Source: a virus. Taken from it: a DNA stretch of 64,000 nt. Location: positions 6,015 to 70,014 of the IMG/VR virus record IMGVR_UViG_3300042453_004296; one strand, 5' to 3'. A program made the position numbers and the translations under genes. Positions 1 through 64,000 of this stretch are shown here, in pieces. Numbering within the stretch: the stretch's first letter is position 1; the number at the start of each line of letters is the position of its first letter. The notes beneath the pieces are model-generated. The model was given only the letters and a program-made list of their open reading frames with translations. It was not told where the DNA came from and made no database searches.

Positions 1-856
1 TATATGAAAATGGTTGAGATTCATCTTTGTCTGTTTTGGCATGCATTGATACAGCTATAATAAATACTGGTTCTCCTTCGTACATTCCCATCTCACCTGC
101 TTCTAAAGGAGGTAATTCACCTAGTATTTCTTTAATTAAAAGATGAATTTGAGAACGTAATACTGACTCTTTTAGGTCACCGTATCCTGATGATTTGTAT
201 TTACCTTTGGGTTCTTTTGGTTCACCCAATCCTGGTGCTTCGGTTTGGTAGCCTATTCCTTTAACCCCAAACTGTCCGTTTTTAACATAATGTTGGCGGT
301 CTTTAGCTAAGTTTTTAGCAACAATAGCTCTTAATTCTTCAACATCTTTATCAGCATTAGCTGGGTCTCTCAGTTCGGTGTAATATCCTTTTAAAAATTC
401 TTCACCAAATAAGTTATCATAATTTTTTTCGTCTTTGTAATCAAAATTATGTTTTTGGTTATCTAATACTTCTTTAGATGGCTCTTCTTTTTCTTTAGCT
501 TCTCTAAGACTACGGTAGTTAATTGGGGAAATATTAGCATCAGCAGTATCTTTTTCTTCAAAATCCTCAATAGATGCCGTAAATTCATCTTCATCTTCCT
601 TATCCTCTTCATCCTTAAGCTTGCTCATATTCTCATTAAAGATAGCATGCCAATCTTGTTTTTTACCTGTAGTTACTAGGCCACCTAATCCTTCACTGAT
701 GATGCTTCTGTTTTTAAGGATAGTAACTGTATCTTCAAATGTGTTAACAGGTGAAAGCATGTTTGGAAATTGGCGTAATGCTGATTTTAAGAAATATGCT
801 TTATTTCCTTTACCTTCTTTAATAAGGTTATATTGTTCTTGTAGTGTTTTTTCCAT
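1..856 (-). CDS. Hypothetical virion-associated protein, partial (runs off the window edge)
   Basis: Not in the ORF track. ATG at 856 gives MEKTLQEQYNLIKEGKGNKAYFLKSALRQFPNML..., apparently open towards position 1; lies 3 nt downstream of the 860..1363 stop. Confidence 0.75.
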   Translation of the reverse strand, partial: MEKTLQEQYNLIKEGKGNKAYFLKSALRQFPNMLSPVNTFEDTVTILKNRSIISEGLGGLVTTGKKQDWHAIFNENMSKLKDEEDKEDEDEFTASIEDFEEKDTADANISPINYRSLREAKEKEEPSKEVLDNQKHNFDYKDEKNYDNLFGEEFLKGYYTELRDPANADKDVEELRAIVAKNLAKDRQHYVKNGQFGVKGIGYQTEAPGLGEPKEPKGKYKSSGYGDLKESVLRSQIHLLIKEILGELPPLEAGEMGMYEGEPVFIIAVSMHAKTDKDESQPFSY

Positions 857-859
857 GTT

Positions 860-1363
860 TTATTTTGTAAATAATTCTATTACGTCGTCTAAAAGTGAAT
901 TTGCTAAATCAGTACCATAAACTGCTTTAAATTGAGGATTTTCTCTATATGAATTTATAGTATCTTTTTTAGCATCTCCTATCAATGTAATAAGTTGTTT
1001 TAACTTATCAGATAAAGTATTGTAATCACCTAAACGACCAGCAATGTATTTTTTTACTTCTTCATCGTCTGTAGGTAAGGTTGCAATGTATGATTCAATA
1101 TCAAATGCTGCTTGTTCTTCCCATAGTTGTTTTACTTCAATACCTTTAGCAGCTTTATTTAATGCTTTTTGATTAACAGGTTTAAATCCTAATTTATAGT
1201 AATAGATATGTTCTGCACCTTTAGCTCCTTTTTTAGGGTTAAAAGCATATGGTGTAGCATAATTAGCACCAGCCCCTGGGGTAAAATGTGCCCCAGTTCC
1301 AGTAGCGCTCATTTCTTTTATGCGCTTGTTTACTAATTCTTTTATTTTATCTTTTTTACTCAT
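860..1363 (-). CDS. Hypothetical protein (head region)
   Basis: 167 aa ORF overlapping the upstream gene by 4 nt; leader MSKKDKIKELVNKRIKE. Confidence 0.8.
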   Translation of the reverse strand: MSKKDKIKELVNKRIKEMSATGTGAHFTPGAGANYATPYAFNPKKGAKGAEHIYYYKLGFKPVNQKALNKAAKGIEVKQLWEEQAAFDIESYIATLPTDDEEVKKYIAGRLGDYNTLSDKLKQLITLIGDAKKDTINSYRENPQFKAVYGTDLANSLLDDVIELFTK

Positions 1364-2217
1364 GCTAATGTAGTCTCTAATTCTTCAACTAATTGATAAT
1401 ATTGCAACAAGTTTACCAAATTATCATCTGATGCTTTATCATTTTTACTTAATGGGGATAGTATAGTAATTATCTCATTAATTTTAATTTGAGTAGCTTT
1501 ATCAGTAACTGATTTATTAAGGTTAGTTAAATGAGTTTTGATTTCATTAACTTTAGTGTTGTAAAATTCTTTTAATTTAGGAGTACTGTCAACACTGTTA
1601 ATAAATTCTTTTAAAACCATTTTCTGGTTTTCATTTAGGTTTGAGTACTTATCATTAAATTTCTCAAGTAATACTCGGTATGTTAGTACGCGGATATCTT
1701 TATCTTGATTTTTAAACTCTTCTAGGATATTGTTTTGAACCTCATTTTTGTCAATAGTTGACTGGGTTAAATGTTCTAGAAGAGCTGTTTTGTTCTCAAT
1801 GATTTGAGTAGGGTTAGATAAGTTTTCACTGTTATACACTTCTAACAAAGTATACAGGGCAGCTTGTGCCTTATAATTAGGTAATTTTGTTTTGAAAAAT
1901 TCTTCAATATTATAATTAGCCTTAATTTCTTTAATTAGGTTGTATTTTTGTCTTTTAAGTGCGGAGCGATTTAACTGCTTTGAGCTTTCAATAAGAGTAG
2001 TAATTACCATATCCGCTTTAGCTTCACTAATACTAGTATACTTAAAAAGACCTTCGTATAACTTATACTCTCTTCCTAATTCGGTTTTAGTAAAATATTT
2101 CTTTAAAATATTCGCAGCTTTTGATTCAGTACCCGATAAGGTATCAGCGGTAATTTGTCTTACAAGAAGCTCAAAAAGGATACCAGTATTTTTGTACTTT
2201 GAATGTTTAATAGTCAT
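1360..2217 (-). CDS. Helical hypothetical protein downstream of portal (possible head assembly protein)
   Basis: 285 aa ORF; late-type motif ATATTTATA at 2238-2246. Confidence 0.8.
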   Translation of the reverse strand: MTIKHSKYKNTGILFELLVRQITADTLSGTESKAANILKKYFTKTELGREYKLYEGLFKYTSISEAKADMVITTLIESSKQLNRSALKRQKYNLIKEIKANYNIEEFFKTKLPNYKAQAALYTLLEVYNSENLSNPTQIIENKTALLEHLTQSTIDKNEVQNNILEEFKNQDKDIRVLTYRVLLEKFNDKYSNLNENQKMVLKEFINSVDSTPKLKEFYNTKVNEIKTHLTNLNKSVTDKATQIKINEIITILSPLSKNDKASDDNLVNLLQYYQLVEELETTLA

Positions 2218-2257
2218 TCTATGAGTATATTTTTATCTATAAATATATGAATTTTTT

Positions 2258-4141
2258 TTATTCTCGTATTTGTGATTCATCTAATAGCGAAGAATCATTC
2301 TTTTTTAATGAGATTTTTTTATCTAAAGATTCAATAAGTGATTTATTTTTTAGCATAGTTTCTAATGCTAACGGTGAACCGCCTTTAAAGTTGTTTTTTA
2401 ACGACTTATCTTCACCACTATTGTCACCTTTCTTCATACCTACACTACCTAATCTGTCTTTACCCAATGCATTATCTTGAGTGCCAATATTAGATGCTTT
2501 TTCCTCAGGACGACCTAATTTTAAATCCTCATCATATCCATCAGGTAAACTGTTGTAGCGACCTGCTCCATATAATGCTGCTAAGTCGTGAGGTGTACCG
2601 TATGACTTACCTGATTCTAATGGGTCATTACCTTCGTTTTCGATTTGTTTTAGTCTGAAGGTACGTTTTTGGTCTTCAGCAATCAAATCACGGTATTCAT
2701 CATATTGGTCTTGGCTCAAGTGGAATATGTTATCATAAATCCAATCAGTAGGTAATAATTTAGTTTCCATCATTTGGCGAGCTAAATCTACTTTTTCTTT
2801 CATCAATGCTATTCTCTCTTGATCATAAATGATAGAAGGAGTAGTTAATGATAATTCGAAATTGGTTAACGATTCGTTCTTATATCCTTGAGTATATAAA
2901 TGTACTAAAGCTATCTTGTATAGTTCTGATAGTATAATACGTTGGATGCGATCAATTGTGCGGGCAAAACGAATATCTTCGGCTGCTAATGTTGCTTTAC
3001 CAGTTAAATCTTTTTCATAACCCATGAATGCTTTAGGTACTTTTAAAGCAGCAAATAATTTATCTCTTAAATAAACTACGTCTTCAATTGCTGTATAATC
3101 CATACCTTTAGTAGGTTCAATTTTAGTAGCACTATCATTACCTCTAACCGGTATATAGAAATCTTCTAAAATATTTTGTTGGTTATACTTCATGTTATAT
3201 TCACCAGTTTGAGGGTCAATAAATGGAGTTTTCTTCATTGTATTGATAGTCTTCTGCATGAAGTTTTCTACTTCATTTGGTGGAATAGAACCAACGTTGA
3301 TATAGAAAATACGTTTTTCTGGGGCGCGAACAATACGATGGATTAGCATTGCGTCTTCCATCAAGATATACTGCTTGTATAATTTACGAGCAGGTTCTAA
3401 ATATGATCTTCCATATGGTAAATAATTCACATCAGTAATTAATCTGAAGTGGGCCATCTCATAGTTATCAAAGTATATTCGGCTATCATCTTTTTTAGAT
3501 GATTGGGTACTTTGGCCTCCAATTCCATAATAACCTGATCCACCAGCATATCCATCTGGTGAGAATGCGAATCTTATTTCAGCTGGTTTCTTTATATCAT
3601 AGTTTTCTTGTCTTTCGATATGATATGCAGTGTATGGTATAACATTATATACGCCAAATTTTTCTGCTATTTCTAATTTTAAGAAAAAGTCACCATACTT
3701 ACACATTTGACGGATCCAAGACCATAAATTAAACTCAATGTTTAATACATCATAGAATAAGTTGTATAATATTTTTTGTATATCTTCGTCGCTACTTTTA
3801 ATTTGAAGTACCTCACCCATATCGTTCTTGAGAGTACATTCGTCTGCGATTATATCCAAAGCAGATGCGATAATAGCATCAGTATCCATCGCATCGTAGT
3901 CAGAGTAAATTTGAGTGCGTAAGTACTTCCAGTTAATATTTAATTGGGCGCCAAATAAAGATGTACTGTTGCTTGAGTAGATACGATTGTATCTATCTAT
4001 AAGAGAATTTGTTTGGTATTCTCCGGTCATTTGGATGCTGTTAACATCCATTACCTTTAATTCATTTCCTCCAGCATTTCTGATTATTACATCAGTTGCA
4101 AATAATCGCTGCAGACGTGAAAATATACTAGTATCGGCCAT
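2258..4141 (-). CDS. Portal protein, T4 gp20-like
   Basis: Motifs YGRSYLEPARK..LMEDAMLIHRIVRAPEKRIFYINVG, EDFYIPVRG and YLRDKLFAALKVP are typical of gp20 portals; adjacent to terminase. Confidence 0.93.
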   Translation of the reverse strand: MADTSIFSRLQRLFATDVIIRNAGGNELKVMDVNSIQMTGEYQTNSLIDRYNRIYSSNSTSLFGAQLNINWKYLRTQIYSDYDAMDTDAIIASALDIIADECTLKNDMGEVLQIKSSDEDIQKILYNLFYDVLNIEFNLWSWIRQMCKYGDFFLKLEIAEKFGVYNVIPYTAYHIERQENYDIKKPAEIRFAFSPDGYAGGSGYYGIGGQSTQSSKKDDSRIYFDNYEMAHFRLITDVNYLPYGRSYLEPARKLYKQYILMEDAMLIHRIVRAPEKRIFYINVGSIPPNEVENFMQKTINTMKKTPFIDPQTGEYNMKYNQQNILEDFYIPVRGNDSATKIEPTKGMDYTAIEDVVYLRDKLFAALKVPKAFMGYEKDLTGKATLAAEDIRFARTIDRIQRIILSELYKIALVHLYTQGYKNESLTNFELSLTTPSIIYDQERIALMKEKVDLARQMMETKLLPTDWIYDNIFHLSQDQYDEYRDLIAEDQKRTFRLKQIENEGNDPLESGKSYGTPHDLAALYGAGRYNSLPDGYDEDLKLGRPEEKASNIGTQDNALGKDRLGSVGMKKGDNSGEDKSLKNNFKGGSPLALETMLKNKSLIESLDKKISLKKNDSSLLDESQIRE

Positions 4142-4169
4142 TTATTATGTTAAATTATATCAATAAATA

Positions 4170-5741
4170 TTATAGTAACCAGCTAATGTCCTCAGCTCCG
4201 TGACCATAGTTTATTTGATATGGGTTATTATATGTATTGGGGTTATATGCCCCTTGAAAATTCGGTCTTGTATTAGCTATATTTGAAAGCATAGCACGAG
4301 CTAAATCAACTCCTTGTGATTTAAATTTAAGAGCAGTGTCTCTTACATACATTGCTGTTCCAAAACTCATAACTAAGTCGTCATTATATCCTGATTGTGC
4401 TTCTGCTTTACCATTTTTCCAAATAAACACTTTCATTTCTTCAACTAAACGTTTAGATTGTATAATAACACTTTTATCACCAACGTATTCTCTAAACTTA
4501 TTAATAACTAGTGGTCTGGTTCTTAAATTCATTGTAAATCCAGGTACTAGTTTTGATGGATCATCTAGTTTATCTAAATAAGACTCAGCATTTATAGCTT
4601 CAGTTTTAGGAGAATAATATAAGTTTCTATATCCTCTTTCTTGAATTGCATCTAAAGTTGCCCATCCAATATTATTATTTTCAACAACTAACAATGCTTC
4701 ATTGTATTCGGTTGATATTGCTACTAACAAGTAACCAAATTCTTTTGGTGATAATTGTCCTTTATATTCACCTACTTGGGTATTAGTATCAATATCTATA
4801 ATATGGAATGCGGAATGGTCTTTACTATCCCCTCGAGCAACGTCAGCCACAACCATATAACTACGAGTATAATCGGCTGGTTCCCATATCCATAGGTTAC
4901 GATCTGCTCCTCGTCTTTCCAAGGGATCTTTAACATATGTTTGAGTAATAAATTCAAGATACTCAGGGTAAAATACAACATCACCTGAGGTGTTAAAGTC
5001 GCAATCACATTCTTGTGCCGCCATTCTAGGGTCACCTAGCAATTCATCTTGTCTTTTTCTCCAGGTTTCATCTCGTTCAGGGTGAACATACCATGGTAAT
5101 TTAATAGGCAAAAATTGGTTTTCACCTGCTTCTGCTTTAACCCACGTTTGGTGAAACCAGTTACCTGTACCGTATGGGGTAGATAATACAATTGCTCCTC
5201 CTCCGGTGGCTAATGTTTGTTGAGCAGATGCCCAAATTTCACCAATACCATCAATGAATGCGGCCTCATCTATGATTAACAAAGAAACAGCTTCGGATCG
5301 ACCTGCATCGCCTGCTGCTGATACTGCTTTAACTTGAGAGCCATTACTTAGTCGTAATGTTAATTTATTATTTTCTTCAGCGTTTATTCTTAACCAGGAA
5401 GGTAGGTTTTCATACATGAATTTAACTTTCGTTACCATGTTTTTAGCTGTCTCCTGCTTAGTTGCGATACATAAGATATTTTTATCTTTATGGAATAACA
5501 TTAACCATAAAGAATAACCTGCTACTAGAGTTGAGATACCTAGCTGTCTAGATTTAAGTATTATATCATATGGATTATCTCTCCATAAGTGTAATACTTT
5601 TTCTTGGAACGGGTATAGGTTAAAAATAATTCGGCCACGTTGTGGGTGTTGAATGTGGCAGTATTTCTTCATGAAGTGTGCCGGGTCTTGAGCGCACTTA
5701 AGATATTCCTCTCGGATTATTTGTTTTAAATCTTGGGACAT
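4170..5741 (-). CDS. terL: Terminase large subunit (T4 gp17-like)
   Basis: Walker A-like KSRQLGIST, Walker B LLIIDEAAF, coupling motif LSTPYG, RNase H-like nuclease VADVARG and DDLVMS. Confidence 0.95.
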   Translation of the reverse strand: MSQDLKQIIREEYLKCAQDPAHFMKKYCHIQHPQRGRIIFNLYPFQEKVLHLWRDNPYDIILKSRQLGISTLVAGYSLWLMLFHKDKNILCIATKQETAKNMVTKVKFMYENLPSWLRINAEENNKLTLRLSNGSQVKAVSAAGDAGRSEAVSLLIIDEAAFIDGIGEIWASAQQTLATGGGAIVLSTPYGTGNWFHQTWVKAEAGENQFLPIKLPWYVHPERDETWRKRQDELLGDPRMAAQECDCDFNTSGDVVFYPEYLEFITQTYVKDPLERRGADRNLWIWEPADYTRSYMVVADVARGDSKDHSAFHIIDIDTNTQVGEYKGQLSPKEFGYLLVAISTEYNEALLVVENNNIGWATLDAIQERGYRNLYYSPKTEAINAESYLDKLDDPSKLVPGFTMNLRTRPLVINKFREYVGDKSVIIQSKRLVEEMKVFIWKNGKAEAQSGYNDDLVMSFGTAMYVRDTALKFKSQGVDLARAMLSNIANTRPNFQGAYNPNTYNNPYQINYGHGAEDISWLL

Positions 5742-5755
5742 AACCTTTTATTATA

Positions 5756-5947
5756 TTACCCTACAGTAATGCTACCACCACTTTGTAATTTTTTCTCAGC
5801 ATCTATTTTAGCTTGAGTATTCAATGTGTTATAATCTGGGTCTTTTTTCATGTCATCTACTGCTTTTTTACCAGCATAAGTCCCAGCTTCACCTAATATT
5901 TCGGTGATATTTTCTTCAATGAATTTTTTTAGTTCAGATCGTTTCAT
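5756..5947 (-). CDS. Small hypothetical protein with leader motif
   Basis: 63 aa, MKRSELKKFIEENITEILGE; late motif at 5961-5969. Confidence 0.75.
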   Translation of the reverse strand: MKRSELKKFIEENITEILGEAGTYAGKKAVDDMKKDPDYNTLNTQAKIDAEKKLQSGGSITVG

Positions 5948-5968
5948 ATATAGGTTTTGGTATAAATA

Positions 5969-6499
5969 TCAAAGACCCATGTAAGATTTGATCTGCTCAA
6001 TTCTTTGCTCTGTTGTACCTGATATGATGCCTATGCTTTTGATATGGTGTAGGTTTTCAAATATAGTATTTTTAATAGCCATATCAATTAAATTACGATA
6101 ATCAGCATCTGTTTCTCTAACACCATTATCCTCAATATCTACACCAGCAGGTGATACATAAAATATATAATCATAATCCCAGATGAATGGAGCAGCATAT
6201 TTAGTAAATGCTACTTTATCTTCATCATGGATTGATTGAGCACATTTAGCAAATGAAATAACATCAATAACTGTTCTATCAGTAATAACATTTTCTCTCA
6301 TTAATTCAGAACAACGTTCAGCTAAAAATATTGTTTGTCCCTTTAATGTACTGTCTGTATTTAATGGAATACCTAAATCACGTAAGTATTTACTACGTTC
6401 AGTAGCAAAAAAATAATCCTTAAATTCAGGTAATTCTTTTAAAGCATTTACTAATGTAGATTTACCTACACTCATTGTCCCACAAAATCCTATCTTCAT
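5969..6499 (-). CDS. P-loop NTPase / nucleotide kinase-like protein (NadR/AAA_28-type)
   Basis: N-terminal GTMSVGKST, DRTVID and EDNGVR motifs. Confidence 0.8.
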   Translation of the reverse strand: MKIGFCGTMSVGKSTLVNALKELPEFKDYFFATERSKYLRDLGIPLNTDSTLKGQTIFLAERCSELMRENVITDRTVIDVISFAKCAQSIHDEDKVAFTKYAAPFIWDYDYIFYVSPAGVDIEDNGVRETDADYRNLIDMAIKNTIFENLHHIKSIGIISGTTEQRIEQIKSYMGL

Positions 6500-7050
6500 A
6501 ATACTATCTTTTTTTCGTGTCCTACTATAATTGTAGGATCAATATACGACTTATATCCTCTCTGCCTAGCTTTTTCTTGGAAAGTAAAATCTTCCCACTG
6601 GTCAGGGTCAATAGGTTCAAATGGATCTATTATATAATCAAATACTTCACGTTTAACTAGCATGAAACCCATTCCATTTGCTTTTACTTCAATTAAATCT
6701 GTTTGACTTTCAATATCATTAACAGTTAATGTTCGACCATCTAATCCACAGCAAGCAAATATATCTGGTGTTTTTTTGTATATTCCTGAAACTATAGGTA
6801 GGTTATGGTTTACTAGTTTTTCAAGCATTTGAAAATTGAATACTTGATCACTATCAATCCACATATAGTGGGTTGGTCTTAGCATTTTAGCTCGGTCAAG
6901 TAATGCTTGTCTGTTGTAGAATATATTTGGAACATATCCAGTAATATGAAACCAATCCCATTCTTTAGGGATTGATTTCAATGTACTTATCCAACTATTT
7001 AGAAATTTTTCTGAGAACTCCCGTCCTGGGAGGATAAAACCTATTTTCAT
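6496..7050 (-). CDS. Glycosyltransferase, GT-A/family 2-like
   Basis: WIDSD (DxD), GMGFMLVKREVF, EDFTF and C-terminal VGH motifs. Confidence 0.8.
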   Translation of the reverse strand: MKIGFILPGREFSEKFLNSWISTLKSIPKEWDWFHITGYVPNIFYNRQALLDRAKMLRPTHYMWIDSDQVFNFQMLEKLVNHNLPIVSGIYKKTPDIFACCGLDGRTLTVNDIESQTDLIEVKANGMGFMLVKREVFDYIIDPFEPIDPDQWEDFTFQEKARQRGYKSYIDPTIIVGHEKKIVL

Positions 7051-7051
7051 A

Positions 7052-7309
7052 TTAAAATCTTTGTTTTGCTACACCTGACTTGTACCATGGTAAGCCATCA
7101 CCTGATTTTTTAGCTTTCTTCCAGCTGTCTTTAGTGTGTTCAAAACCATTAATAAAATATTCTTCTTTTCCGTCTGGGTGGATTACTGCTGGGCCATCCC
7201 AATTGTGTAGTTTACCATCTTTCATGTAGCGTACTACTCCATCTTTTGATGTGTACTTTTTAACTTGCAATGTTTCATCTACAACTAGTGGTTTTACTTC
7301 TTTACTCAT
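7052..7309 (-). CDS. Small hypothetical protein with LH..DGPA repeat-type motif
   Basis: GKLHNWDGPAVIHPDGKEEYFING; early-type promoter core at 7328-7338. Confidence 0.75.
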   Translation of the reverse strand: MSKEVKPLVVDETLQVKKYTSKDGVVRYMKDGKLHNWDGPAVIHPDGKEEYFINGFEHTKDSWKKAKKSGDGLPWYKSGVAKQRF

Positions 7310-7345
7310 ATGTTATTAATTTTTTGTAAATATACGACTAAAAAT

Positions 7346-8641
7346 TTAAGAAAGCAAATTTTCAGCTACATAAATTCCTTGTGCTCCACTAACTGTAATA
7401 CCACGAGCAGATAAAGCATCTCCCACAAAGTGCACATTAGGATAATCTACTAATGCTAGGTTTTTATAGTCTACTAATGGCTCAGGGCTTAAGTATTTTA
7501 CTTCAGGGATGTAAATTCCATAGTCGTTTCTAAATTCAAATATTTTGTTCATTTGGTCAATGAAATCAGTAATATATTTAGCATATTCACCCATTGCTTC
7601 TTCAAATACTTTTAAATTTGATATTTGGGTAGCTGATACTTTAGTACCTTCAGATGTTAGGCCTGGTGTTCTAGATGGGCTATAGTATAATCCTTTATCA
7701 TCAATTTGTAATTTTTTAACTACATTTCTTGACCATTCAAATGGATTTTCAATGCCTTTAATTTCCATCAAAATACCAAAGTTAGTCATATCATTACGAT
7801 ATTGTTCACCTTTTTTAGCATGACCATTGTAACTAATATCACCATATGTTTCTTCTACTGCTACATAAGCTGCGTTATTGTTAGTACAGAATGAACGTAA
7901 TGATACATTATTGAATTTTTGGTATAATTTAAAATCATAACTAATATCAATTAGTTTTTGGAAGTATTTTTGTGGTGCTTCAAAACGAACTCCAATTTGT
8001 ACCGATTTAGGTTCTGTTGGTAAGTTATAATTATCTGCTAATTGCTTACCAAAATCAATACCTGATTTGCCTACAGCAAATATAAGTTTGTCATAATCAT
8101 AATAGTCTGCTAATTTAGGATCTTCACATACTGTTATTAATTCTTGTTTTTGGAAATTAATATCAATAACTTCAGTTTCCCATTCAAATCTAACACCTTT
8201 ATCAACTAAATATGAATACCATGTTTTAGCAATTTCATGTAGATAATTTGAACCAATATGCCATACTGGGAATAAGCGTAATCCAAAGTATGGTTTAATG
8301 AAATCAGGTTCTGCTTGTGGGTCAGAGCAAAATATTTCTTCTGGTTTAGGATGGAAACGTCTAAAGTTACTAATAACTTGGTCCATTAACTCCATTGCTT
8401 TCTCTTCACCACAATACTTTGATAGTACACCTCCGATAGCAGTGTGGTATGTTAATTTACCATCTGACCATCCACCAGCACCTAGCATACCTGTCATTAC
8501 TTCTTCAGGTAAACGATTATGTGGGTCATTTCCTTTGTCTATAATGGTGATTAACTCACCTGGGTAGCCGTTATCGACTAATTTTGTTGCAGCATTTATG
8601 CCCGCTACACCGGCGCCTATAATTACTATTTTCTTGTTCAT
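7346..8641 (-). CDS. FAD-dependent oxidoreductase (uncharacterised dehydrogenase family)
   Basis: Rossmann GAGVAG, GAGGWSDGKL, RSFCTN, NGH and C-terminal FVGDA motifs. Confidence 0.88.
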   Translation of the reverse strand: MNKKIVIIGAGVAGINAATKLVDNGYPGELITIIDKGNDPHNRLPEEVMTGMLGAGGWSDGKLTYHTAIGGVLSKYCGEEKAMELMDQVISNFRRFHPKPEEIFCSDPQAEPDFIKPYFGLRLFPVWHIGSNYLHEIAKTWYSYLVDKGVRFEWETEVIDINFQKQELITVCEDPKLADYYDYDKLIFAVGKSGIDFGKQLADNYNLPTEPKSVQIGVRFEAPQKYFQKLIDISYDFKLYQKFNNVSLRSFCTNNNAAYVAVEETYGDISYNGHAKKGEQYRNDMTNFGILMEIKGIENPFEWSRNVVKKLQIDDKGLYYSPSRTPGLTSEGTKVSATQISNLKVFEEAMGEYAKYITDFIDQMNKIFEFRNDYGIYIPEVKYLSPEPLVDYKNLALVDYPNVHFVGDALSARGITVSGAQGIYVAENLLS

Positions 8642-8739
8642 GTTGTAAATATAATAAGGAAAGCCGTAGCTTCCAAAATGGAGCCACAGCTTCCTAATAA
8701 TTTGTTATTAAATCGACAGGCTATGAATCTGTCTATAAA

Positions 8740-9744
8740 TTATTTATTTTTTAAATCTGCAGGGTCTATTAAATATAATATATACCCTGATATTCTGTTT
8801 CTTACTTTTGCAAAATCTTTAGTTAACATTTGGGCTCTTCTTAAATAGCTTAGTCGTGTTGATTCTAATTCTTTATATTGGGTTTGAAGAACAGGTGATG
8901 TATTAAATTTAGGGTGTTGTTTTATTTTTTGTATTTGGTCAATAACTTCTTGCTCTTTTTCAGATGGTTGAGAGTATTCTGTTTCTAGTTTAACAACTAA
9001 TTTATCTATAGTTCTAAATATCTTTAAAAAATCAGTACCAGTATGAAGGTTATCATCTATAATCAATAATGTTTTTCCTTGAGTTATACATTTTACAAAA
9101 ACATCATATATAGGAGGTAAAGGCTGGTTTGGTAGGTTTGGGTGTAAACCTATGTCATACTTAGTATGAAGTCTTTGGATTATTTTGGATTGGGTCTCTC
9201 CTGATTTTCGGATTGAATATTTTGGGGGTTGCTCAGCTTGTTTATATAAATAACTTATTATGGCTTTTTGTATAGGTTCTGATTCTTTTCTGAATTGCTC
9301 CCAGTCAACAGCATCATCTATATTTTCGTATTTGATTTTGCTTATGTTTATAATGTTTTCATCACTAACATTATATATATTTTTGATAGTATCAAGTAAT
9401 ATTTGGTTTAATGCTCCTGTTGATTCTAAAAATCCAATATAGTCTATACTAGGTAATTGAGGTTTAAGAGTTGTAGTGATAAGAGCCTTTAAATCGTTTT
9501 GGTTGATTTTATTATTTGTGTCATATTTTAAAGCATCTTCAGCTGCTTTAGTACCGGGCATTTTAGATGACTCTAAACTATAAAACACATTATAAAAATC
9601 AGTTTTTCGTATTCCTCTAATTGTATGAAGTTGTTCACCATCTATTGGGGATGGAGATATATCTATAGCATTTACTATATTATTAGCATCAAATGTTACT
9701 TTAACTCCTTCAACTATATTTTTTAATATACTAATTAGTTTCAT
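8740..9744 (-). CDS. Phosphoribosyltransferase-like protein
   Basis: PRPP-binding-like motif LLIIDDNLHTGTDF; probable start MKLISILK at 9744, just after the late motif at 9748-9756. Confidence 0.6.
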   Translation of the reverse strand: MKLISILKNIVEGVKVTFDANNIVNAIDISPSPIDGEQLHTIRGIRKTDFYNVFYSLESSKMPGTKAAEDALKYDTNNKINQNDLKALITTTLKPQLPSIDYIGFLESTGALNQILLDTIKNIYNVSDENIINISKIKYENIDDAVDWEQFRKESEPIQKAIISYLYKQAEQPPKYSIRKSGETQSKIIQRLHTKYDIGLHPNLPNQPLPPIYDVFVKCITQGKTLLIIDDNLHTGTDFLKIFRTIDKLVVKLETEYSQPSEKEQEVIDQIQKIKQHPKFNTSPVLQTQYKELESTRLSYLRRAQMLTKDFAKVRNRISGYILYLIDPADLKNK

Positions 9745-9757
9745 ATCTATAAATATC

Positions 9758-9783
9758 AAAAAAGGCTCACTATTGTGAGCCTA
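9758..9783 (-). terminator. Rho-independent terminator
   Basis: AGGCTCAC-AATA-GTGAGCCT followed by a T run on the minus strand. Confidence 0.8.
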
Positions 9784-9804
9784 ATTTAAAATATGTTTTA
9801 AAGA

Positions 9805-10704
9805 TTATACTAATCCTGCTTTTTCAAAAATGTCCGGGTCGGTTATTGAAATCCAGTTTGCTTGGATATACTGCTGTTCAGACATATCATCCATATATGA
9901 CATACAGAATCGTCCATAATCATCTCTACTAATATCTTTTCCTTGAGGAAATTCACCCATAAATTTATCTAACATGTCTTCATTTTCATATGACTTAATC
10001 ACTTCAAGAACATCATTATATGAGTGACGTTCAGGTGATGCTTTCATAGCTGTGTTTAGATCAAATTCATTTAATTGGTTCTCAACTAAGCTTTTTCTTT
10101 GATTATATTGAGCTTCGGTAATTACACCTGCCATTTTTTGCATTTTAAGAAATGATTCATTAATAGTAGCTTCTTCACCTTCTTTATTTAATACTTTCTT
10201 TAGAATAGATCCAGCTACACGTTTTCCTGCTTCTTTAGATCCGTATTCTTTTCCAGCAGCATTAGCTATTTTAGCAAATCCTTTTCCTTTTTTACCAATG
10301 TCAGTTCCTTTTTTAAAACGAGCTTCTTCTAATTCTACTTCAGGAACTATAGCATTTTTCATACTGTCCATTGCATCTCCTTCTTCAACAGGCTCATCTT
10401 TTATTACTTCAGTTTTAGGCTCAGACTTTGAATTAAGTTTATCTAATTGTTTTTTTAATTTAGTTAAACTTTTTTCTAATGCTTTAACCTCGCCACTTAA
10501 TTCTTTCATTTTACCCTTATCAAGCATGTCATGGTATGCTTCATCTAAGCCTTCCATACTCATTTTCTTCTTACGAAGATCAATTGCTTCTTGAGTTGCA
10601 GTCATTTTAGCTTCTAAAGCTGCTTTGTTTCCAGCGTTGTCTATTTCTCTGATGTATTCGTTGATTGATTCACGTATAAGTGAGCGTAAGTTTTCTACTT
10701 TCAT
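9805..10704 (-). CDS. Coiled-coil hypothetical protein with leader motif
   Basis: 299 aa; MKVENLRSLIRESINEYIRE; late motif at 10720-10728. Confidence 0.8.
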   Translation of the reverse strand: MKVENLRSLIRESINEYIREIDNAGNKAALEAKMTATQEAIDLRKKKMSMEGLDEAYHDMLDKGKMKELSGEVKALEKSLTKLKKQLDKLNSKSEPKTEVIKDEPVEEGDAMDSMKNAIVPEVELEEARFKKGTDIGKKGKGFAKIANAAGKEYGSKEAGKRVAGSILKKVLNKEGEEATINESFLKMQKMAGVITEAQYNQRKSLVENQLNEFDLNTAMKASPERHSYNDVLEVIKSYENEDMLDKFMGEFPQGKDISRDDYGRFCMSYMDDMSEQQYIQANWISITDPDIFEKAGLV

Positions 10705-10735
10705 TGTTTTGTATTTTATTATAAATATGTGTGTT

Positions 10736-11104
10736 TTATTCTACGTCGTACTCGTTTTTACCAATTTTTAGGTGGGTAATAGTATTTACGTTTACCATAC
10801 GATATCCTTTAGATTTCATATCGTATACTGTTATTAGTCCTTTAGCTTCAGCATCGTATGCTAATTTGCCTCCTTTTAAATATACTTCAACACCTAAACG
10901 AGCATTCATTACTCTTTCAGTTCCATCTTTTTTAATAAAAGTAACAGTAAAAAACTTACCGTTAGTTGCTTTAATTAACCTTTTAGCTTCTTCTTGAGTG
11001 ATAGCACCCGAAGGGGTTGAGGGGGTTTCTGCTGGTATTACAGGTATGTCTTCTCCTTCGTTTTCGTTCAGGAAAAGTGATTTAAGGGAGTAATTCGCTT
11101 TCAT
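10736..11104 (-). CDS. SH3-like beta-barrel protein (DUF2693/WYL-like)
   Basis: FFTVTFIKKDGTERVMNA and VYDMKSKGYRMVN motifs. Confidence 0.65.
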   Translation of the reverse strand: MKANYSLKSLFLNENEGEDIPVIPAETPSTPSGAITQEEAKRLIKATNGKFFTVTFIKKDGTERVMNARLGVEVYLKGGKLAYDAEAKGLITVYDMKSKGYRMVNVNTITHLKIGKNEYDVE

Positions 11105-11864
11105 TTTCTTCTTTAATTTGTAAATATTGTTGGTAGATTCTTTCAGATACGGTATGATATTTACCGCAATCTTGACATTGCATTTGAATTCGAGATGTTC
11201 CTAAAGCAGATAAACGCTTTTTGGAATAAGCCATATTCATAGAACCACATTCAGGGCATGAGCATTTTTCTTCACCCATAGCAACACCATGATGTGTTTT
11301 GCTTGGGAGGTAATTTGCAAGTTCGTTATATACTTTTTCAAGTATAACAACATCATTCTTACAATACTCAGACATTTCTTTCAATGCCGCTGCATCTTTA
11401 TTTAAAACTATATTTTTCCACAAGTCGTAACCTGTGTGGATTTTTTCTCCTACTCCTAAAAATTTAGCTATGTAATCTAATTTGTTACTATTAAAATAAA
11501 ATTTAGATCTAGCACTTTTAAGTGTATCTAATGTTGTGTAATTTGGGAATACTGGGATTCGGTGGTATAGGCAGCGGGTTCTAATCCATGCTAAGTCAAA
11601 TCTATCACCATTGTGTCCTATTAATTCATCTGCTTCGTTAGCAATTTTAATGAATTTTTCTAGGAGTGATTTGTCGTTTTGATCTTTATCCCATGTTAAG
11701 ACATAGGTTTTATCATCATCTGCCCATTTATATGCTATACAAATAATAGCCCTTTCTTTAATAATATTATCAGGACTAATGTTCTTTTTATAACCGGCCG
11801 CCCAAAACAATCCAATATTTGGGCTTGTTTCGATGTCAAAGAATAATCTTTTTATTTTACTCAT
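11082..11864 (-). CDS. RNase H-like (DEDD) exonuclease with C-terminal zinc ribbon
   Basis: FFDIETS, GHNGDRFD, YCKNDV, plus CPECGS and CQDCG; probable start MSKIKRL at 11864. Confidence 0.85.
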   Translation of the reverse strand: MSKIKRLFFDIETSPNIGLFWAAGYKKNISPDNIIKERAIICIAYKWADDDKTYVLTWDKDQNDKSLLEKFIKIANEADELIGHNGDRFDLAWIRTRCLYHRIPVFPNYTTLDTLKSARSKFYFNSNKLDYIAKFLGVGEKIHTGYDLWKNIVLNKDAAALKEMSEYCKNDVVILEKVYNELANYLPSKTHHGVAMGEEKCSCPECGSMNMAYSKKRLSALGTSRIQMQCQDCGKYHTVSERIYQQYLQIKEENESELLP

Positions 11865-11923
11865 AAAACTAGAGTTGTTTTTTTTGTTAATGTATAACAC
11901 ATATGGTGTAAAACCTACCTACT

Positions 11924-12301
11924 TTACACAGTTTTCTTTTCTACAGATTTAGTTAATTTAAAATTCCTAACACCTTCAATAGCTCGAATTTTATCAAATA
12001 AACCTTGTAAATCTTCATCCTTAAATCCTGATGGGTAAGGGTGTGGGTCGATTTTAATACGAAGGACTGTGTAATAATTTGGGTTATTAAATGCTAGTAC
12101 TTCTGGTCCTTGCATTTCGTAGTCTTTTGTAGACACAATTGTTATACCAGGTAAGGATCTAACATCAGATAATATATCTTTTTGGGGGCGAGACGTAGTG
12201 TCTGTTTGAAGAAGTCCCTCAACATTATATTGAGTAGACTCTTCATTCAGAATATTACTTAATTCCTCTTTAATAAGTTGTATTAATTCAGATTTTTTCA
12301 C
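11924..12301 (-). CDS. Hypothetical protein with leader motif
   Basis: MKKSELIQLIKEELSNILNE; 125 aa. Confidence 0.75.
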   Translation of the reverse strand: MKKSELIQLIKEELSNILNEESTQYNVEGLLQTDTTSRPQKDILSDVRSLPGITIVSTKDYEMQGPEVLAFNNPNYYTVLRIKIDPHPYPSGFKDEDLQGLFDKIRAIEGVRNFKLTKSVEKKTV

Positions 12302-13575
12302 TTTTTATTTATTTTCAAAGTCAACGTACCGTTACCTTTAATAACACGATGCCATTGTCCTTTTGGTATAAATATTGATTCATTTATAGAAGTTGGTAAT
12401 TGATCTTCTAATTGTATTTTCCAATCAGTGTTACCTACAATTTCTACAATACGATCTTCTCTATCACGATGCCATTTTAACTCAATTGGGTCAATACTCG
12501 CATTAAACTCGCGTATAATGTATTCGTCTGTAACCTCAATATCAGTATATGGTCTTGTATTTTCATCTAAACCTTCTAACCCAGTATCATCTTTTTTAAG
12601 ATCTTTTTCAATATCTCTCATCTCATTAGTTGCCCATTGTTTTTGGGCTGAGGTAAGTGATTTGTTGATTAGGTTTTCAATAAATTCTACAAATTCTTCT
12701 TCTTCAAGTTTATATACTTCAGAGAAAAATAATTCTCGTACACGTAAATCTTCAATATTACTTTCAACAAATAAATTGTTTAATTCGTCATATATAAATT
12801 TACCGTATTGTAAGTCACGTGGCTCATTTGATAATTTATCTACTTTACCGATAATGGCTTTATTTTGTTCTTGGTCTTGTCCAAATCCTTGTGTACCAAC
12901 AATTTCGTAAAGTCCTTTTACAATTTCGTGTACCAACATTGGGAAACAAATTGCTTTGGCTTTAATAACAAACTGTTGTTCTTCTTCATCGTAAACCATC
13001 TCACTTTCACCACCTTGCATATTATTGTTTTGAGCCATCATTGCTAATAACATAGCAATAGCATTCTCATCATCGTATATACCAAATGATAGTTTTAAGA
13101 TTTCAGCATATTTATCTACTAAATTTTCGTCTAATACATCTAGGTATTCTCTGAATATGTAGAATGCAAATGCCCCTCTAATAGAAGCACCTTGGGTAAT
13201 ACCATTTATGATGCGACGTTTTGCTAGTACTGCTTCAGGTGTATTTGCATCTTCAGCTGGTGTTTCATCTTCTCCCCCACCACCGATATTCATATCTCCC
13301 ATGCCTACTATTTCAGCATCAATGCGAATATTAGCATATTCAATAATTGGGTATGCTTGTGTTACCATATCAACAGCTATACCTTCTAGAGCATCACGAT
13401 ACCCATCTTCAGCAGATATAATATCATCTAGTAATTGTCGTGAACGCATCATTGTTTGCATCAATGATTTGTTACCTAACATTTGACGTAAAGATTCACC
13501 TGACTTACCTTTTAAGGCAGCCATTGTTTCTGGTTTGAATATTTTTTCGTATTCTACTTCTAATAGTTTAGCCAT
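12298..13575 (-). CDS. Hypothetical protein (HE motif) fused to a C-terminal cupin domain
   Basis: LVHEIVKG in the N-terminal part; WHRDRED..FIPKGQWHRVIKG cupin-like motifs at the C-terminus. Confidence 0.7.
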   Translation of the reverse strand: MAKLLEVEYEKIFKPETMAALKGKSGESLRQMLGNKSLMQTMMRSRQLLDDIISAEDGYRDALEGIAVDMVTQAYPIIEYANIRIDAEIVGMGDMNIGGGGEDETPAEDANTPEAVLAKRRIINGITQGASIRGAFAFYIFREYLDVLDENLVDKYAEILKLSFGIYDDENAIAMLLAMMAQNNNMQGGESEMVYDEEEQQFVIKAKAICFPMLVHEIVKGLYEIVGTQGFGQDQEQNKAIIGKVDKLSNEPRDLQYGKFIYDELNNLFVESNIEDLRVRELFFSEVYKLEEEEFVEFIENLINKSLTSAQKQWATNEMRDIEKDLKKDDTGLEGLDENTRPYTDIEVTDEYIIREFNASIDPIELKWHRDREDRIVEIVGNTDWKIQLEDQLPTSINESIFIPKGQWHRVIKGNGTLTLKINKK

Positions 13576-13589
13576 GGTGTAAATTTATA

Positions 13590-13979
13590 TTAAAATTGTG
13601 ATAAATCCACCCCTAATTTAGCAGCCATTGCCTCTAGAGCAGCTTTAAATCCCTCTTCATATCCTTTTTCATATTCTGAAGTTGATCCAACACGTGGTTC
13701 TGGTTTTCCAGGGTAGTTAAATCCTAATTCGTCTAGGCTTTTCTTAGCTGATTTAAAACGAGCAACAATTTTGTCAATCATTTCTTCTTCTTTTAAACCA
13801 GCTTTTGGTTTTGGATTAACACCAGGAGCAGGCTGATCAAATCCTCTACGCTTTGGAGTAGTGCTAGGGGTTGTTTTAGGTGGAGCAGTAGTTGTTTCCT
13901 TTTCTTTAGCAGGGGCATTTTCAGCTAAAATAGCTACTAATTCCTCTTTAATTATACGTTTTAAGTCTTTAGCGTTCAT
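13590..13979 (-). CDS. Hypothetical protein with leader motif
   Basis: MNAKDLKRIIKEELVAILAE followed by a Pro/Thr-rich linker. Confidence 0.75.
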   Translation of the reverse strand: MNAKDLKRIIKEELVAILAENAPAKEKETTTAPPKTTPSTTPKRRGFDQPAPGVNPKPKAGLKEEEMIDKIVARFKSAKKSLDELGFNYPGKPEPRVGSTSEYEKGYEEGFKAALEAMAAKLGVDLSQF

Positions 13980-13980
13980 T

Positions 13981-16620
13981 TTATTTTTGTTTTAATTTTT
14001 CTTTAATCATTGATGGGTTGTGTGCCATATGTAATCTAGTAACAACTTCAGTTAATTCCTCGTTCAAGTTATTTTGTTGTAATACTGTTGCTAAATCAGA
14101 TGGGCTAGCTATTCGTATAAATTGACCATTTGGTCTCATTATTAAGTGAATATTACCAGGTTGAATAACAATAGAAGCTATCATCGTTCCACTGTCTAAT
14201 CTTATAATATACATTTTACTTTGACTAGTAGTAGAATTAAGTACTCTTACTACTTCACCTGTTCCTCTTAATAAATTATCACGACGTGATGCTCCTCTAT
14301 CTCCAGCTAATGGACTTGAGGTTACAAGTACAAATGGATTTCGAGCCCAGTTTGGTAATGCTGTGAAGGCAGCTTGCAACGTAGGGGATGTTGCAAAATA
14401 TTGAGCAATAGTTATTCCAGCACCAGCATTAGGTTGTTGGACTACAGGTCGTGTTTGTGCTCCAGCTGCTGGTCTTCCTCTTCTTGCAGGTGCTACTTGC
14501 CCAGCGGCAGCTGGTGCTTCTGGGGTTTCACCACCTTGTGGGTTAGGTAATGGGTTAGCACCTAATAATCGTTGTGCTACTTGAGGTTTAATATTTGCTC
14601 TAATTAATCCACCACGTTTTCCTACTATTAAACTATCAGCAGAGTTTGCTGTGTTTAACAATATTGGTCTTTCAGTACCGTCTTTTACAATAACAAATGG
14701 GCGGTATCGGTTTGCAGCATCTAATGGGGGGTTAGCCTTAATAAAGTTAATTTTAGGCTCTAATCCACCATATCCCTGGTAATCTAATAGAGATCTTAAA
14801 GCAGCATCATTATATGATGCATTAGTATCTCTTAAATAAGCAAAATAGGCAGCCCATTGCTCTTCAGTATCTATGCTATTTGAGCCGGCAGTTCTTCTCC
14901 AAGCGTTTCCACCATTATAAGAATATGATATTCTATTTCGAGTTAATACACCTGTGTTTGATTGAGGAACCCCAAACATAGATAATGGAGAATTAGGAGA
15001 AAGTATTAATACTTGAGGTGACCCTGCAGCCCCAGCATTTGTAACTATTCTTGAATCATATGGGATAGAATTTAAAATACTAAATAATGATTCTTTATCT
15101 ATGGTATCTGGGATGTTTCGTTGTTTATTTACTAAATCAAATGCGTTTTGTTGTAGATTTGTGTTTTCAGTTGCTTGGCTAAGTACTTCTTGTACTTCAG
15201 GGTCATTAAAATCTATTCTAGATACGGTATTTCCTTCTAGTTTATATGAAGCAAATGAGTTTGTGTCTATAATGATTTGACCTCCTTCTACATCTCTAAC
15301 AATAATAGCAGAATTTGGGTCTTCTTTTCCTTTTTTAATTATTTGGTCTACAACTTCTCTACTTATAGAACCTTTAGATACTAGTTCTAATAATAACTTA
15401 AGAGGTATTTTATCTAGGTCTGGGTATTCTAGTAGGTATTTTACAGTACGAGGTGTTAATTTAATGTTTGGGTAATCAGCATCTTCAGTGTATATCCCAA
15501 TTTTTATATCATCCCCTAGTGTTAGTTTAACTATAGCATTTTTATCTCCAGAAACATATAATCTTGATAGACCTTTATCATCCCATTTATCAGCATATGT
15601 AAGTGCTTTTTTAACATCAAATGATAAGTTATCTTTAGATAATTCATCAGCTGATACTTTTCGGGTATTAGCTAATATAGATCTTTGGGCTTGTTTATCA
15701 AATTTATCTATATTAGCAAGCAACATTTCAGAATCAATAACCCCCGGGGTTACTGCTATGAATTCTGCTAGTTGTGGGTATTTAGGAAGATATGCAGATA
15801 CAAATTTTTCATTAGATATATCATCAAATAATTTACTCTTATTTTTTCTTATAACTAAATATTGTTTTTTAGTTTTAAAAGGTAATGCTATCCATTCTCT
15901 AATTGTAATGGAGTTAGCACTATATAATTTATCTGTTTCTTCTTCTGATGAAGAGATAGGGATATACTTAAGTATGTTTTTAACATTAGGGACATCACGT
16001 AACCACGGGATTTCAGATAACAATTGCTCCCAACTCATTGGGTTAGATTCGTTTGGGATGTTTATTCTATTAGTATAAACGTATTTTTTACTATCATCAG
16101 GAGTATCTCTAACCTGGATGGCTACAAAGCTTAGTTTATTGCCTGATGATAAATTTTCGTTTTTAGCTAGGTAAAATGTAGGGTATGCTCTATCTTTACT
16201 ATATCTATAGGTACCATATGATCCTCGGGTTATACACCAATTTTCACCACGTCCATAAGTTACACAATTACCTTCTTTGCTACCATTATATATTACAATT
16301 CCTCCTTCATTGTATACTACATCTGGGGTGCTATTTTCAGGTTCTTCAGAGGTTTCAGCTCCGGCAGATGATGTAACTAGATTAATTAATTTTGCTAAAG
16401 AATACTTACGTAAGTCTTTTTCTGTAATTTTAGGGGAGTTTTTGATTTGATCAAAACGCTCAATATATTTTTTTAATTGGTCATCAGAGATTGTTAAGTT
16501 TAAATCTTCTACCTCTTCCTTAAATTTAGCCATTAAATTCCTTATCTCTCCTTCAGAGTATTCATTCAGTGGAAATAAGTTGTGGACAATATGGTTTATA
16601 AATTTGTCTGTGTTATTCAT
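13981..16620 (-). CDS. Large multidomain hypothetical protein (YGxGxxWC domain, AT-hook-like RRGRP)
   Basis: 879 aa; late motif at 16640-16648. Confidence 0.8.
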   Translation of the reverse strand: MNNTDKFINHIVHNLFPLNEYSEGEIRNLMAKFKEEVEDLNLTISDDQLKKYIERFDQIKNSPKITEKDLRKYSLAKLINLVTSSAGAETSEEPENSTPDVVYNEGGIVIYNGSKEGNCVTYGRGENWCITRGSYGTYRYSKDRAYPTFYLAKNENLSSGNKLSFVAIQVRDTPDDSKKYVYTNRINIPNESNPMSWEQLLSEIPWLRDVPNVKNILKYIPISSSEEETDKLYSANSITIREWIALPFKTKKQYLVIRKNKSKLFDDISNEKFVSAYLPKYPQLAEFIAVTPGVIDSEMLLANIDKFDKQAQRSILANTRKVSADELSKDNLSFDVKKALTYADKWDDKGLSRLYVSGDKNAIVKLTLGDDIKIGIYTEDADYPNIKLTPRTVKYLLEYPDLDKIPLKLLLELVSKGSISREVVDQIIKKGKEDPNSAIIVRDVEGGQIIIDTNSFASYKLEGNTVSRIDFNDPEVQEVLSQATENTNLQQNAFDLVNKQRNIPDTIDKESLFSILNSIPYDSRIVTNAGAAGSPQVLILSPNSPLSMFGVPQSNTGVLTRNRISYSYNGGNAWRRTAGSNSIDTEEQWAAYFAYLRDTNASYNDAALRSLLDYQGYGGLEPKINFIKANPPLDAANRYRPFVIVKDGTERPILLNTANSADSLIVGKRGGLIRANIKPQVAQRLLGANPLPNPQGGETPEAPAAAGQVAPARRGRPAAGAQTRPVVQQPNAGAGITIAQYFATSPTLQAAFTALPNWARNPFVLVTSSPLAGDRGASRRDNLLRGTGEVVRVLNSTTSQSKMYIIRLDSGTMIASIVIQPGNIHLIMRPNGQFIRIASPSDLATVLQQNNLNEELTEVVTRLHMAHNPSMIKEKLKQK

Positions 16621-16654
16621 TACCAGAAATTAGATTTATTATAAATATGGGTAA

Positions 16655-17080
16655 TTATTCTTTAGTTTTATCAACTAATGGGCCTCCAACAACCCAAGCA
16701 TCACAAGTTCGGGCAGCTGCGCATTTAAATTTTAAAAATCTACAATACCCTAATTTACCAGCGTTAATTACATCAAATGGATCTTCTGATCCTTCATCAT
16801 TACCTATTCCTTTAGCTATACAATCTAATGTTTTTGTTGTAATATCAAAAGCAGCACAATTATCACATAATGAAGTTTTAGCTTCTTCTATAGAGTCAAG
16901 CTGCCACATATCTGCTTTAGCTTGCCAAAATTTTTCATTTGGTTCATTTGGATTTAAAGGACCATATCCTTGACCTTCAATAGCTTTTTGTCTGTTTTGA
17001 AGATTTAGTTCTATATTTTGAGTAGGAGCAGGACATTTATTCATATCTGCTTCATTTAAGATGTCTACTAATTTAATCAT
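16655..17080 (-). CDS. Cys-rich protein with HiPIP-like Cys spacing
   Basis: CDNC...GYCRFLKFKCAAARTCDAW; probable start MIKLVDILNE at 17080. Confidence 0.6.
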   Translation of the reverse strand: MIKLVDILNEADMNKCPAPTQNIELNLQNRQKAIEGQGYGPLNPNEPNEKFWQAKADMWQLDSIEEAKTSLCDNCAAFDITTKTLDCIAKGIGNDEGSEDPFDVINAGKLGYCRFLKFKCAAARTCDAWVVGGPLVDKTKE

Positions 17081-17532
17081 TTTGTTTTTCCCCATTTTTT
17101 ACCTTTGCCTTTTGTTTTACATTGAGCTGGTGTAGGGCGGCATGATGGGTATTTAGCTCGTTTTTCACCTTCTTTTCTACCACAAGGTTTACATTTACCA
17201 TTACGGCATGTGTTGCAGTCTACCCATCCACCTTCTTTACCAGGTGCTCCTTTACGTTTAAACCAAGTACGAAGTGTTTCTTTTTCTTGAAGTTTTCTTA
17301 CAATAATTTCTTTTAATCTAGCATATCCTGATCCGTATGGAGCGGCTTTGCCTGATTGTGGGTCGTCTGTTTCTTTTAAACTTTTCCAAATTTTACCTTG
17401 ACGACATCTAACAATAGCACCTGATTTGTAAGCAGAAGGTTTATCATATTTGCGGTCAGCAATACGTTTACAGCGATCTGCTTTTTTCTTTTCTTCTAAA
17501 AGAATATGTTCTATTAATTGTGTAATATTCAT
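17077..17532 (-). CDS. Basic Cys-rich hypothetical protein
   Basis: PSAYKSG, LRTWF..WVDC, CGRK and YPSCRP motifs. Confidence 0.75.
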   Translation of the reverse strand: MNITQLIEHILLEEKKKADRCKRIADRKYDKPSAYKSGAIVRCRQGKIWKSLKETDDPQSGKAAPYGSGYARLKEIIVRKLQEKETLRTWFKRKGAPGKEGGWVDCNTCRNGKCKPCGRKEGEKRAKYPSCRPTPAQCKTKGKGKKWGKTK

Positions 17533-17533
17533 A

Positions 17534-18163
17534 TCACCAGAATCCTGAGAATGTTGTTTTAAATCCTAGTAATTTTGCGTAACGTGGGAGACGACATGAC
17601 CAATAAGATGCTTTTGTTCTATCTTTCTTTTGAGCACATTTGTGACGAGCAGCAAATGCTCTTCTAGCTTCAGGGTTATTAAGTTTAGCACGTAATCCAC
17701 CACCCGCCATACCAAATGATACTTTCTTAATACGTTTGGTTTTAGGGTCTTTAACATAAACATAGAATTTTTTAGAGCCACCACGTTTTGGTTTACCTAA
17801 TGCTGGTTGTTTCTTTTCTTCTTCTAATTCTGCTTCTGTTAATGTTTCGATTTCCATCATTGGTAAATCTAAAGGTACTATTTCACCTTCAAACATTCCA
17901 AAACGACCTAAGTCTGTGGTTTCAAATAATTTCTTATCTAAGTCTTGTAATTCAATAATACCTTGTTTCCAAAGTAAACGAGCCTCATGGATTAAATTAA
18001 TGTGGGATTTAGAACCAGGGCGGAATACATTTTCGTGTAATTGAATTTGATTACTCAAATGATATCGCATCTCCTCAGATATTGGGGCGATATATTGTTT
18101 TGATTCGTTTAACATAGGTGCTTTATCACAAGTATTACACCCACAATCACATTTTTTCTTCAT
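17534..18163 (-). CDS. Hypothetical protein with basic C-terminal domain
   Basis: KKFYVYVK..KKVSFG..FAARHKC..YWSC; probable start MKKKCDCGC after the late motif at 18178-18185. Confidence 0.75.
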   Translation of the reverse strand: MKKKCDCGCNTCDKAPMLNESKQYIAPISEEMRYHLSNQIQLHENVFRPGSKSHINLIHEARLLWKQGIIELQDLDKKLFETTDLGRFGMFEGEIVPLDLPMMEIETLTEAELEEEKKQPALGKPKRGGSKKFYVYVKDPKTKRIKKVSFGMAGGGLRAKLNNPEARRAFAARHKCAQKKDRTKASYWSCRLPRYAKLLGFKTTFSGFW

Positions 18164-18185
18164 CGGTAGCATTTCCGATAAATAT

Positions 18186-18638
18186 TTAACGGGCCAGTAA
18201 ATAAACCAAAGGAGCAATAATGATTAATGATGCTCCACCTGTTATAAATGTTGCTTTAACCCATTTATTTTTTTCATTAATCATGTTGGTTAATGTAACC
18301 TTTGTATTTTCATGAGCCGTATATTCAGTATTATATTTATTTTGGAAGTCTCTAGATACAACTAATAAGTTATCGTATTCATTATTTAAATGATCATATG
18401 CTGATCTTTCTCTTTCGATTTGTAAATCAGCATCCATAGCATATTTTTCCCATTTTGCTTTTTCAAGCTTACATCCTTCAAACTGTTTAAATTTTACTAA
18501 TAATTCAATTTCTTGTTTGTTAGTAAAAAATATACCAGTATCACCACCAAAAACAATACGTTTAGGGGTTAAGTGTTGACCACATGCTATCACGTTGGTC
18601 AATAGTAAAATTATGGATATTAGAAATGTCTTTAGCAT
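18186..18638 (-). CDS. Secreted or lipoprotein coiled-coil protein with C-terminal TM (spanin-like)
   Basis: Signal MLKTFLISIILLLTNVIA-C from ATG 18638, then coiled coil and a C-terminal hydrophobic helix. Confidence 0.55.
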   Translation of the reverse strand: MLKTFLISIILLLTNVIACGQHLTPKRIVFGGDTGIFFTNKQEIELLVKFKQFEGCKLEKAKWEKYAMDADLQIERERSAYDHLNNEYDNLLVVSRDFQNKYNTEYTAHENTKVTLTNMINEKNKWVKATFITGGASLIIIAPLVYLLAR

Positions 18639-18879
18639 TTTGGGTTTGGATATATTGGATTTCTGTTTTAACGTTTGCTTGAGCACTGTCATAATCCTGT
18701 TTTAGTTTAGTATATGAGTTATTCAATGAATCTACAATATGACTTAAACTATCAATACGATTATCAACCGGAGGTGTTATTGGTCTAGATGTAGGGGTAA
18801 TAGACTTTATTATCAATAATGAAACCAATAATACAACTAATAACCATGGTAAAACGGGATGTTTTAGGAATTTTTTCAT
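18562..18879 (-). CDS. N-terminal TM plus periplasmic coiled coil (i-spanin-like)
   Basis: TM at about residues 9-25, then heptad-rich helix; overlaps the downstream gene in another frame. Confidence 0.55.
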   Translation of the reverse strand: MKKFLKHPVLPWLLVVLLVSLLIIKSITPTSRPITPPVDNRIDSLSHIVDSLNNSYTKLKQDYDSAQANVKTEIQYIQTQNAKDISNIHNFTIDQRDSMWSTLNP

Positions 18880-19442
18880 TATGCTGGTACTGTTTCTTCA
18901 GGTGTTTCTTCTTCTGCCGGTGGGGTTTCTAATGAGGTTTCAGCCCCAGGTTCAGGTACAGTTTCATCTGCTGGGGTTTCACCTCCTACTGGTATTTCAC
19001 CAAGTGATGCTTCTTCACCAGTTTCTGCTTTTTCAGGTTCTGGGCCACCACCATACATTAATATGCGAGCGATAGATTCAGCAGCGCGTTCTTCTTCATT
19101 TAGGTTACTCAGATAATATTTTTTGCCTTCTACTTTAGCAATCCAAGAACGTTCTGTGTATATTAAGTAAAAAAACTGGCTGTTTGCTAATATAATTTTA
19201 AATGTAGTAGGGCGGGGTGCAACCCACCATATATCAGATATAAAGTCTTCGTACTGGTCTGTTAGAAGATCAGATACAACTTTTTTTAAAGTTGGGAATT
19301 TAGTTAAAATAGGAAATAACTCTTTATCAAAGTTAACATCTTCAGGTGATACATCTAATGCACTACTTGCCCCTGCTTTAGCAGTATAGACACGTTTTGC
19401 TATAGTTTGTATTTTATCTACTAATTCCTGTTTACTAGCCAT
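18879..19442 (-). CDS. Hypothetical protein with acidic Pro/Glu tail
   Basis: 187 aa ORF, tightly packed. Confidence 0.75.
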   Translation of the reverse strand: MASKQELVDKIQTIAKRVYTAKAGASSALDVSPEDVNFDKELFPILTKFPTLKKVVSDLLTDQYEDFISDIWWVAPRPTTFKIILANSQFFYLIYTERSWIAKVEGKKYYLSNLNEEERAAESIARILMYGGGPEPEKAETGEEASLGEIPVGGETPADETVPEPGAETSLETPPAEEETPEETVPA

Positions 19443-19443
19443 C

Positions 19444-20220
19444 TTATTTGTTTAAATAATATACTTCCATCTTCTCTTCATCCATCATTGATGGCTTAGG
19501 TAGTGATTGGTATTTTAAATACTGGGTTACTGAGTTTAAGTAGTCGTTTGCTTTGGTTAGTTTGCTTTGTACCCATGCTTCTAGTTGGGTATCCTCATCT
19601 AGCATGTTGAATAATTCTTCAGCGTTTTGGATTAGATTACGCAATTCGGACTTAGCCATTTCACCTTCATAATCAAGTTCTTCTTCTTTTAACTCAACTC
19701 CACGGCCTTTTAAAATATCAGCTTTAGTTACTTTATCATCACCTGTTAAATCAGGGAAAGTTTCATCTATATTACCTGCTTGATCTTCACCTTCTCCAGC
19801 GCTTAGGTATACTTCTTGTTTAGCAATTAAATCTTCAATTTTATCCATTGCTTCTTTATCCCCTTTAGCTTCAGCTTTTTCGTGTGCTGCTTTTAGCTTT
19901 TTCATTGTTGGGTTAGCATCAGATACCATCTTATTACCCGCTAACAATGCTGCTACTAAAGCAGCTCCTGTTAATAATTTACCCATTGCACCTTCTTCTA
20001 GTTCGGTTGGTGCTTCAGGTTTAGTAGATAATCGTTTTTTGATTATCTCTTTTAGTCTTTCTTCGTTCATAGTTTGTACTTGAGATTTAGCTATATTCAT
20101 TGCACGACCACGCATCACATTTTCTGCTTCTTTTTTATATTTTTTAACAAAGTTTTTTCTATTACCCTTCATTGCTTGGTAAATATCTTCTGCTCTGTCT
20201 AATATCGCTTTTGATACCAT
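19444..20220 (-). CDS. Modular hypothetical protein with EF-hand/dockerin-like motif
   Basis: DLTGDDKVTKADIL; DYEGEMAK..EAWVQSKLTKA module. Confidence 0.7.
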   Translation of the reverse strand: MVSKAILDRAEDIYQAMKGNRKNFVKKYKKEAENVMRGRAMNIAKSQVQTMNEERLKEIIKKRLSTKPEAPTELEEGAMGKLLTGAALVAALLAGNKMVSDANPTMKKLKAAHEKAEAKGDKEAMDKIEDLIAKQEVYLSAGEGEDQAGNIDETFPDLTGDDKVTKADILKGRGVELKEEELDYEGEMAKSELRNLIQNAEELFNMLDEDTQLEAWVQSKLTKANDYLNSVTQYLKYQSLPKPSMMDEEKMEVYYLNK

Positions 20221-20242
20221 GTGTGTTTAATTTAAAATAGTT

Positions 20243-20263
20243 AGGGGGAGCCATGCTCCCCTA
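20243..20263 (-). terminator. Stem-loop, possible terminator
   Basis: GGGGAGC-3 nt-GCTCCCC inverted repeat after the Hc1-like gene; weak U tail. Confidence 0.5.
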
Positions 20264-20279
20264 TAACCGTTTTGATGAT

Positions 20280-20453
20280 TTACTTTGCTTTACTCTCAGC
20301 AACAGAAGCTTTACGATATTCGTTAGCTACTTTTTTAACCTCACCTGCGATCTTACGAGCACGTCCTTGTGCTGCTTTAGATCCTTTAGCGTGTTCTGCT
20401 GTTAACTCTTCTAGTAAACCATGCAACTTTTCTAATAACTCTTGGCTGTTCAT
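20280..20453 (-). CDS. Histone H1-like (Hc1-type) small basic protein
   Basis: Not in the ORF track. Translates as MNSQELLEKLHGLLEELTAEHAKGSKAAQGRARKIAGEVKKVANEYRKASVAESKAK; KG.KAA..RARK...YRK.S is the Hc1-like pattern. Confidence 0.75.
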   Translation of the reverse strand: MNSQELLEKLHGLLEELTAEHAKGSKAAQGRARKIAGEVKKVANEYRKASVAESKAK

Positions 20454-20479
20454 AGATTTTATTTATTTATTTGTTTATA

Positions 20480-20866
20480 TTATGCTTGTCCGCTTGTAGG
20501 TATCTGTGTCTTCAAGAAGAACAAAGCTGTGTTTCCGATTTGTCTGATTAGTTTGTCTTTAGTCTCACCATCAGGTAATTGTTTAGCAGCGTCTAAAGCC
20601 ATTTGTAATCCTTGTCCAATTGCTTTTTCGCTTGCATTTCCACCACTCATATCCATACTCACATCTGCTCCCATATCCATATCCATAGATGGTGCTTCTT
20701 CAGCAGGTGCGTCTAGGTTTATGTCTAATGGTGCTTCTTCACCAGCAGGTTCATCTATTTCAATGTCTTCAACTGGTGGTAATTCGTCCTTTTTCTTTTT
20801 CTTTTCAAGTAAAGAAATTTCTTCTTGGACTAATTTATTTATTAATTCTTTTGCTTTATTACTCAT
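20480..20866 (-). CDS. Acidic hypothetical protein with leader motif
   Basis: MSNKAKELINKLVQEEISLLE; late motif at 20878-20886. Confidence 0.75.
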   Translation of the reverse strand: MSNKAKELINKLVQEEISLLEKKKKKDELPPVEDIEIDEPAGEEAPLDINLDAPAEEAPSMDMDMGADVSMDMSGGNASEKAIGQGLQMALDAAKQLPDGETKDKLIRQIGNTALFFLKTQIPTSGQA

Positions 20867-20892
20867 TGTGGTTTTAGTATAAATATTGTGTT

Positions 20893-21255
20893 TTATCGTA
20901 AGTTTTGCAATTTATAGATAGTAGAACGAATTAAATCGGTAATGACGTCTAATTGGTTTTTGATATTAGTGTCATTAATAGTATCATATACATCACAAAC
21001 TGATTTGTTTAGTGCTTCTAGATATGCGATTACTTGTTGGCTGTTATTGTACTCCATTAAATTAAAGTTGGAATATCCTTTTACAATACCATATTTACCT
21101 TGATATGCCTCTACAATACCATCAATTAAGTCATCAATACTCTCATAATACTTTTGGAGTGCTTTATGCTCAGCATATGACTGTGTTTGCAGATGAAATA
21201 TGTGGGATTGGGTTTGAGAGTGGAATAAATATGATATTAGTTTTGCAAAATCCAT
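20893..21255 (-). CDS. Dps/ferritin-like protein
   Basis: HIFHLQT.SYAEHKAL..YYE.IDDL.D...E pattern of Dps-like helix bundles. Confidence 0.75.
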   Translation of the reverse strand: MDFAKLISYLFHSQTQSHIFHLQTQSYAEHKALQKYYESIDDLIDGIVEAYQGKYGIVKGYSNFNLMEYNNSQQVIAYLEALNKSVCDVYDTINDTNIKNQLDVITDLIRSTIYKLQNLR

Positions 21256-21280
21256 GTTTAATTTTATATATAAATATTGG

Positions 21281-21850
21281 TTATTTCTTCAAGCTTTCAA
21301 GATACTTAATGGTTTCTTCTTTGCTTTCAAGAAGCTTCTGTTTAGCATCACCAACCCAACGTTCCATGTCACCAGCTTCAGTCATATATGATTCATTTTT
21401 AGTATTAATTTCTTCATCAATCCAGATGTTAAATTCATGAATCATACCATCAATATCTGAGTTGCCTACAAATTTTTCATATTCTTCTAGTAAGCCTTTT
21501 TGTCTAAGATCATGTTCGAAATCTACCTGGCAGTTAAAGCATCTTTTATATTGTAGATAAAAACGTTTGTCTAGATGTGGTTTCATTACTTTACTGCAAC
21601 AAGGGCAAAATAGTGGTAGGTTAATTTCCTTTTTGGCGGCGTCTAGTTTAGTAATATTCTGTTTAATACCATTTTTAATAGTCCAAGTACGATCATCTTC
21701 TTCCCATATGTCACCTTCTTCATGGTGCTCGTATTGTTTAGTATACCCAGTACCTATAGTAGCCTTTTCACCATATTTACCTTGTATAAGGTTACGAAGA
21801 CGTTGTATGTCTTTTTCCTTAAATTCTTTTTTCAAAACATTTTCTGCCAT
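21281..21850 (-). CDS. Hypothetical zinc-finger protein
   Basis: CPCC...CFNC. Confidence 0.7.
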   Translation of the reverse strand: MAENVLKKEFKEKDIQRLRNLIQGKYGEKATIGTGYTKQYEHHEEGDIWEEDDRTWTIKNGIKQNITKLDAAKKEINLPLFCPCCSKVMKPHLDKRFYLQYKRCFNCQVDFEHDLRQKGLLEEYEKFVGNSDIDGMIHEFNIWIDEEINTKNESYMTEAGDMERWVGDAKQKLLESKEETIKYLESLKK

Positions 21851-21861
21851 AACTTAATTTT

Positions 21862-23130
21862 TTATAATGAATTTTCCCAACCTCTAAAATACATACCGTT
21901 ACCATATTCATATGCTTCACGTTCTAGTTCTTTTAAGTAGTCGTCTTCATTTATATTGTATCCTTCTATATTTGTTAATTTACCTTCAAGATTTTGTTTA
22001 TGATGTATCATCTCATGAGCATATGAACGTAGTATATCTTTTGGGTGCCTATTTAAAGTATATAAAGTAATAGATTTATTTCCAGGGTTATAATATGCTG
22101 TTTTTCCTAATAAATCATTAGCATTTTCTACATCATCCTCAATAAAATTAATATCAGGTAATGGTTCAATATTAATATAATCCATCATATAATCAGTTAA
22201 TGATACTAATTTTTCAATGAATTCAGCATTATGTTCTAAAGAATTAGATGTTTTTTCAACAGTAATAGGTATAGTAATATCCATATCCAATTCATTAGTC
22301 TCAGGCTCAAAATTATTTTTACTAATATTAGATATTACTATTTTATCTTTGTCTTTATTAATTTTAAAATCAGGTGGGGATAAGTTTTTATAATAATCTT
22401 TATAATAATCTACTCTAGCAAATTTAGGTGATGTATCTAAGTCTGGTTGTTTGTCTTGTAGTGGTTCAAAAAAGTTATTTGTTTCTTCTTTAGGGGTGTT
22501 ATCATGTCCACATTTATGGCACATAAATAAATCGTCTCCACCATCTTTTATTTTCCAAGTCCAACCACAATTATCACAAACTATGCTATCACCTACAATT
22601 TCTTCAGATATATCATTACGTCCTTTTATATAAGCCCAATATGTACCATCTCCTCTGTCTACAATATCTTTATCACCTATACCAAATTGTTTTTTAATAG
22701 CAGCTTTATATATTCTATCTCTTTGAGTTTCCCCTGTTTTAGATTGACCACTTTTTTCTATAGATGACCAACTAATTATTTCAACATCAGAGTGTTTGCT
22801 AATATAATCTTTAGTAATAGCGACAATTGTAGCCATTATTCGATACAGATCTCCAGCATTTGTTTCTGGGTAGGTCATGTCCATGTAGTTTTTACCTACT
22901 CCAAAGTCTACTCCTATTCTGTTATCGTATTGATATATATCTACAATATATGGTTCTCCAACTGATTTGAAGGAATATGTAGATGCTGATTTTGCTTTAA
23001 AAGGATAAGCATCTGTTAGTTTTTCAAATACCTCTGTTATATTAGGAGTATCCTTAATCAGATGCTCAACTCTAGCTAATTCTTCTTTGGTTAGAAATGG
23101 TGTTACAAGATCCCTTACTGATGGTATCAT
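21862..23130 (-). CDS. Multidomain protein: zinc ribbon plus zincin metallopeptidase-like domain
   Basis: CDNCGW..CHKCGH and AHEMIHHKQ..LEREAY (HExxH...E). Confidence 0.7.
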   Translation of the reverse strand: MIPSVRDLVTPFLTKEELARVEHLIKDTPNITEVFEKLTDAYPFKAKSASTYSFKSVGEPYIVDIYQYDNRIGVDFGVGKNYMDMTYPETNAGDLYRIMATIVAITKDYISKHSDVEIISWSSIEKSGQSKTGETQRDRIYKAAIKKQFGIGDKDIVDRGDGTYWAYIKGRNDISEEIVGDSIVCDNCGWTWKIKDGGDDLFMCHKCGHDNTPKEETNNFFEPLQDKQPDLDTSPKFARVDYYKDYYKNLSPPDFKINKDKDKIVISNISKNNFEPETNELDMDITIPITVEKTSNSLEHNAEFIEKLVSLTDYMMDYINIEPLPDINFIEDDVENANDLLGKTAYYNPGNKSITLYTLNRHPKDILRSYAHEMIHHKQNLEGKLTNIEGYNINEDDYLKELEREAYEYGNGMYFRGWENSL

Positions 23131-23939
23131 TCTTCAATTTTGTCATAAATATTAGGGTCTAATTGAATTTCGATGGGGCATTGATCACTATTAGGTTTTG
23201 GGTCAGGGTTTTCTAGTTTAAACAACTCATATACGTGTTCAAATAATTTAAAATTATCTTCAATTGAACGGGTTGGTTCGTATACTTCCCATCCTTTACC
23301 TTGCATTGTTTTACCTTTTTTATCTTCACCACGTTTAGATGATTTTAACCAAATAATGCCTACACGATCTATTTTTTCTTCAAATGTTTCATTCCATGCC
23401 TCAGCATATGCTGCTAGTTGTAAATCCATAGCTGTGTGTAGTGAGTTAGATGTTTTCATATCTAGTAACCATCTTACACCATCAATTTCGACTACTAGGT
23501 CACAAGTACCCGCGTATTTGTGTTTATCTGAGAATAAGTGGATTTCGCTTTCAATTAGTACTGGTTTGAAGTTAGTCCAAAATTCATGAAATTTTAGAAT
23601 CATTTTCCAAACATCTAATGAGTAATTTGAGTATCCATCTTTGTTTAACCATTCGATTTTTTCACCTAGCAAGTAACGCTCAATAGCATCGTGCACTTGA
23701 GTACCCTCGTCAGCTGCTTTTTTAACTATAATATCAGCATTGTGTCCTACATCTTTTAACCATGTTTCAAAAAATTTACCTTTAGGTAAAAATTGTAATA
23801 TACTTGTTACAGATGGATAATAATCATCATTTCTACTATAAAATCGATTATCATTAATATTTACTCGTTTTGAAGTTGGGTCTATATGGAGTATACGGGT
23901 TACACTTTTCTTATAGACGGATACATTTTTTTCTATCAT
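23127..23939 (-). CDS. PD-(D/E)xK exonuclease
   Basis: PSVTSIL, GTQVHDAIE, AGTCD, LDMKTS and QLAAY motifs. Confidence 0.88.
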   Translation of the reverse strand: MIEKNVSVYKKSVTRILHIDPTSKRVNINDNRFYSRNDDYYPSVTSILQFLPKGKFFETWLKDVGHNADIIVKKAADEGTQVHDAIERYLLGEKIEWLNKDGYSNYSLDVWKMILKFHEFWTNFKPVLIESEIHLFSDKHKYAGTCDLVVEIDGVRWLLDMKTSNSLHTAMDLQLAAYAEAWNETFEEKIDRVGIIWLKSSKRGEDKKGKTMQGKGWEVYEPTRSIEDNFKLFEHVYELFKLENPDPKPNSDQCPIEIQLDPNIYDKIEE

Positions 23940-24868
23940 ATTAATTGTAATTTTTTCTCAAATAAATCTGAGAATGTTAAGGGTAGAGTATTTTGGATTA
24001 GACTGGTAAATTTCTCAAATCCCATTTCACTGGGGTCTTTATCATCCATGTCTACTAGGTATACTTCTTTACCTTCGTTTAATAATTCCTCACAAAATGA
24101 GAGGGCTTGTTTAATAGCATCTTTATCTAATGCTATGTATATTTTTTCTACTTTAGATGTTACTAATTTTTTCCTTAAAGCTGTTTGGATATTTTTACCT
24201 AATAACGGGATAACATTGCGTTTTATAGCTAACGCGTCAAATGGCCCCTCACATAACGTAATTGGTATATTCCAATTAATAAACAGTTCAAATGGAATTA
24301 TATTCCTAGATACATCTGGGTTTTTATATTTTATAGATGAGTTTTTATCAAAACTTCTAGCGGTGAAATAATTTAGTACCCCATGCTCATCATATGATGG
24401 TACTATAATACAGTTAGAGTACTTGCCATCATCACAATAGCCTAAATTGTATTTAATAATGTCGTCAGATGTAATATTTCTGCGTTTTAAATAGCTGATA
24501 GCGTGCTTATATTCAATGCTATTATTAAATTCTATTAATGATTTGAATTCAGGGGGTAATTCTACTTTAGTATTAGTTACTGTTACTTCAAAGTTATTCG
24601 ATGTGTACTTTTCGAATGATTTTACCTCTTTAAGCTTATCAGCAGACGCATTTATGGCTTTAAGTAGATTAGATAGTTTTTTACCTTTCTTATTACACAC
24701 CCAACAATTCCAAGGATGTTCACCTTTTTCATTTTCTGTTAGGTTAACCTCTAATTTTGGTTTGTGATGATTACAAAAAGGACAATGGTAAGCAAAATTA
24801 CCACGCGCAGTGGGTTTACCAATACCTAAAACCGAATTTAGTGTAGCAACTAGAGCTTGATTTACCAT
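23936..24868 (-). CDS. DNA primase (zinc finger plus TOPRIM)
   Basis: CPFC..H..CWVC, CEGPFDA and IALDKDA motifs. Confidence 0.9.
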   Translation of the reverse strand: MVNQALVATLNSVLGIGKPTARGNFAYHCPFCNHHKPKLEVNLTENEKGEHPWNCWVCNKKGKKLSNLLKAINASADKLKEVKSFEKYTSNNFEVTVTNTKVELPPEFKSLIEFNNSIEYKHAISYLKRRNITSDDIIKYNLGYCDDGKYSNCIIVPSYDEHGVLNYFTARSFDKNSSIKYKNPDVSRNIIPFELFINWNIPITLCEGPFDALAIKRNVIPLLGKNIQTALRKKLVTSKVEKIYIALDKDAIKQALSFCEELLNEGKEVYLVDMDDKDPSEMGFEKFTSLIQNTLPLTFSDLFEKKLQLI

Positions 24869-24870
24869 AC

Positions 24871-25338
24871 TTACAATATATTAACTAGATTTGGGTTAGC
24901 CAAATCTTTCTTAAAATATCGTCCTTGTATGTTATCATTATAGCTGTTTGTTTCTAAACAGCATGTTGTGAATTGGTATTTAGCTTCGAGATATGATAGA
25001 TGTTTTGATGTCCATGCTATATCTAGTATTTCTCTATAGAATTTGTCTTCACCTAAACGTGCTACATCTTCTAATAATGGTTTACAACTACCCCAATATG
25101 TTTTCCAATCTGATTCAGCGTATGAAACTTCTTTAGTTTTCTTACGGCCAGGACCAGTTTGTTCAGCCATAGCTTTTTTACCTAGTTTTTTAGTCTTTTT
25201 ATGTTGTAGAAATTTTTTACCAATATATATTCTACCATCGACTGTATTAGAGATAAGATAAACAAATCCGAATGGAGTATGTTCACCAAAATCTTCTATA
25301 TTTTCAACTTTTTTACCTTTATATAACCAATTTATCAT
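24871..25338 (-). CDS. GIY-YIG endonuclease-like protein
   Basis: GFVYLI...IYIGKK, YWGS and YN motifs. Confidence 0.75.
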   Translation of the reverse strand: MINWLYKGKKVENIEDFGEHTPFGFVYLISNTVDGRIYIGKKFLQHKKTKKLGKKAMAEQTGPGRKKTKEVSYAESDWKTYWGSCKPLLEDVARLGEDKFYREILDIAWTSKHLSYLEAKYQFTTCCLETNSYNDNIQGRYFKKDLANPNLVNIL

Positions 25339-25342
25339 AATC

Positions 25343-26296
25343 TTACTTATCTATATTAACTAATATTGTTGTATCAGTTGTATCACTTGTGGGGAGTGGT
25401 TGGCCTAATTTAGCTACCATTAATAATTCTTGCGCTTCATTATAAAAACCTACTGTTGTAACATATGGACTAAAATATGAACCTGTTACAAAACTATATA
25501 CTGTGCCTTCTGTGGATCCTGATATTAATGATGGGTTTAGGCTAAAATTAAATTCTTCAGGTCTAATAGTGCATTTATATTGTGTCTCATATATTGTTCT
25601 TGAACTTTGGAAACTACAGGTAAAATTATTAGTATTAACCCATGTGCTATCTATATCTGGTAGGGTATAGTCATTTGTGAGTACAGCTATTCCGTGAGAA
25701 TAGTTTATTATCCCTATAGGAGTAGATCCTGATGTTAGTAGTCCTTCTCCATTATCTATAATATTATATTGCCCACCAATTCCATTATCAAATTTAAAAT
25801 TAACTGTATTAGGATTTAAATAATCCCCAAACAAATTTTTAGGTATAGAAATTACCCATATAACAGCGTTAGGGGTTTCAAGAAAATATCTACTATAACC
25901 ATAATTAGAAGTATATCCTAATGAATTAGTTTGAAATAATGTTGTAGATTCATAGTTATAAAACCTACTATAAACATTAGTTAATGAATCATCTTCAACT
26001 ACTTGTCCTAAATAATTAGTTATATATGGAGAGCCACTAATTGGATTAGTGATATAATTAGTGTAATATAATTGCTTAATTGAATTATATAATCCACCAA
26101 GGGATACTGAGCTACTGTTATATCCAAAAGAAGCAGAAGTTAAAAAGAATGAGGAAGATTTATTAATATTCTGTCCTGTTAATCTTATTATTCCATTATT
26201 TTCTAAAGATGCACTTCCCTCAAAAGAAAAACTTTTGTTAACAACTAGCGGAGATACAATAACATCCGTACTTAAAAATTGTTTGAATGCACTCAT
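25343..26296 (-). CDS. Tail/baseplate structural protein
   Basis: C-terminal YVTTVGFYNEAQELLMVAKL shared with the adjacent paralog; Ser/Thr/Gly-rich. Confidence 0.65.
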   Translation of the reverse strand: MSAFKQFLSTDVIVSPLVVNKSFSFEGSASLENNGIIRLTGQNINKSSSFFLTSASFGYNSSSVSLGGLYNSIKQLYYTNYITNPISGSPYITNYLGQVVEDDSLTNVYSRFYNYESTTLFQTNSLGYTSNYGYSRYFLETPNAVIWVISIPKNLFGDYLNPNTVNFKFDNGIGGQYNIIDNGEGLLTSGSTPIGIINYSHGIAVLTNDYTLPDIDSTWVNTNNFTCSFQSSRTIYETQYKCTIRPEEFNFSLNPSLISGSTEGTVYSFVTGSYFSPYVTTVGFYNEAQELLMVAKLGQPLPTSDTTDTTILVNIDK

Positions 26297-26299
26297 TCA

Positions 26300-27367
26300 T
26301 TAAAAGTCTAATTTAACACGTACTAATGCCTCTTTTGTAAAGTCTTTCTTAAGTGGTTTAGATAATTTAGCTACAGCTAATAATTCGTTTGAATCATTAT
26401 ACAAACCTACTGTTGTGATATAAGTAGTTGGACTATTAATGAATAAATCATACAACACTGCTCCTGTGCTACCTGATATAAAGCTTGGGTTTTCGGTGTA
26501 GTTAAACTCAGCATTTCTTGCTCTGCAGAATACAAAATCAGAAGTTATTGTTTCTTGACTATTTAATGAGAAACTACTTGTAAATGATCCTGTAATTAAA
26601 CCTCGGGTTCCGCTTCCTGTTGAGTATAGGCGAGCCGGGTTGTAAACGTTAGAGTTTGATGTTCTTTGAGTACCCAAAGCAATACCTCCACTAACAAATG
26701 GTAAATCTAAAGCAGCAGCATTTAATATAATAGTTCCTACATCTGGTAGGAATAATCCATATGATCCAGATACAGTCATACCATTGCTTATGCTTCCTGG
26801 GATAGTTGATGTAGTGGCTGTTCCGTTACTTCCAGATACAATTTGAAATACGCGACCTGCATCACTGTAAGTGATAGTGGTTGTATCTAAACTATTGTCG
26901 GTTAAAGTAATTGATTTAGAGGCAGAATATAATGTTAGGTTTAATGATCCAGGGAATAATGATTCTTTATATCTTGCTCTGTCAATTGTAATAGTATAAA
27001 AATCTTGTTGGGATGGTGTTATAGTTGAGAATGAAAAATCAGTATTTTCATCACCATAAATCATATTTCTCCATTGGCCATAGATTGTTCTAGTTGGTGA
27101 TAATCCTCCTATCCCAGCATCATATAGTAATGATCCGGATCCGTATTTGTTACCATAAGCAATGTTGAATTGCAATTCAGTAGTTGATGAGTTTGTTGAT
27201 GGATCTAAATTATATATATTCAAATAATAATTTCCAGATGTTCCAGCAGCTTGTACAGATGATGTATACATAGCTGTTAGTGGGGTAATGTAATTAGTCC
27301 AGCATGGTGCTGTTACGGTATCGGCACTAACTAGAAAATCTTGGGGATCTAAGGTTTTATATGACAT
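26300..27367 (-). CDS. Tail/baseplate structural protein (paralog of 25343..26296)
   Basis: C-terminal YITTVGLYNDSNELLAVAKL, resembling tail-collar/fibre attachment motifs. Confidence 0.65.
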   Translation of the reverse strand: MSYKTLDPQDFLVSADTVTAPCWTNYITPLTAMYTSSVQAAGTSGNYYLNIYNLDPSTNSSTTELQFNIAYGNKYGSGSLLYDAGIGGLSPTRTIYGQWRNMIYGDENTDFSFSTITPSQQDFYTITIDRARYKESLFPGSLNLTLYSASKSITLTDNSLDTTTITYSDAGRVFQIVSGSNGTATTSTIPGSISNGMTVSGSYGLFLPDVGTIILNAAALDLPFVSGGIALGTQRTSNSNVYNPARLYSTGSGTRGLITGSFTSSFSLNSQETITSDFVFCRARNAEFNYTENPSFISGSTGAVLYDLFINSPTTYITTVGLYNDSNELLAVAKLSKPLKKDFTKEALVRVKLDF

Positions 27368-27384
27368 TTCTTATAATATTTTTA

Positions 27385-28041
27385 TTAGCTAACTTTTGTT
27401 ATAGTGATTGGAATAGTTACTCTTGCTCCACTATCTCTACCTTGTACAATTAATATAGTTTGTAATTGAGTTTGAGAACCAAATAATGTGTTAATTGTAG
27501 TACCAGTCATATTTAATGTAGTACCAATTACTGTTTTAGATACATTAGTTCCAAGAGTAGTTGTTGAGTTTAGAGCTGTAGAAGCATTTGTGTTGATACC
27601 TACACCATTAAATACACTCATTGTTCTAACATCACCAATAGTAAAGTTATATCCTGATGTTTCGAATGTTTGTGATCCACCTAGGTAATTTAATGTTTGA
27701 GGTGTAATCGATAATGAAGCACCTTGTTTTAAAGTAATATTAGTATAACCAATATTAATAATAGGCATTTTAGCGGTACCACGTGGTAATGTGGTAAGTA
27801 AATACTTCATTATTTGTGTTTCATCAGAAAATGCTTCTAATAAAGGCATACCTTCAATTGCTTGTCCATAATATGCTGAACCTGAAGGGTTATTTGGGTT
27901 ATAGAGAGTGTAGTCTATTTCATCATCAGATAAAGCAAATTGTGTGATTCTGAATGAGCCATCGTTTTTGGCTAGTAATTCTCTACCTTTTTTAGTTAAG
28001 ATAGCATCTACTGTTATGATTTGGTTATTTAAATATCCCAT
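27385..28041 (-). CDS. Tail/baseplate structural protein
   Basis: LTKKGRELLA..ITQFAL N-terminus resembling tail-fibre attachment domains; late motif at 28061-28069. Confidence 0.6.
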   Translation of the reverse strand: MGYLNNQIITVDAILTKKGRELLAKNDGSFRITQFALSDDEIDYTLYNPNNPSGSAYYGQAIEGMPLLEAFSDETQIMKYLLTTLPRGTAKMPIINIGYTNITLKQGASLSITPQTLNYLGGSQTFETSGYNFTIGDVRTMSVFNGVGINTNASTALNSTTTLGTNVSKTVIGTTLNMTGTTINTLFGSQTQLQTILIVQGRDSGARVTIPITITKVS

Positions 28042-28068
28042 TTCTTTTTTATGATTTTATTATAAATA

Positions 28069-29607
28069 TTATGATAGTGTGCCTTCTGCGTTAAGTTTAC
28101 TAATTATAGTTTCAAAATTATTCTCTAATTCCTCAGATATATATTGTGGTTTAATAAATCCGGTTAAAGGTTGACCTGTTGTTCCGGATGGTTTTTTAAC
28201 ATCTAAGATAAGATAATTACCATTTGGTATTACTCTATATATGCAAAAATGATCTAATAGTGAGCCGGTTTGAATTCCAGGTTTAACTTTTAAAGTTAAG
28301 CTACCTGATATGTTTGTTCCACTTCCGGTATTTGCTGTTCCTATTTCATATATGGTATGGGTTTTATTTTTATCGTATTCAAAGCGAATAAAATCCCCAG
28401 GTTGTGGTTGGAATGGTAAAGTTATATTTGAAAATCCAAATGCTGTTGAAGCAGTAGGCATAAGTTGGGTGTATTGGTCACTATACAAGCCAGTTAATGC
28501 TTTAGAAGCTGTTAAAACAGAGTACTCAGTTGATGGATTAGTTGACCATGTTCCTATTGACCAGTATGAGCTTGTTATGTAATTAGTAGCTATATATGAT
28601 TGGTATGATCTAAAATATGTATTATATCCCCCATCAAGAGCTAATATTTTCATATTTGCTGAGTTATTGTCACTTTCTAGTCTGTATCTGACTTCAATTT
28701 GGTCTCCGGTTACGAAATTAGTGGCTACACTTGTAGCGTAGATAGTATATACTACACCAGCATCATTTGGGTTAGCGACTGTATAGTACTTTGTTGTAGG
28801 TGAGTTAGGGCTTGCTCCTTCTAATGGTATAGGTGAACCATTTTTCCAAATTTGGAGATAAAAAGTATTTCCATTGTCAGCATTGTTTTCTAATTTATAA
28901 TCAACTCTAGCTGTGAATTTTAATAAGGTACCTTGATCTGAGGTATTATTAGGTAGGGTATAGATATAAGTTGATGGGTTGTAGTTATTTCCTGTATCAT
29001 CTATTTCTGTTCCAAAGTCTAATTTTTGGTATGAAGTATTATTTATAGTAGCAGATTGTGCTTTTTTGGCTTCAAAATAGTAGTTATAAGCTGTTTCTGA
29101 ACTGACTGCTAGGTAACTTGCTCCAAAGCTCATTGTGTGAATGTAATCCATTCTTCCAGAGCCTGTTTCTGTTACTGCTATAGTTTCAATTTTTCCTATG
29201 CCTGTTGTTGTTTTATTTCCTAGTAATGTAGTAAATAATGTAGTACCATCTAAACTAGTAACATTTACTGTTTTTCCAATTTCAAAATTTTGATTTAGAT
29301 TTAATAATGCAAATGAATTAGCTTGGGGTGTTATAACATTACCTTGAGAATCAATTAAATATTTAATAAAATAAGCCGTTTGATCTATAATTTCAGGGCC
29401 TGTGCCTCCTATACCGTTAAAATATGCAAAATAAGTTTGGTTTTTTTCGGCTGAAGATAAGGTTCCTTGTCCGCTACCATCTGTGGTAGTAGTGTTGAAA
29501 TCACCTATGATGCTATTTCCTAATAAAAACTTTTGAGGGTCATTATCAATACTTGTAGGTATAGGTGAATTATTTTTTGTTTTAAATACAGTTGTAAAAT
29601 TAGCCAT
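28069..29607 (-). CDS. Putative tail fibre or receptor-binding structural protein
   Basis: 512 aa, beta-rich Thr/Ser/Asn/Gly composition, within the tail cluster. Confidence 0.55.
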   Translation of the reverse strand: MANFTTVFKTKNNSPIPTSIDNDPQKFLLGNSIIGDFNTTTTDGSGQGTLSSAEKNQTYFAYFNGIGGTGPEIIDQTAYFIKYLIDSQGNVITPQANSFALLNLNQNFEIGKTVNVTSLDGTTLFTTLLGNKTTTGIGKIETIAVTETGSGRMDYIHTMSFGASYLAVSSETAYNYYFEAKKAQSATINNTSYQKLDFGTEIDDTGNNYNPSTYIYTLPNNTSDQGTLLKFTARVDYKLENNADNGNTFYLQIWKNGSPIPLEGASPNSPTTKYYTVANPNDAGVVYTIYATSVATNFVTGDQIEVRYRLESDNNSANMKILALDGGYNTYFRSYQSYIATNYITSSYWSIGTWSTNPSTEYSVLTASKALTGLYSDQYTQLMPTASTAFGFSNITLPFQPQPGDFIRFEYDKNKTHTIYEIGTANTGSGTNISGSLTLKVKPGIQTGSLLDHFCIYRVIPNGNYLILDVKKPSGTTGQPLTGFIKPQYISEELENNFETIISKLNAEGTLS

Positions 29608-29615
29608 AAACTTAT

Positions 29616-30584
29616 TTATACATTATTTACATATGATGTTGTTCTACTACCATTATACCTAATACCAGACCAGGCTCTTGAACTATAATTTGAATCTTGA
29701 ACATATGCTTTATCAGCAGTTCCAGATATGATAAGACCAAAGTTAACAGGTGTCACAGGATTTTGAGAGTAATCTACATCCATCCAAACATTTGAGTATT
29801 GGGGTGTTTCAGCATTATCTAATAATGGATTATAATCATTATAATCAAAATTAATTTGGTCTGGGTCAAAAATTACTAATGATGATGAACCATTAAATAC
29901 AGATGATTGGGTTATATTCCATGTAATGTTGGTTACAGTAGCGGCTGCTCCTAATCCCGTTGAAACTGTTGTTATAAATGTATCTGTTTCTAGTAATCCA
30001 TCTACAATAGTTGTAGAAGATCCTGATAATACTGAAGGGGAGATAGTTAAGCTAGCTATAGAGTATATGTAATCTGGGTTTGATGGTGGGGCAGATACTA
30101 GTGCGGATCCTATTATGTTTCTATTAGTTTGTATTATAATAAAAGTGCTGGTTAGGTTATTACTACTAGTAGCTGAGAGGGAAAAACTAAGTGGTATGTT
30201 TGGGGTGTTATCAAGTGTGTATGTAGAGGTTAGGTTGTTGAAATACCCTAATGGGTTAGTACTGGCTGTTAGTGATGCGGTTAATGGTACTAGTGTGCTT
30301 AGGGGGAAATTAAAACTAGATTGTGTGGCTATTAGTTTATAGTCATTAATATCTCCTATAGAAGATGTTGTTGGTTGTGGGTAAGTTAAACCAAATATAA
30401 AATAATCATTTTGAACTTGTGTTGTAGCAATATTATATTGTAATGTACCTACATCCCCATGATTAATACGGATTGAAGTCATTTGAGCCAAATAATCAGA
30501 TTTATCTGTGCCATTAGCATCAAATTTATTGATCTTTAAGTATTTTACACCATCATTATATATGGTTCCGTATCCTGTAGGCAT
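29616..30584 (-). CDS. Putative tail structural protein
   Basis: Ser/Thr-rich 322 aa protein in the tail cluster. Confidence 0.55.
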   Translation of the reverse strand: MPTGYGTIYNDGVKYLKINKFDANGTDKSDYLAQMTSIRINHGDVGTLQYNIATTQVQNDYFIFGLTYPQPTTSSIGDINDYKLIATQSSFNFPLSTLVPLTASLTASTNPLGYFNNLTSTYTLDNTPNIPLSFSLSATSSNNLTSTFIIIQTNRNIIGSALVSAPPSNPDYIYSIASLTISPSVLSGSSTTIVDGLLETDTFITTVSTGLGAAATVTNITWNITQSSVFNGSSSLVIFDPDQINFDYNDYNPLLDNAETPQYSNVWMDVDYSQNPVTPVNFGLIISGTADKAYVQDSNYSSRAWSGIRYNGSRTTSYVNNV

Positions 30585-30598
30585 ATGACTATTTTATT

Positions 30599-33500
30599 TT
30601 ATCCTTGTGTAAAAGCTGTAGGTACTCCTGGTGGGTTAATATTAAGGAAACTACCTGTATCAAACCATAAATATATCTCACCTTGGTTTGGTGAAGTATT
30701 GATATCTAAGAAATCAGATAATGGGGTTATGTTACTTACGTATAATGTAGGAGTATATGTGTTTTGTACAATAGAAGGTAATTTAAAATCATTAGCACTA
30801 TTTAATTCACCATTTGTTACTACAAACTCTGTACCTGGTAATTCACCGTTATAGAATTCATCTTGTGAAGAATGGGATATATAAGATACACCAATTGAGC
30901 TAGTATAATCTTGTACCCAATCTTGAGCAAATGTTGTAGTGTTATATTGATTAAATGTTCCTCCAGTGCTACCACTTATAAAAGCAGTATTGATAGAACC
31001 AGTATATACTAAATCTTCTCCATAATTAAATGAACTACTTAAGCCTAGACTTGAAGAGTAAACATTTAAGTTTTGATATTGAGTATCATAGACTTGTGGT
31101 TGAGGATACTTATTTCTTTCTAATAAATGTTGTTTAATAACTACACCTGATGTTAGACTTGTTCTTGCAGGAACAAAATCTTTAATCATTTTAAATAATG
31201 AATTATCAAAATATTTAATTAATCTTACATAGTCTGTTAAATCATAAGTATCAAAATATTTTTGGAAGAAATTATTACTTAAAACATTTAAGTCTGGGTA
31301 TGAAGTAGCAGATGATGATACTTGTCTTGGGTCACCAATATATTCTCCTATATTAAAATATCCTAATGATTCAATAACATCATCATTAATTTCATTTTGA
31401 GGTGAAAAAGCAACTTCTAATAAGTTAACATCAGGTGATTCACTACCTAATGAAGGATATGATTGTTCTATAGAAATATATTGTGATATAACACTTCCTG
31501 TAGGTAAACTAGAAGATACAATTTGTATTTTATCTGTTACTCTACCTTTTAGGCCTACTACAGGTGAATTTAAGAATCTTGGTCCTACATTAGTTACATA
31601 CCAAGGATTATTACCTATGTTTATAACAGTATTGTTAGGTCCCCATATGCTGCTACTAAATGATTGAGTTGTAGGCCAAGAACCTGTTACTTTAGGGTGA
31701 ACTGAAGTAAGTCCTGGGCTTCCAGGTATAAGAGAGGATGTAGTAGTTATTAAATCTGCTCCTAATGGTAATCTATGAGCTAAATAATTAGCATAGTCTA
31801 TTTCATTGCTGTAGTCTATAGATTGGGGGTTCATTATAAAATCCTTAAACGAATCCACACTTCCTGTTCTAGCCCAAAATCTTAATTCTTGATATGAACC
31901 TGTAAATGGGGTAAAATTACGGCCACTTATATTAACAAAACTATCAGCATTTAAAGTAAAATAGCTACCGCTTGGCCAAGCTAAACTACTTGTAGTTATA
32001 GATGAAGAAGCTAAATATCCTATTTGATTTCCATCATATCCATCATAATATAAGCTATTACCAGCGTATAAAGTATAAGTACTGCCTGATCTATTAACCA
32101 TTACTGACCACCATCCTTCATTAAAAAATGGTAAATAAACACTAGCTGTAGCGTTAGGGAAGGAAGTATTAGGGTAAAAATCTAGTTTAGCAAATTGGTA
32201 AGAAGCAGAAGGAGTTGACCCACTATATGAGGCACTGGTGTATCCAGAACCAGTGTATAATAAAGTTAATCCTGCTTGTATTATGTTTCCACTTCCAGAT
32301 GTTATCAAAAATATACTTTGAGAGTGATAGGTGTTAGTTAAGCCAGCAGTTTTAAATCGCAATTGAATACTTTCAGGGCGATTATTATTAGCACTCCAAC
32401 TTGGGTGGAGAATGAATGTATTTTCTAACCAGTTAACCCCAATATTATTATCATAAAATGAATCAAAAGCATAATTAAATTGTTGATCAAAGTAATCATA
32501 AGTAGAAGTATCTTTATCTCTACCTCCAAACTCACTAATTCTTAAAACAGTATCAGGTACACCAAAACAATTTATTAATGCACGTAAACCAGGTATAGTA
32601 CCTTTAGTTTTAGCTAAATAAGGTAAGTTATGGTAAATACGTTTATATATTTCCTTATTGTAATCATCTATTGGAGTAACAGATGCTTCGTATGAAGCCG
32701 TTACATATTCTGTAATTAAATCTGATCCTGTCGGGGTTAGGTTGATACCAGTGCTTCCTGTGTTAAATCCAGTGAATGCATTAAATAAATCACCAGATGT
32801 AAAGTTGTTTTGGTATATCTTTACACCAAATGATTTCAATGCTTCAGCTACTAAATCTTTAGAAATACCAAAATCTAATCTATTATCTGCGTTGTAACGG
32901 TTGGTTACATCTTTATAGTAAGTCCAAATACTATCATAGTGTTGTCCTACTAATTCAACAAATAAATAATATGGAGCATTTCTTTCATCATCTCTGAGAT
33001 ATTCAGGGATAGCATAATATAAGTAATCTTGGTTATTTTCATCATATAATGATGCACTTAATAATCTTCCCCCATAGTATGTGTCTCCATATGTAGCGCT
33101 ACCAAACCATGTTAATGCTTGGGTACTACCAGTTGAATATAAAGTGTAAGGTACAGTATTGTTAGATTTAGGCCAAGTGTATGAACCTGATTCATAATAC
33201 ATGTAATACTCATATCCATCAAAATTTTTAATTATACTCTTTATTTTATCTTGTATAATGATTGAGCTACTAAGAGATGAAGTAACATTAGTAATAGCAT
33301 TTAATTCATTATTATAGTCTTCTATTTGTTTTACTTTATAATAAAAATTTGATAGTCGTTGATATGCAGATGAAAAATGGATAAAATCTGAGAAGTTAGT
33401 GTAATCAATACTTATTTCAATACTTTTTTCAGCTAAAAAGCTTTCTATTTGGTTAATAGAAGAAGTAAGAGTATTTGATAATAACGTACTATAATTTACA

Positions 33501-34246
33501 TAATCAGTAGTGTTATTAACTTTATCAGGTAATGATATATTAAAATTGGGACCTTGTAAATCAAAAGTAACTACAGATGGTAATACAGATTCTGGGGTTA
33601 AGGATATGGCAAATACTAAAGAATCTGCTATTTTAGTAACTATCCATAGTGAGGTGTTAATTACTATGTTAGTAGATAATGGGGTTGCTAAATTAACTAT
33701 AACCTCATATGTATTTGGGTCATAGTCAAAATTATTAGCTACTACTAAATTATCATTGCCAAAGTTTAAGTAAAATTCATTGATGTAAATAGAATTATCA
33801 TTATTAATCTCAGACTTAAATATTTCTAATTCATTCGTTAATGTAATAGGGAAAGATAAAAAATCTAATTTTAATTCTGTTCTATCAGCCGATATACTTT
33901 TTATTATAAGGTTTTGGTTAGTAGGAGATGTTTGAAGTTGATTCCTATAAAAATTATAATATGTTTCAAAATCACCATTATTATAACCTTTTCTATTTAT
34001 ATCACCTATTGGATCAATATCAATATCTGAGATATTATTAGATACAACAGTTCCATTGGTTGGAAAAGCATAGTTATTGTAGTTATATTCTACATTTTTA
34101 AATAATTTATTAGGTGTAGTTATAACATATTCTATGTAATCAATAGAAGGATTAAACGTTGTTCCTATCTGGGTTGATTGGATTAGGCTAATGTCTCTAG
34201 ATGGGTACAGAGATTGGGGTGATATTTGGGATATGTTTATAGCCAT
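30599..34246 (-). CDS. Large baseplate wedge-like structural protein
   Basis: 1215 aa; KTKGTIPGLRALINCFG resembles the P2 gpI/T4 gp7-type wedge motif; central LamG-like beta region. Confidence 0.65.
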   Translation of the reverse strand: MAINISQISPQSLYPSRDISLIQSTQIGTTFNPSIDYIEYVITTPNKLFKNVEYNYNNYAFPTNGTVVSNNISDIDIDPIGDINRKGYNNGDFETYYNFYRNQLQTSPTNQNLIIKSISADRTELKLDFLSFPITLTNELEIFKSEINNDNSIYINEFYLNFGNDNLVVANNFDYDPNTYEVIVNLATPLSTNIVINTSLWIVTKIADSLVFAISLTPESVLPSVVTFDLQGPNFNISLPDKVNNTTDYVNYSTLLSNTLTSSINQIESFLAEKSIEISIDYTNFSDFIHFSSAYQRLSNFYYKVKQIEDYNNELNAITNVTSSLSSSIIIQDKIKSIIKNFDGYEYYMYYESGSYTWPKSNNTVPYTLYSTGSTQALTWFGSATYGDTYYGGRLLSASLYDENNQDYLYYAIPEYLRDDERNAPYYLFVELVGQHYDSIWTYYKDVTNRYNADNRLDFGISKDLVAEALKSFGVKIYQNNFTSGDLFNAFTGFNTGSTGINLTPTGSDLITEYVTASYEASVTPIDDYNKEIYKRIYHNLPYLAKTKGTIPGLRALINCFGVPDTVLRISEFGGRDKDTSTYDYFDQQFNYAFDSFYDNNIGVNWLENTFILHPSWSANNNRPESIQLRFKTAGLTNTYHSQSIFLITSGSGNIIQAGLTLLYTGSGYTSASYSGSTPSASYQFAKLDFYPNTSFPNATASVYLPFFNEGWWSVMVNRSGSTYTLYAGNSLYYDGYDGNQIGYLASSSITTSSLAWPSGSYFTLNADSFVNISGRNFTPFTGSYQELRFWARTGSVDSFKDFIMNPQSIDYSNEIDYANYLAHRLPLGADLITTTSSLIPGSPGLTSVHPKVTGSWPTTQSFSSSIWGPNNTVINIGNNPWYVTNVGPRFLNSPVVGLKGRVTDKIQIVSSSLPTGSVISQYISIEQSYPSLGSESPDVNLLEVAFSPQNEINDDVIESLGYFNIGEYIGDPRQVSSSATSYPDLNVLSNNFFQKYFDTYDLTDYVRLIKYFDNSLFKMIKDFVPARTSLTSGVVIKQHLLERNKYPQPQVYDTQYQNLNVYSSSLGLSSSFNYGEDLVYTGSINTAFISGSTGGTFNQYNTTTFAQDWVQDYTSSIGVSYISHSSQDEFYNGELPGTEFVVTNGELNSANDFKLPSIVQNTYTPTLYVSNITPLSDFLDINTSPNQGEIYLWFDTGSFLNINPPGVPTAFTQG

Positions 34247-34596
34247 TATAGTATATTTAAGCTAGATGATAACTGTGTGTTGGTTAATCTCTGTTGGGTA
34301 TCTAGTAGTTGTTGTCTTAAAGATGTTATCTCATCTAATAATAATTGGGTTTCTTCATTTGGGGCGGATGCATTAATATATTCTCCACTACTTTTTACTA
34401 AATATTCATGTGAATTAATGTTTCCGTTTGTTGGGATATCATAGAATATTTTGTCATAATAAGTAAAAAATTCTTCAACAGTTATAGTATCTTCTACCGG
34501 AGGTGCCGGTGGAGTAAATTGATTAAATGAAGTGTCAATAACTTTTTTATATTGAACACTATCATAAACTGTTTTATTTAGAGTATAATTAGCCAT
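34246..34596 (-). CDS. Hypothetical structural protein
   Basis: 116 aa with a C-terminal coiled coil, translationally coupled to neighbours. Confidence 0.7.
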   Translation of the reverse strand: MANYTLNKTVYDSVQYKKVIDTSFNQFTPPAPPVEDTITVEEFFTYYDKIFYDIPTNGNINSHEYLVKSSGEYINASAPNEETQLLLDEITSLRQQLLDTQQRLTNTQLSSSLNIL

Positions 34597-35704
34597 TTAT
34601 GACTTTAAAATTAAAATTATCATTAAAGACAATAGTGCTACCATCAATGGTAGTTTTAACCAATATAGTATAATATCGTTCAGGCTCCAAGCCGTTCATG
34701 TAAAGATCAAAATAACTTCCACTTGGATCTACACTTAATTTAGTAAATTGAGTATCAAAATCAATTACATATTCATTGGTGTCTAAATCTTTAATAGCAT
34801 AATATGATGCTGTTGGTAAGTAATAATTTTGAGTAAAATATGAAGCTGTAGCGAATACTCTATTGGGGTACTCAGGTCTGCTATTTACTCTAAATCTATT
34901 CACACTATCAGGATAAAAATTTCCAGGGTTATTATCTATAGCTATTGTTGCTGGTAGTATGTTTATTTCGGTTAGAGATCCAGTGTTAAATGAAAAATCA
35001 TTCCATTTAAATTCTAACTGTGGTGGATAAATAGTATGGGTATCTCTTGAAAAATACTCCATAGTATTATTATACTGTAAATCATCTATAAATTCTACGG
35101 CTTGTTTAATGATAAACCCATTATTAGATATAGATCCACTTAACCATGCTTTTACAATATTAGTAACATCGGCGTTAATATCTTTATCATCATAAAATGA
35201 AAATGATTGTGTAATGTAAATAGGTAAAACCGTAGCATTAGATGATCCAGTGTACCAAGTACCTCCCCCAGAGGTTGAACTATACGAGGCCGTAACAAAT
35301 GATGAGAAACCTGATGTAGGCCAATTTCCACTGCCTGATGATGATCTAGAGTACCAGTTTACGCCATTAGTGTATTCGGGGGAATAGGTGTATTTTCCGG
35401 TACCCATATTCCATGAGCCCGATATAGGGTATATTTCTAGAGTTGTAGTTGAGTTTAATCCATTAATAACAGAAGCGTACATTTTTAAAGACGCACTCCA
35501 TATGGCATTATTAATTTTATTAGTGATAATATCTGATATCTCAGTATCTGAGAATTGGATTAGTATTCTGCTGGTTTGGGTATTGCCGCTGTCTTGGGAA
35601 TCTTCAATACTTACAGATAATATCTCATCCAATCCAGTGTTTTTATTTGGGTACCTAGAGTAGATGGTTGCATCTTTTGAAGGGAATATTTTGTATACTG
35701 CCAT
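34589..35704 (-). CDS. DNRLRE-like beta-domain structural protein
   Basis: KDATIYS..N.G, RILIQF, DVTNIVKAW..NNGFIIK and SRD..PPQL pattern. Confidence 0.6.
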   Translation of the reverse strand: MAVYKIFPSKDATIYSRYPNKNTGLDEILSVSIEDSQDSGNTQTSRILIQFSDTEISDIITNKINNAIWSASLKMYASVINGLNSTTTLEIYPISGSWNMGTGKYTYSPEYTNGVNWYSRSSSGSGNWPTSGFSSFVTASYSSTSGGGTWYTGSSNATVLPIYITQSFSFYDDKDINADVTNIVKAWLSGSISNNGFIIKQAVEFIDDLQYNNTMEYFSRDTHTIYPPQLEFKWNDFSFNTGSLTEINILPATIAIDNNPGNFYPDSVNRFRVNSRPEYPNRVFATASYFTQNYYLPTASYYAIKDLDTNEYVIDFDTQFTKLSVDPSGSYFDLYMNGLEPERYYTILVKTTIDGSTIVFNDNFNFKVING

Positions 35705-35723
35705 TTGTTATAAATATAATTTA

Positions 35724-37574
35724 TTAAAAAGATACAACTTTACCTTTAATATCTACATCAGGATATTTTACTTCAAATATCATTGGGTCTAAAGATGGAT
35801 AAATAACATTATTTTGAGTAGCACCTATGATATCATATGAGTATTGAGAATATCCTAAAACCTCTCCACTTTTATTAGTTATAGACACATTTTTAACGGT
35901 TTGAACACCTGCTACTTTATCTAAAAGTAAATATATATCTTTTAAAATAATAGGCTCATTAATTTGCCAATTATTTATGTTAAAATATTCTTTCAATCCA
36001 GTAATGCAATTAAATATAACCTCATTGCTATTATATTGAGGATATACAATTACCTCAAAATCTACACCTATGTTAATAATAAAAGCATCTTTGATTTTAA
36101 TAGAATCATTTATTACTCGATTCTGTGATAAATAAGTAGATAAGTTTTGTTTTAGTGCTGGGGATGCTTGGGTTAAATTACCGTTTATATTGTATGATAA
36201 AACAAATAGGTCTAATATAGATGGAGTTTCGCCTGGTAGTAGTGATGCTATCTTTTGTGATTCTATGTATGCTTTAGATATAGTACCATAATCTGAGGGC
36301 ATACTTAATGCTCGTACTAAATAGTCATCTAACGTTACACTTCTTTGCTGGGTTGTAAAACTAGCCAAAGAATTAAGTCTAATTTGTTCAACTGTATCCC
36401 CAGGGCTACCACCATTAGCTGAGTTAGCGTTGTTGGTGGATACTGAGTTAAATACGTACTGGGCTAGTGTAGGGTCTAGTCCATTATTTAGTTTTATGTT
36501 TTCTTTAGTTGTAATAACATTTAATACGTTTGATCCTACATTTGATGTTAATCCTCCTCCTGTTAGGTATCTTACAGTTAAGGTAATATTATTTGGAGCA
36601 ATACCATAAGTATCAGTATATAAAAAATTTACAGGAGAATAAGCAGTTGTTAGTTTTGATCTTTTATAGGGTAAACCTAAACCTACATTATCAGGGTTAG
36701 GGGTAATTTCTTCATCAATATTAGCAGTGTTAGTTCCGGCTCCAAATTGTATTTGTAATGTAGTAGGTGTTATAAAACGAGTTACAAATCTACGAGGTAC
36801 TTTTTTAAGTTGGAGTAAAAATGGAGTATTACCTTGGTCAGCTGAGAAATTAGGGTTATTTATATTAGTGTTTTTAATAGTGTCATAGATCATCTCTTGA
36901 GCAAGATATGGTACTTCATACCACTTATTACCATCACTATCTGTAATGTCTAATATTCCTATTATATTTCCTTGTTCAATTTCTACAGTTGGGTATTTTT
37001 GTACAGGTCCAAATGAGAATGTAGCTGTTTTTATTTCAGCAGATATTGCTTTCCTAGTTTTTTTCAATAAGAAATAATCAACATCTGTTCCGGTCGTTTG
37101 GTATATGGTTACAGTTGTTGGGTCTTGTGAACTTGAAAATGCAAAATCAATTGGATCTTGAATTAAGAATGGAGTGCTGTTTGATAAGTTACTGTTTACA
37201 ACAGTATTTTCTGCTATTTGGGTAGCATAAATATAATCAGGTTGTGAATTAATTGCCGGAACTTGTTGATATATATCAATATCTACTGTAGCTACTCCTG
37301 TAACTTTAGGGCGATATCCTAACATATATGCTAAAGTATATATGTTATCTTGTTGGCGAGCGTATTGTATAAAGTTTTCTTGTATTTGATTATCAAGATA
37401 AAACGATAAAACATCTCCTACATACGCAGACATTTCTAAGAACATATTTCCCGGTGACGATGGGGTAAAATCCGAGTATGTTGATGGAAAGTATGTTTTG
37501 GCAAATTCAGTTAATGAGTATTTGTATTCGCCAAAGTCCTTATTTATATAATTTATATTTATATTTTCTGCCAT
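35724..37574 (-). CDS. Baseplate wedge subunit, T4 gp6-like
   Basis: DF..SSPG.MFLE..AYVGDVLSFYLD, LGYRP, QFGAG, GG...E.IR and RSVTLDDY motifs. Confidence 0.88.
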   Translation of the reverse strand: MAENININYINKDFGEYKYSLTEFAKTYFPSTYSDFTPSSPGNMFLEMSAYVGDVLSFYLDNQIQENFIQYARQQDNIYTLAYMLGYRPKVTGVATVDIDIYQQVPAINSQPDYIYATQIAENTVVNSNLSNSTPFLIQDPIDFAFSSSQDPTTVTIYQTTGTDVDYFLLKKTRKAISAEIKTATFSFGPVQKYPTVEIEQGNIIGILDITDSDGNKWYEVPYLAQEMIYDTIKNTNINNPNFSADQGNTPFLLQLKKVPRRFVTRFITPTTLQIQFGAGTNTANIDEEITPNPDNVGLGLPYKRSKLTTAYSPVNFLYTDTYGIAPNNITLTVRYLTGGGLTSNVGSNVLNVITTKENIKLNNGLDPTLAQYVFNSVSTNNANSANGGSPGDTVEQIRLNSLASFTTQQRSVTLDDYLVRALSMPSDYGTISKAYIESQKIASLLPGETPSILDLFVLSYNINGNLTQASPALKQNLSTYLSQNRVINDSIKIKDAFIINIGVDFEVIVYPQYNSNEVIFNCITGLKEYFNINNWQINEPIILKDIYLLLDKVAGVQTVKNVSITNKSGEVLGYSQYSYDIIGATQNNVIYPSLDPMIFEVKYPDVDIKGKVVSF

Positions 37575-37575
37575 G

Positions 37576-38067
37576 TTATATATTTAATATTATCTGGTTG
37601 TTAGGCCCGTTCATAAATGAGTAGGTTAAAACTATGTTGATAGAGTTAATATCATAGTTTGGGGTAATTACTAGACTTTGTATGTTTAGTTGGGGGAAAT
37701 TACTTTGTATTTCTTGTTGTAGTGTTGTTTGTAATGTTGATATATTCATATCAGCATAAGCTGTGGATATCCCATTAGCATTATTTGTAGTTGAATACAC
37801 ATTAGGGTTAGGGATATCTCCTTCTATCATGTTTTGAAAAACATATCTTCTTAGATTACTACCATAATTGGGGTTTAAATATCTTTCACCCTTATTAGTC
37901 AACATAAAATTAATTAAATTAGAACGAATTTGTTCTGTAGAGGTGTATGTTGATGGGAATACAGCATCTGATCCGCTTATTGTTGAGCCAACAAACGGGA
38001 TACTTACTCCTATTGCTACTTGATAATCAAGATTTAAAGGGTCAATATTTTCTACTCTATATGCCAT
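37576..38067 (-). CDS. Baseplate protein, gp25-like
   Basis: QIRSNLINFMLTNKGERYLNPNYGSNL. Confidence 0.88.
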   Translation of the reverse strand: MAYRVENIDPLNLDYQVAIGVSIPFVGSTISGSDAVFPSTYTSTEQIRSNLINFMLTNKGERYLNPNYGSNLRRYVFQNMIEGDIPNPNVYSTTNNANGISTAYADMNISTLQTTLQQEIQSNFPQLNIQSLVITPNYDINSINIVLTYSFMNGPNNQIILNI

Positions 38068-38429
38068 TATTTAGCGTTCATTAATCCCATTATTTGATCT
38101 AAGCCTACTTCGCCACCAGGTAAACTTGATCCTTCACTCATTGTACTAACCGGAGGAGGAGTATAAGCAGGTTGAGCGTGTGATGAATTGGCAGTTATTA
38201 CCGCATCAAATTCACCCCCGATCATGTTTTTTAGATTGCGTCTAAGATCATGATTCACTGTGGTTCCGTTTGGTTGAATTGATACGGGTTGGGGAGGAAC
38301 AGGGATGTAGTTTTCTTGTACTACTGTTTTAGGTGATTTAACTGCTTCAAGTAGAATATCTTTTAATTCTTCTTGAATTGCTTCACGTACTGCTTCTTTA
38401 ATTAATTTTTTTAGTCCGTCGATTTTCAT
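38067..38429 (-). CDS. Hypothetical protein with leader motif
   Basis: MKIDGLKKLIKEAVREAIQEE; late motif at 38435-38443. Confidence 0.75.
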   Translation of the reverse strand: MKIDGLKKLIKEAVREAIQEELKDILLEAVKSPKTVVQENYIPVPPQPVSIQPNGTTVNHDLRRNLKNMIGGEFDAVITANSSHAQPAYTPPPVSTMSEGSSLPGGEVGLDQIMGLMNAK

Positions 38430-38447
38430 ATGTTTATAAATATTTGA

Positions 38448-39845
38448 TTATTCAGCTGTTATGCTAGGGTTTGAATCTATTATGAATTTTAATTGGTTTA
38501 TTAATACTGCTGGGTCGGATGCAAAAGATGATTCTGTCTTTAATATATCTACACCTTGTTTGTTTTGTGCTACAGCATATCGTCTAATGTATTTACTTTC
38601 GTTTTTTTCGTCAATTTTTACACCTAAGGTAAATCCTTTATAAGTATTAGTATTACTATTTTGTGTGGCTGCTACTGTTGGGTTAGCCAAAGCATTAATT
38701 TCATCATTTATAGCTTCAAAATCCATGTTTTGATCTTCAGCGCAAAATTGTAATATTATATCTAGTATACTTAAAAATTTTAAAATTGTTCCTAATAGTA
38801 TACTAAATGAACCAACTGTTATGGTTATAGCTCCAATATTTTTATTTATAACTTTAAGTTCATTTTCTAATTTAGATACATAAGAGGCTATGGTAGTTTG
38901 GATCCCTGAGGTTAGAGGGGGTAAGGTTGGGGGAATACCTGTAGCAGGGTATGGGTTAGATTTGGCTAGTTGTATTCCCAACTGTAATGTTGTTGTTACA
39001 GCAGTTGTTATACCTAATATTGTTGTTAGTGTGGATGTAGTTTTATAAATACCATTTATTTGATTGACTATAGCATTACGTTGTTTAATAATAGATTGTA
39101 TTTTAGCTGATGATGGGCAATCTATTAGGTTAGCTAGTTGATCTACTGGTATTAGTGCTAGTAAAGAAGGAGCGGCTCCTTTGGCTAGTGATTGTAATTT
39201 TTCTTTGTCTTTAGCTGTGTCTTTAGCTGAGTTAGCTGTATCTCTAGCTGAGTCAATTTTAGCTTGGGCTTCATCTTTTTTAGCTTGAGCATTTGCTTTT
39301 ATAGAATCAACTGATGAATCACCACTTATTCCTAATTGGGAGACTGCTATAGGAATTATTTGTGGAGCCATAGGAGTGATTAATCCTATAACAAAAGGTA
39401 TTAATCTTTTTTTAATAGTTGATTTTTGGCTATTAATAAAATTAGTAAACCTAACTTCAGGTGGCAGGTCTGACTCTAATGCTTGGTTTAATGCTTCATT
39501 ATCCTGTTTTAATATCTCTTGATTAATCTTAGCATTATTTAAAGCTGTTAGGTCAGGGGCTTCAGACAGTGTTATTCTTGGTAACTCTGAGTTTTCAACA
39601 TTGTTTTCTCCTGATTGGTCTTGGGTACCTTCAGTAGTATATGGTAATGGCTCGCCATTATTAGGGTCAACTATGTTATTAGCTAGTAATATTTCTCTAG
39701 CGGCTGATTCTTCAGTGTTGGTCATTCTTGAAGGACCATTAATAACCTGTCCACTAGGAGTGGATAGTACAGCGTATAATTCAGGGCCACGTTTTTTAAA
39801 CGTGATAGTGCTTCCGTCACTAACTTTAAATATAGATGTACTCAT
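38448..39845 (-). CDS. Hypothetical structural protein with hydrophobic helices
   Basis: 465 aa; late motif at 39861-39868. Confidence 0.7.
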   Translation of the reverse strand: MSTSIFKVSDGSTITFKKRGPELYAVLSTPSGQVINGPSRMTNTEESAAREILLANNIVDPNNGEPLPYTTEGTQDQSGENNVENSELPRITLSEAPDLTALNNAKINQEILKQDNEALNQALESDLPPEVRFTNFINSQKSTIKKRLIPFVIGLITPMAPQIIPIAVSQLGISGDSSVDSIKANAQAKKDEAQAKIDSARDTANSAKDTAKDKEKLQSLAKGAAPSLLALIPVDQLANLIDCPSSAKIQSIIKQRNAIVNQINGIYKTTSTLTTILGITTAVTTTLQLGIQLAKSNPYPATGIPPTLPPLTSGIQTTIASYVSKLENELKVINKNIGAITITVGSFSILLGTILKFLSILDIILQFCAEDQNMDFEAINDEINALANPTVAATQNSNTNTYKGFTLGVKIDEKNESKYIRRYAVAQNKQGVDILKTESSFASDPAVLINQLKFIIDSNPSITAE

Positions 39846-39887
39846 ACTTGGTTATTTATAATAAATATGTAAGAAATGTGGGGTTTT

Positions 39888-39920
39888 GTTTGGTTTTGTA
39901 AGATTAGTGTCGTACATTTA
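39888..39920 (+). promoter_or_regulatory. Early host-type promoter for the + strand lipoprotein gene
   Basis: TTTGG-N15-GTCGTACATTTA, the same motif found on the minus strand in the early region. Confidence 0.8.
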
Positions 39921-39937
39921 TATTATAAATAAAGGTT

Positions 39938-40267
39938 ATGAAAAAATTATCAATCACTAGTTTATTATTTTGTTTACTATTATCATGTAAATCACAAGTT
40001 AAAAGTTGTGAGCAATCATTAGTAAATTGGAAAAATTATGAAGATACAATTCAAATTGAATTTGTAGGTATTGATTCATCAATTTTTAAAGGTAAAGATT
40101 ATCACTATGTAGCCGATTCATTATTTTGGAATCACAATGGTATTTACCATCGTTATGATATTAAGAATATTGAAACAGGCAAAATTCATAGAATTATTTT
40201 TGAAAGACAAAAATATAATAATGGGGTAAGACCATTTAATATTCTATTATTTGAAAGAGTAGGTTAG
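39938..40267 (+). CDS. Lipoprotein (only credible + strand gene)
   Basis: Lipoprotein signal MKKLSITSLLFCLLLS-C; has its own promoter and fills an otherwise empty gap. Confidence 0.85.
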   Translation: MKKLSITSLLFCLLLSCKSQVKSCEQSLVNWKNYEDTIQIEFVGIDSSIFKGKDYHYVADSLFWNHNGIYHRYDIKNIETGKIHRIIFERQKYNNGVRPFNILLFERVG

Positions 40268-40273
40268 CAATTC

Positions 40274-41785
40274 TTATCCTTTTCCGGCAACCGGGGCTGG
40301 TATATTATTGAATACGACTGTATTTTTATCTGTTATTGTGTTAGAGCATGGGTCAAAAGTAAATATATATAGGTTAGAATTTCTTTTAGATGGGGTAGCT
40401 CCTGTGAGTCTTCCAGATTCGTATGTTACTTTTAATTCTCCACTAGGTGTTGGGTTAAGTAAGTATAAATAAAAATTTCCAGCACCAACATGACAATCAT
40501 AGCCCCATGATGGATCTTCATATTGGGTGTTACCTATCTGTATACCTACACATTCTATATTAAATTTTATTAACTCATCTTCTGAGTTTTTTATTTGAGG
40601 GAACATTTCTGGGGTGATTATAAATCTGTTATATCTTTTCCCACTTTTTGCTATTACACCTGGAATTTGGGGTAAAGGTATAGGGGTAGTAGGGATAGGA
40701 AATGTATCACCTTCAAAAAGTTGTTTAAATCTGCCTGAGGTAGATTCTGAGTATCCTTTTTTATGATACCCTGAGGAGACATTATCCCATTGGCTTAGAC
40801 GACCAGGACCACTATATGCTGTAGGGTCGTTGTTGTTTAGACTAGCAAAATCTTTACCGTCATCTCGTTTTAGTAAATGTCCGTTAGCATATATTTTATA
40901 TACAGTAGCATTACAGGTATGGTCAGAACCTTCATATGTAACATCAAATACTATAATTCCATCACCTAAACAACCCGTTTTTTTAGTTCGTAATTCAGCT
41001 TGTATACTTACCCACTGTTCATCTTTATATTTTTGGTCACTAGGCTTATCTCCTTCATTAGGATTATATTGGGTTAAGCCGGTAATAGGATTATTTATAA
41101 CAATATTAGGTAATATAAAATTTAAATTATTATTAGCTGATGCTTTTGAGTTTAAATATTTAGTTATATATTCTTTTAGGTTAGTAGCTCTTTTTCTAGC
41201 TAAAGCTTTTTCAGGTAATGATTTATTGTAGTCTGGGTTTGGTTGTCCGTTTTCTAGTGTAGGTTCTAGGTCTCTATTAGAGGGTTTAGATTCAGATGAT
41301 GATATAGAAATTACATTATTTCTAGGGTTAGTATTAATAAATTCATATAAATCATCTAGTTCTTGGTTAAGTGTATCTTTTGTATTTTGAGGTAAACTTA
41401 ATACTAACCATCTTCCAGATTCATATTGATCTTCTAATTTAAAATTTCCCCCATTTTTAGGATCAATAAACGTATTAAATTCAGGATTGAATTCTCCAGT
41501 AGCACTAGTTCGTGGGTTTTTAATTATTCTAGGCTCTAAACCTGATTTAGTAAACGTAAATGTAATTGGGAATATGTCTGTTTGAGAAATAAGGTTATTA
41601 TCTTTAGTATCAAGTTTAAAATAAAAATAACCTTTAGTATCAGTAACAGTAGATTTTGATTCTTGTCTAAGAGATTGATTTGATACAGCTGTACCCAGGA
41701 CAACATTGTATGTAACTGTGACAGTTACTCCATCCAAAATTTCCCCATTTGAACCTCGACATCTACCACTAAATTGCTTTATCAT
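40274..41785 (-). CDS. Baseplate-associated protein, possibly tail tip or receptor-binding
   Basis: N-terminal prealbumin-like fold pattern (GEILDGVTV..TDTKGYF), internal LARKRA.NLKEYI; follows the spike gene. Confidence 0.5.
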   Translation of the reverse strand: MIKQFSGRCRGSNGEILDGVTVTVTYNVVLGTAVSNQSLRQESKSTVTDTKGYFYFKLDTKDNNLISQTDIFPITFTFTKSGLEPRIIKNPRTSATGEFNPEFNTFIDPKNGGNFKLEDQYESGRWLVLSLPQNTKDTLNQELDDLYEFINTNPRNNVISISSSESKPSNRDLEPTLENGQPNPDYNKSLPEKALARKRATNLKEYITKYLNSKASANNNLNFILPNIVINNPITGLTQYNPNEGDKPSDQKYKDEQWVSIQAELRTKKTGCLGDGIIVFDVTYEGSDHTCNATVYKIYANGHLLKRDDGKDFASLNNNDPTAYSGPGRLSQWDNVSSGYHKKGYSESTSGRFKQLFEGDTFPIPTTPIPLPQIPGVIAKSGKRYNRFIITPEMFPQIKNSEDELIKFNIECVGIQIGNTQYEDPSWGYDCHVGAGNFYLYLLNPTPSGELKVTYESGRLTGATPSKRNSNLYIFTFDPCSNTITDKNTVVFNNIPAPVAGKG

Positions 41786-41788
41786 ATA

Positions 41789-43063
41789 TTACACAGTTTT
41801 AACTTGTTTAGAAAGTAAATTTTTACCATTAACTATATTTAAAAGATCATTACTTAAAGTTTCAGCATCAGATGCTACAGATTGTAGTGATACAATTGGT
41901 GCTCCATTACTATCAGTAGCTGTTTTAAAAGCTATATTAAGTGTTTGTAAGAATGTAGCTATATCTGATAGTACAAAATTTAAATTTTCACCTAATACAA
42001 CAGATTGAATCTTAGACCCTTCTATTCCTTCTGATGATCCTAAGTAAACTGTATCTGCTGTAAGTGAAATTTGTTTAGCATCTACTCCTAAAGTATCATT
42101 ACATGATAACTGAATAGATTTGTTGGCTAAAACTAATATTGAATCATTTTTAGCATTAAATACTAATCTACCTGAGTTCAATATGATCTGATTCCCAGCG
42201 TATTGTTTTGGGTTAGCAGGGGGGGTTGATTTGGAGAATGAAAAGTCATTTAAACTAGATATATTTAATGGAATCTGTTGGGTTGACGTGAGGTATATAG
42301 ATGATAAGTCCCCATTTATATCTTCAGTTTCAGGTACCCAAGAATCACTAGCATATGTTGATTGTCCGTTTCTTAATATAGTAATTGGATCACCATTTTC
42401 ACCTATAGTAGACCATCTGTTAGGGATAACAGCATTTTTTACAGTTGAACCTAGTCGTATTGAATTACCCCATCTACCTTCATATATTGTATCTCCTTCG
42501 TATGGTAGTAAAGGGTGAATATCTATTTTTTCTTTAAATGTCTTTCCCAAATAAATCTCAGTACTAGTATCTTCTACTCGTCTATATGAACCTAACTCAG
42601 TTTGGACATAATCTTGACTTTGGGCAGGTGAAATAGTATCAGTTACAGGTACAGCATTATGGTGTTGGCTATTCCATGCATTTACAGGTGGGAAATAATA
42701 TGCTATACTTGAATTTACATCATTTGTAGCATTACTACTTGGGAGAAATATGATGTATGTTGTTTCATTTATTAATGGGTATTGCTTAATATTGGGAAAA
42801 AAAGGAATAGCATATGATATACTTTCAAAAGGAGATGTTTGACTTACACCTAATGTCGGGGTAATTACCGAATCATAGAATATAGTTCCTATACTATTCC
42901 ATCCTCCATATTCTTTAAATTTAGGGTGAGTATTATCTAATATAATATCTAATACCCGAATTGGGAGTAATTTAATAGCATTATTACCCAAAAATACATT
43001 TGAGCTATAAGTATTAGTATTATTTTGGACCTGGTTTAAGGGGCCATAGTTAATGTCCGGCAT
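41789..43063 (-). CDS. Baseplate hub/central spike, gp5-like
   Basis: OB-fold-like N-terminus (YPLINE), EGDTIYEGRWGNSIRLG and NQIILNSGRLVFNAK beta-repeats. Confidence 0.65.
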   Translation of the reverse strand: MPDINYGPLNQVQNNTNTYSSNVFLGNNAIKLLPIRVLDIILDNTHPKFKEYGGWNSIGTIFYDSVITPTLGVSQTSPFESISYAIPFFPNIKQYPLINETTYIIFLPSSNATNDVNSSIAYYFPPVNAWNSQHHNAVPVTDTISPAQSQDYVQTELGSYRRVEDTSTEIYLGKTFKEKIDIHPLLPYEGDTIYEGRWGNSIRLGSTVKNAVIPNRWSTIGENGDPITILRNGQSTYASDSWVPETEDINGDLSSIYLTSTQQIPLNISSLNDFSFSKSTPPANPKQYAGNQIILNSGRLVFNAKNDSILVLANKSIQLSCNDTLGVDAKQISLTADTVYLGSSEGIEGSKIQSVVLGENLNFVLSDIATFLQTLNIAFKTATDSNGAPIVSLQSVASDAETLSNDLLNIVNGKNLLSKQVKTV

Positions 43064-43404
43064 TATTCTTCGGTCTTAAATTTGTCTAGTTCAGCTAATA
43101 ATTGTGCTTTTTCTTCATCAGAAATACCAAATCCACCACTTTCACCTGCTGTATTATTCATGATACGTTGGATAATGGTAGCCATTTTAATTAATTGTTC
43201 GTCATTCTTAACACTTATTTCTAAGTACTCTTTAATTAAAGGAACAATCAACGTAGCATCACCTATACTCTGCACAAGTGGTTTTAATTCAGTGATTAAA
43301 GCAGATATTTGTTTTTCTTTTTTCTTTTGGTTATCATAGATTTCCTCTAATATATCAGAGAATTTCTTTTTACCAAAAACAACACCATCTAAACCGTTAC
43401 TCAT
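43063..43404 (-). CDS. Hypothetical helical protein
   Basis: 113 aa; late motif at 43419-43427. Confidence 0.7.
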   Translation of the reverse strand: MSNGLDGVVFGKKKFSDILEEIYDNQKKKEKQISALITELKPLVQSIGDATLIVPLIKEYLEISVKNDEQLIKMATIIQRIMNNTAGESGGFGISDEEKAQLLAELDKFKTEE

Positions 43405-43426
43405 ATATTTATTTTATTTATAAATA

Positions 43427-44134
43427 TCAATGGTGAAAATCTGTATAGCCGTTTTCTAGGTAGAAATAATAATGTTGCTTGAATATATCGTATAATTTGT
43501 TGGCTATTTTGGTGATTTTAGGTGTTTTAGCATCAATAATCTCACGAATATATATGTATAATGCTTTCTTATTAAATACATCAATATTCTCACGTTTACG
43601 AAATAATTCTAATATCGCATCAGCAATTTGAGCATCATTTTCTTTGGGAAATAAAGCATAAATATTTTTAGTACAATGATCTACATACTCATCTATGAAG
43701 TTAGATAATTTATCTTGGGATGAACCTTCGTCTATTCTATAAGAAAAATCTTCATTTGATTCAATTTCTTCAATAGGTGCTTTATCTACTCGTTTTTTAT
43801 AATTTTTAGTATTAGTTACTATCAAGTAGCGTTTAGCAATAGTACCGAAATAAGAATAAGCTTTAGCTCCTCGTTCTGGGTTAAATAAGTGTATTTTAGA
43901 AAGTAAAAATGTGATTACTTCGTGTTGTAAATCTTCAATGTTGTCTACTTCAGTATAATAAAACTTAAAAGTATGGATAATATTTTCTGTTAACTTAAAG
44001 AAAGCATAATGGATGCGTTCACGATATATTTTATCTTTTAACTCAAAATCAGTAGTAGTATTGTACGATACAATAGCATTCTCAGTGTCTTGAGTAAAAT
44101 ACTGTGTGTTTTTCTTTTCTTTCACCTCGGTCAT
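43427..44134 (-). CDS. Phage late sigma factor, T4 gp55-like
   Basis: EDLQHE..IHLFNPERGAKAYSYFGTIAKRY matches the sigma region 2 FDP..K.F.YFT pattern of gp55-type factors. Confidence 0.7.
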   Translation of the reverse strand: MTEVKEKKNTQYFTQDTENAIVSYNTTTDFELKDKIYRERIHYAFFKLTENIIHTFKFYYTEVDNIEDLQHEVITFLLSKIHLFNPERGAKAYSYFGTIAKRYLIVTNTKNYKKRVDKAPIEEIESNEDFSYRIDEGSSQDKLSNFIDEYVDHCTKNIYALFPKENDAQIADAILELFRKRENIDVFNKKALYIYIREIIDAKTPKITKIANKLYDIFKQHYYFYLENGYTDFHH

Positions 44135-44406
44135 AACTTTTTAATTTTAAAAGAATTTAATATATCTTGTAATTGTTGGATTTGTTTAAAGAAAAACCCT
44201 ACTTCATCGTCTGATTCAAATGATCCTTTAGCATCTACTTCTTTAAGTTTTTTATCTGCAAACTCAATAATACCTGATATTTTATTTAGGTAATCCATAT
44301 ATCCTGCTAGGATATCTTCTTGGCGTTCATTTTTTCTGAGGAGGTTAAAGGTCGTAAATCCTAAGATCACGACCATTAATCCTAATATAATTGTTAATAT
44401 TATCAT
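44131..44406 (-). CDS. Small membrane-anchored protein
   Basis: N-terminal TM, DAKGSFESDDEVG motif. Confidence 0.75.
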   Translation of the reverse strand: MIILTIILGLMVVILGFTTFNLLRKNERQEDILAGYMDYLNKISGIIEFADKKLKEVDAKGSFESDDEVGFFFKQIQQLQDILNSFKIKKL

Positions 44407-45188
44407 AAGTCATTTAGCATATTCATCAACCCTGTGCTTTCAATTGAACTTAATGTTTTAGTTTTGATAGTTGGTTTAGGGTTAGATGATTTTTTCTCGG
44501 TATTTAAAGAAAAATTATCTTTTTTAGTATTACCATTTTTAAATTTAGGTAACCACTCTTTTTCAAACTCAATACGAGCAGCCATTAAATCAGCCTGGTG
44601 TATAATAAATGGTAGTGCTGTTCTAGGGCGTTGCTCTGGCATATAAGCCATTAAGTATTTTTTATTACCATCATCATATAAACCATCATGGGTTTGAATA
44701 GCGATCATCTCATTAAATGAGTACTGGATACCATGTTGTTGGAGTAGAAATAATCCACGATCTGGTACTGAGGCAAATGGTAGTTTATTGTTGAATGTAT
44801 AATCTTCACCTAGTTTATCTTTACGCCATTGGTCAGTCTGAGGTACGTATGATTCATTTTCTTCATCTCCCATTTTTCCTAGGTCGTGGTTTAAAGCAGC
44901 AAATACTAATTCTTCTTTGGTGTATGTAGAAGTATCTACTCCCATCTCAACCCAAACATTATTTAATTTAAGAGCACAATCAACTACACGAAGAATGTGA
45001 TCAACATATCCTCCTGGGAAGGCATTGTGATACTCTTTCTTATGTGATGCTGGCATCATCATAATGCGTTCTGAGTATTTGGAGTAGAAGTCTAATAACT
45101 GTGAGCGGCGTGGTTCACTAATAAATGTTTTTATAGTTTCTTCTAGGTCCATCCAATTATTCTGGATTTGTTCTGCTGTTAACTTCAT
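44403..45188 (-). CDS. HD-domain phosphohydrolase (YhaM-like)
   Basis: YHNAFPGGYVDH, HDLGK, HDG and HQAD motifs; probable start MKLTAEQ at 45188. Confidence 0.88.
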   Translation of the reverse strand: MKLTAEQIQNNWMDLEETIKTFISEPRRSQLLDFYSKYSERIMMMPASHKKEYHNAFPGGYVDHILRVVDCALKLNNVWVEMGVDTSTYTKEELVFAALNHDLGKMGDEENESYVPQTDQWRKDKLGEDYTFNNKLPFASVPDRGLFLLQQHGIQYSFNEMIAIQTHDGLYDDGNKKYLMAYMPEQRPRTALPFIIHQADLMAARIEFEKEWLPKFKNGNTKKDNFSLNTEKKSSNPKPTIKTKTLSSIESTGLMNMLNDL

Positions 45189-45189
45189 A

Positions 45190-45372
45190 TTAGTTATACG
45201 ATTGTGGTTCTGATTCAACAAATAAGCGTGCTTGGTCTACTGAGGTTCTGATTCGTTCTAATGCGTCTTTATATTCCTCAATAGGGCGCTGGTTGTTGAC
45301 GATAAAATTAAGTTGGTTGGTTAACCCTTCGATTTTATCTAATTCGTGTAATAGGTTATTTTTATTTTTCAT
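45190..45372 (-). CDS. Small hypothetical protein
   Basis: 60 aa helical ORF. Confidence 0.65.
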   Translation of the reverse strand: MKNKNNLLHELDKIEGLTNQLNFIVNNQRPIEEYKDALERIRTSVDQARLFVESEPQSYN

Positions 45373-45486
45373 ATTATATTGGTATTCGTTTAATAATTGA
45401 TATCACATCCCACCCCTCTTTTATTCTCTTGTTCCAAAACCCGTATTCCTACGATACAATAAAAGAGATTGGGCGCCAAGTTATTC

Positions 45487-45888
45487 TTAAAAGAAATCTA
45501 AGAATTTTTGAATAAATGCACATTTCTCATACTCTTCAGCATTCTCAAAATATCTAAGACTTTTATTTAAAGCCCTTAAAAATACCTTGTCAGAATATTC
45601 TTCTATACATTCTATATGAGTAGGATTATTCAGATCTAATTTTTCCAAATGAGTAAAAGCCCTATTATACACCATACTTTCCCCAGCCCGTTTTACATCA
45701 CCCGTATCTAAATCAGTATTAGAACTACTCATAAATTGGATTAATTGATCACTAAATGACTCATAATTGTAAATCAATTTTTTAAACATCCCCATATACA
45801 CTATAGGGTGCTCAGACAAGTCAATATATGTAGTAGCCTGCTCCTCACCCCCAGGTACAAATAAATCAAATATCTTCTTTATATCCAT
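45487..45888 (-). CDS. Hypothetical protein with UVR-like C-terminal motif
   Basis: EEYEKCA.I motif; ATATTTATA at 45892-45900. Confidence 0.7.
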   Translation of the reverse strand: MDIKKIFDLFVPGGEEQATTYIDLSEHPIVYMGMFKKLIYNYESFSDQLIQFMSSSNTDLDTGDVKRAGESMVYNRAFTHLEKLDLNNPTHIECIEEYSDKVFLRALNKSLRYFENAEEYEKCAFIQKFLDFF

Positions 45889-45935
45889 ATATATAAATAT
45901 ATAGAAAAAAAAGAAAACGGCACGAGGCTGTTAAC

Positions 45936-46079
45936 TTATCCTTTTAGTAACATTTTGATATTTCGAGCTTTTAACTCACTTATCTCATTTTCTAATTGTT
46001 CTATTCGTTTAGATAGAGTATAAAGATAAGTAATTGATAAAACTGTTTCAAGAAGTAAAATAACTGTTAATACTATCAT
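45936..46079 (-). CDS. Small membrane protein
   Basis: Probable start MIVLTVILL at 46079 (the longer ORF overlaps the tRNA); TM plus coiled coil. Confidence 0.6.
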   Translation of the reverse strand: MIVLTVILLLETVLSITYLYTLSKRIEQLENEISELKARNIKMLLKG

Positions 46080-46093
46080 AATAATAAATTTAG

Positions 46094-46167
46094 TGCGCCC
46101 TCCTGGGATCGAACCAGGCACCTACTGATTATGAGTCAGTTGCTCTAACCGAATGAGCTAAGGGCGC
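46094..46167 (-). tRNA. tRNA with CAT anticodon, most likely tRNA-Ile2 (lysidine type)
   Basis: GCGCCCT/AGGGCGC acceptor, D arm GCTCATTCGGTTAGAGC, anticodon arm CTGA-CTCATAA-TCAG, T loop TTCGATC; resembles Ile2 tRNAs; no encoded CCA. Confidence 0.88.
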
Positions 46168-46173
46168 TATTAG

Positions 46174-46271
46174 TACTCAAGGCAGGACTTGCACCTACAC
46201 ACTCTTTCGAGTTAGAAAACCTAGCGTCTACTATCGGATTCCCATGGAAACCTCGCTTCCGCCACTTGAGC
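46174..46271 (-). ncRNA. tRNA-Leu-like RNA with D-loop insertion and truncated anticodon arm
   Basis: Acceptor GCTCAAG/CTTGAGT+A, D arm GCGGAA...TAGACGC, variable arm ACTC-GAAA-GAGT, T arm GTAGG-TGCAAGT-CCTGC. Confidence 0.65.
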
Positions 46272-46275
46272 ATTG

Positions 46276-46350
46276 TTGCGGGGGCAGGACTCGAACCTGC
46301 GTCATTTGGCTTATGAGACCAAGCTGGAACCATCTCCAGTCCACCCCGCC
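46276..46350 (-). tRNA. tRNA-Met(CAT), initiator-like but divergent
   Basis: GGCGGGG/CCCCGCAA acceptor with 1:72 mismatch, anticodon arm TTGGT-CTCATAA-GCCAA, T loop TTCGAGT. Confidence 0.85.
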
Positions 46351-46357
46351 ATATATA

Positions 46358-46597
46358 TTAATTAAAAATTGTAATCAAATATGTAACACCATAAACGATA
46401 CTATATAATAGAGCAAATGTAAGGAAACGAGCTTTAAACTCAATAACACTTACTTTCCATCCTAATGTATCAACTAAGATCTGGAAAATTGTATTCTTAG
46501 TATGAACATAAATCATATTTAAACATGTGATGATCAATACCAAATAAATTGAATTCTTAAAACCCAAAAAATCTAAAATGTTCTTTACAGTATCCAT
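46358..46597 (-). CDS. Small membrane protein
   Basis: Two hydrophobic segments; early promoter core at 46625-46635. Confidence 0.7.
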   Translation of the reverse strand: MDTVKNILDFLGFKNSIYLVLIITCLNMIYVHTKNTIFQILVDTLGWKVSVIEFKARFLTFALLYSIVYGVTYLITIFN

Positions 46598-46683
46598 AAT
46601 CTTTATTGTTTTTAATTATGGCATAAATATACGACCAAGATCCTGCGGGGGCACGTCTCTTCCAAGAAATTTTTAAGAAGTTT

Positions 46684-47604
46684 TTAAATTAATTCCATCT
46701 CCACATCATCGTCCGTCTCACGCACGATTACCATGGCATCCTGTAGAGCTACTACTATTGTTGAATATTGATCCTCCCTATATCCCCCTAGTACCTGATA
46801 TAGGTCTGCTTGGTCTACTACATCCATTATAGAGGCAGATTCGTCTACTATGTCTTGGAGTTGAGCAACTTTTATTTTTGTTGAAGGCTCAAATACACCA
46901 TAGTCACCCCCACTCAAAGACAAACCAGCAAGCTTCCGCTTAATATCTAATAATACTTGTGGAGGACTAACAGATACAATAAGGTGATCTAAACCAACAT
47001 CGTTTAAAATATTGCGATTATCTACATCTTCCGCAGACATTGGTACTATTATATTTCCCACTTGAGCACCGAAAAAATTACCGGATTCCGCGCCTAAAGG
47101 CGCTAATTTCTTAACCCATACGGCTAAGCTACCCTCATACAATATATTATCTGAAAATACATTTTTATATGCTTTTAAAAGCATAGTGTACATTTTATAC
47201 CCTAAACCTTTACCCCTCCACGGCTCAGTAACATATGTTAAATGTATCTCAGCCCCAGTGATTTTAAATGGTTTCCATCTCTCACCTGTTAGATTAATGA
47301 TATCTACATCTATAGTACCTATAACATAGCTTTCTAAATCAGTACCAGCCGAATTAACCAAGTACAAGGTACCAGTATAAGTAGATGGTACTATGAATTG
47401 ATAAGGACCATCTTCAGATAAAACCGTCCCTTTAAGTATAGAAGGATCGAAATTAACCCCATACACATCCATGTCATCCGGATCTAATCTAAAATCTTCT
47501 AAGAATGTATAGTATGTTTTAGTGTCATCTACGTATAAATCACCACTACGAAGTTCTAATTCATCAAGATTTATTTCCTTAAGTAACTCAGTCAGTTTTA
47601 TCAT
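46684..47604 (-). CDS. GNAT-fold acetyltransferase-like protein with leader motif
   Basis: YVTEPWRGKGLGYKMY acetyl-CoA binding motif A; starts MIKLTELLKE after a late motif at 47609-47616. Confidence 0.65.
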   Translation of the reverse strand: MIKLTELLKEINLDELELRSGDLYVDDTKTYYTFLEDFRLDPDDMDVYGVNFDPSILKGTVLSEDGPYQFIVPSTYTGTLYLVNSAGTDLESYVIGTIDVDIINLTGERWKPFKITGAEIHLTYVTEPWRGKGLGYKMYTMLLKAYKNVFSDNILYEGSLAVWVKKLAPLGAESGNFFGAQVGNIIVPMSAEDVDNRNILNDVGLDHLIVSVSPPQVLLDIKRKLAGLSLSGGDYGVFEPSTKIKVAQLQDIVDESASIMDVVDQADLYQVLGGYREDQYSTIVVALQDAMVIVRETDDDVEMELI

Positions 47605-47707
47605 ATTAATAAATATCTAAGGACTAAGGAAGGACCCACACATGGATCCATCCCTCGCACCTTAATACGTATATACAACTATAAGCAATCACTCCAACAG
47701 GAGTGCT

Positions 47708-48325
47708 TTAATATACTATAGGATCACCAATTTGGTGTAAGACACCAATTTCCCGTAGTTTATCAAAGGCAGTTAGTGATGATAATTTAAAGAATTCACG
47801 TTCGTGTCCTTGGTCGGAATCAACCCTTTGAGCAGCATATATTTTATGCATTTGTTGCTCAATTTTATATGCCGAACCTTTAGTAACAGGTAATGCAAAT
47901 TTAGGTATCCACTCGGTTAATACACCAGCACCGTTAATATACTTAGCACGTGTTGAAGGATCACGTTCGGTCATACCAATTTTAACCAAATCGGGGTAAC
48001 CCGGATTAGTAAGAATATAGATATATTCTATGTTATCTTTGGTGCGAGATTGGATATCTGTGTTTTGCACACCAAACAAATAGACCCATTCTTTGGTATT
48101 ATCATCTATTTCAATTGGTACTTCAATTGAGTATAACGTATGAAAATAATTGAATATGCGATCTACTTGTATATTGCGTGCTTTAGACTTTAGCGCGAGG
48201 TAGTTAGAGTACCACTCGTTTGCTAGTGGGTGGAAACATGCATTGTCTAGTGTACTAGCGATGATAATTTCACCTGACTCTGCTAAGTCTAACGCTTTAT
48301 CTAATGTAATTTTAGTTCTATACAT
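47708..48325 (-). CDS. T5orf172/MUG113-type GIY-YIG nuclease domain protein
   Basis: YIYILTN..LVKIGMT..R, IEQQMH and REFF motifs. Confidence 0.8.
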   Translation of the reverse strand: MYRTKITLDKALDLAESGEIIIASTLDNACFHPLANEWYSNYLALKSKARNIQVDRIFNYFHTLYSIEVPIEIDDNTKEWVYLFGVQNTDIQSRTKDNIEYIYILTNPGYPDLVKIGMTERDPSTRAKYINGAGVLTEWIPKFALPVTKGSAYKIEQQMHKIYAAQRVDSDQGHEREFFKLSSLTAFDKLREIGVLHQIGDPIVY

Positions 48326-48489
48326 TAATTTAGGATAAAATCACCAATAGCGTATAGGAGAGACAACGATGACCAACCTAAGAAGAACCAAGATGTTTTA
48401 TACCAAAAATTTTTTGGTTTATCATTATACAAATAAATGTTGAGAGCGTGTAGGCCTGTTAATAAGGCCCATCCAATAATTGAAATCAT
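48325..48489 (-). CDS. Small membrane protein (54 aa)
   Basis: Not in the track: MISIIGWALLTGLHALNIYLY...GDFILN; TAATG-coupled to the next gene. Confidence 0.6.
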   Translation of the reverse strand: MISIIGWALLTGLHALNIYLYNDKPKNFWYKTSWFFLGWSSLSLLYAIGDFILN

Positions 48490-48687
48490 ATGTTTTATTT
48501 TAAATTTTTAAATTAACACCCAAAGGTGTGCTGTCTTTCCAAGCTGCCAAACTAACCGGGTTACATGGATCTTCCCTTTCAAGCAGATTAGTTAATCTGA
48601 ATAAGCGTGGCTTATCATCATCCCATACGGCTATCACCCCGTTTCTCATCATATTGGGCATACTATCTGGTGATTAGCCAGAACGTG

Positions 48688-48789
48688 CAAAGGAGACAGG
48701 ATTCGAACCTGTAGTTACGCAAGTTGTTTGGTACTGACCTTTCGGTTACTCCCATTTCGTCGTGTTAACCAAATTGACACTACTCCCAT
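48688..48789 (-). ncRNA. tRNA-like RNA with enlarged anticodon-arm region
   Basis: D arm GTGT-CAATTTGGTTA-ACAC, T arm ACAGG-TTCGAAT-CCTGT, acceptor GGGAG/CTCCT; about 40 nt insert containing ACC-GAAA-GGT. Confidence 0.55.
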
Positions 48790-48904
48790 ATGTGCCTTTT
48801 TAAACGACGTCGAGAAGGCTAACTCTATCTCCTATACGATGAGAACAGTTACTTGAGCTTATGTCAGAGGCTTACTGTGTTTTACGATCCCCTCGCGAGC
48901 GGGG

Positions 48905-49066
48905 CTAATTTTTTTCACTAAACCCATCATACAACGCCCAGTATATGATTGCTGTTGATGTTAGTAACAATACAGTTGTTGGTAAGAGTAATGATATTAC
49001 CAATGCTCCTACTATTGCTAACATTGTTCCTATTGTTTTTAGGTGTGCTTTTAATTTATTATTCAT
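48905..49066 (-). CDS. Small membrane protein (53 aa)
   Basis: Not in the track: MNNKLKAHLKTIGTMLAIVGALVISLL... Confidence 0.6.
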   Translation of the reverse strand: MNNKLKAHLKTIGTMLAIVGALVISLLLPTTVLLLTSTAIIYWALYDGFSEKN

Positions 49067-49078
49067 AACCTTTATTTT

Positions 49079-49219
49079 TTAATCTTTACAACATTTACAT
49101 TTGCCTCTACCGGCGTGGCCCTTCATTTTATCTTTAGGCATCCACACTCCAATATATACTATAAACGCTATTGCTAGTCCTAATAAGGCAAACAATATAC
49201 CATATGCTATTTGATCCAT
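49079..49219 (-). CDS. Small membrane protein with Cys-rich tail (46 aa)
   Basis: Not in the track: MDQIAYGILFALLGLAIAFIVYIGVW...GKCKCCKD. Confidence 0.6.
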   Translation of the reverse strand: MDQIAYGILFALLGLAIAFIVYIGVWMPKDKMKGHAGRGKCKCCKD

Positions 49220-49479
49220 CATAATTCTTCTATATGATTATATACTAATTTCATTACCCAAGCATTTACAAACTCATACATACCACATATGTTACGTGCT
49301 TCTTCTTCGGTATCATAATAAATTATATCACCGTTTATATTCTTCATGTAACCCATGTTTCTGAGATCTATGATAACATATTTACCTTCCATTAAATTTA
49401 AAACTTCATTTGGTTCAATACCAAATTTAGCATTTGGGTTATCGTACTTGAAATAATGGATATTTTTTTGATCTTCCAT
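49219..49479 (-). CDS. Hypothetical protein
   Basis: 86 aa; promoter-like motif upstream at about 49503-49533. Confidence 0.7.
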   Translation of the reverse strand: MEDQKNIHYFKYDNPNAKFGIEPNEVLNLMEGKYVIIDLRNMGYMKNINGDIIYYDTEEEARNICGMYEFVNAWVMKLVYNHIEEL

Positions 49480-49772
49480 AACCTTAATTTTAACTTATAT
49501 ATAAATATACGTATATACCTCGTCGATGCCAAACTTTTTGTTAAAAGAAGAAATTTAATCCTTATGGTTTTTTGTCGAAATGGGTAGTTCGAAATTTGGT
49601 ATCATTTTGTGGGTATATATGTATATACGGGATCGGCCGTAAAGGGTGTGTTCGAGTTGAAGGGTGCTCTAGTGCCGCAGAAGTATCGGATACGCCGTAC
49701 ATGGACAGTAACGCATATGGGAGTATACTGCACGTAGTACGATATATATACGGCACGGGTACGGCACGATCC

Positions 49773-49952
49773 TTACATAACAGGAAGATCGAGCCGTATA
49801 GCCACTAGGTATTGAGAGATCTCATCGTGCGACATGCTCCCTAACAGCTGCGCTAGCGCCAGATCAGCATCGTGATCGAGCTCACCGTATTTAGCAACGT
49901 GGTGTTTACATTGCGCCCGTAACTTAAGGGCGGCATCAATTTTATTTGTCAT
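49773..49952 (-). CDS. Small early protein (59 aa)
   Basis: Not in the track: MTNKIDAALKLRAQCKHHVAKYGELDH...; preceded by AAACAC. Confidence 0.6.
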   Translation of the reverse strand: MTNKIDAALKLRAQCKHHVAKYGELDHDADLALAQLLGSMSHDEISQYLVAIRLDLPVM

Positions 49953-49956
49953 GTGT

Positions 49957-50157
49957 TTAACGTATTAAAGTGTCTATATATGTAGTGTCCTCATACATGA
50001 TGATGGTTCCAAAATCATACACTGTAGTATCATGGTTCTGGGTCACCGTAATTGGGACCTGCTCACCGTATTGATCTACCCATATTATTTGGTTTGTTCT
50101 AGGTGAACATGATGTTAGCCCTAGGGCTAGCATCAGTGTTATTATTATCTGCTTCAT
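49957..50157 (-). CDS. Small lipoprotein
   Basis: Lipobox in MKQIIITLMLALGLTS-C. Confidence 0.75.
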   Translation of the reverse strand: MKQIIITLMLALGLTSCSPRTNQIIWVDQYGEQVPITVTQNHDTTVYDFGTIIMYEDTTYIDTLIR

Positions 50158-50158
50158 G

Positions 50159-50329
50159 CTACTGCTTTTTTGGTATGCGTGTGATGTATAGTGCTTGAGT
50201 GATCTCGTGCTCGGTCAACTCCTCACCTATAGCTCTGGCTACAGTCACTATGGTGTGGGCTGATGGGTTCTCGATTCCCTGATCACGTAGCTCAACTAGT
50301 GTTCTTTGTACTGCGGGTGTAAGTTTCAT
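50159..50329 (-). CDS. Small early protein (56 aa), paralog of 50335..50487
   Basis: Not in the track: MKLTPAVQRTLVELRDQGIENPSAHTIVTVARAIGEELTEHEI... Confidence 0.7.
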   Translation of the reverse strand: MKLTPAVQRTLVELRDQGIENPSAHTIVTVARAIGEELTEHEITQALYITRIPKKQ

Positions 50330-50334
50330 ATGTG

Positions 50335-50487
50335 TTATACGTTATTTGATATGTAGTCGATTTGAGCATCGGTTAGCTTCTCACCTATGTCTGAAGCAAT
50401 AGATGCTACTTGGCGTGATGAAGGTTTATCAATACCATATTGTTGGAGTGTCATTACTACCTGTTGCATTGCGGATGTGTACTTCAT
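50335..50487 (-). CDS. Small early protein (50 aa), paralog of 50159..50329
   Basis: Not in the track: MKYTSAMQQVVMTLQQYGIDKPSSRQVASIASDIGEKLTDAQI...; promoter at 50511. Confidence 0.7.
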   Translation of the reverse strand: MKYTSAMQQVVMTLQQYGIDKPSSRQVASIASDIGEKLTDAQIDYISNNV

Positions 50488-50545
50488 GTGTTATATTTTA
50501 AGTATGTTATAAATGTACGACCGAATGGCCCGTAGGCCAAATATG

Positions 50546-50734
50546 TTATTCGGCTACACCAAACATTTTACGACCCATATCTACAAAGCGATTATACTCG
50601 TCTTGTCCGATCTCATTTATGAGAGCATTCTTAGCATTATTATATCGCTCCATGTTTTCCCAGGTTGGGATGGTGGACAATTCCCAATTAGCATCTACTA
50701 ATTCGCTCCACATCTTTGATACTTTGTTTGTCAT
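50546..50734 (-). CDS. Small early protein
   Basis: Probable start MTNKVSK at 50734, downstream of the promoter at 50760. Confidence 0.7.
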   Translation of the reverse strand: MTNKVSKMWSELVDANWELSTIPTWENMERYNNAKNALINEIGQDEYNRFVDMGRKMFGVAE

Positions 50735-50801
50735 ATGTGTTATGTTTTTAATTATACATAAATGTACGACCACTACTTCACGTAGCCAAATAAGCTGTGT
50801 A

Positions 50802-50996
50802 TTATTTTTTATTGAGCGCTATTGCTATAAAACCTATTATACTTATAATTACTACACCTAGTGCTAACGGGATCCAAAGCGGGCTAGTTACCCACCACCA
50901 GCTCCAGTCTATGTTGTCTGTTAATTTAAGTACTAAAAACACTAGGAATAATACTGTTCCGAATCCGATTCCGTTTGATGATGTTTTATTTGCCAT
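50802..50996 (-). CDS. Small membrane protein (LKL..I.WSWWWV.SPLW family)
   Basis: Motif common in small phage membrane proteins. Confidence 0.8.
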   Translation of the reverse strand: MANKTSSNGIGFGTVLFLVFLVLKLTDNIDWSWWWVTSPLWIPLALGVVIISIIGFIAIALNKK

Positions 50997-51019
50997 TGTG
51001 TTATTATGTTTAAGGTTAT

Positions 51020-51193
51020 TTATGCGTTAAAGTGTTTGGATTCAGTTGATACGAAAGCGAATAATGTGATTATAAACAAATCCACTACGCCAAAAAATAC
51101 TTGTACTGCCAGCATGTGGGTTCCAATTATTAGCAATGTACATAATGCAAACATTACTGCTGTTACTAATAATAATACGGTTGAATTTTTCAT
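51020..51193 (-). CDS. Small two-TM membrane protein (57 aa)
   Basis: Not in the track: MKNSTVLLLVTAVMFALC...; promoter at 51219. Confidence 0.65.
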   Translation of the reverse strand: MKNSTVLLLVTAVMFALCTLLIIGTHMLAVQVFFGVVDLFIITLFAFVSTESKHFNA

Positions 51194-51255
51194 GTGTTAT
51201 ATGTTTTAATTATATTGTAAATATACGACCAACATTTCAGGTATCCAAATAGAAA

Positions 51256-51278
51256 TGGGCCTGCTTTCGCTAGGCCCA
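51256..51278 (-). terminator. Stem-loop terminator
   Basis: TGGGCCT...AGGCCCA inverted repeat between a gene end and the next promoter. Confidence 0.6.
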
Positions 51279-51304
51279 CATCTACTTTATAATTAAAACA
51301 CACA

Positions 51305-51814
51305 CTAACTTATACTTTCTGAATACATCTCACTTAAAATCGCAGTTACTTCATCTTCAACTGCATCATAATCTGTATCAATTGCATCATCAATTTCACT
51401 GTGTATGCACTCGACAAGCTTGTCTTTGTCTAACTCGATGTCAATTGTGTTACCATTCCAAACGTTTAGCTCTAGTGAAACCAAATCATCAGCATCTATA
51501 CTAGTGTCTGTAACTGCTTCTTTAACTGCTGTTACTACTCGCTCAGTTAGTTTAGTAGCGAATTCTAATAGCTCATCTCTAGTAAACACTATCATCTGAG
51601 CTTGGGTCGCTAGTTCGTGTGAAACGATCTCGGCTTCATCTTCAGGTGCTTCAATCACTTCTCCACGTCTGAGTATAACCTGCTCTTCTGTGTCACACTC
51701 ACACTCACCGTTGCAGCATGGCTCAAATTCTGATGATGCATTTGCTTCAGCGAATGCTTTTAAATCAGCTAACTTGGCTGACATTTCTTCTAATTGCTCA
51801 AATAAATCTTTCAT
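51305..51814 (-). CDS. Highly acidic early protein
   Basis: About 46 D/E versus 11 K/R in 169 aa (hand count); own promoter at 51841. Confidence 0.8.
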   Translation of the reverse strand: MKDLFEQLEEMSAKLADLKAFAEANASSEFEPCCNGECECDTEEQVILRRGEVIEAPEDEAEIVSHELATQAQMIVFTRDELLEFATKLTERVVTAVKEAVTDTSIDADDLVSLELNVWNGNTIDIELDKDKLVECIHSEIDDAIDTDYDAVEDEVTAILSEMYSESIS

Positions 51815-51894
51815 GTGTTATATGTTTTTAATTATAGTATAAATGTACGACCAAAATCTCAATACTCCAAATTTATCTTATATTAGTTATGAAC

Positions 51895-51923
51895 AAAAAT
51901 GGGCTCGCATATGCGAACCCAAA
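51895..51923 (-). terminator. Rho-independent terminator
   Basis: TGGG.TCGC-ATAT-GCGA.CCCA followed by a T run on the minus strand. Confidence 0.7.
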
Positions 51924-51945
51924 TTTGCTAATTAAAACACACACA

Positions 51946-52761
51946 TTATTCTTCCGTATCGTCTGCATCTGGCAAACTATATTCTACTTGATTGAATGCA
52001 ATTCTAAACTTGATAAACGAAATCGTATCGCAATCTCGGTTCTTGCTAAATTGCACTTTACGGCTGTCACCGTCTTTTTCTCTGGTTACATGACACATTG
52101 AGTCTGTCATGTGCTTCAATCTATTTGATCCGGCAAATTCTCCACCTTTAGTTACTTGCTGAATATTAATAAACGAAGTGTATTTAGCGCTATCATTTTC
52201 TCCACGCTTGTGCTTGGTTTGAAGATCTAGCAACCACGTCTCAGCTGAGCCAGACGTTGTGTGATAAGCTTCTCTATAAATGTCTACAATCTCAGCTACT
52301 GAGTCGATAGCGATCACATCATACCCTACTTTAAACGCGTGCTCAATTGCTTCCTTTAAATTATTAGCATAGTTCTTGATAAACAATGTTGGCACTGAAG
52401 CGAATTTGGGCATGCGACGGCAGTATTTATAATGCCCAATTTCATCCATCTCACCACTTACAAACAAGCAGTTATAACCTTGCTCTGTTAGCTCAGCTAG
52501 CATATCAAGCACTAATGTTGTCTTACCAGATCCAGGACCACCACAGATGATCATGTTTGTAGCAGGCATCAAACCACGGTTTGTGCTCAAAATATCATCC
52601 ATCATAGTGTCGGTACGCATTGGTACTAAAATTGATGGATCGAAATGCAACTCAGATCCACGGAAGATCTGTATTGATGCTGGGTTGAAAGCAGCTGGTG
52701 TTGGTTTAGCTGCTGGCTTGCGACCTCTGGTCTCGCGCTTTTGAATTGTTAATTTGCTCAT
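51946..52761 (-). CDS. RadA/Sms-like RecA-family ATPase (ATPase domain only)
   Basis: GGPGSGKTT, VSGE, IAIDSV, QVTKGGEFAG..LKHMTD and SKNR match RadA motifs. Confidence 0.8.
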   Translation of the reverse strand: MSKLTIQKRETRGRKPAAKPTPAAFNPASIQIFRGSELHFDPSILVPMRTDTMMDDILSTNRGLMPATNMIICGGPGSGKTTLVLDMLAELTEQGYNCLFVSGEMDEIGHYKYCRRMPKFASVPTLFIKNYANNLKEAIEHAFKVGYDVIAIDSVAEIVDIYREAYHTTSGSAETWLLDLQTKHKRGENDSAKYTSFINIQQVTKGGEFAGSNRLKHMTDSMCHVTREKDGDSRKVQFSKNRDCDTISFIKFRIAFNQVEYSLPDADDTEE

Positions 52762-52822
52762 GTGTGTTATGTGTTTTTATTAGGCTATAAATGTACGACC
52801 CAGATCTGGCAGATCCAAATTT

Positions 52823-53101
52823 TTAGTTAAGATAGTAACCTATTTCCTGTAGCTCGTCTACTGCAAATCGTTTAGCATCCTCACACAGCATCTGGTGTGC
52901 TTGGATCATAGACATCGTCTTCATTATCTCCTCTGTCGGGCGCATGTCTAGGAATGATGTCGCCTCATCCTCTAGCGCGCGCGACTGTTCTATTGACTCA
53001 GCTATACCAGTGTTAGCAGTCATTATTATAGACATTAACTCATGAGCTTGAATGCGCTCGATTACTTCTAGTGTGTGTTTTGCTATGTTCATCTTAATCA
53101 A
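52823..53101 (-). CDS. Small early protein
   Basis: 92 aa helical ORF. Confidence 0.65.
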   Translation of the reverse strand: MIKMNIAKHTLEVIERIQAHELMSIIMTANTGIAESIEQSRALEDEATSFLDMRPTEEIMKTMSMIQAHQMLCEDAKRFAVDELQEIGYYLN

Positions 53102-53103
53102 TA

Positions 53104-53340
53104 TTATTTATTTAAACTCATACCTTCGTATCTCAATAATGAATTACAAATGTAACTCTGGATTCGAGATATGCTTTTACAAGCATTTACATTATCAATT
53201 ATTACTTTTTTGTCTTCGTCTTTAATGTTCTTATTATTAACGAATTCGGTAATAAATTGTTTTGCTTGATTAACATCTCTGATGCTAAATACTTCGAATG
53301 CGATCTGCTCGAAGATTGATTTGATTTGAAATTTGCTCAT
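53104..53340 (-). CDS. Small early protein
   Basis: 78 aa; promoter at 53358. Confidence 0.7.
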   Translation of the reverse strand: MSKFQIKSIFEQIAFEVFSIRDVNQAKQFITEFVNNKNIKDEDKKVIIDNVNACKSISRIQSYICNSLLRYEGMSLNK

Positions 53341-53385
53341 GTGTTTTAATTTTCTATAAATGTACGACCAAACTTACATAAGGCC

Positions 53386-53418
53386 AAAAAAGTAGCGGTC
53401 ACCTTTGTGAACCGCTAC
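53386..53418 (-). terminator. Rho-independent terminator
   Basis: GTAGCGGT...ACCGCTAC followed by a T run on the minus strand. Confidence 0.8.
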
Positions 53419-53448
53419 CCCAAAACACACACATGGCTAGTGCTAGGC

Positions 53449-53652
53449 TTACGCCACTACACTATTCTTCTGGCGACGAGCACTGATGCTATACATCGCG
53501 TTAGCAACCTTGTCATTGACATTTCGGTTACCATTCATAATACTTGTAACGTGACTAGCTGAGTAGCCTGTCATTTCTGAGATGCGACTCACATCACCTG
53601 AACGTTTGCGGGCTGTAAAAAACGCCTGCTTTGCTGTACGATTTAACTTCAT
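53449..53652 (-). CDS. Helix-turn-helix DNA-binding protein (XRE/Cro-like)
   Basis: VSRISEMTGYSASHVTSIMNG.R HTH pattern. Confidence 0.7.
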   Translation of the reverse strand: MKLNRTAKQAFFTARKRSGDVSRISEMTGYSASHVTSIMNGNRNVNDKVANAMYSISARRQKNSVVA

Positions 53653-53704
53653 AACTTATTTATTTAATTATTTATATTCTAATATAATATCGTCTGATCA
53701 ATCC

Positions 53705-53960
53705 TCCAACCTACTTTACAACTTCATCCACCCGAAGGTGAGAACCCAGGCTGATCAGGCCTAGGTTCTAAATGGGAGCTTTGCATCGCTTTCGAATCCC
53801 ATGAGTGAGTGGTTTTTCGTCTAGCGGGCGTACGTTCCCACTGATATAGCCTTGCCTAAGGGCCTCCCTCATTTGTATTGATGTTATGGTCTGACTTGTA
53901 TACAGACGGTACCCCTTTAAATTACTCACTAACCCTAGGTGTAGGTAGCATAACAATCCT
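53705..53960 (-). ncRNA. Candidate structured non-coding RNA
   Basis: Multiple stems, a UUCG tetraloop and long-range complementary segments directly downstream of tRNA-Leu. Confidence 0.55.
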
Positions 53961-53966
53961 TTTTAG

Positions 53967-54052
53967 TAGCCGGGGTGGGAATCGAACCCACACTGCCATT
54001 TCTGGCAACAGGATTTTAAGTCCTGCGTGTCTACCTGTTTCACCACCCGGCC
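53967..54052 (-). tRNA. trnL: tRNA-Leu(TAA)
   Basis: GGCCGGG/CCCGGCT acceptor, anticodon arm CAGGA-CTTAAAA-TCCTG, long variable arm TGCCA-GAAA-TGGCA, T loop TTCGATT. Confidence 0.93.
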
Positions 54053-54088
54053 GAGTGGGGGCCCAATCGTCACCGGGCCCCAGCAGCA

Positions 54089-54383
54089 TTACGCTGCTGC
54101 TTCAGTCTCTTTAGCCTTAGCTGGGCGACCGCGTTTAACGATTCCACCATTTGCTTCGGCGCGTGCTGCGCGAGCTGCTAAACGTGCTTGACGGGCTGAT
54201 CCCTCTACTACGGGACGACCTCTTTGTTTTGTTCCTTCTGGTTCCATAACCTTGATTTTGATTTTTAAATTATTTTGTTTATTAAACTCTGCAATCATTT
54301 CTTCAAGTACAACTGACTTGATAGTGCTTGCTTTTTTGATTCCTGCTTTTGTTGCTGTTGCTACTAATTCTTGTCTGTTCATG
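54089..54383 (-). CDS. Basic protein with two AT-hook-like motifs
   Basis: KQRGRP and KRGRPAK; probable start MNRQEL at 54383; promoter at 54409. Confidence 0.75.
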
Positions 54384-54445
54384 TGTTTATGTTTTTTAAT
54401 TATTTTATAAATGTACGACACTAACTTTGCAATGGCACGTCTTTT

Positions 54446-54670
54446 CTAACTTTCTTCTTCTTCTTCTGCATCCATGTTTTCAACCCACACCTCGTCACTC
54501 TCACCTACATAATACACTGCGATACCGTAATGGTCAAACCTACCATTGTCTTTTAGATAATTGACAATGTCATCATCTATGTAATGAGCATCCAACTCAT
54601 ATACTTCGCTTTCTTCTAAATTTGAGAATCTCTCATAATTCTCTTCTACAAACAATTTTAATTTATCCAT
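54446..54670 (-). CDS. Very acidic small early protein
   Basis: About 24 D/E versus 5 K/R in 74 aa (hand count); promoter at 54695. Confidence 0.75.
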   Translation of the reverse strand: MDKLKLFVEENYERFSNLEESEVYELDAHYIDDDIVNYLKDNGRFDHYGIAVYYVGESDEVWVENMDAEEEEES

Positions 54671-54731
54671 TTCTATGTGTTTTAATTATGCTGTAAATGT
54701 ACGACACATATCTTGCAGTGGCACGTCTCTT

Positions 54732-55187
54732 CTAATTTTCTCTCAAATATTTTTCTGCTTGAGTCCAGTTCTGGAACCATGGGTTGTCAGCGTAGCTGTT
54801 TACTCCCACATTTAAGTTTATTCCACCTGGGAAGTGATAGTCGATGTGTCTCAACACTTGCTGCACCAGTGAAGACTTGACGTACACCCAAAACTGGCCA
54901 CCTTCACTGTCGTACTGGATCCCCTCACCTGCCTTAAATACGGTCTGGAGCGAATGCTCAATATCGTAGTGCGATAATTCTCCTTCAGCACATCCCGTTA
55001 AACAAATAGATAACTTCTCACTAGCTGGGATCAATGCCTTGATATCATTTTCAATCTCTTCGGCAAACATCCTGTAAGTGTCTCTCTCAAACTGGGTTGG
55101 TTCCCTGTCTTTGTAAGTTTCTTCCCACGCGCTTTTTTGCTTTACGATTAATTGGGCTACTTTCTTTTTGATTTCTTGTGTTGTCAT
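54732..55187 (-). CDS. Early hypothetical protein
   Basis: 151 aa; promoter at 55205. Confidence 0.75.
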   Translation of the reverse strand: MTTQEIKKKVAQLIVKQKSAWEETYKDREPTQFERDTYRMFAEEIENDIKALIPASEKLSICLTGCAEGELSHYDIEHSLQTVFKAGEGIQYDSEGGQFWVYVKSSLVQQVLRHIDYHFPGGINLNVGVNSYADNPWFQNWTQAEKYLREN

Positions 55188-55252
55188 GTGTTTTAATTTT
55201 TTCTAAATGTACGACACGCTTTTTAAATATCCAAATAAGCTGTGATCTATTT

Positions 55253-55522
55253 CTAATCCAACTTAATAATAATAGCCTCAGAAAAAGTCCATCCTACATA
55301 CTCTAATTCATGATTAATGCCTAATTTTTCACAAAATGAGGTTAATTTACTTTTAGTTATACTAACACCATCATAAAATGCATTTACAATTTCAAACTGG
55401 TTTTCACGATAATTCATACGCATCATAGGATACGCATTGAATTTATCATAAATCAATTTTTTAAATTCCTTTACTGTAATATTAGTGTTAGGAATTACTT
55501 TAGAGGTGTGTTTTTGTTCCAT
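55253..55522 (-). CDS. Early hypothetical protein (probably leaderless)
   Basis: 89 aa; ATG 4 nt after the TACATTTA element. Confidence 0.7.
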   Translation of the reverse strand: MEQKHTSKVIPNTNITVKEFKKLIYDKFNAYPMMRMNYRENQFEIVNAFYDGVSITKSKLTSFCEKLGINHELEYVGWTFSEAIIIKLD

Positions 55523-55770
55523 GCTCTAAATGTACGACACATTCTCTGGGTAGCCAAACAGGTTGTTCCTTCTGTTTGCTCCTTCTGCTCCTCCTGAATA
55601 TGTATAATGGAATTTCAATTCGTGAAGACGACACATTCGGCAGGTACGGAAAATCACTGAAGCTAGTAATGAATGGAAATCAATGATCAAGGTGAGCGGA
55701 TAGATAGACTCACACCTACATACCAAAAAAGAACAGGCGCCACGGCGCCCACCATTGTCTTTGGTTTCCC

Positions 55771-55861
55771 AGTCCGCTCCTCCTAGTCCGTTCCTCCTAG
55801 GCTGCTCCTCCTGCTGCTCCCTCTGTCTGATCCTCCTGCGGATCCCAGGCTGTTCCTCCTG
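55771..55861. repeat. Short tandem repeat array (AGGAGG on the minus strand)
   Basis: agtccgctcctcct / agtccgttcctcct / aggctgctcctcct 14-mers; CCTCCT at 55779, 55793, 55807, 55832 and 55855. Confidence 0.8.
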
Positions 55862-55926
55862 CGCGCGCACAGGGTACTGTCCCCGGACCCACATTTGATT
55901 TACTCCACTGCCTCCACACTGTTACA

Positions 55927-55944
55927 CCCCCCCCCCCCCCCCCC
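55927..55944. repeat. C18 homopolymer (G18 on the minus strand)
   Basis: Directly visible; exact length may be unreliable. Confidence 0.7.
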
Positions 55945-56289
55945 ACGCAGTCCTCTCCCCTGGGTCTTGCAACCTGTCCTAAAGGTACGACAAAATTTTT
56001 AAAAAGCCAAATCCTTTTTGATATTCTTTTTGTTCCTTTTGTTAATCTTTTTGCAAGAAAATTTGGGGGCCCCGGGGAGGGGTATTACCCCCGCGCAAAA
56101 ATGCAATAAACCATGCGTATATACTTTGTCGACAAAAGAGAGTGGAGGGGCGGGGCATGGGGGTTAATCCCCTCCCATCCTTATACCACACACCATCTCA
56201 CCCTCATTCCACATACTATTCTAATATATCCCTATCTACATATCTACGTTCCACCCTTAGACTAAGGTGGGTCACACTTGGTGACCCAT

Positions 56290-56384
56290 TTCTAATCCTC
56301 CTACCCGCTCCCTCTGCTACCTCTTTCTAATCCTCCTGTCTGTTCCCTCTACTACATTTCTGTTACCTCTATCCGATCCTCCTA
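56290..56384. repeat. Second short repeat array (AGGAGG/AGAGG on the minus strand)
   Basis: CCTCCT at 56297, 56332 and 56378; (C)CCTCT at 56310, 56320, 56345 and 56366. Confidence 0.75.
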
Positions 56385-56681
56385 CACACCCGTTTCGAAT
56401 GAATAATTTTCATCCGTCGTTGTTGTTGTTGTCGTTACTGGATTATTATTATATTCTCTAATTCCGCTCTTTCCCTCCATATGGAGTTCATAATACCGCT
56501 CACCATCTCTTATAGACCAATCTTGTATTCCATCTATAACATCTCTGTTATAAGCGTTAACTATCATCTCACGTTCTTGTTTCATCAACGTTTCTATGTT
56601 TTGAGACATCCAATAATGAAATTGGGTTTCACTCATTTTATAGTAGTTGTCTTTAATTTGTTGTAGTGGTGTTAGTGTCAT
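56382..56681 (-). CDS. Hypothetical protein (ERE.IV.AY family)
   Basis: Shares QEREMIVNAY..ERYY with 56839..57054. Confidence 0.7.
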   Translation of the reverse strand: MTLTPLQQIKDNYYKMSETQFHYWMSQNIETLMKQEREMIVNAYNRDVIDGIQDWSIRDGERYYELHMEGKSGIREYNNNPVTTTTTTTDENYSFETGV

Positions 56682-56842
56682 TTTTTCCTCCCTATTCTAA
56701 TATGAATGCTAATGAATGTTAAACCTATTGTTAAAACATATTTGTAGTTAACAGCATACTTGGTATCAACAAATGATATTCCTAAGTCAAACCACCATTT
56801 TTTGTAGTCAAGTGTGTTTAGTATTATTTCAAGTTTTATCAT
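56678..56842 (-). CDS. Small hypothetical protein (54 aa)
   Basis: Not in the track: MIKLEIILNTLDYKKWWFDLG...; ATGA overlaps with both neighbours. Confidence 0.6.
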   Translation of the reverse strand: MIKLEIILNTLDYKKWWFDLGISFVDTKYAVNYKYVLTIGLTFISIHIRIGRKK

Positions 56843-57054
56843 TTATCTCCATATGTTTCGTTGTAGTATGATTCCGCTTCTTTCACTTTATGGAAACCAT
56901 TACCACCGTCATTCATCCAACATTCCGTATAAGCATCTACAATCTGCTCACGTTCCATTTGTTTGGCTTGTTCTATTATCTCATCACAATTTAAATCTGT
57001 AATTCCTTTAATATAACTTGCTAACCACTCAACCGCAGTTTGTTTGTTTTCCAT
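56839..57054 (-). CDS. Hypothetical protein (KQTAVEWL..EREQIVDAY..YYNETY family)
   Basis: 71 aa; promoter at 57080. Confidence 0.75.
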   Translation of the reverse strand: MENKQTAVEWLASYIKGITDLNCDEIIEQAKQMEREQIVDAYTECWMNDGGNGFHKVKEAESYYNETYGDK

Positions 57055-57111
57055 AATTATTTAGTTTTTATTTATACTTAAATATACGACCAATTATTTG
57101 GAAAGCCAAAT

Positions 57112-57363
57112 TTATATTTTATCTTTCCATTCCCAACCTAAACATACCTTCATCATTGTACGATGAAACCAATTAGGTTTAGTTTTAAAACAAATACAAA
57201 ATCCAATCTCACCTCCTAAACAGTACATACCAACATGTTTAGGTATTGCAGATATACACATTGATGCGTTGTTTTGAACTACATCATCAGCATATTCGCT
57301 AACTTGTTGTTTGATATGCTCTGGTGTCTCGTTCATTAGACGTTCTACTGTTTTAGTTTTCAT
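57112..57363 (-). CDS. Hypothetical protein
   Basis: KPNWFHRTMM..LGW.W motif. Confidence 0.7.
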   Translation of the reverse strand: MKTKTVERLMNETPEHIKQQVSEYADDVVQNNASMCISAIPKHVGMYCLGGEIGFCICFKTKPNWFHRTMMKVCLGWEWKDKI

Positions 57364-57703
57364 CTTCTAAGTTTATATTTGTTAGTTCAATGAGTGCTTC
57401 TTTTTGAATATCCACTTCATATTTTGTTGTTGGATAAAATTCTATACAATATACTCTAACATCCTCTGGCTCTAACCCTCCGTTCATATCATCTACTTCA
57501 TATCGATATGTTCCTTCAAACTCATCTGGGTACTTACTATCATATGGGGTCCAATCAAGATATTTTGCTTTTGGATCTGTTCCTATTCCATAGTACTCAT
57601 CTAAACCTGCTTTAAGGTCCTCTTGTGTATGAGCAGTCATTATTGGTTTACCCCATTCCGATACTGCTACGTATGTTACTCTAATATATGTTCTTACAGC
57701 CAT
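57353..57703 (-). CDS. Hypothetical protein
   Basis: 116 aa overlapping ORF. Confidence 0.7.
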   Translation of the reverse strand: MAVRTYIRVTYVAVSEWGKPIMTAHTQEDLKAGLDEYYGIGTDPKAKYLDWTPYDSKYPDEFEGTYRYEVDDMNGGLEPEDVRVYCIEFYPTTKYEVDIQKEALIELTNINLEDEN

Positions 57704-58068
57704 CCTTCTTGTTTTAATACTTTTAAAAATGCTTTAAATTCTGCTTCACCTTGTGGACATACTTCTTTTCTTAATTCCACTAATGATTCAGGATTGTTGT
57801 TTAGTACTCCCTTCACCCATGTTATATTATCCCAAAGATCTTCTACCCATGGTTTGGTTCGTTTATCTTTAAACTCAATATCACAATCATAATACTCCCA
57901 ATCTGAACCAGGTTTTCTTATTATAGTGGCTTCAAAAACATACTTATCACTCTCATATGATATTCCTCTAAAGCGAATAACATTATCCATGTTTAATTCA
58001 AATTCTGGTTCTGGGTTTGGTTGTTCACGAACATACCATACCCCATTTATTTGTATTCTATCTTCCAT
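57694..58068 (-). CDS. Hypothetical protein
   Basis: Probable start MEDRIQINGVWYVRE at 58068. Confidence 0.7.
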   Translation of the reverse strand: MEDRIQINGVWYVREQPNPEPEFELNMDNVIRFRGISYESDKYVFEATIIRKPGSDWEYYDCDIEFKDKRTKPWVEDLWDNITWVKGVLNNNPESLVELRKEVCPQGEAEFKAFLKVLKQEGWL

Positions 58069-58069
58069 A

Positions 58070-58726
58070 TTATATTCTTTTAACATGATGATCTTTTGGT
58101 AATGATAATTTATCAATTGGTTGTTTACTCATTATTCTTAATATACTATCTAAATCAATAGGTTCCAAATTATTTCCATCAACACCAACATCAATACTTT
58201 TTCCATTTCCTACTCTTAAATGTTTAGGTAAATGAACGTGTCCGTGAGTGTGTATTACCCCATCATTCATTCCATCCCAAGATGCAATTGGAAAGTGACA
58301 TAATACAAAACTAAACCTATCTACTTGCCCTTTTCCTTTTTGAGATGGGCGTCGTAAATCCAACTTAACATAATGATTTACAGATGAGAATATATCACGA
58401 ATGTTGTCTTTGTTTTTCTCAATATGCCCATCATGATTTCCGAGTACTAAATGTATGTTTTGACATATAATTCTATCTCTAAACTCCTTAATACTCTCAA
58501 AACCACCAAACGACCAATCACCTAAGTGAATTAAAATATCGTCCTGTTTAACATACTTGTTAATATTAGTTATTAAAGTCTCATTCATTTTCTCTAATGA
58601 AGGAAAGTCACGAGTCACACTATCGGCATCAGTCCATCTTGTGGTTGCTCGACATATGTTAGCATGGTTGTAGTGAGTATCACTTGTAAACCATAATCCT
58701 TGATGTGGTTTTAATTCTATTTTCAT
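58070..58726 (-). CDS. Calcineurin-like metallophosphoesterase
   Basis: SDTHY.H, HLGD, GNHD, HFP, HGHVH and DVGVD motifs. Confidence 0.92.
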   Translation of the reverse strand: MKIELKPHQGLWFTSDTHYNHANICRATTRWTDADSVTRDFPSLEKMNETLITNINKYVKQDDILIHLGDWSFGGFESIKEFRDRIICQNIHLVLGNHDGHIEKNKDNIRDIFSSVNHYVKLDLRRPSQKGKGQVDRFSFVLCHFPIASWDGMNDGVIHTHGHVHLPKHLRVGNGKSIDVGVDGNNLEPIDLDSILRIMSKQPIDKLSLPKDHHVKRI

Positions 58727-59331
58727 GCTACGTATAATATTGTTGGGTTATCAGTGTGTATATCAGGTACATCACCTTGTAATTGCATGTACTTAGTAAA
58801 TTCAGTTCTATCAAATGGTTTAGTAATCAAATGATATCCATTCTTAGTAGGGATAGTAGCTATTAACTTATCTTCAATCGGTTCTATATTATTGATAATG
58901 CGCTCAATTTTATTCACAACTTCCAAATCATTCATATCAATATCAACAATCCATGTTTTGGTTGCATTTGACTCACCATTGGTGCGCCCAATGATAGTTT
59001 CAAAACTAGATTTAATGCCTTGATATTGGCTGTTAGCAATCAACTCAGCATTGTGTCTTAAACATTCAAGGCAAATACTACTCCATTTTCTTCTATTCAA
59101 GTGAATATAAGCACGAGCATTAAAAGTTTCACACAACTTAATGATTTCATCTTTGTTCTTATCAAACTTCTTTAACGAGTCAATGTTATATGAACGAATA
59201 ATTCGATTACTCGAACCTAAACCCGGGTTTTCCTTTTTACGTTGAATGATCTGGATGAAGTAGAAATAACTTTCTTCAAGTTCATGTTCTAGTTTCAGCA
59301 TTGATCTTATTTGTTCAAAATTGTTTATCAT
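58723..59331 (-). CDS. Hypothetical protein with AEP/Prim-Pol-like motifs
   Basis: WIVDID and TKNGYHL. Confidence 0.55.
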   Translation of the reverse strand: MINNFEQIRSMLKLEHELEESYFYFIQIIQRKKENPGLGSSNRIIRSYNIDSLKKFDKNKDEIIKLCETFNARAYIHLNRRKWSSICLECLRHNAELIANSQYQGIKSSFETIIGRTNGESNATKTWIVDIDMNDLEVVNKIERIINNIEPIEDKLIATIPTKNGYHLITKPFDRTEFTKYMQLQGDVPDIHTDNPTILYVA

Positions 59332-59373
59332 GCTGTAAAGATAATAAAAAATGGCCCTTAGGCCAAATTTATT

Positions 59374-59580
59374 TTAATCTTCATCATCATCATCTGTCAT
59401 TGCTTGAAAAATATCAGCTCGTTCCTCATCTTCCCAATCCCATTCATCATCCTCTATCTCTTCATCTCGATACTTGTCTATAACACTAGCAATGTGATGT
59501 ACTGCTAATTTATGACCACTGTATATCATCCCTGTTAGGTCTACTTCTATGTTGTTCAAAATCTTATTCAGTTTCGTCAT
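59374..59580 (-). CDS. Small protein with acidic C-terminus
   Basis: 68 aa. Confidence 0.65.
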   Translation of the reverse strand: MTKLNKILNNIEVDLTGMIYSGHKLAVHHIASVIDKYRDEEIEDDEWDWEDEERADIFQAMTDDDDED

Positions 59581-59591
59581 TTTCTCTAATT

Positions 59592-60653
59592 TTATCCTTG
59601 TTGGTCATTTTGCTCTAGGTTTGTCCAATGGTTAATTATTTCTGTCTCTAGAGCTCTGTATGCTTCAGTAACTTCACCTTCCGGTGCTCGTTGTGGTTCG
59701 GTTGATGTTAAAGTAGTTGTAGTTGTGTATTCACCATTATCCATTATATCATATAATACTGAGGCTAGTCCACTGCTATTGTTAAATCGAAGTCCTCTAA
59801 TTTCCTCTAGTGTTCTAAGTCTAGGTGTATCTGTTTTTCCCCCATGCAACCCTTCATCATAAATCTTTTTAATCTCATCTGATGCTAGGTTATAGTTACT
59901 TTGTTTACAATTCCTTAAATCAGTAATGATAATATCCATTATTTCAGCTGATGCTTCTATTTCAATTGAATCGAGTCGGGTATCATCCGCTGCCCAAAAT
60001 GATAATTCACGAGAATGATCTTTATCTAGATTCTTGAATGCTGCTACTTTGTAACCTGTGTATTTGTTCATCGCATATATGAGATTACCTCGACCTGTGT
60101 ATCCATAAAATTGGTACTGGTCACTTTCAGCAGCTGTACACCATCTAGTTCCGGCTCCATATTTTTTAGATGATTCGTATGTAAGTGGTTTTATAATTAA
60201 CCATTCATCATCTTCATGAAGTTTTAGAACAAATTTTTCTAACTCTTTATTTACAGACTTAAGTTCAGCTAGAGCGATCTGTGCCTCCATTTCTTCTATT
60301 GTTTTATAAGATGTAACATCTTTATTAACAATTAAGCCACGTTCATTAAGATTAACAAATTTATTTATTACCCTAAAATGGCGGTATGGAGTTTCACTCA
60401 AATTAGCATACATGAATTTTTGAGCAGCCCATGTTTTACCATTAAGTATTTCTTTAGCTTCTTCTTCAGAGAATCCCATATCTGTGAATTCATATATACT
60501 TCCCTCTCTAGTATCTTCTTCTTTTTCCCATCTATGTTTAGTGACATTGATAATCATTTCAACATACTTAGTCTTATAACACATTGACAATGCATCAATA
60601 AAACTGATGTCCAAATCGGAGTGCTGTTTTTTAAGTGTATCTAATTTGCTCAT
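59592..60653 (-). CDS. Hypothetical protein with YGxGxxWC domain
   Basis: PLTYESSKKYGAGTRWCT, related to a motif in 13981..16620. Confidence 0.75.
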   Translation of the reverse strand: MSKLDTLKKQHSDLDISFIDALSMCYKTKYVEMIINVTKHRWEKEEDTREGSIYEFTDMGFSEEEAKEILNGKTWAAQKFMYANLSETPYRHFRVINKFVNLNERGLIVNKDVTSYKTIEEMEAQIALAELKSVNKELEKFVLKLHEDDEWLIIKPLTYESSKKYGAGTRWCTAAESDQYQFYGYTGRGNLIYAMNKYTGYKVAAFKNLDKDHSRELSFWAADDTRLDSIEIEASAEIMDIIITDLRNCKQSNYNLASDEIKKIYDEGLHGGKTDTPRLRTLEEIRGLRFNNSSGLASVLYDIMDNGEYTTTTTLTSTEPQRAPEGEVTEAYRALETEIINHWTNLEQNDQQG

Positions 60654-60676
60654 AACTGTATTATAATAACCTCTAT

Positions 60677-60817
60677 TTATTTTTCCAATTTATCTTCATC
60701 AAACAAATCCTCTCCTTTATAGTCAGGGTGATTTTTCTCCATATAATTTATCCCCCGAACCATAAACACTGCTAGTATAAGTGCTAGTGTAAATGAAATA
60801 ATTGCTGCTGGTATCAT
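60677..60817 (-). CDS. Small membrane protein (46 aa)
   Basis: Not in the track: MIPAAIISFTLALILAVFMVRGINYMEKNHPDYKGEDLFDE. Confidence 0.65.
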   Translation of the reverse strand: MIPAAIISFTLALILAVFMVRGINYMEKNHPDYKGEDLFDEDKLEK

Positions 60818-61041
60818 AAAAATAATTTTTTAAATATTTCCCATTTTGATTTAAATTCAATTCGTTCAAATTTATTACTTGAATTAACCACCCAAGCAAA
60901 CATACTCTCACTCCAACGTTTGTAAGTACAATGTCTACATACTAAATTCTTACCCTGATGTTCAGGTCGTTGGTATGGTCTAGGGTTCTTGGTGAACATA
61001 AATAAAGGGTATGTTCGTTTGCAGTCAAAGCATTTTTTCAT
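60814..61041 (-). CDS. Small zinc-finger protein
   Basis: CFDC...CRHC. Confidence 0.7.
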   Translation of the reverse strand: MKKCFDCKRTYPLFMFTKNPRPYQRPEHQGKNLVCRHCTYKRWSESMFAWVVNSSNKFERIEFKSKWEIFKKLFL

Positions 61042-61042
61042 C

Positions 61043-61285
61043 TTACTCTATTGTCAGGTTACTATCTCGTAGTTCCTCACGAATGTATTCTCTTAATCTA
61101 TAACACACATCCATTTCTTCTTCCGTTGCTTCCCCACTACCAGTGAGAGCAGCCCCATACTTATGTACACTGCGAAGTTTTTGATCTAATTCCCAGATAA
61201 ACATTCTATATTTCCATCCGTCTAGCGCCACACGAATCTCGTCTGCTTCTTCAACGCGGTCAAATTCAATTGTTACTTTTGCCAT
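61043..61285 (-). CDS. Hypothetical protein
   Basis: 80 aa, coupled ORF. Confidence 0.7.
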   Translation of the reverse strand: MAKVTIEFDRVEEADEIRVALDGWKYRMFIWELDQKLRSVHKYGAALTGSGEATEEEMDVCYRLREYIREELRDSNLTIE

Positions 61286-61536
61286 TATTTTAATTCATCT
61301 ATTAAAGCACACATTCTACCAACCACTTCTCTGTGTCGTAATCTGAAATCCATTCTCCATGGGTTATGGTTTATTTCCTCATCCAACACCAAGACCTGTT
61401 TAGAATATGCTCTTAGTTTTTCAAGTATTGTACCTTCTACCTCACCATCAAGTGGATTGGCAGCGGCAACTGATTCTGGTTTAGGTAGTGGTTTTCTACC
61501 TCGTTTCTTTGGTTCTGTAGTGGGTTCTAATTGCAT
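61285..61536 (-). CDS. Hypothetical protein with AT-hook-like KKRGRKP
   Basis: Probable leaderless start MQLEP at 61536, 4 nt after TATCTTTA. Confidence 0.65.
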   Translation of the reverse strand: MQLEPTTEPKKRGRKPLPKPESVAAANPLDGEVEGTILEKLRAYSKQVLVLDEEINHNPWRMDFRLRHREVVGRMCALIDELK

Positions 61537-61606
61537 ATTATAAAGATACGACCAAGGACACAAAAAGCCAAGCAAAGCCTGGCTTATTGTTTAGTGTGTG
61601 TGAATA

Positions 61607-61879
61607 TTATAATTCTGGTTCACTTGGTGTTTCTTCCTTTTTCTTTTTACTTGGGGAAGAGAATTTATCTAACGTATCAGCTCCCATTCCTATAGCTGTT
61701 ATGATTAATACAGCATCAACCAAATTATCAGCTGGTGCAAAATCAGCATGAGAAAATGAGTTAATAGTCATAGTCGTGCTTAAAAATAAAGAACCAAGTA
61801 ACGCGATTACTGGTTTAACTGAAGTTGAGCCACGTTCATCTTTAAATAAATCGATGACCCATTGTTTAAAATTCATCAT
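61607..61879 (-). CDS. Small two-TM membrane protein (holin-like topology)
   Basis: Two hydrophobic helices and a charged C-terminal tail. Confidence 0.6.
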   Translation of the reverse strand: MMNFKQWVIDLFKDERGSTSVKPVIALLGSLFLSTTMTINSFSHADFAPADNLVDAVLIITAIGMGADTLDKFSSPSKKKKEETPSEPEL

Positions 61880-61910
61880 AGTTGTGTGTTTTAGTGTTTA
61901 TTATACATAT

Positions 61911-61937
61911 AAAAAAAAGAGGGGCAAATGCCCCTCT
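61911..61937 (-). terminator. Rho-independent terminator
   Basis: AGAGGGGCA-TT-TGCCCCTCT followed by a T run on the minus strand. Confidence 0.85.
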
Positions 61938-61958
61938 TCAATCAGATTTTTATATCTG

Positions 61959-62765
61959 TTATGCTGCAACAGCAAACTCGGCTGCTAATTCAAACAATTT
62001 TGCATTTAAATCTAAATCCTGCTTAAAGTTTTTAATCTTACGTGCCTTACGAACCTTGGCTCCAGCAGTATAACTAAACATACCTTGAGTGATTTTCTCT
62101 TGGATCACATTAAACACACTCCATAAGTCAGTACCTCGGTCTTCAGGGCGAGTTGGCTCAACTAATTCATTGTAGTCGATTCTGATGTTTTGGGTTTGTT
62201 CTCCAAAACGAACTTCAACTGCACGTCGAGCTAATTCGATAATTTGTTCTTGTGCTAATTGGGTTTGTTTGAAGCTATTCATTGACTCAACTGTAAGTGG
62301 TAATGCGGCAACGATTCCTGTGATTACACCTTGTAGTTTTTCAAAGTCATAACCAAAGTGACGGATTCTCATATTCTCAAATTCTTGGGTTGAAATTACT
62401 AAACCATTCTCACAAACCATTCTAAATAAACCAGCAGTGAAAGTAAATGAATTTTTACCATCATGGCTGTTTGTTAACAAGATTTGTGGGAAAACATCAT
62501 CACCATCTTCACCTTCAATGAATAAATCATTATTTCGGAACACAACTAAGTGTTTTTGATAACCTTCGCCTTTACGGGCTTTAACTTGTTTAGCATCAAC
62601 TACACCCCAACCTAATGCTTCCATATCTTGGATTATTCGGTTTGTAGGTATGTGTGAGTATTTTTCACTGGTGTCAGGTGCACCTTTAGCTGTGAAAATT
62701 GAACTTGCTTTCTCACGAATCTGTGATTCGGTTAAGAATTGGTTGTTGTTTAAATCTAGTGGCAT
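61959..62765 (-). CDS. DUF932/DUF945-family protein
   Basis: ILLTNSHDG..F.F.AGLFRMVCENG and DLWSVFNVIQE motifs; own early promoter at 62793. Confidence 0.85.
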   Translation of the reverse strand: MPLDLNNNQFLTESQIREKASSIFTAKGAPDTSEKYSHIPTNRIIQDMEALGWGVVDAKQVKARKGEGYQKHLVVFRNNDLFIEGEDGDDVFPQILLTNSHDGKNSFTFTAGLFRMVCENGLVISTQEFENMRIRHFGYDFEKLQGVITGIVAALPLTVESMNSFKQTQLAQEQIIELARRAVEVRFGEQTQNIRIDYNELVEPTRPEDRGTDLWSVFNVIQEKITQGMFSYTAGAKVRKARKIKNFKQDLDLNAKLFELAAEFAVAA

Positions 62766-62829
62766 AACCTTTATTATTTTTAATTATGCTATAAATGTAC
62801 GACCAAGTTCCTGTGGAGCCAAATAAGTA

Positions 62830-63483
62830 TTATGGTTTTTTTTCAGAAGCGTACTTAACCCCCATTATAGTACCTACTATACTAAATGAGTTGGTTAATA
62901 ATATACCGAACATGTTAGACCAGGCTGAGCTAAGGATAGTGGTGTCGAATCCCATTGTTAGAGCAAAAACATACATCCCAGTTGTAACGATACCCACACC
63001 TAAAATAATATATAGAGCTACTTTAACAATGCTGTTTATTAATTCGAATTGAGTTTTCTTCTGCATTAAGTCTAAGTCATTTTCAGCTGATAATTTAGCG
63101 TTTTCAGCTACTCTTAATGCTTCCCTTAATTCAATATCCATCTGTTCATTCTCTTCCTTCCACTCCAACAACTCTTTATTTTGACACTCAATTTGTGCTT
63201 TAGATGTCTCCATATCAGCTAAAGATATTTGAAGTTCTTGCATTAACTTCTCATTTTGTTCCTGAGCGTTAGTGAGTTCTGTATTTTGAGTTTGAATACG
63301 TTTAGTAATGTCTAAACGCTTACGTCTATTCTCTTTATCTTTATCAGCACATACTTTTAAGTACTCAGCAAACTCAGTATCATCCTCAGGATCAATTAGT
63401 TTCAGAATATTACCCTCAAGACATATATTTTTTGTCTTGTATAGATTTAATAATTGTTCTTTTGTAACCTTTCCTACTATCAT
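62830..63483 (-). CDS. Coiled-coil protein with two C-terminal TM helices
   Basis: Long heptad region then two hydrophobic helices; TAATG-coupled to the receiver gene. Confidence 0.8.
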   Translation of the reverse strand: MIVGKVTKEQLLNLYKTKNICLEGNILKLIDPEDDTEFAEYLKVCADKDKENRRKRLDITKRIQTQNTELTNAQEQNEKLMQELQISLADMETSKAQIECQNKELLEWKEENEQMDIELREALRVAENAKLSAENDLDLMQKKTQFELINSIVKVALYIILGVGIVTTGMYVFALTMGFDTTILSSAWSNMFGILLTNSFSIVGTIMGVKYASEKKP

Positions 63484-63935
63484 TATCTATATACTTTAAA
63501 TGAAGCTGTTCTAGCCTCATATGCTGGGTAATCCTTTCTAAATTCCTCTAATCGTGGCTCAATATCATCTGATTTAATGATCCAAAATTGGGCTCCAGCT
63601 TGTACTGCTTTAGCTTGCTCTTCAGCTTCATTGCTTGATGATATAATTCCTATCACTACATGGTTACCATACATAAAATTAATTCTACGAATCAATTCAA
63701 TACCATCAAATGAAGATCCTATGATATTCAAGTCAACAAATACACATTTTGGTTTATCAGATATATCACCGGTATCAAACCATTTTTTAAATCGTTTCTC
63801 TGCTTCATCAGCACTGTTTATAGCTTCCAAAGACAAAGTTATGTCTAATAAACTACAAGCATCTTCAAATACCAAGTGGAATAAATCCTCATCATCTACT
63901 AATAAAATAGATTCAATCATGTTCAAGTCAGTCAT
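63483..63935 (-). CDS. Stand-alone response regulator receiver (CheY-like)
   Basis: ILLVDDE, phospho-acceptor in VFVDLN, DGIEL, ISSS and AGA..WIIK motifs. Confidence 0.9.
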   Translation of the reverse strand: MTDLNMIESILLVDDEDLFHLVFEDACSLLDITLSLEAINSADEAEKRFKKWFDTGDISDKPKCVFVDLNIIGSSFDGIELIRRINFMYGNHVVIGIISSSNEAEEQAKAVQAGAQFWIIKSDDIEPRLEEFRKDYPAYEARTASFKVYR

Positions 63936-64000
63936 TTTTAATTTTAATTTTCATTTTAGTTCCTACATTGTTTCCTTCGCAACTTAATTTAAAACCATGC
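63928..64000 (-). CDS. C-terminal end of a probable histidine kinase (HATPase_c), partial
   Basis: Frame reads ..HGFKLSCEGNNVGTKMKIKIKND*, similar to the HGG.I..ES..G.GT.F.I end of HATPase_c; only 23 codons visible. Confidence 0.55.
   Translation of the reverse strand, partial: HGFKLSCEGNNVGTKMKIKIKND

What the first reader, a model, noticed from the sequence alone, without database searches (positions are those of the whole stretch)
53705..53960. About 250 nt highly structured, possibly pseudoknotted RNA downstream of tRNA-Leu
Seen (plus-strand coordinates of complementary pairs): 53949-55 with 53882-88, 53903-07 with 53889-93, 53924-30 with 53804-10 (crossing the first stem), 53797-802 with 53772-77, an 11 bp stem 53759-69 with 53741-51, a CACC-UUCG-GGUG tetraloop hairpin at 53729-40, and 53941-46 with 53709-14 linking the ends. 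I do not recognise RNase P, tmRNA, SRP, 6S or group I signatures. Known: large phage ncRNAs such as GOLLD and ROOL often lie beside tRNAs. Inference: a new ncRNA class whose 5' end is generated by tRNA processing.
Basis: partly seen in the sequence, partly recalled or inferred. Interest (0 to 1): 0.72.

Follow-up and report, generated by a model that had tools for sequence, protein, structure and literature searches.

The report
New phage RNA beside tRNA-Leu
A lake-water phage carries, just after its leucine tRNA gene, a conserved folded RNA of about 150 bases that matches no catalogued RNA family and whose function is still unknown.

Summary
On the minus strand, after tRNA-Leu(UAA) (54052..53966), comes a variable 90-nt spacer (53965..53874). 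After that comes a conserved core (53873..53741) and a small hairpin (53740..53729).

The core recurs in 36 distinct sequences from viral and metagenome contigs. In those alignments 96.3% of pair cells are paired, against 24-48% when partners are slid, and 13 pairs change on both sides. G-U pairs favour the tRNA strand. No ORF is conserved, and Rfam 15 gives no hit.

The fold is a three-way junction (P1-P3), a bulged hairpin (P4) and an 11-bp hairpin (P5). A tRNA-Leu(UAA) lies upstream on the same strand in 40 of 44 contexts.

Two unpaired hexamers are self-complementary. The P5 loop is always UGAUCA. The P4 bulge is UUCGAA, UCUAGA or UUGCAA. My best reading is a stand-alone RNA cut from the tRNA transcript that may pair with itself. 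Function is unproven.

The P2 loop, CUUAGGCAA, is also the loop of an uncatalogued leader that precedes major head and tail genes in GC-rich phages.

The parts
53966..54052 (-). tRNA-Leu(UAA), the gene directly upstream of the element
   Evidence: ARAGORN; Rfam RF00005 at 59.5 bits. A tRNA-Leu(taa) lies upstream on the same strand in 40 of 44 contexts.
53874..53965 (-). Variable spacer module ('module A'). It holds a long-range stem UUGUUAUG/CAUAACA and an inner hairpin GUCUG...CAGAC.
   Evidence: Shared only with L054, L086, L092 and L095, nearly identical and without covariation. Other relatives carry a different hairpin module, extra tRNAs or tRNA-like elements, or nothing.
53741..53873 (-). 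Conserved core RNA, helices P1-P5
   Evidence: 36 distinct sequences in alignment A3. Model R1 scores 163.6 bits over 53718-53881.
53803..53870 (-). Three-way junction domain. P1 is 53864-70 with 53803-09. P2 is 53861-63 with 53849-51, loop CUUAGGCAA at 53852-60. P3 is 53837-45 with 53819-28, loop AACGUACG at 53829-36. The A-rich joiner is 53810-18.
   Evidence: P1 pair 18:80 is AU in 30, GC in 5, GU in 1. P2 pair 23:33 is CG in 34, AU in 1, UG in 1. P3 pair 45:59 shows five pair types.
53774..53800 (-). P4 bulged hairpin. Outer stem GGG/CCC (53798-800 with 53774-76), bulge A-UUCGAA (53791-97), inner stem 53788-90 with 53777-79, loop GAUGCAAA.
   Evidence: Inner pair 97:110 is CG in 24, AU in 9, UA in 1, UG in 1. 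The bulge hexamer is UUCGAA, UCUAGA or UUGCAA, each a palindrome, in 55 of 56 readable loci.
53741..53769 (-). P5, an 11-bp hairpin with the 7-nt loop CUGAUCA (53752-58)
   Evidence: 7 of 11 pairs change on both sides. The loop holds UGAUCA in 36 of 36 sequences.
53729..53740 (-). P6, the small hairpin CACC-UUCG-GGUG
   Evidence: Present in the window and in L058, L065 and L082. Most others have CCUU-UCUU-AAGG at the same place. It was not included in the pair counts.
53449..53652 (-). Downstream 67-aa helix-turn-helix gene. It is a neighbour and probably not part of the RNA.
   Evidence: Weak PHROG hit to a transcriptional repressor, E = 0.002. It follows the core in 36 of 40 readable contexts. 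Its homologues in L002 and L007-L010 have no core.
53768..53956 (-). It is not a gene.
   Evidence: No family in Pfam or PHROGs. The frame is broken by indels and stops in relatives.

Best explanation
The conserved part (about 53873..53729, minus strand) is a gene for a stand-alone structured RNA of roughly 135-150 nt. It is carried by a group of lake-water myophages related to Flavobacterium phage 'immuto'.

It is the last element of the tRNA-Leu(UAA) cluster and is transcribed in the same direction. It is probably released when the tRNA 3' end is processed (inferred). It then acts in trans as a stable folded RNA.

Its fold is a three-way junction (P1-P3), a bulged hairpin (P4), a long hairpin (P5) and a small hairpin (P6).

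Two exposed hexamers are self-complementary: the P4 bulge and the P5 loop. The most likely mechanism, which is inferred and not shown, is symmetric loop-loop pairing between copies. That would give dimers or closed oligomers.

The invariant P2 loop, CUUAGGCAA, would be a separate recognition site for a partner not yet known.
For: Family size: 36 distinct full-length sequences came from independent viral and metagenome contigs.

Structure: 96.3% of 1236 pair cells are paired, against 23.9-47.9% when partners are slid. 13 pairs and 92 cells change on both sides. 0 of 500 shuffles reach the observed covariation score.

Strand: there are 98 G-U cells, against about 14 A-C cells, so the fold fits the tRNA strand and not its complement.

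Not coding: indels break the frame and there is no conserved ORF.

Not catalogued: no Rfam hit at the gathering score or at E up to 10.

Linked to tRNA:
- tRNA-Leu(taa) lies upstream in 40 of 44 contexts. The other 4 have 0-620 nt of upstream sequence.
- In 8 contexts the tRNA abuts the core.
- In L054 the tRNA, spacer and core sit between two copies of that phage's recurrent promoter-like motif.

Independent of the next gene:
- 4 of 40 readable contexts have other downstream genes.
- 5 of 5 homologues of that gene found by protein search lack the core.

Self-complementary sites:
- The P5 loop holds UGAUCA in 36 of 36 sequences.
- The P4 bulge hexamer is UUCGAA in 46 loci, UCUAGA in 7 and UUGCAA in 2. 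All three are palindromes, so the changes are compensatory within the hexamer.

Presence in RNA libraries: contigs of two runs from one study cover the core, one of them joined to a tRNA.

Precedent: phage-associated RNAs under 200 nt assemble through kissing loops (bioRxiv 10.64898/2026.07.01.735769, abstract and sections 7-8 read).
Against: - No transcript ends, strand or abundance were measured. Contigs from RNA libraries may contain DNA and cannot show ends.
- Diversity is low. Mean column identity is 80%, and the model's effective sequence number is 1.24.
- As a result, P1, P2 and inner P4 each rest on one covarying pair, and outer P4 never varies. Related sequences can beat shuffle controls without any structure.
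- The single-sequence minimum-energy fold of the 5' domain differs from the comparative fold.
- The case for self-pairing rests on only two independent hexamer changes. One sequence (L051) has lost the palindrome.
- P5 could simply be a terminator. In most relatives it is followed by a U/C-rich run. In the window it is not, and the simple terminator scan found nothing.
- The family is narrow. It is absent from the closest cultured phage and from 185,579 species genomes under one pattern.
Confidence: 0.6

Rival explanations
1. It is a cis-acting 5' leader, a riboswitch or a stabiliser, for the downstream 67-69-aa helix-turn-helix gene. The mRNA 5' end would be created by tRNA processing.
For: The HTH gene follows the core in 36 of 40 readable contexts, at a nearly constant distance of 210-231 nt from core start to ATG. 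In the window, P5 has no U-tract and no recurrent promoter motif lies between the core and the gene. A canonical hairpin plus U-run follows the HTH gene (read directly).
Against: Four contexts have unrelated downstream genes: L054, L056, L092 and L095. HTH homologues in L002 and L007-L010 have no core. In relatives, the 50 nt before the ATG resemble the motif found upstream of other genes, which suggests the gene has its own promoter.
Confidence: 0.13
2. It is only the 3' trailer of the tRNA operon: processing signals plus a terminator (P5), with no function in trans.
For: It is always the last element of the tRNA cluster. In most relatives P5 is a strong hairpin followed by a U/C-rich run.
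Against: A terminator does not need an invariant loop, a three-way junction with invariant joiners and loops, or a bulged hairpin. Closely related phages such as L002 and phage immuto end their tRNA regions without it. The window's P5 has no U-tract.
Confidence: 0.12
3. It is a tRNA-elbow or T-loop mimic that binds or decoys a tRNA-binding protein, or the neighbouring tRNA-Leu itself.
For: The majority P4 bulge, UUCGAA, matches the T-loop sequence. P2 looks like a D-arm: a 3-bp stem and a 9-nt loop containing GG. The P2 loop's UUAGG is complementary to positions 32-36 (CUUAA) of the tRNA-Leu(UAA) anticodon loop (read). It sits among tRNAs and tRNA-like elements.
Against: The UCUAGA variant (7 loci) and the UUGCAA variant (2 loci) do not fit a T-loop. 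P4 lies outside the P1 closure, unlike a cloverleaf. ARAGORN and the tRNA model do not match. There is no Ro/TROVE gene in the complete genome G001, which carries the RNA.
Confidence: 0.08
4. It is a DNA-level element, such as an operator for the adjacent HTH protein or an origin, built from inverted repeats and palindromes.
For: P5 is an inverted repeat and three loops contain 6-bp palindromes. A DNA-binding protein gene lies about 90 bp downstream.
Against: G-U pairs outnumber A-C pairs about 7 to 1 (98 against about 14), which is strand-specific and typical of RNA. The stem sequences change freely while pairing is kept. The element also occurs without the HTH gene.
Confidence: 0.04
5. It encodes the 62-aa protein at 53768..53956.
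For: The ORF is open in the window.
Against: No family match. Single-base indels fall inside the ORF-covered columns. L011 has no open frame longer than 29 codons and L051 none longer than 33. Half of the ORF lies in the non-conserved spacer.
Confidence: 0.01

Closest known systems
manA RNA motif (Rfam RF01745)
   Same: It is a small structured RNA (under 200 nt) carried by T4-like aquatic phages, of unknown function. It was recently shown to self-assemble through intermolecular kissing loops (Genome Biol 2010, PMC2864571, passages read; bioRxiv 10.64898/2026.07.01.735769, abstract and sections 7-8 read).
   Different: There is no sequence or structure match. manA sits in 5' UTRs of metabolic genes, whereas this RNA closes a tRNA cluster. 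Self-assembly is only inferred here. The hosts and phage group also differ.
GOLLD and ROOL large ornate RNAs
   Same: They form RNA-only homo-oligomers (Nature 2025, PMC12286853, abstract seen).
   Different: By recall they are about 3 to 5 times longer. There is no Rfam match. Their architecture is unrelated.
3'ETS-leuZ of E. coli, a functional RNA cut from the 3' trailer of a tRNA-Leu operon
   Same: It is an RNA downstream of a tRNA-Leu, released by tRNA processing, that acts in trans. This is recalled; only a search listing for a related preprint was seen (10.1101/2021.04.25.441314).
   Different: By recall, 3'ETS-leuZ is short, little structured and acts as a base-pairing sponge with Hfq. 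This RNA is highly structured. No target is known, and its hosts are probably Bacteroidota.
phi29 pRNA and retroviral dimerisation (DIS) hairpins
   Same: pRNA is a phage RNA with a three-way junction that oligomerises by loop-loop pairing. DIS hairpins carry a 6-nt palindrome in a loop. Both points are recalled.
   Different: There is no sequence relation. pRNA loops are not palindromic and pRNA serves DNA packaging in small podophages. No packaging link is seen here.
Uncatalogued leader of major head and tail genes in GC-rich phages
   Same: It has the identical 9-nt hairpin loop CUUAGGCAA, closed by a short stem and followed by a second hairpin.
   Different: The leader is about 75 nt long and ends in GAUGGAGCC plus ATG. 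It occurs in GC-rich phages and prophages. Everything beyond the first hairpin differs from this RNA.

Membership tests
Any Rfam 15 family (4227 models, including GOLLD, ROOL, manA, RNase P, tmRNA, 6S, SRP, group I/II introns, self-cleaving ribozymes and riboswitches) | A covariance-model score at or above the family's gathering score | tested here: not met
   Across the whole window only the three tRNAs pass the gathering score. At E up to 10 over 53300-56500, nothing overlaps 53705-53965.
tRNA / tRNA-like cloverleaf | An acceptor stem enclosing D, anticodon and T arms, detectable by ARAGORN or RF00005 | tested here: not met
   No call in 53705-53965. P4 lies outside the P1 closure.
T-loop motif | A conserved U-N-N-R-A pentanucleotide with a U...A pair at positions 1 and 5 | tested here: not met
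   UUCGAA fits the motif. The UCUAGA variant (7 loci) and the UUGCAA variant (2 loci) at the same position do not fit in the same register.
Bacterial Y RNA (YrlA-like) | Rfam model match, and a Ro60/Rsr (TROVE) gene in the genome | tested here: not met
   No Rfam match. No TROVE domain in G000 or in the complete 160.8-kb genome G001, which carries the RNA.
Riboswitch / cis-regulatory leader | A constant position in the 5' UTR of one functional class of genes, with presence tied to that gene | tested here: inconclusive
   36 of 40 readable contexts have the same downstream gene and 4 do not. 5 of 5 homologues of that gene found by protein search lack the RNA. Transcript starts are unknown.
Intrinsic terminator (P5) | A GC-rich hairpin directly followed by a U-tract | tested here: inconclusive
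   The simple scan finds no terminator in 53300-54500. Most relatives have UUUCCCUUUCUU after P5, while the window has CACCUUCGGGUG.
Small protein gene | An open frame conserved among relatives | tested here: not met
   Indels fall at alignment columns 46, 61, 75-76 and 90. The longest open frame is 29 codons in L011 and 33 in L051.
Self-assembling RNA (kissing-loop homo-oligomer) | Exposed self-complementary loops whose complementarity is kept when the sequence changes; oligomers seen in solution | tested here: inconclusive
   The sequence feature is met: UGAUCA in 36 of 36 sequences, and three palindromic versions of the bulge hexamer. Oligomer formation cannot be tested with these tools.

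The most novel reading that the evidence does not exclude
The core is a compact, natural, self-assembling RNA. Its two self-complementary hexamers make symmetric kissing contacts that build dimers or closed homo-oligomers, as in manA, ROOL and GOLLD but with a new fold of about 140 nt. These hexamers are the P4 bulge (UUCGAA, UCUAGA or UUGCAA) and the P5 loop (UGAUCA). Each subunit would also display the loop CUUAGGCAA. That loop is shared with a widespread uncatalogued leader of major virion-protein genes, which suggests one common partner that is still unknown. Candidates are a host translation or RNA-processing factor, or the tRNA-Leu anticodon loop.
Probability: 0.22. Interest if true: 0.8.

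Novelty: new variant of a known kind. Interest (0 to 1): 0.56.

Why it matters
Phage-encoded structured RNAs beside tRNA genes are a recurring but poorly understood class.

This one is small enough for in-vitro transcription, chemical probing and cryo-EM. It also comes with a concrete, testable prediction: two palindromic contact sites, one of which changes in a compensatory way.

If it self-associates, it adds a new fold to the very short list of natural RNA-only assemblies. If instead it binds a protein or a tRNA, its P2 loop links it to a leader found before the most highly expressed virion genes of many unrelated phages. That would point to a shared and unrecognised way for phages to engage a host factor.

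Tried and rejected
- Rfam found only tRNAs, both at gathering scores and at E up to 10.
- DNA search of the 50,697 phage records matched only the tRNA part.
- Species genomes gave 0 hits with the core pattern. The closest cultured phage, Flavobacterium phage immuto (TerL 61.7% identical), has no match to model R1. The family therefore seems confined to uncultured lake phages.
- Two further viral-contig patterns gave one new member (L097) and then none.
- Model R1 found no second or diverged copy in the window or in 39 other loci.
- The P2 alternative GCC-CUUA-GGC, predicted by RNAalifold, was dropped. L097 changes C23 to A and G33 to U, which fits the pairing 21-23/33-35.
- The T-loop / tRNA-elbow reading was weakened by the UCUAGA and UUGCAA variants.
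- The Y-RNA reading was dropped because there is no TROVE gene.
- Coverage by RNA-library contigs gives no verdict on transcript ends or strand. Uncovered bins mean nothing.
- The simple terminator scan found nothing in the region, and neither did the sigma-70 scan on the minus strand.
- A literature search for the loop sequence returned only unrelated primers. A search for immuto-type phages together with RNA terms found nothing relevant. 'Not in print' rests on those two searches plus Rfam.
- Paper supplements could not be seen. Motif lists in the supplements of the large RNA-motif surveys might hold this RNA.

Full report
**Setting.** The window lies in a 70-kb viral record estimated to be 44% complete. 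It encodes a portal protein, a large terminase and baseplate proteins. Its terminase is 61.7% identical to that of the 160-kb Flavobacterium myophage 'immuto'. A Bacteroidota host is therefore likely, but that is an inference. DNA runs holding the stretch are labelled lake-water metagenomes.

Genes around the finding run on the minus strand, in this order:
- a 110-aa AT-hook protein (54421..54089);
- two hairpins;
- tRNA-Leu(UAA) (54052..53966);
- the flagged region;
- a 67-aa helix-turn-helix gene (53652..53449).

**Observation.** The 286-nt region as a whole folds no better than shuffled sequence on either strand: z = -0.87 and -1.41. The 147-nt core alone reaches z = -2.42. Rfam 15 finds only the tRNAs.

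**Relatives.**
- Loci found through the neighbouring AT-hook protein showed 80-92% DNA identity to window 53877..53734, always downstream of a tRNA-Leu(UAA). The flanking proteins are only 60-78% identical.
- Pattern scans added members. Viral contigs gave 31 stretches, of which 9 match the core profile. Metagenome contigs gave 41 stretches.
- Two further viral scans added one diverged member, L097, and then nothing new.
- Species genomes gave none.
- After removing duplicates and truncated copies, 36 distinct full-length sequences were aligned (A3).

**Structure.** The comparative fold has five helices, plus a small P6 hairpin that was not counted.
- **P1** (53864-70 with 53803-09) has one A-U to G-C compensatory pair, in 5 of 36 sequences.
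- **P2** (GCC/GGC) closes the invariant loop CUUAGGCAA. L097 changes both sides, to A-U.
- **P3** has five pair types at one position, and its loop is AACGUAYG.
- **P4** has an invariant GGG/CCC outer stem, a 7-nt bulge, and an inner stem with one pair that is CG in 24, AU in 9 and UA in 1.
- **P5** has 11 bp, and 7 pairs change on both sides.

Overall, 96.3% of 1236 cells pair, against 23.9-47.9% when partners are slid. 13 pairs and 92 cells change on both sides. No shuffle of 500 reaches the observed covariation score.

There are 98 G-U cells against about 14 A-C cells, so the fold belongs to the tRNA strand.

Caveats:
- The sequences are close kin (mean column identity 80%; effective sequence number 1.24).
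- Apart from P3 and P5, each helix rests on one covarying pair or on none.
- The shuffle control is known to be lenient for related sequences.

**Not coding.** It is cut by single-base indels and stops in relatives. Half of it lies in a non-conserved spacer.

**Composite nature.** The 90 nt or so between the tRNA and the core (53965..53874) are shared with only four relatives. Elsewhere the same place holds one of the following:
- nothing, with the tRNA abutting the core (8 contexts);
- a different hairpin module with repeats of GAUUAUGAGAC;
- further tRNAs;
- members of an odd tRNA-like family.

The end-linking helix is not conserved.

**Context.** A tRNA-Leu(taa) lies upstream on the same strand in 40 of 44 contexts. 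The other four have only 0-620 nt of upstream sequence. The helix-turn-helix gene follows in 36 of 40 readable contexts, but four have other genes. Five homologues of that gene (L002, L007-L010) lack the RNA. In L054 the tRNA, spacer and core lie between two copies of that phage's recurrent upstream motif.

In the window, the recurrent motif GTCGTACATTTATA occurs 16 times against 0.9 expected. It precedes the AT-hook gene and the gene after the HTH gene, but not the tRNA, the core or the HTH gene. Read-through cannot be excluded here.

Contigs from two RNA libraries of one study cover the core, and one joins it to a tRNA. This is weak evidence of expression and says nothing about ends.

**Mechanism.** Two conserved unpaired hexamers are palindromes.
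- The P5 loop holds UGAUCA in 36 of 36 sequences.
- Over 56 readable loci, the P4 bulge holds UUCGAA in 46 (counting two with a changed or missing flanking base), UCUAGA in 7 and UUGCAA in 2. Only one (L051) is not a palindrome.

The two variant hexamers keep self-complementarity through paired changes. A symmetric intermolecular duplex would predict exactly this, and a T-loop would not. The P3 loop (CGUAYG) is also self-complementary in 33 of 36 sequences, counting G-U pairs.

These hexamers are not unusual in the genome at large. Small phage-associated RNAs are now known to assemble through kissing loops (10.64898/2026.07.01.735769; PMC12286853).

I therefore favour a stand-alone RNA, released from the tRNA transcript, that pairs with itself. 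I put the existence of the RNA gene at about 0.85-0.9, release by tRNA processing at about 0.6, and self-association at about 0.25-0.3.

**The P2 loop elsewhere.** The exact P2 16-mer also occurs in GC-rich viral contigs, 50-70 nt before start codons. A scan for the loop followed by GAUGGAGCC gave 101 stretches and 67 distinct sequences.
- In 58 of the 67, a 3-7-bp stem of widely varying sequence closes the loop CUUAGGCAA.
- A second GC-rich hairpin follows, then CAUYCCC, the Shine-Dalgarno-like GGAG, and the ATG.
- Nine of ten downstream proteins tested are virion structural proteins. Four are major head proteins, four are major tail or tail-tube proteins, and one is a tail sheath. The tenth has no assigned function.
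- Rfam has no match for this leader.
- In bacterial genomes, only about four or five of 73 exact 16-mer hits look like this leader, and most of those are in Alphaproteobacteria.

The shared loop suggests a common recognition module. Its partner is unknown.

**Verdict.** This is a real, uncatalogued structured RNA family with a narrow distribution. The 250-nt pseudoknotted architecture does not. Function is unproven.

Noticed in passing
L025, L028, L034, L036, L038, L041, L044, L047, L049, L053, L055 and L174-L262 (e.g. L028:1846-1925): An uncatalogued leader of about 75 nt occurs in GC-rich phages and prophages. It has a hairpin with the loop CUUAGGCAA and a freely covarying 3-7-bp stem, then a second GC-rich hairpin, then CAUYCCC, GAUGGAGCC and the ATG. 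58 of 67 distinct sequences fit this description. Nine of ten downstream proteins tested are virion proteins (major head, major tail or tube, sheath). There is no Rfam match.
   Followed up: partly
Related loci, e.g. L011:3325-3401, L015:3545-3651, L002:4840-4948, L004 (several); none in the window: A family of tRNA-like elements shares the acceptor stem AGUCAGG/CCUGACU, a type-II-like D arm and the T arm ACAGG-UUCGAAU-CCUGU. The centre, where the anticodon arm should be, is hypervariable and 25-85 nt long. There are about 30 distinct elements. ARAGORN calls a few of them Ser, His, Pro, Val or Leu and misses most.
   Followed up: partly
window 55520-56400, minus strand: An intergenic stretch of about 850 nt, up to 61% GC, with no credible ORF. 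It carries three clusters of purine-rich repeats of the AGGAGGA type and a run of 18 G. It is 82-85% conserved in the closest relatives (L058, L065, L069, L082). No Rfam match reaches a family's gathering score. It could be a second, larger non-coding RNA or a sponge-like RNA.
   Followed up: partly
window, 16 sites, e.g. 54406-54419, 53355-53368, 52786-52799 (minus strand): The motif GTCGTACATTTATA lies about 20-25 nt upstream of many start codons. It occurs 16 times against 0.9 expected, so it is probably a phage-specific promoter or leader element. Relatives carry a variant, TCGTATATT.
   Followed up: partly
window 54053-54088, minus strand: Two adjacent GC-rich hairpins, CAGCAGCG-UAAU-GCUGCUG and GGGGCCC...GGGCCCC, sit between the AT-hook gene and the tRNA-Leu. 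L002 has similar hairpins at the same place.
   Followed up: no
Spacer of many relatives, e.g. L017:3270-3323: A hairpin module closed by CCAG/CUGG holds 2-3 copies of GAUUAUGAGAC. Its UUAUGAG stretch resembles the 5' strand of P1 and could pair with the CUCAU of P1's 3' strand, so alternative pairing is possible.
   Followed up: no
G002 (record of L013), L098: A related 172-kb phage genome that lacks the RNA encodes a TROVE (Ro60-like) domain protein, scoring 22.7 bits against a cut-off of 23.
   Followed up: no

Follow-up and report, generated by a model that had tools for sequence, protein, structure and literature searches.

Paired AGGAGG repeat arrays in the early region of a T4-like phage as candidate iterons of a replication origin

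Bacteroidia ribosomes are described as concealing the anti-Shine-Dalgarno (anti-SD) sequence, and bS21-free ribosomes as reading SD sequences (PMC7797042, PMC9976891). This raises the question what arrays of the perfect SD hexamer AGGAGG are doing in the early region of a Flavobacterium-type phage. The window analysed here is a 64,000-nt stretch (bases 6015-70014 of an IMG/VR virus record that spans 70,014 bp and is rated 44% complete) that encodes a portal protein, a large terminase (TerL) and a baseplate wedge protein. Of the open reading frames (ORFs) of at least 150 aa, all but four are encoded by the minus strand, and each of these four overlaps a longer minus-strand ORF; the three tRNA genes are on the minus strand too. 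TerL matches T4-type terminases and is 61.7% identical to TerL of the cultured Flavobacterium phage vB_FspM_immuto (hereafter immuto); by its sequence, the phage is a T4-like, Flavobacterium-type (Immutovirus-related) myophage. Near-identical DNA is present in lake-water metagenome runs. The arrays occupy a non-coding gap of about 860 nt (55526-56381) between a 99-aa gene (56382-56681) and an 89-aa gene (55253-55522), where the G+C content reaches 58-61% against about 32% nearby. The phage genes themselves had been noted to start without SD sequences from A-rich leaders, and this is borne out: a 4-mer SD core precedes 4 of 71 ORF starts, compared with a background of 9.2%.

Minus-strand AGGAGG is present wherever the original prediction placed it, in nine copies (55590, 55779, 55793, 55807, 55832, 55855, 56297, 56332 and 56378). 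The window as a whole holds 25 copies, compared with 15.5 ± 4.1 in shuffled sequences, and nine of the 25 fall within about 800 nt (55590-56383, minus strand). Tandem Repeats Finder (TRF) recovers the proposed 14-bp tandem unit as a 14-nt period repeated 3.3 times at 55767-55812. The proposed second array on the same strand is likewise found, with about seven units and three AGGAGG at 56290-56384, and TRF assigns it a 35-nt period repeated 1.9 times at 56289-56355. The features of the locus, in the direction of the genes, are as follows.

56290-56384, minus strand: array 2, about seven purine-rich 13-nt units (TAGGAGGAT, TAGAGGTAA, TAGAGGGAA and similar), three AGGAGG
56269-56287, minus strand: palindrome GGGTCAC-CAAGT-GTGACCC, carrying the AAGTGTGAC box
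56210-56216, minus strand: core block 1, GTATGTG; five of its seven columns invariant and two variable in 11 aligned modules
56159-56176 and 56075-56092, unstranded: arms of a GC-rich 18-nt inverted repeat, 83% complementary, bracketing an AT-rich stretch
56117-56132, minus strand: core block 2, TCGACAAAGTATATAC, within this AT-rich stretch of about 66 nt, which also holds the palindrome TTTGTCGACAAA
55980-56011, minus strand: early promoter, TTTGG at -20 and a GTCGTACCTTTA box, from the phage's own 17-copy family
55927-55944, minus strand: G18 tract (C18 on the plus strand) in the leader, strain-specific
55765-55866, minus strand: array 1, five AGGAGG units and one AGAGGGAG unit, spaced 12-14 nt, some 23-25 nt
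55722-55753, minus strand: predicted intrinsic terminator, GGTGGGCGCC-GTG-GCGCCTGTT followed by CTTTTTTGG
55598-55721, minus strand: conserved spacer, part of one travelling cassette together with the terminator and the following promoter
55566-55597, minus strand: mini-array of AGGAGGAGC, AGAAGGAGC and AGAAGGAAC, immediately ahead of the following early promoter (55527-55559, 89-aa gene)

Array 2 begins at the stop codon of the 99-aa gene and has a purine content of 80%. The two arrays are the two most G-rich 200-nt stretches of the window (z -6.5 and -4.9), with array 1 at the top. Eleven units yield the consensus (C/T)AGGAGGA. The arrays are tandem repeats of constant period (12-14 nt), non-coding and clustered at a single locus per genome, as is typical of iterons.

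The predicted early promoter in front of array 1 is substantiated as a member of a family. The GTCGTAYMTTTA early-promoter box has 18 matches in the window (1.55 expected), 17 of them on the minus (gene) strand. Twelve of these 17 carry TTTG exactly 20 nt upstream, the copy at 55991-55980 and 11 others, and an ATG-ORF of at least 40 aa lies within 4-39 nt of 15 of the 17. The 55991-55980 copy is the only full promoter with TTTG at -20 that lacks both an ATG-ORF of at least 40 aa within 40 nt and an A-rich leader; its leader is G/C-rich and the first ATG-ORF of at least 40 aa is 85 nt away. It is followed by a leader of about 110 nt with the G18 tract, by array 1 and by the terminator. The original prediction of an ORF-less transcript of about 400 nt therefore holds as to the missing ORF but not as to length, since the predicted terminator at 55753-55722 would end the RNA after about 250 nt. 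A 122-aa ORF (55526-55894) overlies array 1 and reads through the terminator, but relatives do not keep this frame open. The "homologues" in databases prove to be gene calls placed on similar DNA; their N-termini shift and they end prematurely. The ORF was therefore rejected as a conserved protein and treated as non-coding.

A chimeric assembly had been named as a possible source of the arrangement. Two metagenome contigs, L058 and L059, are collinear with window positions 56685-55299 at 79-81% identity and show the same order of 99-aa gene, array 2, core, GC hairpins, promoter box, leader, array 1, terminator and spacer. A third record, P0125, reads from the leader into array 1 in-frame, and the joint between promoter and array is thus real. 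At the position of the G18 tract all three have mixed sequence instead; the arrangement is therefore genuine without the homopolymer, and the tract is either strain-specific or of uncertain length. Logan contigs of three lake DNA runs all end at the C18 run with unequal depths on either side, an observation that is evidentially neutral. The elements are unequally conserved between the window and L058. The terminator is 100% and the spacer 94% identical. In array 1, none of 15 differences falls within the 30 hexamer columns (P=0.004), and all five hexamers are kept. Array 2 is 39% identical with none of its three hexamers kept, in contigs that are 81% identical overall. The L058 promoter keeps the GTCGTACCTTTA box, and its -33 element is altered to CTAGG.

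Protein-anchored and pattern searches of IMG/VR yielded 16 contigs with the module; four of 15 pattern matches (L018, L020, L023 and L024) were discarded as unrelated sequence. In the clade nearest to the window (L003, L005, L008, L011, L019, L021 and L026) the module lies between the same genes and has two arrays with a strict 13-nt period. Their unit is GTAGGGGnA, of which 41 copies were compiled in relatives, and AGGAGG occurs in just one or two copies per module. The module layout is kept across the lineage, but the AGGAGG hexamer as the repeated element is limited to the sub-clade of the window. In the nearest clade, array 1 lies upstream of the promoter of a 151-aa gene, and no promoter drives into the array. 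L008 and L029 have a promoter and an AT-hook-like 104-aa gene between core and array 1. This gene was considered as a module component and rejected; it occupies other positions in the window's contig and in G001, a complete relative, and is therefore not tied to the module. The terminator and the 124-nt spacer follow array 1 in the window but the 151-aa gene in relatives, and the spacer is about 83% identical downstream of that gene in L005 and L008. The flanks therefore act as mobile terminator-promoter cassettes.

G001 (160,798 bp, a circular assembly by its 127-nt end overlap, 100% complete) has all genes on one strand and the module in its interior. Ten of its 28 GTAGGRG copies lie within 566 nt, and the arrays are its two most G-rich 200-nt windows (z -7.5 and -7.0). 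The cultured phage immuto shares the layout at 66.3-66.9 kb of its record, with terminator, array A, a centre of about 310 nt, array B, GC hairpin, A-rich stretch and promoter in this order. Its arrays comprise 22 units in total with a period of 11-13 nt (mostly 12), and 9 of the 12 genomic ACCCGTT copies are inside the module. The immuto unit is ACCCGTTT, which makes the sense strand pyrimidine-rich, and the arrays as read contain no AGGAGG. Sense-strand purine content is 75-84% in the arrays of all four sub-types examined in the window's clade. Chi-like arrays, rut sites, G-quadruplex DNA and ops-like sites were set aside because neither the unit nor the strand composition is conserved across the lineage.

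A conserved core lies between the arrays. From one end to the other, the order is array, TGTGAC boxes, core (GTATGTG, about 85 nt, then TTTTRTCGACAAAGTATATAC in the AT-rich stretch), GC hairpins, in some cases a promoter, array and promoter. The blocks GTATGTG and TTTTRTCGAMAAARKATATAC are near-invariant in 11 aligned modules and about 85 nt apart; the second block was the search pattern behind most of these modules, whereas GTATGTG is independent of the pattern. Two or three direct copies of the AAGTGTGAC box take the place of the window's palindrome in relatives. The central region of immuto holds the 10-mer AGTATATACG, one of two copies in 160 kb. The AT-rich stretch of the core would be the candidate unwinding element of an origin; folded as DNA, the core has no exceptional single-strand structure (z +0.20).

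The neighbouring genes were also inspected. Pfam and PHROGs searches of the small flanking proteins gave nothing informative, the sole match being a sub-threshold DUF1779, and there was no DNA-binding or replication signal and no Rep- or ParR-like protein nearby. The 151-aa protein has 220 homologues, all unnamed. Its AF2 model (pLDDT 93.6) suggests a helical hairpin and a generic ferredoxin-like domain, with no Foldseek match at E≤0.001 and VIA Z scores of at most 8.6 to unrelated ferredoxin folds. For the 99-aa protein, an Atlas search returned unnamed viral clusters only. Neither blastn of 55200-56700 nor tblastn of the 151-aa protein matched the phage collection, and Pfam TGT (a stand-in for DpdA) had no match in G000 or G001.

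The module has a constant architecture, is conserved, changes its unit between sub-lineages and is unique in each genome. A layout that stays constant while the unit is replaced is as expected for DNA sites that co-evolve with their binding protein. Our leading reading, which we hold tentatively, is that the arrays are DNA iterons, specific to each lineage, at a nucleoprotein site that occurs once in the early region; this site would most likely be a replication origin activated by transcription. The iteron half of the original prediction fits the paired constant-period arrays around a conserved core; the link to terminase or genome end that came with it is not supported. The units would be double-stranded DNA sites for a phage-encoded, or host, protein co-evolving with them, and early transcription running through the module would help or prime the firing of the origin. 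By analogy, paired arrays, an AT-rich palindromic centre, GC inverted repeats, promoters and single copy suggest the architecture of an origin or a master control site. The promoter at 55980-56011 points into the element, in an order confirmed by L058 and L059, as an R-loop origin would have it. The non-template strand is G/purine-rich in the window's clade, and not so in immuto. Purine-rich RNA favours stable RNA-DNA hybrids; the gene-less promoter may thus yield an R-loop-prone RNA, a proposal confined to the window's clade. The match to the SD hexamer would be a side effect of a G-rich iteron core that differs by a single base from the GTAGGGGA unit found in the nearest clade. Its identity with SD is most likely incidental to a lineage-specific iteron, and an SD-identical unit in an SD-blind host then is a curiosity. 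In all three sequences examined (window, G001 and immuto) GC skew passes the module without inflection, a weak test because all genes lie on one strand.

Promoters close to the repeat units would also suit a different function for the same DNA sites. The units could bind a phage transcription regulator, acting as repressor, activator or insulator of some early promoters, and the module would then be no origin; this is possible, if on balance rather improbable. Units lie directly upstream of the 151-aa promoter in L005, L003 and L008, where they belong to array 1, and the mini-array at 55566-55597 precedes the 89-aa promoter of the window. A single unit sits inside a promoter spacer at 58504 of G001, the L013 array adjoins the start of a divergent gene, and array B of immuto lies about 70 nt ahead of a promoter. 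Moreover, the core sequence TCGACAAAGTATATAC also serves as the spacer of real promoters at other loci. On the other hand, the arrays occupy one locus per genome, compared with 17-33 early promoters, array 2 and immuto array A come after a gene end or a terminator and not a promoter, and no regulator was found. The proximity to promoters also suits the iteron reading, since iterons abut or overlap promoters in iteron replicons.

The RNA reading of the original prediction was that array 1 is transcribed as a sponge, here an sRNA of about 250 nt whose five or six unpaired AGGAGG would titrate bS21-free 30S subunits or a GGA/purine-binding protein. The order of promoter, leader, array and terminator recurs in L058, L059 and P0125, the array-1 unit persists, its hexamers are kept while the differences from L058 fall between them, and the phage genes avoid SD. 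The purine-rich units are mostly unpaired in the predicted RNA, and contigs of one metatranscriptome run lie on 55798-55874 and 55521-55689, with DNA carry-over possible. Like the CsrB/RsmZ sponges, the locus has its own promoter and terminator, many GGA repeats and no ORF. In CsrB/RsmZ, however, the motifs are displayed in hairpin loops, whereas neither MFE nor centroid folds show such a display here, the motif is not conserved among relatives (AGGAGG, GTAGGGG or ACCCGTTT), and there is no Rfam family. At gathering score, Rfam finds only the three tRNAs in the whole window, and the best hit in 55300-56500 at E≤1 is a chance match to MIR408 (18.5 bits vs 64). RNA folds of the promoter-terminator unit (z +0.34), of array 2 with the core (z -0.33) and of the conserved spacer (z +0.31) are unexceptional. 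RNAalifold of 11 cores gives -1.46 kcal/mol, and the lone "stem" is the near-palindromic likeness of the two invariant blocks. These searches and folds thus show neither covariation nor any other sign of constraint on an RNA.

Comparison with relatives weakens the sponge further. Array 2 has lost all its hexamers in L058, the -33 promoter element is changed there, and array 1 lies upstream of the promoter in most relatives. That the layout is kept while unit and strand composition are replaced is hard to square with an RNA that pairs with the invariant anti-SD or is bound by a conserved host protein. Given these comparative data, a sponge role appears unlikely. A narrower version, in which the SD-identical iteron RNA of the window's sub-clade captures bS21-free 30S subunits and disturbs rpsU/bS21 autoregulation during takeover, would be very unlikely. 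The clade-wide purine-rich sense strand and the position of array 1, with its conserved hexamers, in a promoter-terminator unit would fit an RNA role equally well and count against the iteron reading.

It is similarly doubtful that the arrays lack a function of their own and are a minisatellite, evolving fast and neutrally within a hyperplastic early region, that recombination between promoter/terminator cassettes has left behind and reshuffled. The low identity of array 2 between otherwise similar strains would agree with this, as would the variable unit number and gene content, the AT-hook-like gene being inside the module in L008 and L029 and elsewhere in the window and G001. The terminator-spacer-promoter cassette has also shifted relative to the 151-aa gene. 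T4-type phages are described as shuffling genes by promoter/stem-loop (PeSL) cassettes, a role proposed for these elements (PMC2839356, PMC4122927). The window's terminator-spacer-promoter stretch at 55527-55753 likewise recurs at another junction in relatives, but PeSLs have no tandem iteron arrays and the likeness is restricted to the flanks of the module. Against neutrality, the two-array layout persists to immuto although the unit has been replaced altogether; within arrays the unit cores are conserved, as are the hexamers of array 1 between strains. The fast turnover of array 2 possibly reflects weak constraint and counts against the iteron reading.

It is highly improbable that the genome physically ends, or packaging starts, at the module, with repeats that bind terminase or the ends like those next to the terminal repeat of T7. 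In favour, 6 of 16 relatives' contigs stop less than 500 nt from the core, two more stop inside or just beside the module, and all genes share one orientation, as in polar genomes of the T7 type. Against this, the module is internal in circular G001 and in the immuto record, in the middle and not at the start of the early-promoter cluster, and about 50 kb from TerL in the window, and strain-level hypervariability of arrays and leader is a sufficient cause of the breaks. The module accounts in this way for the frequent metagenomic contig breaks at this locus in these phages.

Returning to the reading of the arrays as iterons of a candidate origin, several known systems can be compared. Two repeat sets flank a core, gene or promoter in P1 incC/incA, the P4 ori/crr octamers and R1 parC, the last with its two iteron sets around a promoter. 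Between relatives, the repeats of such iteron replicons and centromere-like sites change in step with the protein that binds them. The module differs from iteron replicons in that no Rep- or ParR-like protein was found nearby and in its shorter units, in a phage that is lytic without signs of partition. Classical plasmid iterons are 17-22 bp long; the units here measure 12-13 bp, which counts against the origin reading. In T4, oriF and oriG are described as a promoter with a DUE whose transcripts form R-loops that prime synthesis, and a review gives the role of the oriE repeats as undefined (PMC3016281). Like oriE, the module combines direct repeats, set at regular intervals of about 12 nt, with an early promoter, in a phage that is likewise T4-like. 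The oriE repeats, however, coincide with a coding repeat of 24-nt period inside gene 5, whereas the arrays are non-coding, form a pair on either side of a conserved core and repeat every 13 nt, a length that whole codons do not fill. The analogy is therefore by layout only, there being no sequence similarity, and the module would be a layout analogue with a putative origin role.

The lactococcal c2-type ori is described as an ORF-less stretch between the first two early promoters, with no ribosome binding site behind the first, that sustains plasmid replication without added phage proteins (PMC7150918). The module shares with this Ceduovirus origin a non-coding stretch bounded by early promoters; the c2-type ori belongs to another phage family and host, lies between divergent early and late modules and has no paired 13-nt arrays. 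Its early transcript is reportedly essential, according to a 2004 paper. None of the papers searched combines Flavobacterium phage, origin of replication and direct repeats, and a wider iteron/myovirus search gave nothing relevant; publications naming immuto concern, by title, DNA modification, polymerases or ecology. As far as comparative sequence analysis goes, the module adds a putative new case to the phage control or origin regions that bear iterons. Should it prove to be an origin or a master site of early control, the Immutovirus-like T4-type phages of freshwater and marine Flavobacteriia would have a first candidate for a cis-acting element of replication or regulation. The cultured pair of immuto and Flavobacterium sp. 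LMO8 has the same layout, which makes the module directly testable. The tiny ORFs annotated across the immuto arrays are doubtful, given the arrays.

The stretch that joins a terminator to the next early promoter is conserved as a block, and the features considered here are listed below.

Features in the window and in relatives of the phage
55527-55753, minus strand, and 4446-4650 of L005, a relative's locus: terminator, 124-nt spacer and next promoter, conserved as a block
49480-49775, minus strand, and 1240-1530 of L038, a relative's locus: second conserved non-coding element, ~290 nt, with CCGTA(C/T)-type repeats
46635, 54419 and 54705, minus strand: three variant copies of the GTCGTAYATTTA box, with AGACGTGCC...GCA at about -22
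46093-46350 and 53966-54052, minus strand: three tRNA genes, two of them tRNA-Met(cat) and the third tRNA-Leu(taa)
61294-61518, minus strand; 3530-3844 of the relative's locus L008; 51298-51582 of the complete relative G001: basic early protein, ~100 aa long, that contains the AT-hook-like motif KRGRPKG
3196-3510 of L013, minus strand: opposite-strand gene near an array in relative G003
1851-1946 and 2312-2434 of L057, the part of the Flavobacterium phage vB_FspM_immuto record that carries its module: gp150 and gp149, ORFs of 31 and 40 aa in the GenBank annotation
110966-111580 of G001 (C1), minus strand: QueC gene (E 1e-40)

The terminator, spacer and promoter are 94-100% identical to those of a sister strain, and in relatives they are placed at another gene junction, as in L005. 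The three parts behave as a single mobile cassette. Among the contigs of one metatranscriptome run, a 169-nt one matches 55521-55689 without a difference.

The second conserved non-coding element has homologous counterparts in the window and in G003. It is terminated by an early promoter whose spacer, TCGAC(G/A)A(G/A)GTATATAC, is the motif of core block 2, the second near-invariant core motif of the non-coding module that bears the AGGAGG arrays.

In the T4-like, ~160-kb genomes of G001 and immuto (NC_055915), one strand bears essentially all genes: plus-strand ORFs amount to 0-0.5 kb per 5-kb bin throughout the G001 record, and long open frames in immuto to 124.8 kb on one strand versus 4.9 kb on the other. 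The opposite-strand gene of G003 starts ~30 nt from the array, which places the array's pyrimidine-rich face directly upstream of that start. The gene for the KRGRPKG protein differs in early-region position among relatives and lies inside the module in L008 and L029. Immuto gp150 and gp149, which overlap or adjoin the phage's two repeat arrays, are probably not genes.

In the DNA of immuto, a 7-deazaguanine derivative takes the place of all G (PMC10516641). Neither QueC nor TGT was found in the window's own contig, which is 44% complete. If its lineage modifies G as immuto does, quadruplexes would be impossible in its G-rich DNA, and modified G would be what any iteron binder reads.

In T4 middle promoters, an activator box substitutes for the -35 element. 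The three variant copies of the GTCGTAYATTTA box resemble these in that they also swap the upstream element, carrying AGACGTGCC...GCA where the remaining copies of the box have TTTGG, and by this analogy they may constitute a second promoter class. The three tRNA genes are interspersed with early genes.

Follow-up and report, generated by a model that had tools for sequence, protein, structure and literature searches.

A two-component module of a lake-water phage with a coiled-coil membrane protein as its proposed output and a possible link to lysis

Closest described systems

The timing of lysis sets phage burst size and fitness, and few means of adjusting it are known, namely antiholins expressed from the holin's own gene and the superinfection-triggered lysis inhibition of T4. 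That superinfection sets off T4 lysis inhibition is documented (PMC11413866). The T4 holin T is accompanied by the antiholins RI, which is periplasmic, and RIII, which is cytoplasmic. In staphylococci the LytSR two-component system is tied to membrane status and to Lrg and Cid, proteins that resemble holins and antiholins (PMC4830213, PMC5717393). LytSR is host-encoded and acts through transcription, with a regulator that has a DNA-binding output. The outputs of stand-alone receivers are usually unknown. Finally, some abortive-infection designs, such as the two-TM CBASS effectors, join cytoplasmic sensing to a small membrane-disrupting transmembrane (TM) module.

Here we describe a phage locus that encodes the end of a histidine kinase, a stand-alone receiver and a coiled-coil protein with two TM helices (CC-2TM, or the effector), and compare it with these systems. 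As in T4 lysis inhibition, a T4-type phage would, as we propose, employ proteins that act on the holin upon a signal, possibly to delay lysis. Unlike in T4, input comes through a histidine-kinase phosphorelay or through a fused PAS/GAF domain rather than a superinfection-sensing periplasmic antiholin, and the window-type effector consists of a cytoplasmic stalk and a two-TM hairpin; no Pfam or PHROG relation connects CC-2TM with RI or RIII, and the resemblance is one of role only. With LytSR the locus shares the linkage of a two-component system to holin-like membrane proteins, but the 150-aa phage receiver has no DNA-binding output domain and is translationally coupled to a membrane protein, and therefore control would be by protein contact.

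The receiver itself is similar to Rcp1, RcpA, RPA3017, D. radiodurans BphR and CheY in having a (beta-alpha)5 fold, all of the phospho-acceptor residues and a C-terminal extension, although its proposed partner is a phage membrane protein and not a flagellar switch or kinase as for phytochrome- and CheY-type regulators. By analogy, the CBASS two-TM effectors may follow the same sensor-plus-TM logic; here, in contrast, the two-TM module is phage-encoded and lies beside endolysins and holins, and PADLOC gave only one match, to Cas1fv (21.5 bits), which falls on the coiled coil and which we read as spurious. The literature that we searched, supplements excluded, contains no phage-encoded two-component system and no PAS or GAF domains tied to lysis genes, and no published description of such a module was found there. 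The passages of PMC7824862 that bear on receivers concern a divergent receiver in NAD-related systems and not histidine-kinase signalling.

The genes at the end of the contig

The window, by which we mean the whole 64,000-nt stretch of DNA that was analysed, ends where a 70-kb IMG/VR contig of a lake-water phage ends; the completeness of this contig is estimated at 44%, and lake-water metagenomes contain the stretch. All 36 window ORFs of at least 200 aa, those for the portal and the large terminase among them, are on the same strand, and the GC content of positions 62001–64000 is 0.341, the window's overall range being 0.294–0.416. The large terminase matches those of T4-like phages, with 62% identity to the one encoded by Flavobacterium phage vB_FspM_immuto. 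The genes of interest are the following.

61607..61879, minus strand: ORF for a small two-TM protein of 90 aa with a charged C-terminal tail and holin-like architecture
61959..62765, minus strand: DUF932 protein (Pfam DUF932, 99.2 bits), between the effector and small two-TM genes
62830..63483, minus strand: CC-2TM effector, 217 aa, with a small N-terminal domain, a long helix and a C-terminal two-TM hairpin
63483..63935, minus strand: single-domain response regulator of 150 aa, a stand-alone receiver extended at its C-terminus by about 25 aa
63928..63999, minus strand: C-terminus of a sensor histidine kinase, 23 codons and a stop, cut by the contig end

The end of the kinase gene and the start of the receiver gene overlap by 8 nt, and the receiver stop and CC-2TM start by 1 nt; as the ORF caller picks the most upstream start codon, gene overlaps may be overstated.

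The receiver is barely over the threshold of Pfam Response_reg (PF00072; 32.9 bits, cut-off 30.2, E 8e-8). Residues D14, D15, D68, S99, W118 and K121 are unchanged across 49 distinct receiver sequences. In an AlphaFold2 model (pLDDT 82.4, pTM 0.75), where five strands alternate with five helices, these residues occupy the strand ends at which a receiver should have them. A Foldseek search with this model returned 405 PDB matches at E <= 0.001 with response regulators on top, the best being 4zyl (E 4.3e-7, TM 0.70–0.73) followed by 6xvu and 1i3c, at identities of 16–27%; by sequence, the best natural-protein match in the PDB is 3ilh (8.8e-7). Neither Pfam nor the model reveals an output domain in the 150 residues. 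There is what we take to be a 9-residue insertion before beta3, by our own count and the CheY numbering. Profile, fold and residues together leave little doubt that this is a receiver domain, whereas its phosphorylation by a cognate kinase is inferred only. Among the three proteins conservation is highest in the receiver, with a mean column identity of 83% (49 sequences) versus 65% for CC-2TM, which fits a hub that touches several partners.

CC-2TM belongs to no Pfam, PHROG or accepted PADLOC family, and a protein atlas search with a module protein returned unnamed viral clusters only. Its N-terminal domain has an invariant E-G-N motif. The AlphaFold2 model (pLDDT 80.9, pTM 0.30) has a helix spanning residues 36–177 that runs into TM1 (about 152–177), then a loop of about 6 residues and a second helix (182–212) containing TM2 (about 184–209), followed by a short basic tail. 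Both TM helices have conserved small or polar residues: V-G and T-T in TM1, and W-S-N, L-L-T-N, F-S-I, G-T-I and G in TM2. When the receiver and CC-2TM residues 1–150 were submitted to complex prediction, the score was 0.42 and that of the best of 3 controls 0.01, with at least 78% contact agreement between runs and a partner pLDDT of at least 85. In calibration, 58 of 80 solved complexes reached the mark, as did 2 of 110 mismatched pairs; scores of 0.60 or under account for just 7 of the 80 solved complexes, yet for both of the passing mismatches. The prediction thus lends only weak support to binding between the two proteins, which remains a possibility.

Only the tail of the kinase is within the window. 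It reads HGFKLSCEGNNVGTKMKIKIKND followed by the stop, and is identical at 23 of 23 positions to the C-terminus of a 435-aa protein encoded at locus L002, a 97%-identical relative in which the kinase is complete and is a membrane kinase with a HATPase_c domain (48.1 bits, cut-off 26.4). At L002 this gene is preceded by an endolysin gene and by a second, PAS-type kinase, and a gene for a secreted 210-aa protein sits between the two kinases. The window's tail is 76% identical to that of the PAS kinase; judged by its tail, the window kinase is of the membrane-anchored type. The receiver-adjoining kinase starts with a signal peptide or an anchor and also has a periplasmic region and a TM segment. 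Across 54 distinct kinase cores the H-box RHDMHSGIN is invariant, and conservation extends to the N box, G1 (DNGxG) and G2 (GLGL); His232 is what we take to be the equivalent of HK853 H260 (4jas, 3dge), by our count of the alignment spacing and the numbering of HK853. No HisKA-type Pfam domain was found in either L002 kinase at E <= 0.1, and their DHp regions are divergent.

A preliminary description, made from sequence alone, had proposed a HATPase_c-like kinase C-terminus, an intact receiver (DD, D, S and K) without an output domain, a long coiled-coil protein with two TM helices, and overlapping or coupled genes with a further two-TM protein at 61607. All of these hold: the first by the L002 match, the second by Pfam, the 49 sequences and AlphaFold2, the third by AlphaFold2 (one long helix and a hairpin), and the last with every gene on the minus strand. 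It had also suggested reading the upstream ORF for kinase motifs, and the H-box, N, G1 and G2 motifs are present in the 97% relative.

RNA libraries contain fragments of the region. Two 151-nt contigs from library X22 lie within the CC-2TM gene, one 152-nt contig from X23 lies within the receiver gene with 10 differences, and the DUF932 gene has contigs in X23 and X24. These do not show transcription, since such libraries can contain DNA.

Gene order, sensor fusions and lysis genes in related phages

A receiver relative is encoded in 535 of 559 candidate stretches from IMG/VR, and therefore the module is not a chance arrangement of ORFs. Related viral contigs of up to 304 kb carry it internally, flanked by phage genes. 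When 185,579 species genomes were scanned with the CC-2TM profile, just 8 contigs were found, all of them from metagenome bins and scattered over phyla. Searching 50,697 phage records by tblastn with the receiver and the L002 kinase gave zero matches, and therefore the family is absent from the cultivated phages of that collection; immuto, the closest cultivated phage by terminase, likewise has no match to either by tblastn. Kinase-like and receiver-like families are known from cultivated phages (phrog_857, phrog_10912 and phrog_731).

The order of the genes is all but fixed. CC-2TM comes directly after the receiver at every one of the 76 related viral loci whose downstream sequence is at least 700 nt long, the gap between them being -4 nt in 63, -1 in 8, +3 in 4 and +6 in 1, and a kinase is directly upstream of the receiver in 70 of 73. 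The same is seen when the sample is picked via the effector instead of the receiver, with a receiver directly upstream in 70 of 72 loci; the exceptions, L208 and L213, have a small-N-terminal-domain effector without a receiver upstream, and for L213 a receiver match is missing from the entire 177.5-kb record, which is 74% complete. In MAG loci with such an effector, kinase and receiver are upstream in 4 of 4. These loci are not independent, there being 49 distinct receivers and 50 distinct CC-2TM proteins among 78 of each, and the counts are not dereplicated. The search for longer forms yielded no receiver–CC-2TM fusion, which is weak evidence of absence. The only longer form, P0121, has an N-terminus that is unrelated. 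Scanning viral contigs with the divergent effectors P0234, P0182 and P0175 gave no loci.

In other phages the two-TM module bears an N-terminal PAS-PAS, single PAS or GAF domain, or part of a SOUL domain. CC-2TM and the PAS-fused forms are about 60% identical in this module, and the PAS-fused effector has 180 relatives in IMG/VR. At 80 PAS-fused loci there are 0 receivers and 0 kinases, and the sensors of the fused forms are cytoplasmic only. The kinases at loci with the two-component system (TCS-type) rely on sensors of these same kinds, in the architectures GAF-PAS-PAS, GAF-PAS, PAS-PAS and PAS, and most kinases of the relatives carry cytoplasmic GAF or PAS sensors. Recent transfer of a PAS domain between the fused effector and the L002 PAS kinase is ruled out, their PAS domains being only 23% identical. 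Given these fusions to PAS and GAF sensors, the two-TM module is likely to behave as an output domain, an inference that rests on sequence comparison.

It is the neighbours of the effector that suggest a connection with lysis. At 66 of 80 loci the PAS-fused gene has a homologue of peptidoglycan hydrolases no more than 750 nt away, and these hydrolases are of three unrelated types (GH19, GH24-like, and a domain fused to PG_binding_1). Homologues of Pfam-type holins are found at 27 of the 80. The recognised holin families Phage_holin_4_1 (45.2 and 28.3 bits) and Phage_holin_10 (63.5 bits) occupy the same cassettes as the effectors. Sixteen PAS-type loci have the effector, a small two-TM protein and a GH24-like hydrolase, no Pfam-type holin homologue being seen beside them. 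Hydrolase homologues flank the module at 54 of 80 TCS-type loci, with at least 4 different arrangements, and in 32 of the 80 the hydrolase is directly 3' of CC-2TM; 26 of the 80 have none in the flanks that were fetched, some of these loci being truncated. At locus L008 a holin of the Pam3-gp28 family (63.5 bits) comes after the endolysin that follows CC-2TM, and 15 further loci have holin homologues after that endolysin. In L002–L005, the nearest relatives of the window, the endolysin is just upstream of the kinases.

The 90-aa protein encoded at 61607 belongs to no Pfam or PHROG family, and thus to no described holin family. HMM matches to its family occur at 71 of 84 PAS-type and 17 of 85 TCS-type loci. 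Beside the fused forms this family is met more often than any other neighbour, a member being within 200 nt of the PAS-fused effector in 62 of 80 loci. That the DUF932 gene belongs to the module is not shown; at L219 and L245 it likewise comes after the effector, and is followed by a Pam3-type holin homologue. The endolysin and holin families that were tested have no member in the window, nor elsewhere in the 70-kb contig. As this contig is estimated to be 44% complete, the lysis link for the window's phage rests on relatives; one criterion for a holin, a small TM protein encoded next to an endolysin, is seen for the effector in relatives and not in the window's own contig.

A proposed lysis regulator and its alternatives

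Because of this gene context we propose that the module is a phage phosphorelay with a signal-gated, holin- or antiholin-like regulator of lysis in the inner membrane as its output, an inference that we would as soon expect to fail as to hold. In this model the membrane histidine kinase would autophosphorylate at the H-box histidine, as would the second, cytoplasmic PAS kinase in the nearest relatives, and the phosphate would move on to Asp68 of the stand-alone receiver. The phosphorylated receiver may then bind the cytoplasmic N-terminal domain or stalk of CC-2TM, whose continuous helix would carry the signal to the two-TM hairpin in the inner membrane. There the hairpin would aid or impede hole formation by a holin, so that the signals reaching the kinases would bring lysis forward or put it off, and control of a membrane protein of the lysis apparatus would be post-translational. 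Computation shows that the genes are present with catalytic motifs intact, that they are coupled and in fixed order, and that sensor-fused versions of the two-TM module exist and are located in lysis cassettes. Phosphotransfer, binding of receiver to effector, the role in lysis, and whether lysis is delayed or triggered are all inferred, and for the reading as a whole the chances seem to us evenly divided. The preliminary description had also suggested that the output of the circuit is a membrane protein, which the fixed gene order and the sensor-fused two-TM forms support, and that it serves lysis timing, for which the support is gene context in relatives only, a strictly lytic lifestyle not being established; its other suggestion, superinfection control, is not excluded.

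One alternative, which we think unlikely, is that the module reprograms host physiology, the kinases and receiver cross-talking with host signalling or the receiver acting as a phosphate sink, with CC-2TM a mere anchor or scaffold and the proximity to lysis genes an inherited order without function. The presence of the three PHROG kinase- and receiver-like families in cultivated phages speaks for it, as do the 26 of 80 TCS-type loci, and the window's contig, that lack a hydrolase homologue. It leaves unexplained, however, why the two-TM module is fused to PAS or GAF domains in phages without kinase or receiver, why these fusions lie so close to three unrelated types of hydrolase, and why receiver and CC-2TM are contiguous at every one of the 76 loci.

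Superinfection control is a second alternative that we consider improbable. Here the membrane kinase would sense the envelope disturbance caused by a second phage, and CC-2TM, instead of timing lysis, would change the inner membrane so that incoming DNA is blocked or exclusion is signalled. In its favour are the signal peptide or anchor, periplasmic region and TM segment of the receiver-adjoining kinase and the secreted 210-aa protein of L002; moreover, T4 shows that superinfection and lysis timing can go together, its lysis inhibition being set off by superinfection. On the other hand, most kinases of the relatives carry cytoplasmic sensors and the fused forms carry no others, and the periplasmic loop of CC-2TM, at about 6 residues, would be unable to reach parts of an incoming phage.

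A third possibility, which amounts to a mechanistic sub-variant of the main explanation, is that CC-2TM is itself the holin, forming the pore, with the small two-TM protein or the Pfam-type holins as antiholins or accessory proteins. The conserved small and polar residues of both TM helices and the 16 PAS-type loci in which no Pfam-type holin homologue is seen would be consistent with this, but the recognised families Phage_holin_4_1 and Phage_holin_10 share the cassettes. A sensor-bearing protein of 217–385 aa is also unlike known holins. We regard this too as unlikely.

That host DNA was misassembled onto the phage, or that the ORFs are a chance arrangement, is all but excluded: the module does sit at the very end of the contig, but strand and GC agree with the rest of the window, 535 viral contigs have the receiver, the module is internal in contigs of up to 304 kb, and the CC-2TM profile finds almost nothing among species genomes, so that the check for misassembly envisaged in the preliminary description came out against it.

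Returning to the signal-gated lysis regulator, a bolder reading can be put forward, which with all of its parts taken jointly we would be inclined to doubt rather than to accept. The proteins would constitute an undescribed family of signal-gated lysis proteins, whose two-TM module is so far almost confined to freshwater Bacteroidota phages and would be driven by fused PAS, GAF or heme-type sensors or by a phage kinase-to-receiver phosphorelay. The phosphorelay could merge periplasmic and cytoplasmic input, so that the moment of lysis would be computed from the physiological state of the host. Conditional lysis timing would then have a second route besides T4 lysis inhibition, with an unrelated mechanism, and the phosphorelay would be the first one known to act directly on a lysis protein.

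CC-2TM and the 90-aa two-TM protein each define a membrane-protein family that is missing from Pfam and PHROG, as is one putative cell-wall hydrolase domain. If the proposal is true, a function would be assigned to a stand-alone receiver, a modular, sensor-controlled switch for membrane lysis would be on hand, and whether phages read host or environment before lysis could be put to the test with four or five defined genes. Ordinary sensory domains and a phosphorelay would then also govern lysis across a large and abundant group of lake phages.

The kinase tail, receiver and effector at the contig end

The genes considered here lie on the minus strand at one end of the window:

63928..63999, minus strand: kinase tail
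63483..63935, minus strand: stand-alone receiver, 150 aa
62830..63483, minus strand: coiled-coil two-TM effector (CC-2TM), 217 aa
61607-61879, minus strand: small two-TM protein, 90 aa

From base 64000 the minus strand reads as 23 codons, HGFKLSCEGNNVGTKMKIKIKND, and a stop; the receiver gene starts 8 nt ahead of this stop, and the first base of the CC-2TM gene is also the final base of the TAA that ends the receiver gene. The receiver passes the Pfam Response_reg cut-off narrowly (32.9 bits; cut-off 30.2), and its residues D14, D15, D68, S99, W118 and K121 are invariant among 49 distinct homologues. Its AlphaFold2 model (pLDDT 82.4, pTM 0.75) has the (beta-alpha)5 fold with the invariant residues at the expected strand ends, and the top Foldseek matches (4zyl, 6xvu and 1i3c) are stand-alone regulators of phytochrome systems. 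CC-2TM matches no Pfam or PHROG family. Its AlphaFold2 model (pLDDT 80.9) begins with two short helices; the next helix, unbroken over residues 36-177, becomes the first TM segment and is linked by a turn to the second (182-212). There is no periplasmic domain, the loop being about 6 residues, and the protein must therefore act inside the inner membrane, its sensor side facing the cytoplasm. The preliminary description, made from the sequence alone, had reported a kinase C-terminus, a receiver, a coiled-coil two-TM protein and a further two-TM protein at 61607, and every item held. The signalling module is phage-encoded and the observation is real.

The source record is an IMG/VR virus of 70,014 bases, classed as linear and estimated to be 44% complete, and as the window comprises its bases 6015-70014 the final window base is the final base of the contig. 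The minus strand carries all 36 window ORFs of at least 200 aa. Structural and packaging genes in the window include:

minus strand: portal protein (phrog_213, 205 bits)
minus strand: large terminase (phrog_2, 173 bits)
minus strand: baseplate wedge protein

The terminase shares 61.7% identity with its counterpart in Flavobacterium phage vB_FspM_immuto (160 kb), with the terminases of T4-like and cyanobacterial myoviruses as more distant relatives, and proteins of related loci contain SprB, PKD and CHU_C type-IX-secretion sorting domains. We infer that the phage is a T4-type myovirus of a freshwater Bacteroidota host. The stretch is present in lake-water metagenomes. RNA evidence for it is negligible.

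Separately, a DUF932 protein (61959-62765; 99.2 bits; phrog_12094, 141.5 bits) is encoded between the genes of the effector and the small two-TM protein; two related loci (L219 and L245) show the same effector-DUF932 order, and the next gene there, on the other strand, is a Pam3-type holin homologue. A 431-aa ORF at 7346-8641 matches phrog_12409 (annotated dehydrogenase, 93.4 bits) and may be an auxiliary metabolic gene.

Gene order and the kinase in related loci

Receiver relatives are encoded by 535 of 559 candidate stretches in IMG/VR, and the best 80 of these 535 loci were used for comparison, with ORFs called (from the most upstream possible start) and clustered in them and in the window end. 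CC-2TM immediately follows the receiver in all 76 loci that extend 700 nt or more downstream (spacing -4 to +6 nt), and a kinase immediately precedes the receiver in 70 of 73, the exceptions being L066, where a YceI-like gene is inserted, L023 and L024. Locus counts were not dereplicated (49 and 50 distinct sequences among 78). A second sample, collected through the effector TM motif and not through the receiver, comprised 75 loci whose effector has a small N-terminal domain; 72 of these reach far enough upstream, and in 70 of them the receiver immediately precedes the effector. The two effectors without it are in L208 and L213, and the L213 record (177.5 kb, 74% complete) has no receiver match anywhere.

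The YceI-like protein (L066:9468-9992; L059:7554-8099; 141.9 bits for the L059 copy, the one tested) is encoded between kinase and receiver in L066 and upstream of the kinase in L059. A full-length DnaK/Hsp70 homologue of 621-630 aa, recognised by eye, lies a few genes downstream of the module in L023 (3398-5263) and 14 other loci.

The locus L002, with a receiver 97% identical to the one in the window, shows whole kinase genes in this order:

first: endolysin (PG_binding_1 + Glyco_hydro_19)
second: unknown protein, 272 aa
third: PAS kinase, 359 aa
fourth: secreted protein, 210 aa
fifth: kinase, 435 aa (signal peptide or anchor, periplasmic region, TM segment)
sixth and seventh: receiver, then CC-2TM

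All 23 residues of the tail in the window match the C-terminus of the 435-aa kinase; against the C-terminus of the PAS kinase the identity is 76%. Both L002 kinases match HATPase_c (48-57 bits), and an H-box (YLEHA..I.RHDMHSGINTY), N box, DNGxG and GLGL are conserved across 54 distinct kinase cores. No HisKA model matches the L002 kinases, and the dimerisation domain is therefore divergent; alignment to the solved kinase HK853 begins just past the H-box. A lack of kinase motifs in the upstream ORF would have refuted the preliminary description; checked in relatives, the motifs are present and its reading is not refuted.

The 210-aa signal-peptide protein (L002:8072-8704) belongs to no family and is kept between the kinase genes of two-kinase loci, where it could be a periplasmic co-sensor of the membrane kinase.

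Sensor-fused forms and the lysis-gene neighbourhood

A CC-2TM profile searched against one genome per species (185,579 species) found only 8 contigs, all belonging to metagenome bins of scattered phyla. Four carry kinase, receiver and CC-2TM; the other four (L085-L088) have neither receiver nor kinase and encode a 371-385-aa protein in which the same two-TM hairpin follows two PAS domains (PAS_3, 78-88 bits) and a short coiled coil. The hairpin of these PAS-fused forms is about 60% identical to that of the window CC-2TM, and the TM2 motif W-S-N...L-L-T-N-x-F-S-I-x-G-T-I-x-G-x-K-Y is invariant. The PAS-fused form has 180 relatives in IMG/VR, and no receiver or kinase occurs among 80 PAS-fused loci. 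Against 1.84 billion representative proteins the hairpin profile gave 114 clusters at E <= 0.001, those inspected including single-PAS, GAF (64 bits) and partial-SOUL heme-binding forms. The phage kinases of the loci with kinase, receiver and CC-2TM (TCS-type) bear the same kinds of sensor (GAF-PAS-PAS, GAF-PAS, PAS-PAS and PAS). The family thus looks like one output module with two drives: a fused sensor ("one-component") or a kinase and receiver ("two-component"). The partial SOUL domain (71.4 bits) precedes the two-TM module in P0131; this may represent a variant that senses heme, or the gene call may be truncated.

Judged from related loci, the gene context of the output module is a lysis cassette. 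A peptidoglycan-hydrolase homologue lies within 750 nt of the gene in 66 of 80 PAS-fused loci and is of three unrelated types (GH19, GH24-like lysozyme, and an unnamed domain that in L088 is fused to PG_binding_1). A relative of the window's small two-TM protein is within 200 nt in 62 of the 80, homologues of Pfam holins (Phage_holin_4_1, Phage_holin_10) occur in 27, and at least one of these classes of gene is found in 76; L087 and its relatives have overlapping spanin-like genes. Three GAF-fused loci adjoin the small two-TM protein, GH19 or both. A hydrolase homologue is present in the flanks of 54 of 80 TCS-type loci, in at least four arrangements: directly after CC-2TM (32 loci), one gene beyond it (2), upstream on the same strand (L002-L005, the window's nearest relatives) or upstream on the opposite strand (11). 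The flanks of the other 26 contain none. A Pam3-gp28-family holin stands behind the endolysin in 16 TCS-type loci. None of the tested endolysin or holin families is represented in the contig of the window itself, so that for this phage the lysis link is an analogy with its relatives.

A domain of about 200 aa without a Pfam family (L088:8663-9472; L004:5585-6181) occurs by itself, mostly a short way upstream of the kinases and on the opposite strand. In L088, at the place of the endolysin, PG_binding_1 precedes it in a fusion, and it probably represents a peptidoglycan-hydrolase catalytic domain not described before. A lysozyme adjoining a PAS-fused effector (L086:6335-7012), which we take to be GH24-like by motif and not on the basis of a Pfam call, has a C-terminal hydrophobic segment and basic tail and may be a membrane-anchored endolysin. 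Two large secreted proteins, one of 740 aa with SprB repeats, PKD domains and a CHU_C type-IX-secretion sorting domain (L010:4587-6809) and one of 1225 aa with, by eye, a similar C-terminal end (L170:3603-7280), look like surface proteins of a host-like kind carried by the phage.

A proposed model for the module

The closest systems by role are T4 lysis inhibition, in which the antiholin RI acts on the holin T (PMC11413866), and the staphylococcal LytSR system, which controls the holin-like Lrg and Cid proteins (PMC4830213, PMC5717393); neither is related in sequence to the phage module. LytSR works through a DNA-binding regulator, whereas the phage receiver has no DNA-binding output. Our literature search, which excluded supplements, found nothing tying phage two-component systems, PAS or GAF domains to lysis, and the relevant passages of a jumbo-phage survey (PMC7824862) mention only a divergent receiver in NAD systems.

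We propose that one or two phage kinases would phosphorylate D68 of the receiver, which would alter how the receiver binds CC-2TM at its N-terminal domain or stalk; the continuous helix would transmit this change to the TM hairpin, and the hairpin would modulate hole formation and hence lysis time. Phosphotransfer and receiver-CC-2TM binding are inferences, as is the direction of the effect (delay or trigger). Complex prediction with the receiver and CC-2TM residues 1-150 gives weak support for binding (score 0.42, best control 0.01; contact agreement between runs at least 78%, partner pLDDT at least 85). When the tool was calibrated, 58 of 80 solved complexes and 2 of 110 mismatches reached its mark; of these, only 7 of the solved complexes but both of the mismatches did so with scores no higher than 0.60. 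Counting against the model are the missing lysis genes in the window's contig, the third of TCS-type loci with none close by, the two effectors that lack a receiver, the scarcity of RNA evidence, and the fact that no homology links CC-2TM to a known holin or antiholin.

A rival explanation is that CC-2TM is itself the pore former and not a regulator. The presence of recognised holin families in the same cassettes favours a regulator, but the matter is undecided. The interpretation first offered, a sensory circuit with a membrane-protein output that might serve lysis timing or superinfection control, is supported and extended, its function being inferred from the gene context of relatives. With CC-2TM as regulator, the module would join two-component signalling to antiholin-type control of lysis, a role that remains inferred, on an undescribed family of effectors.
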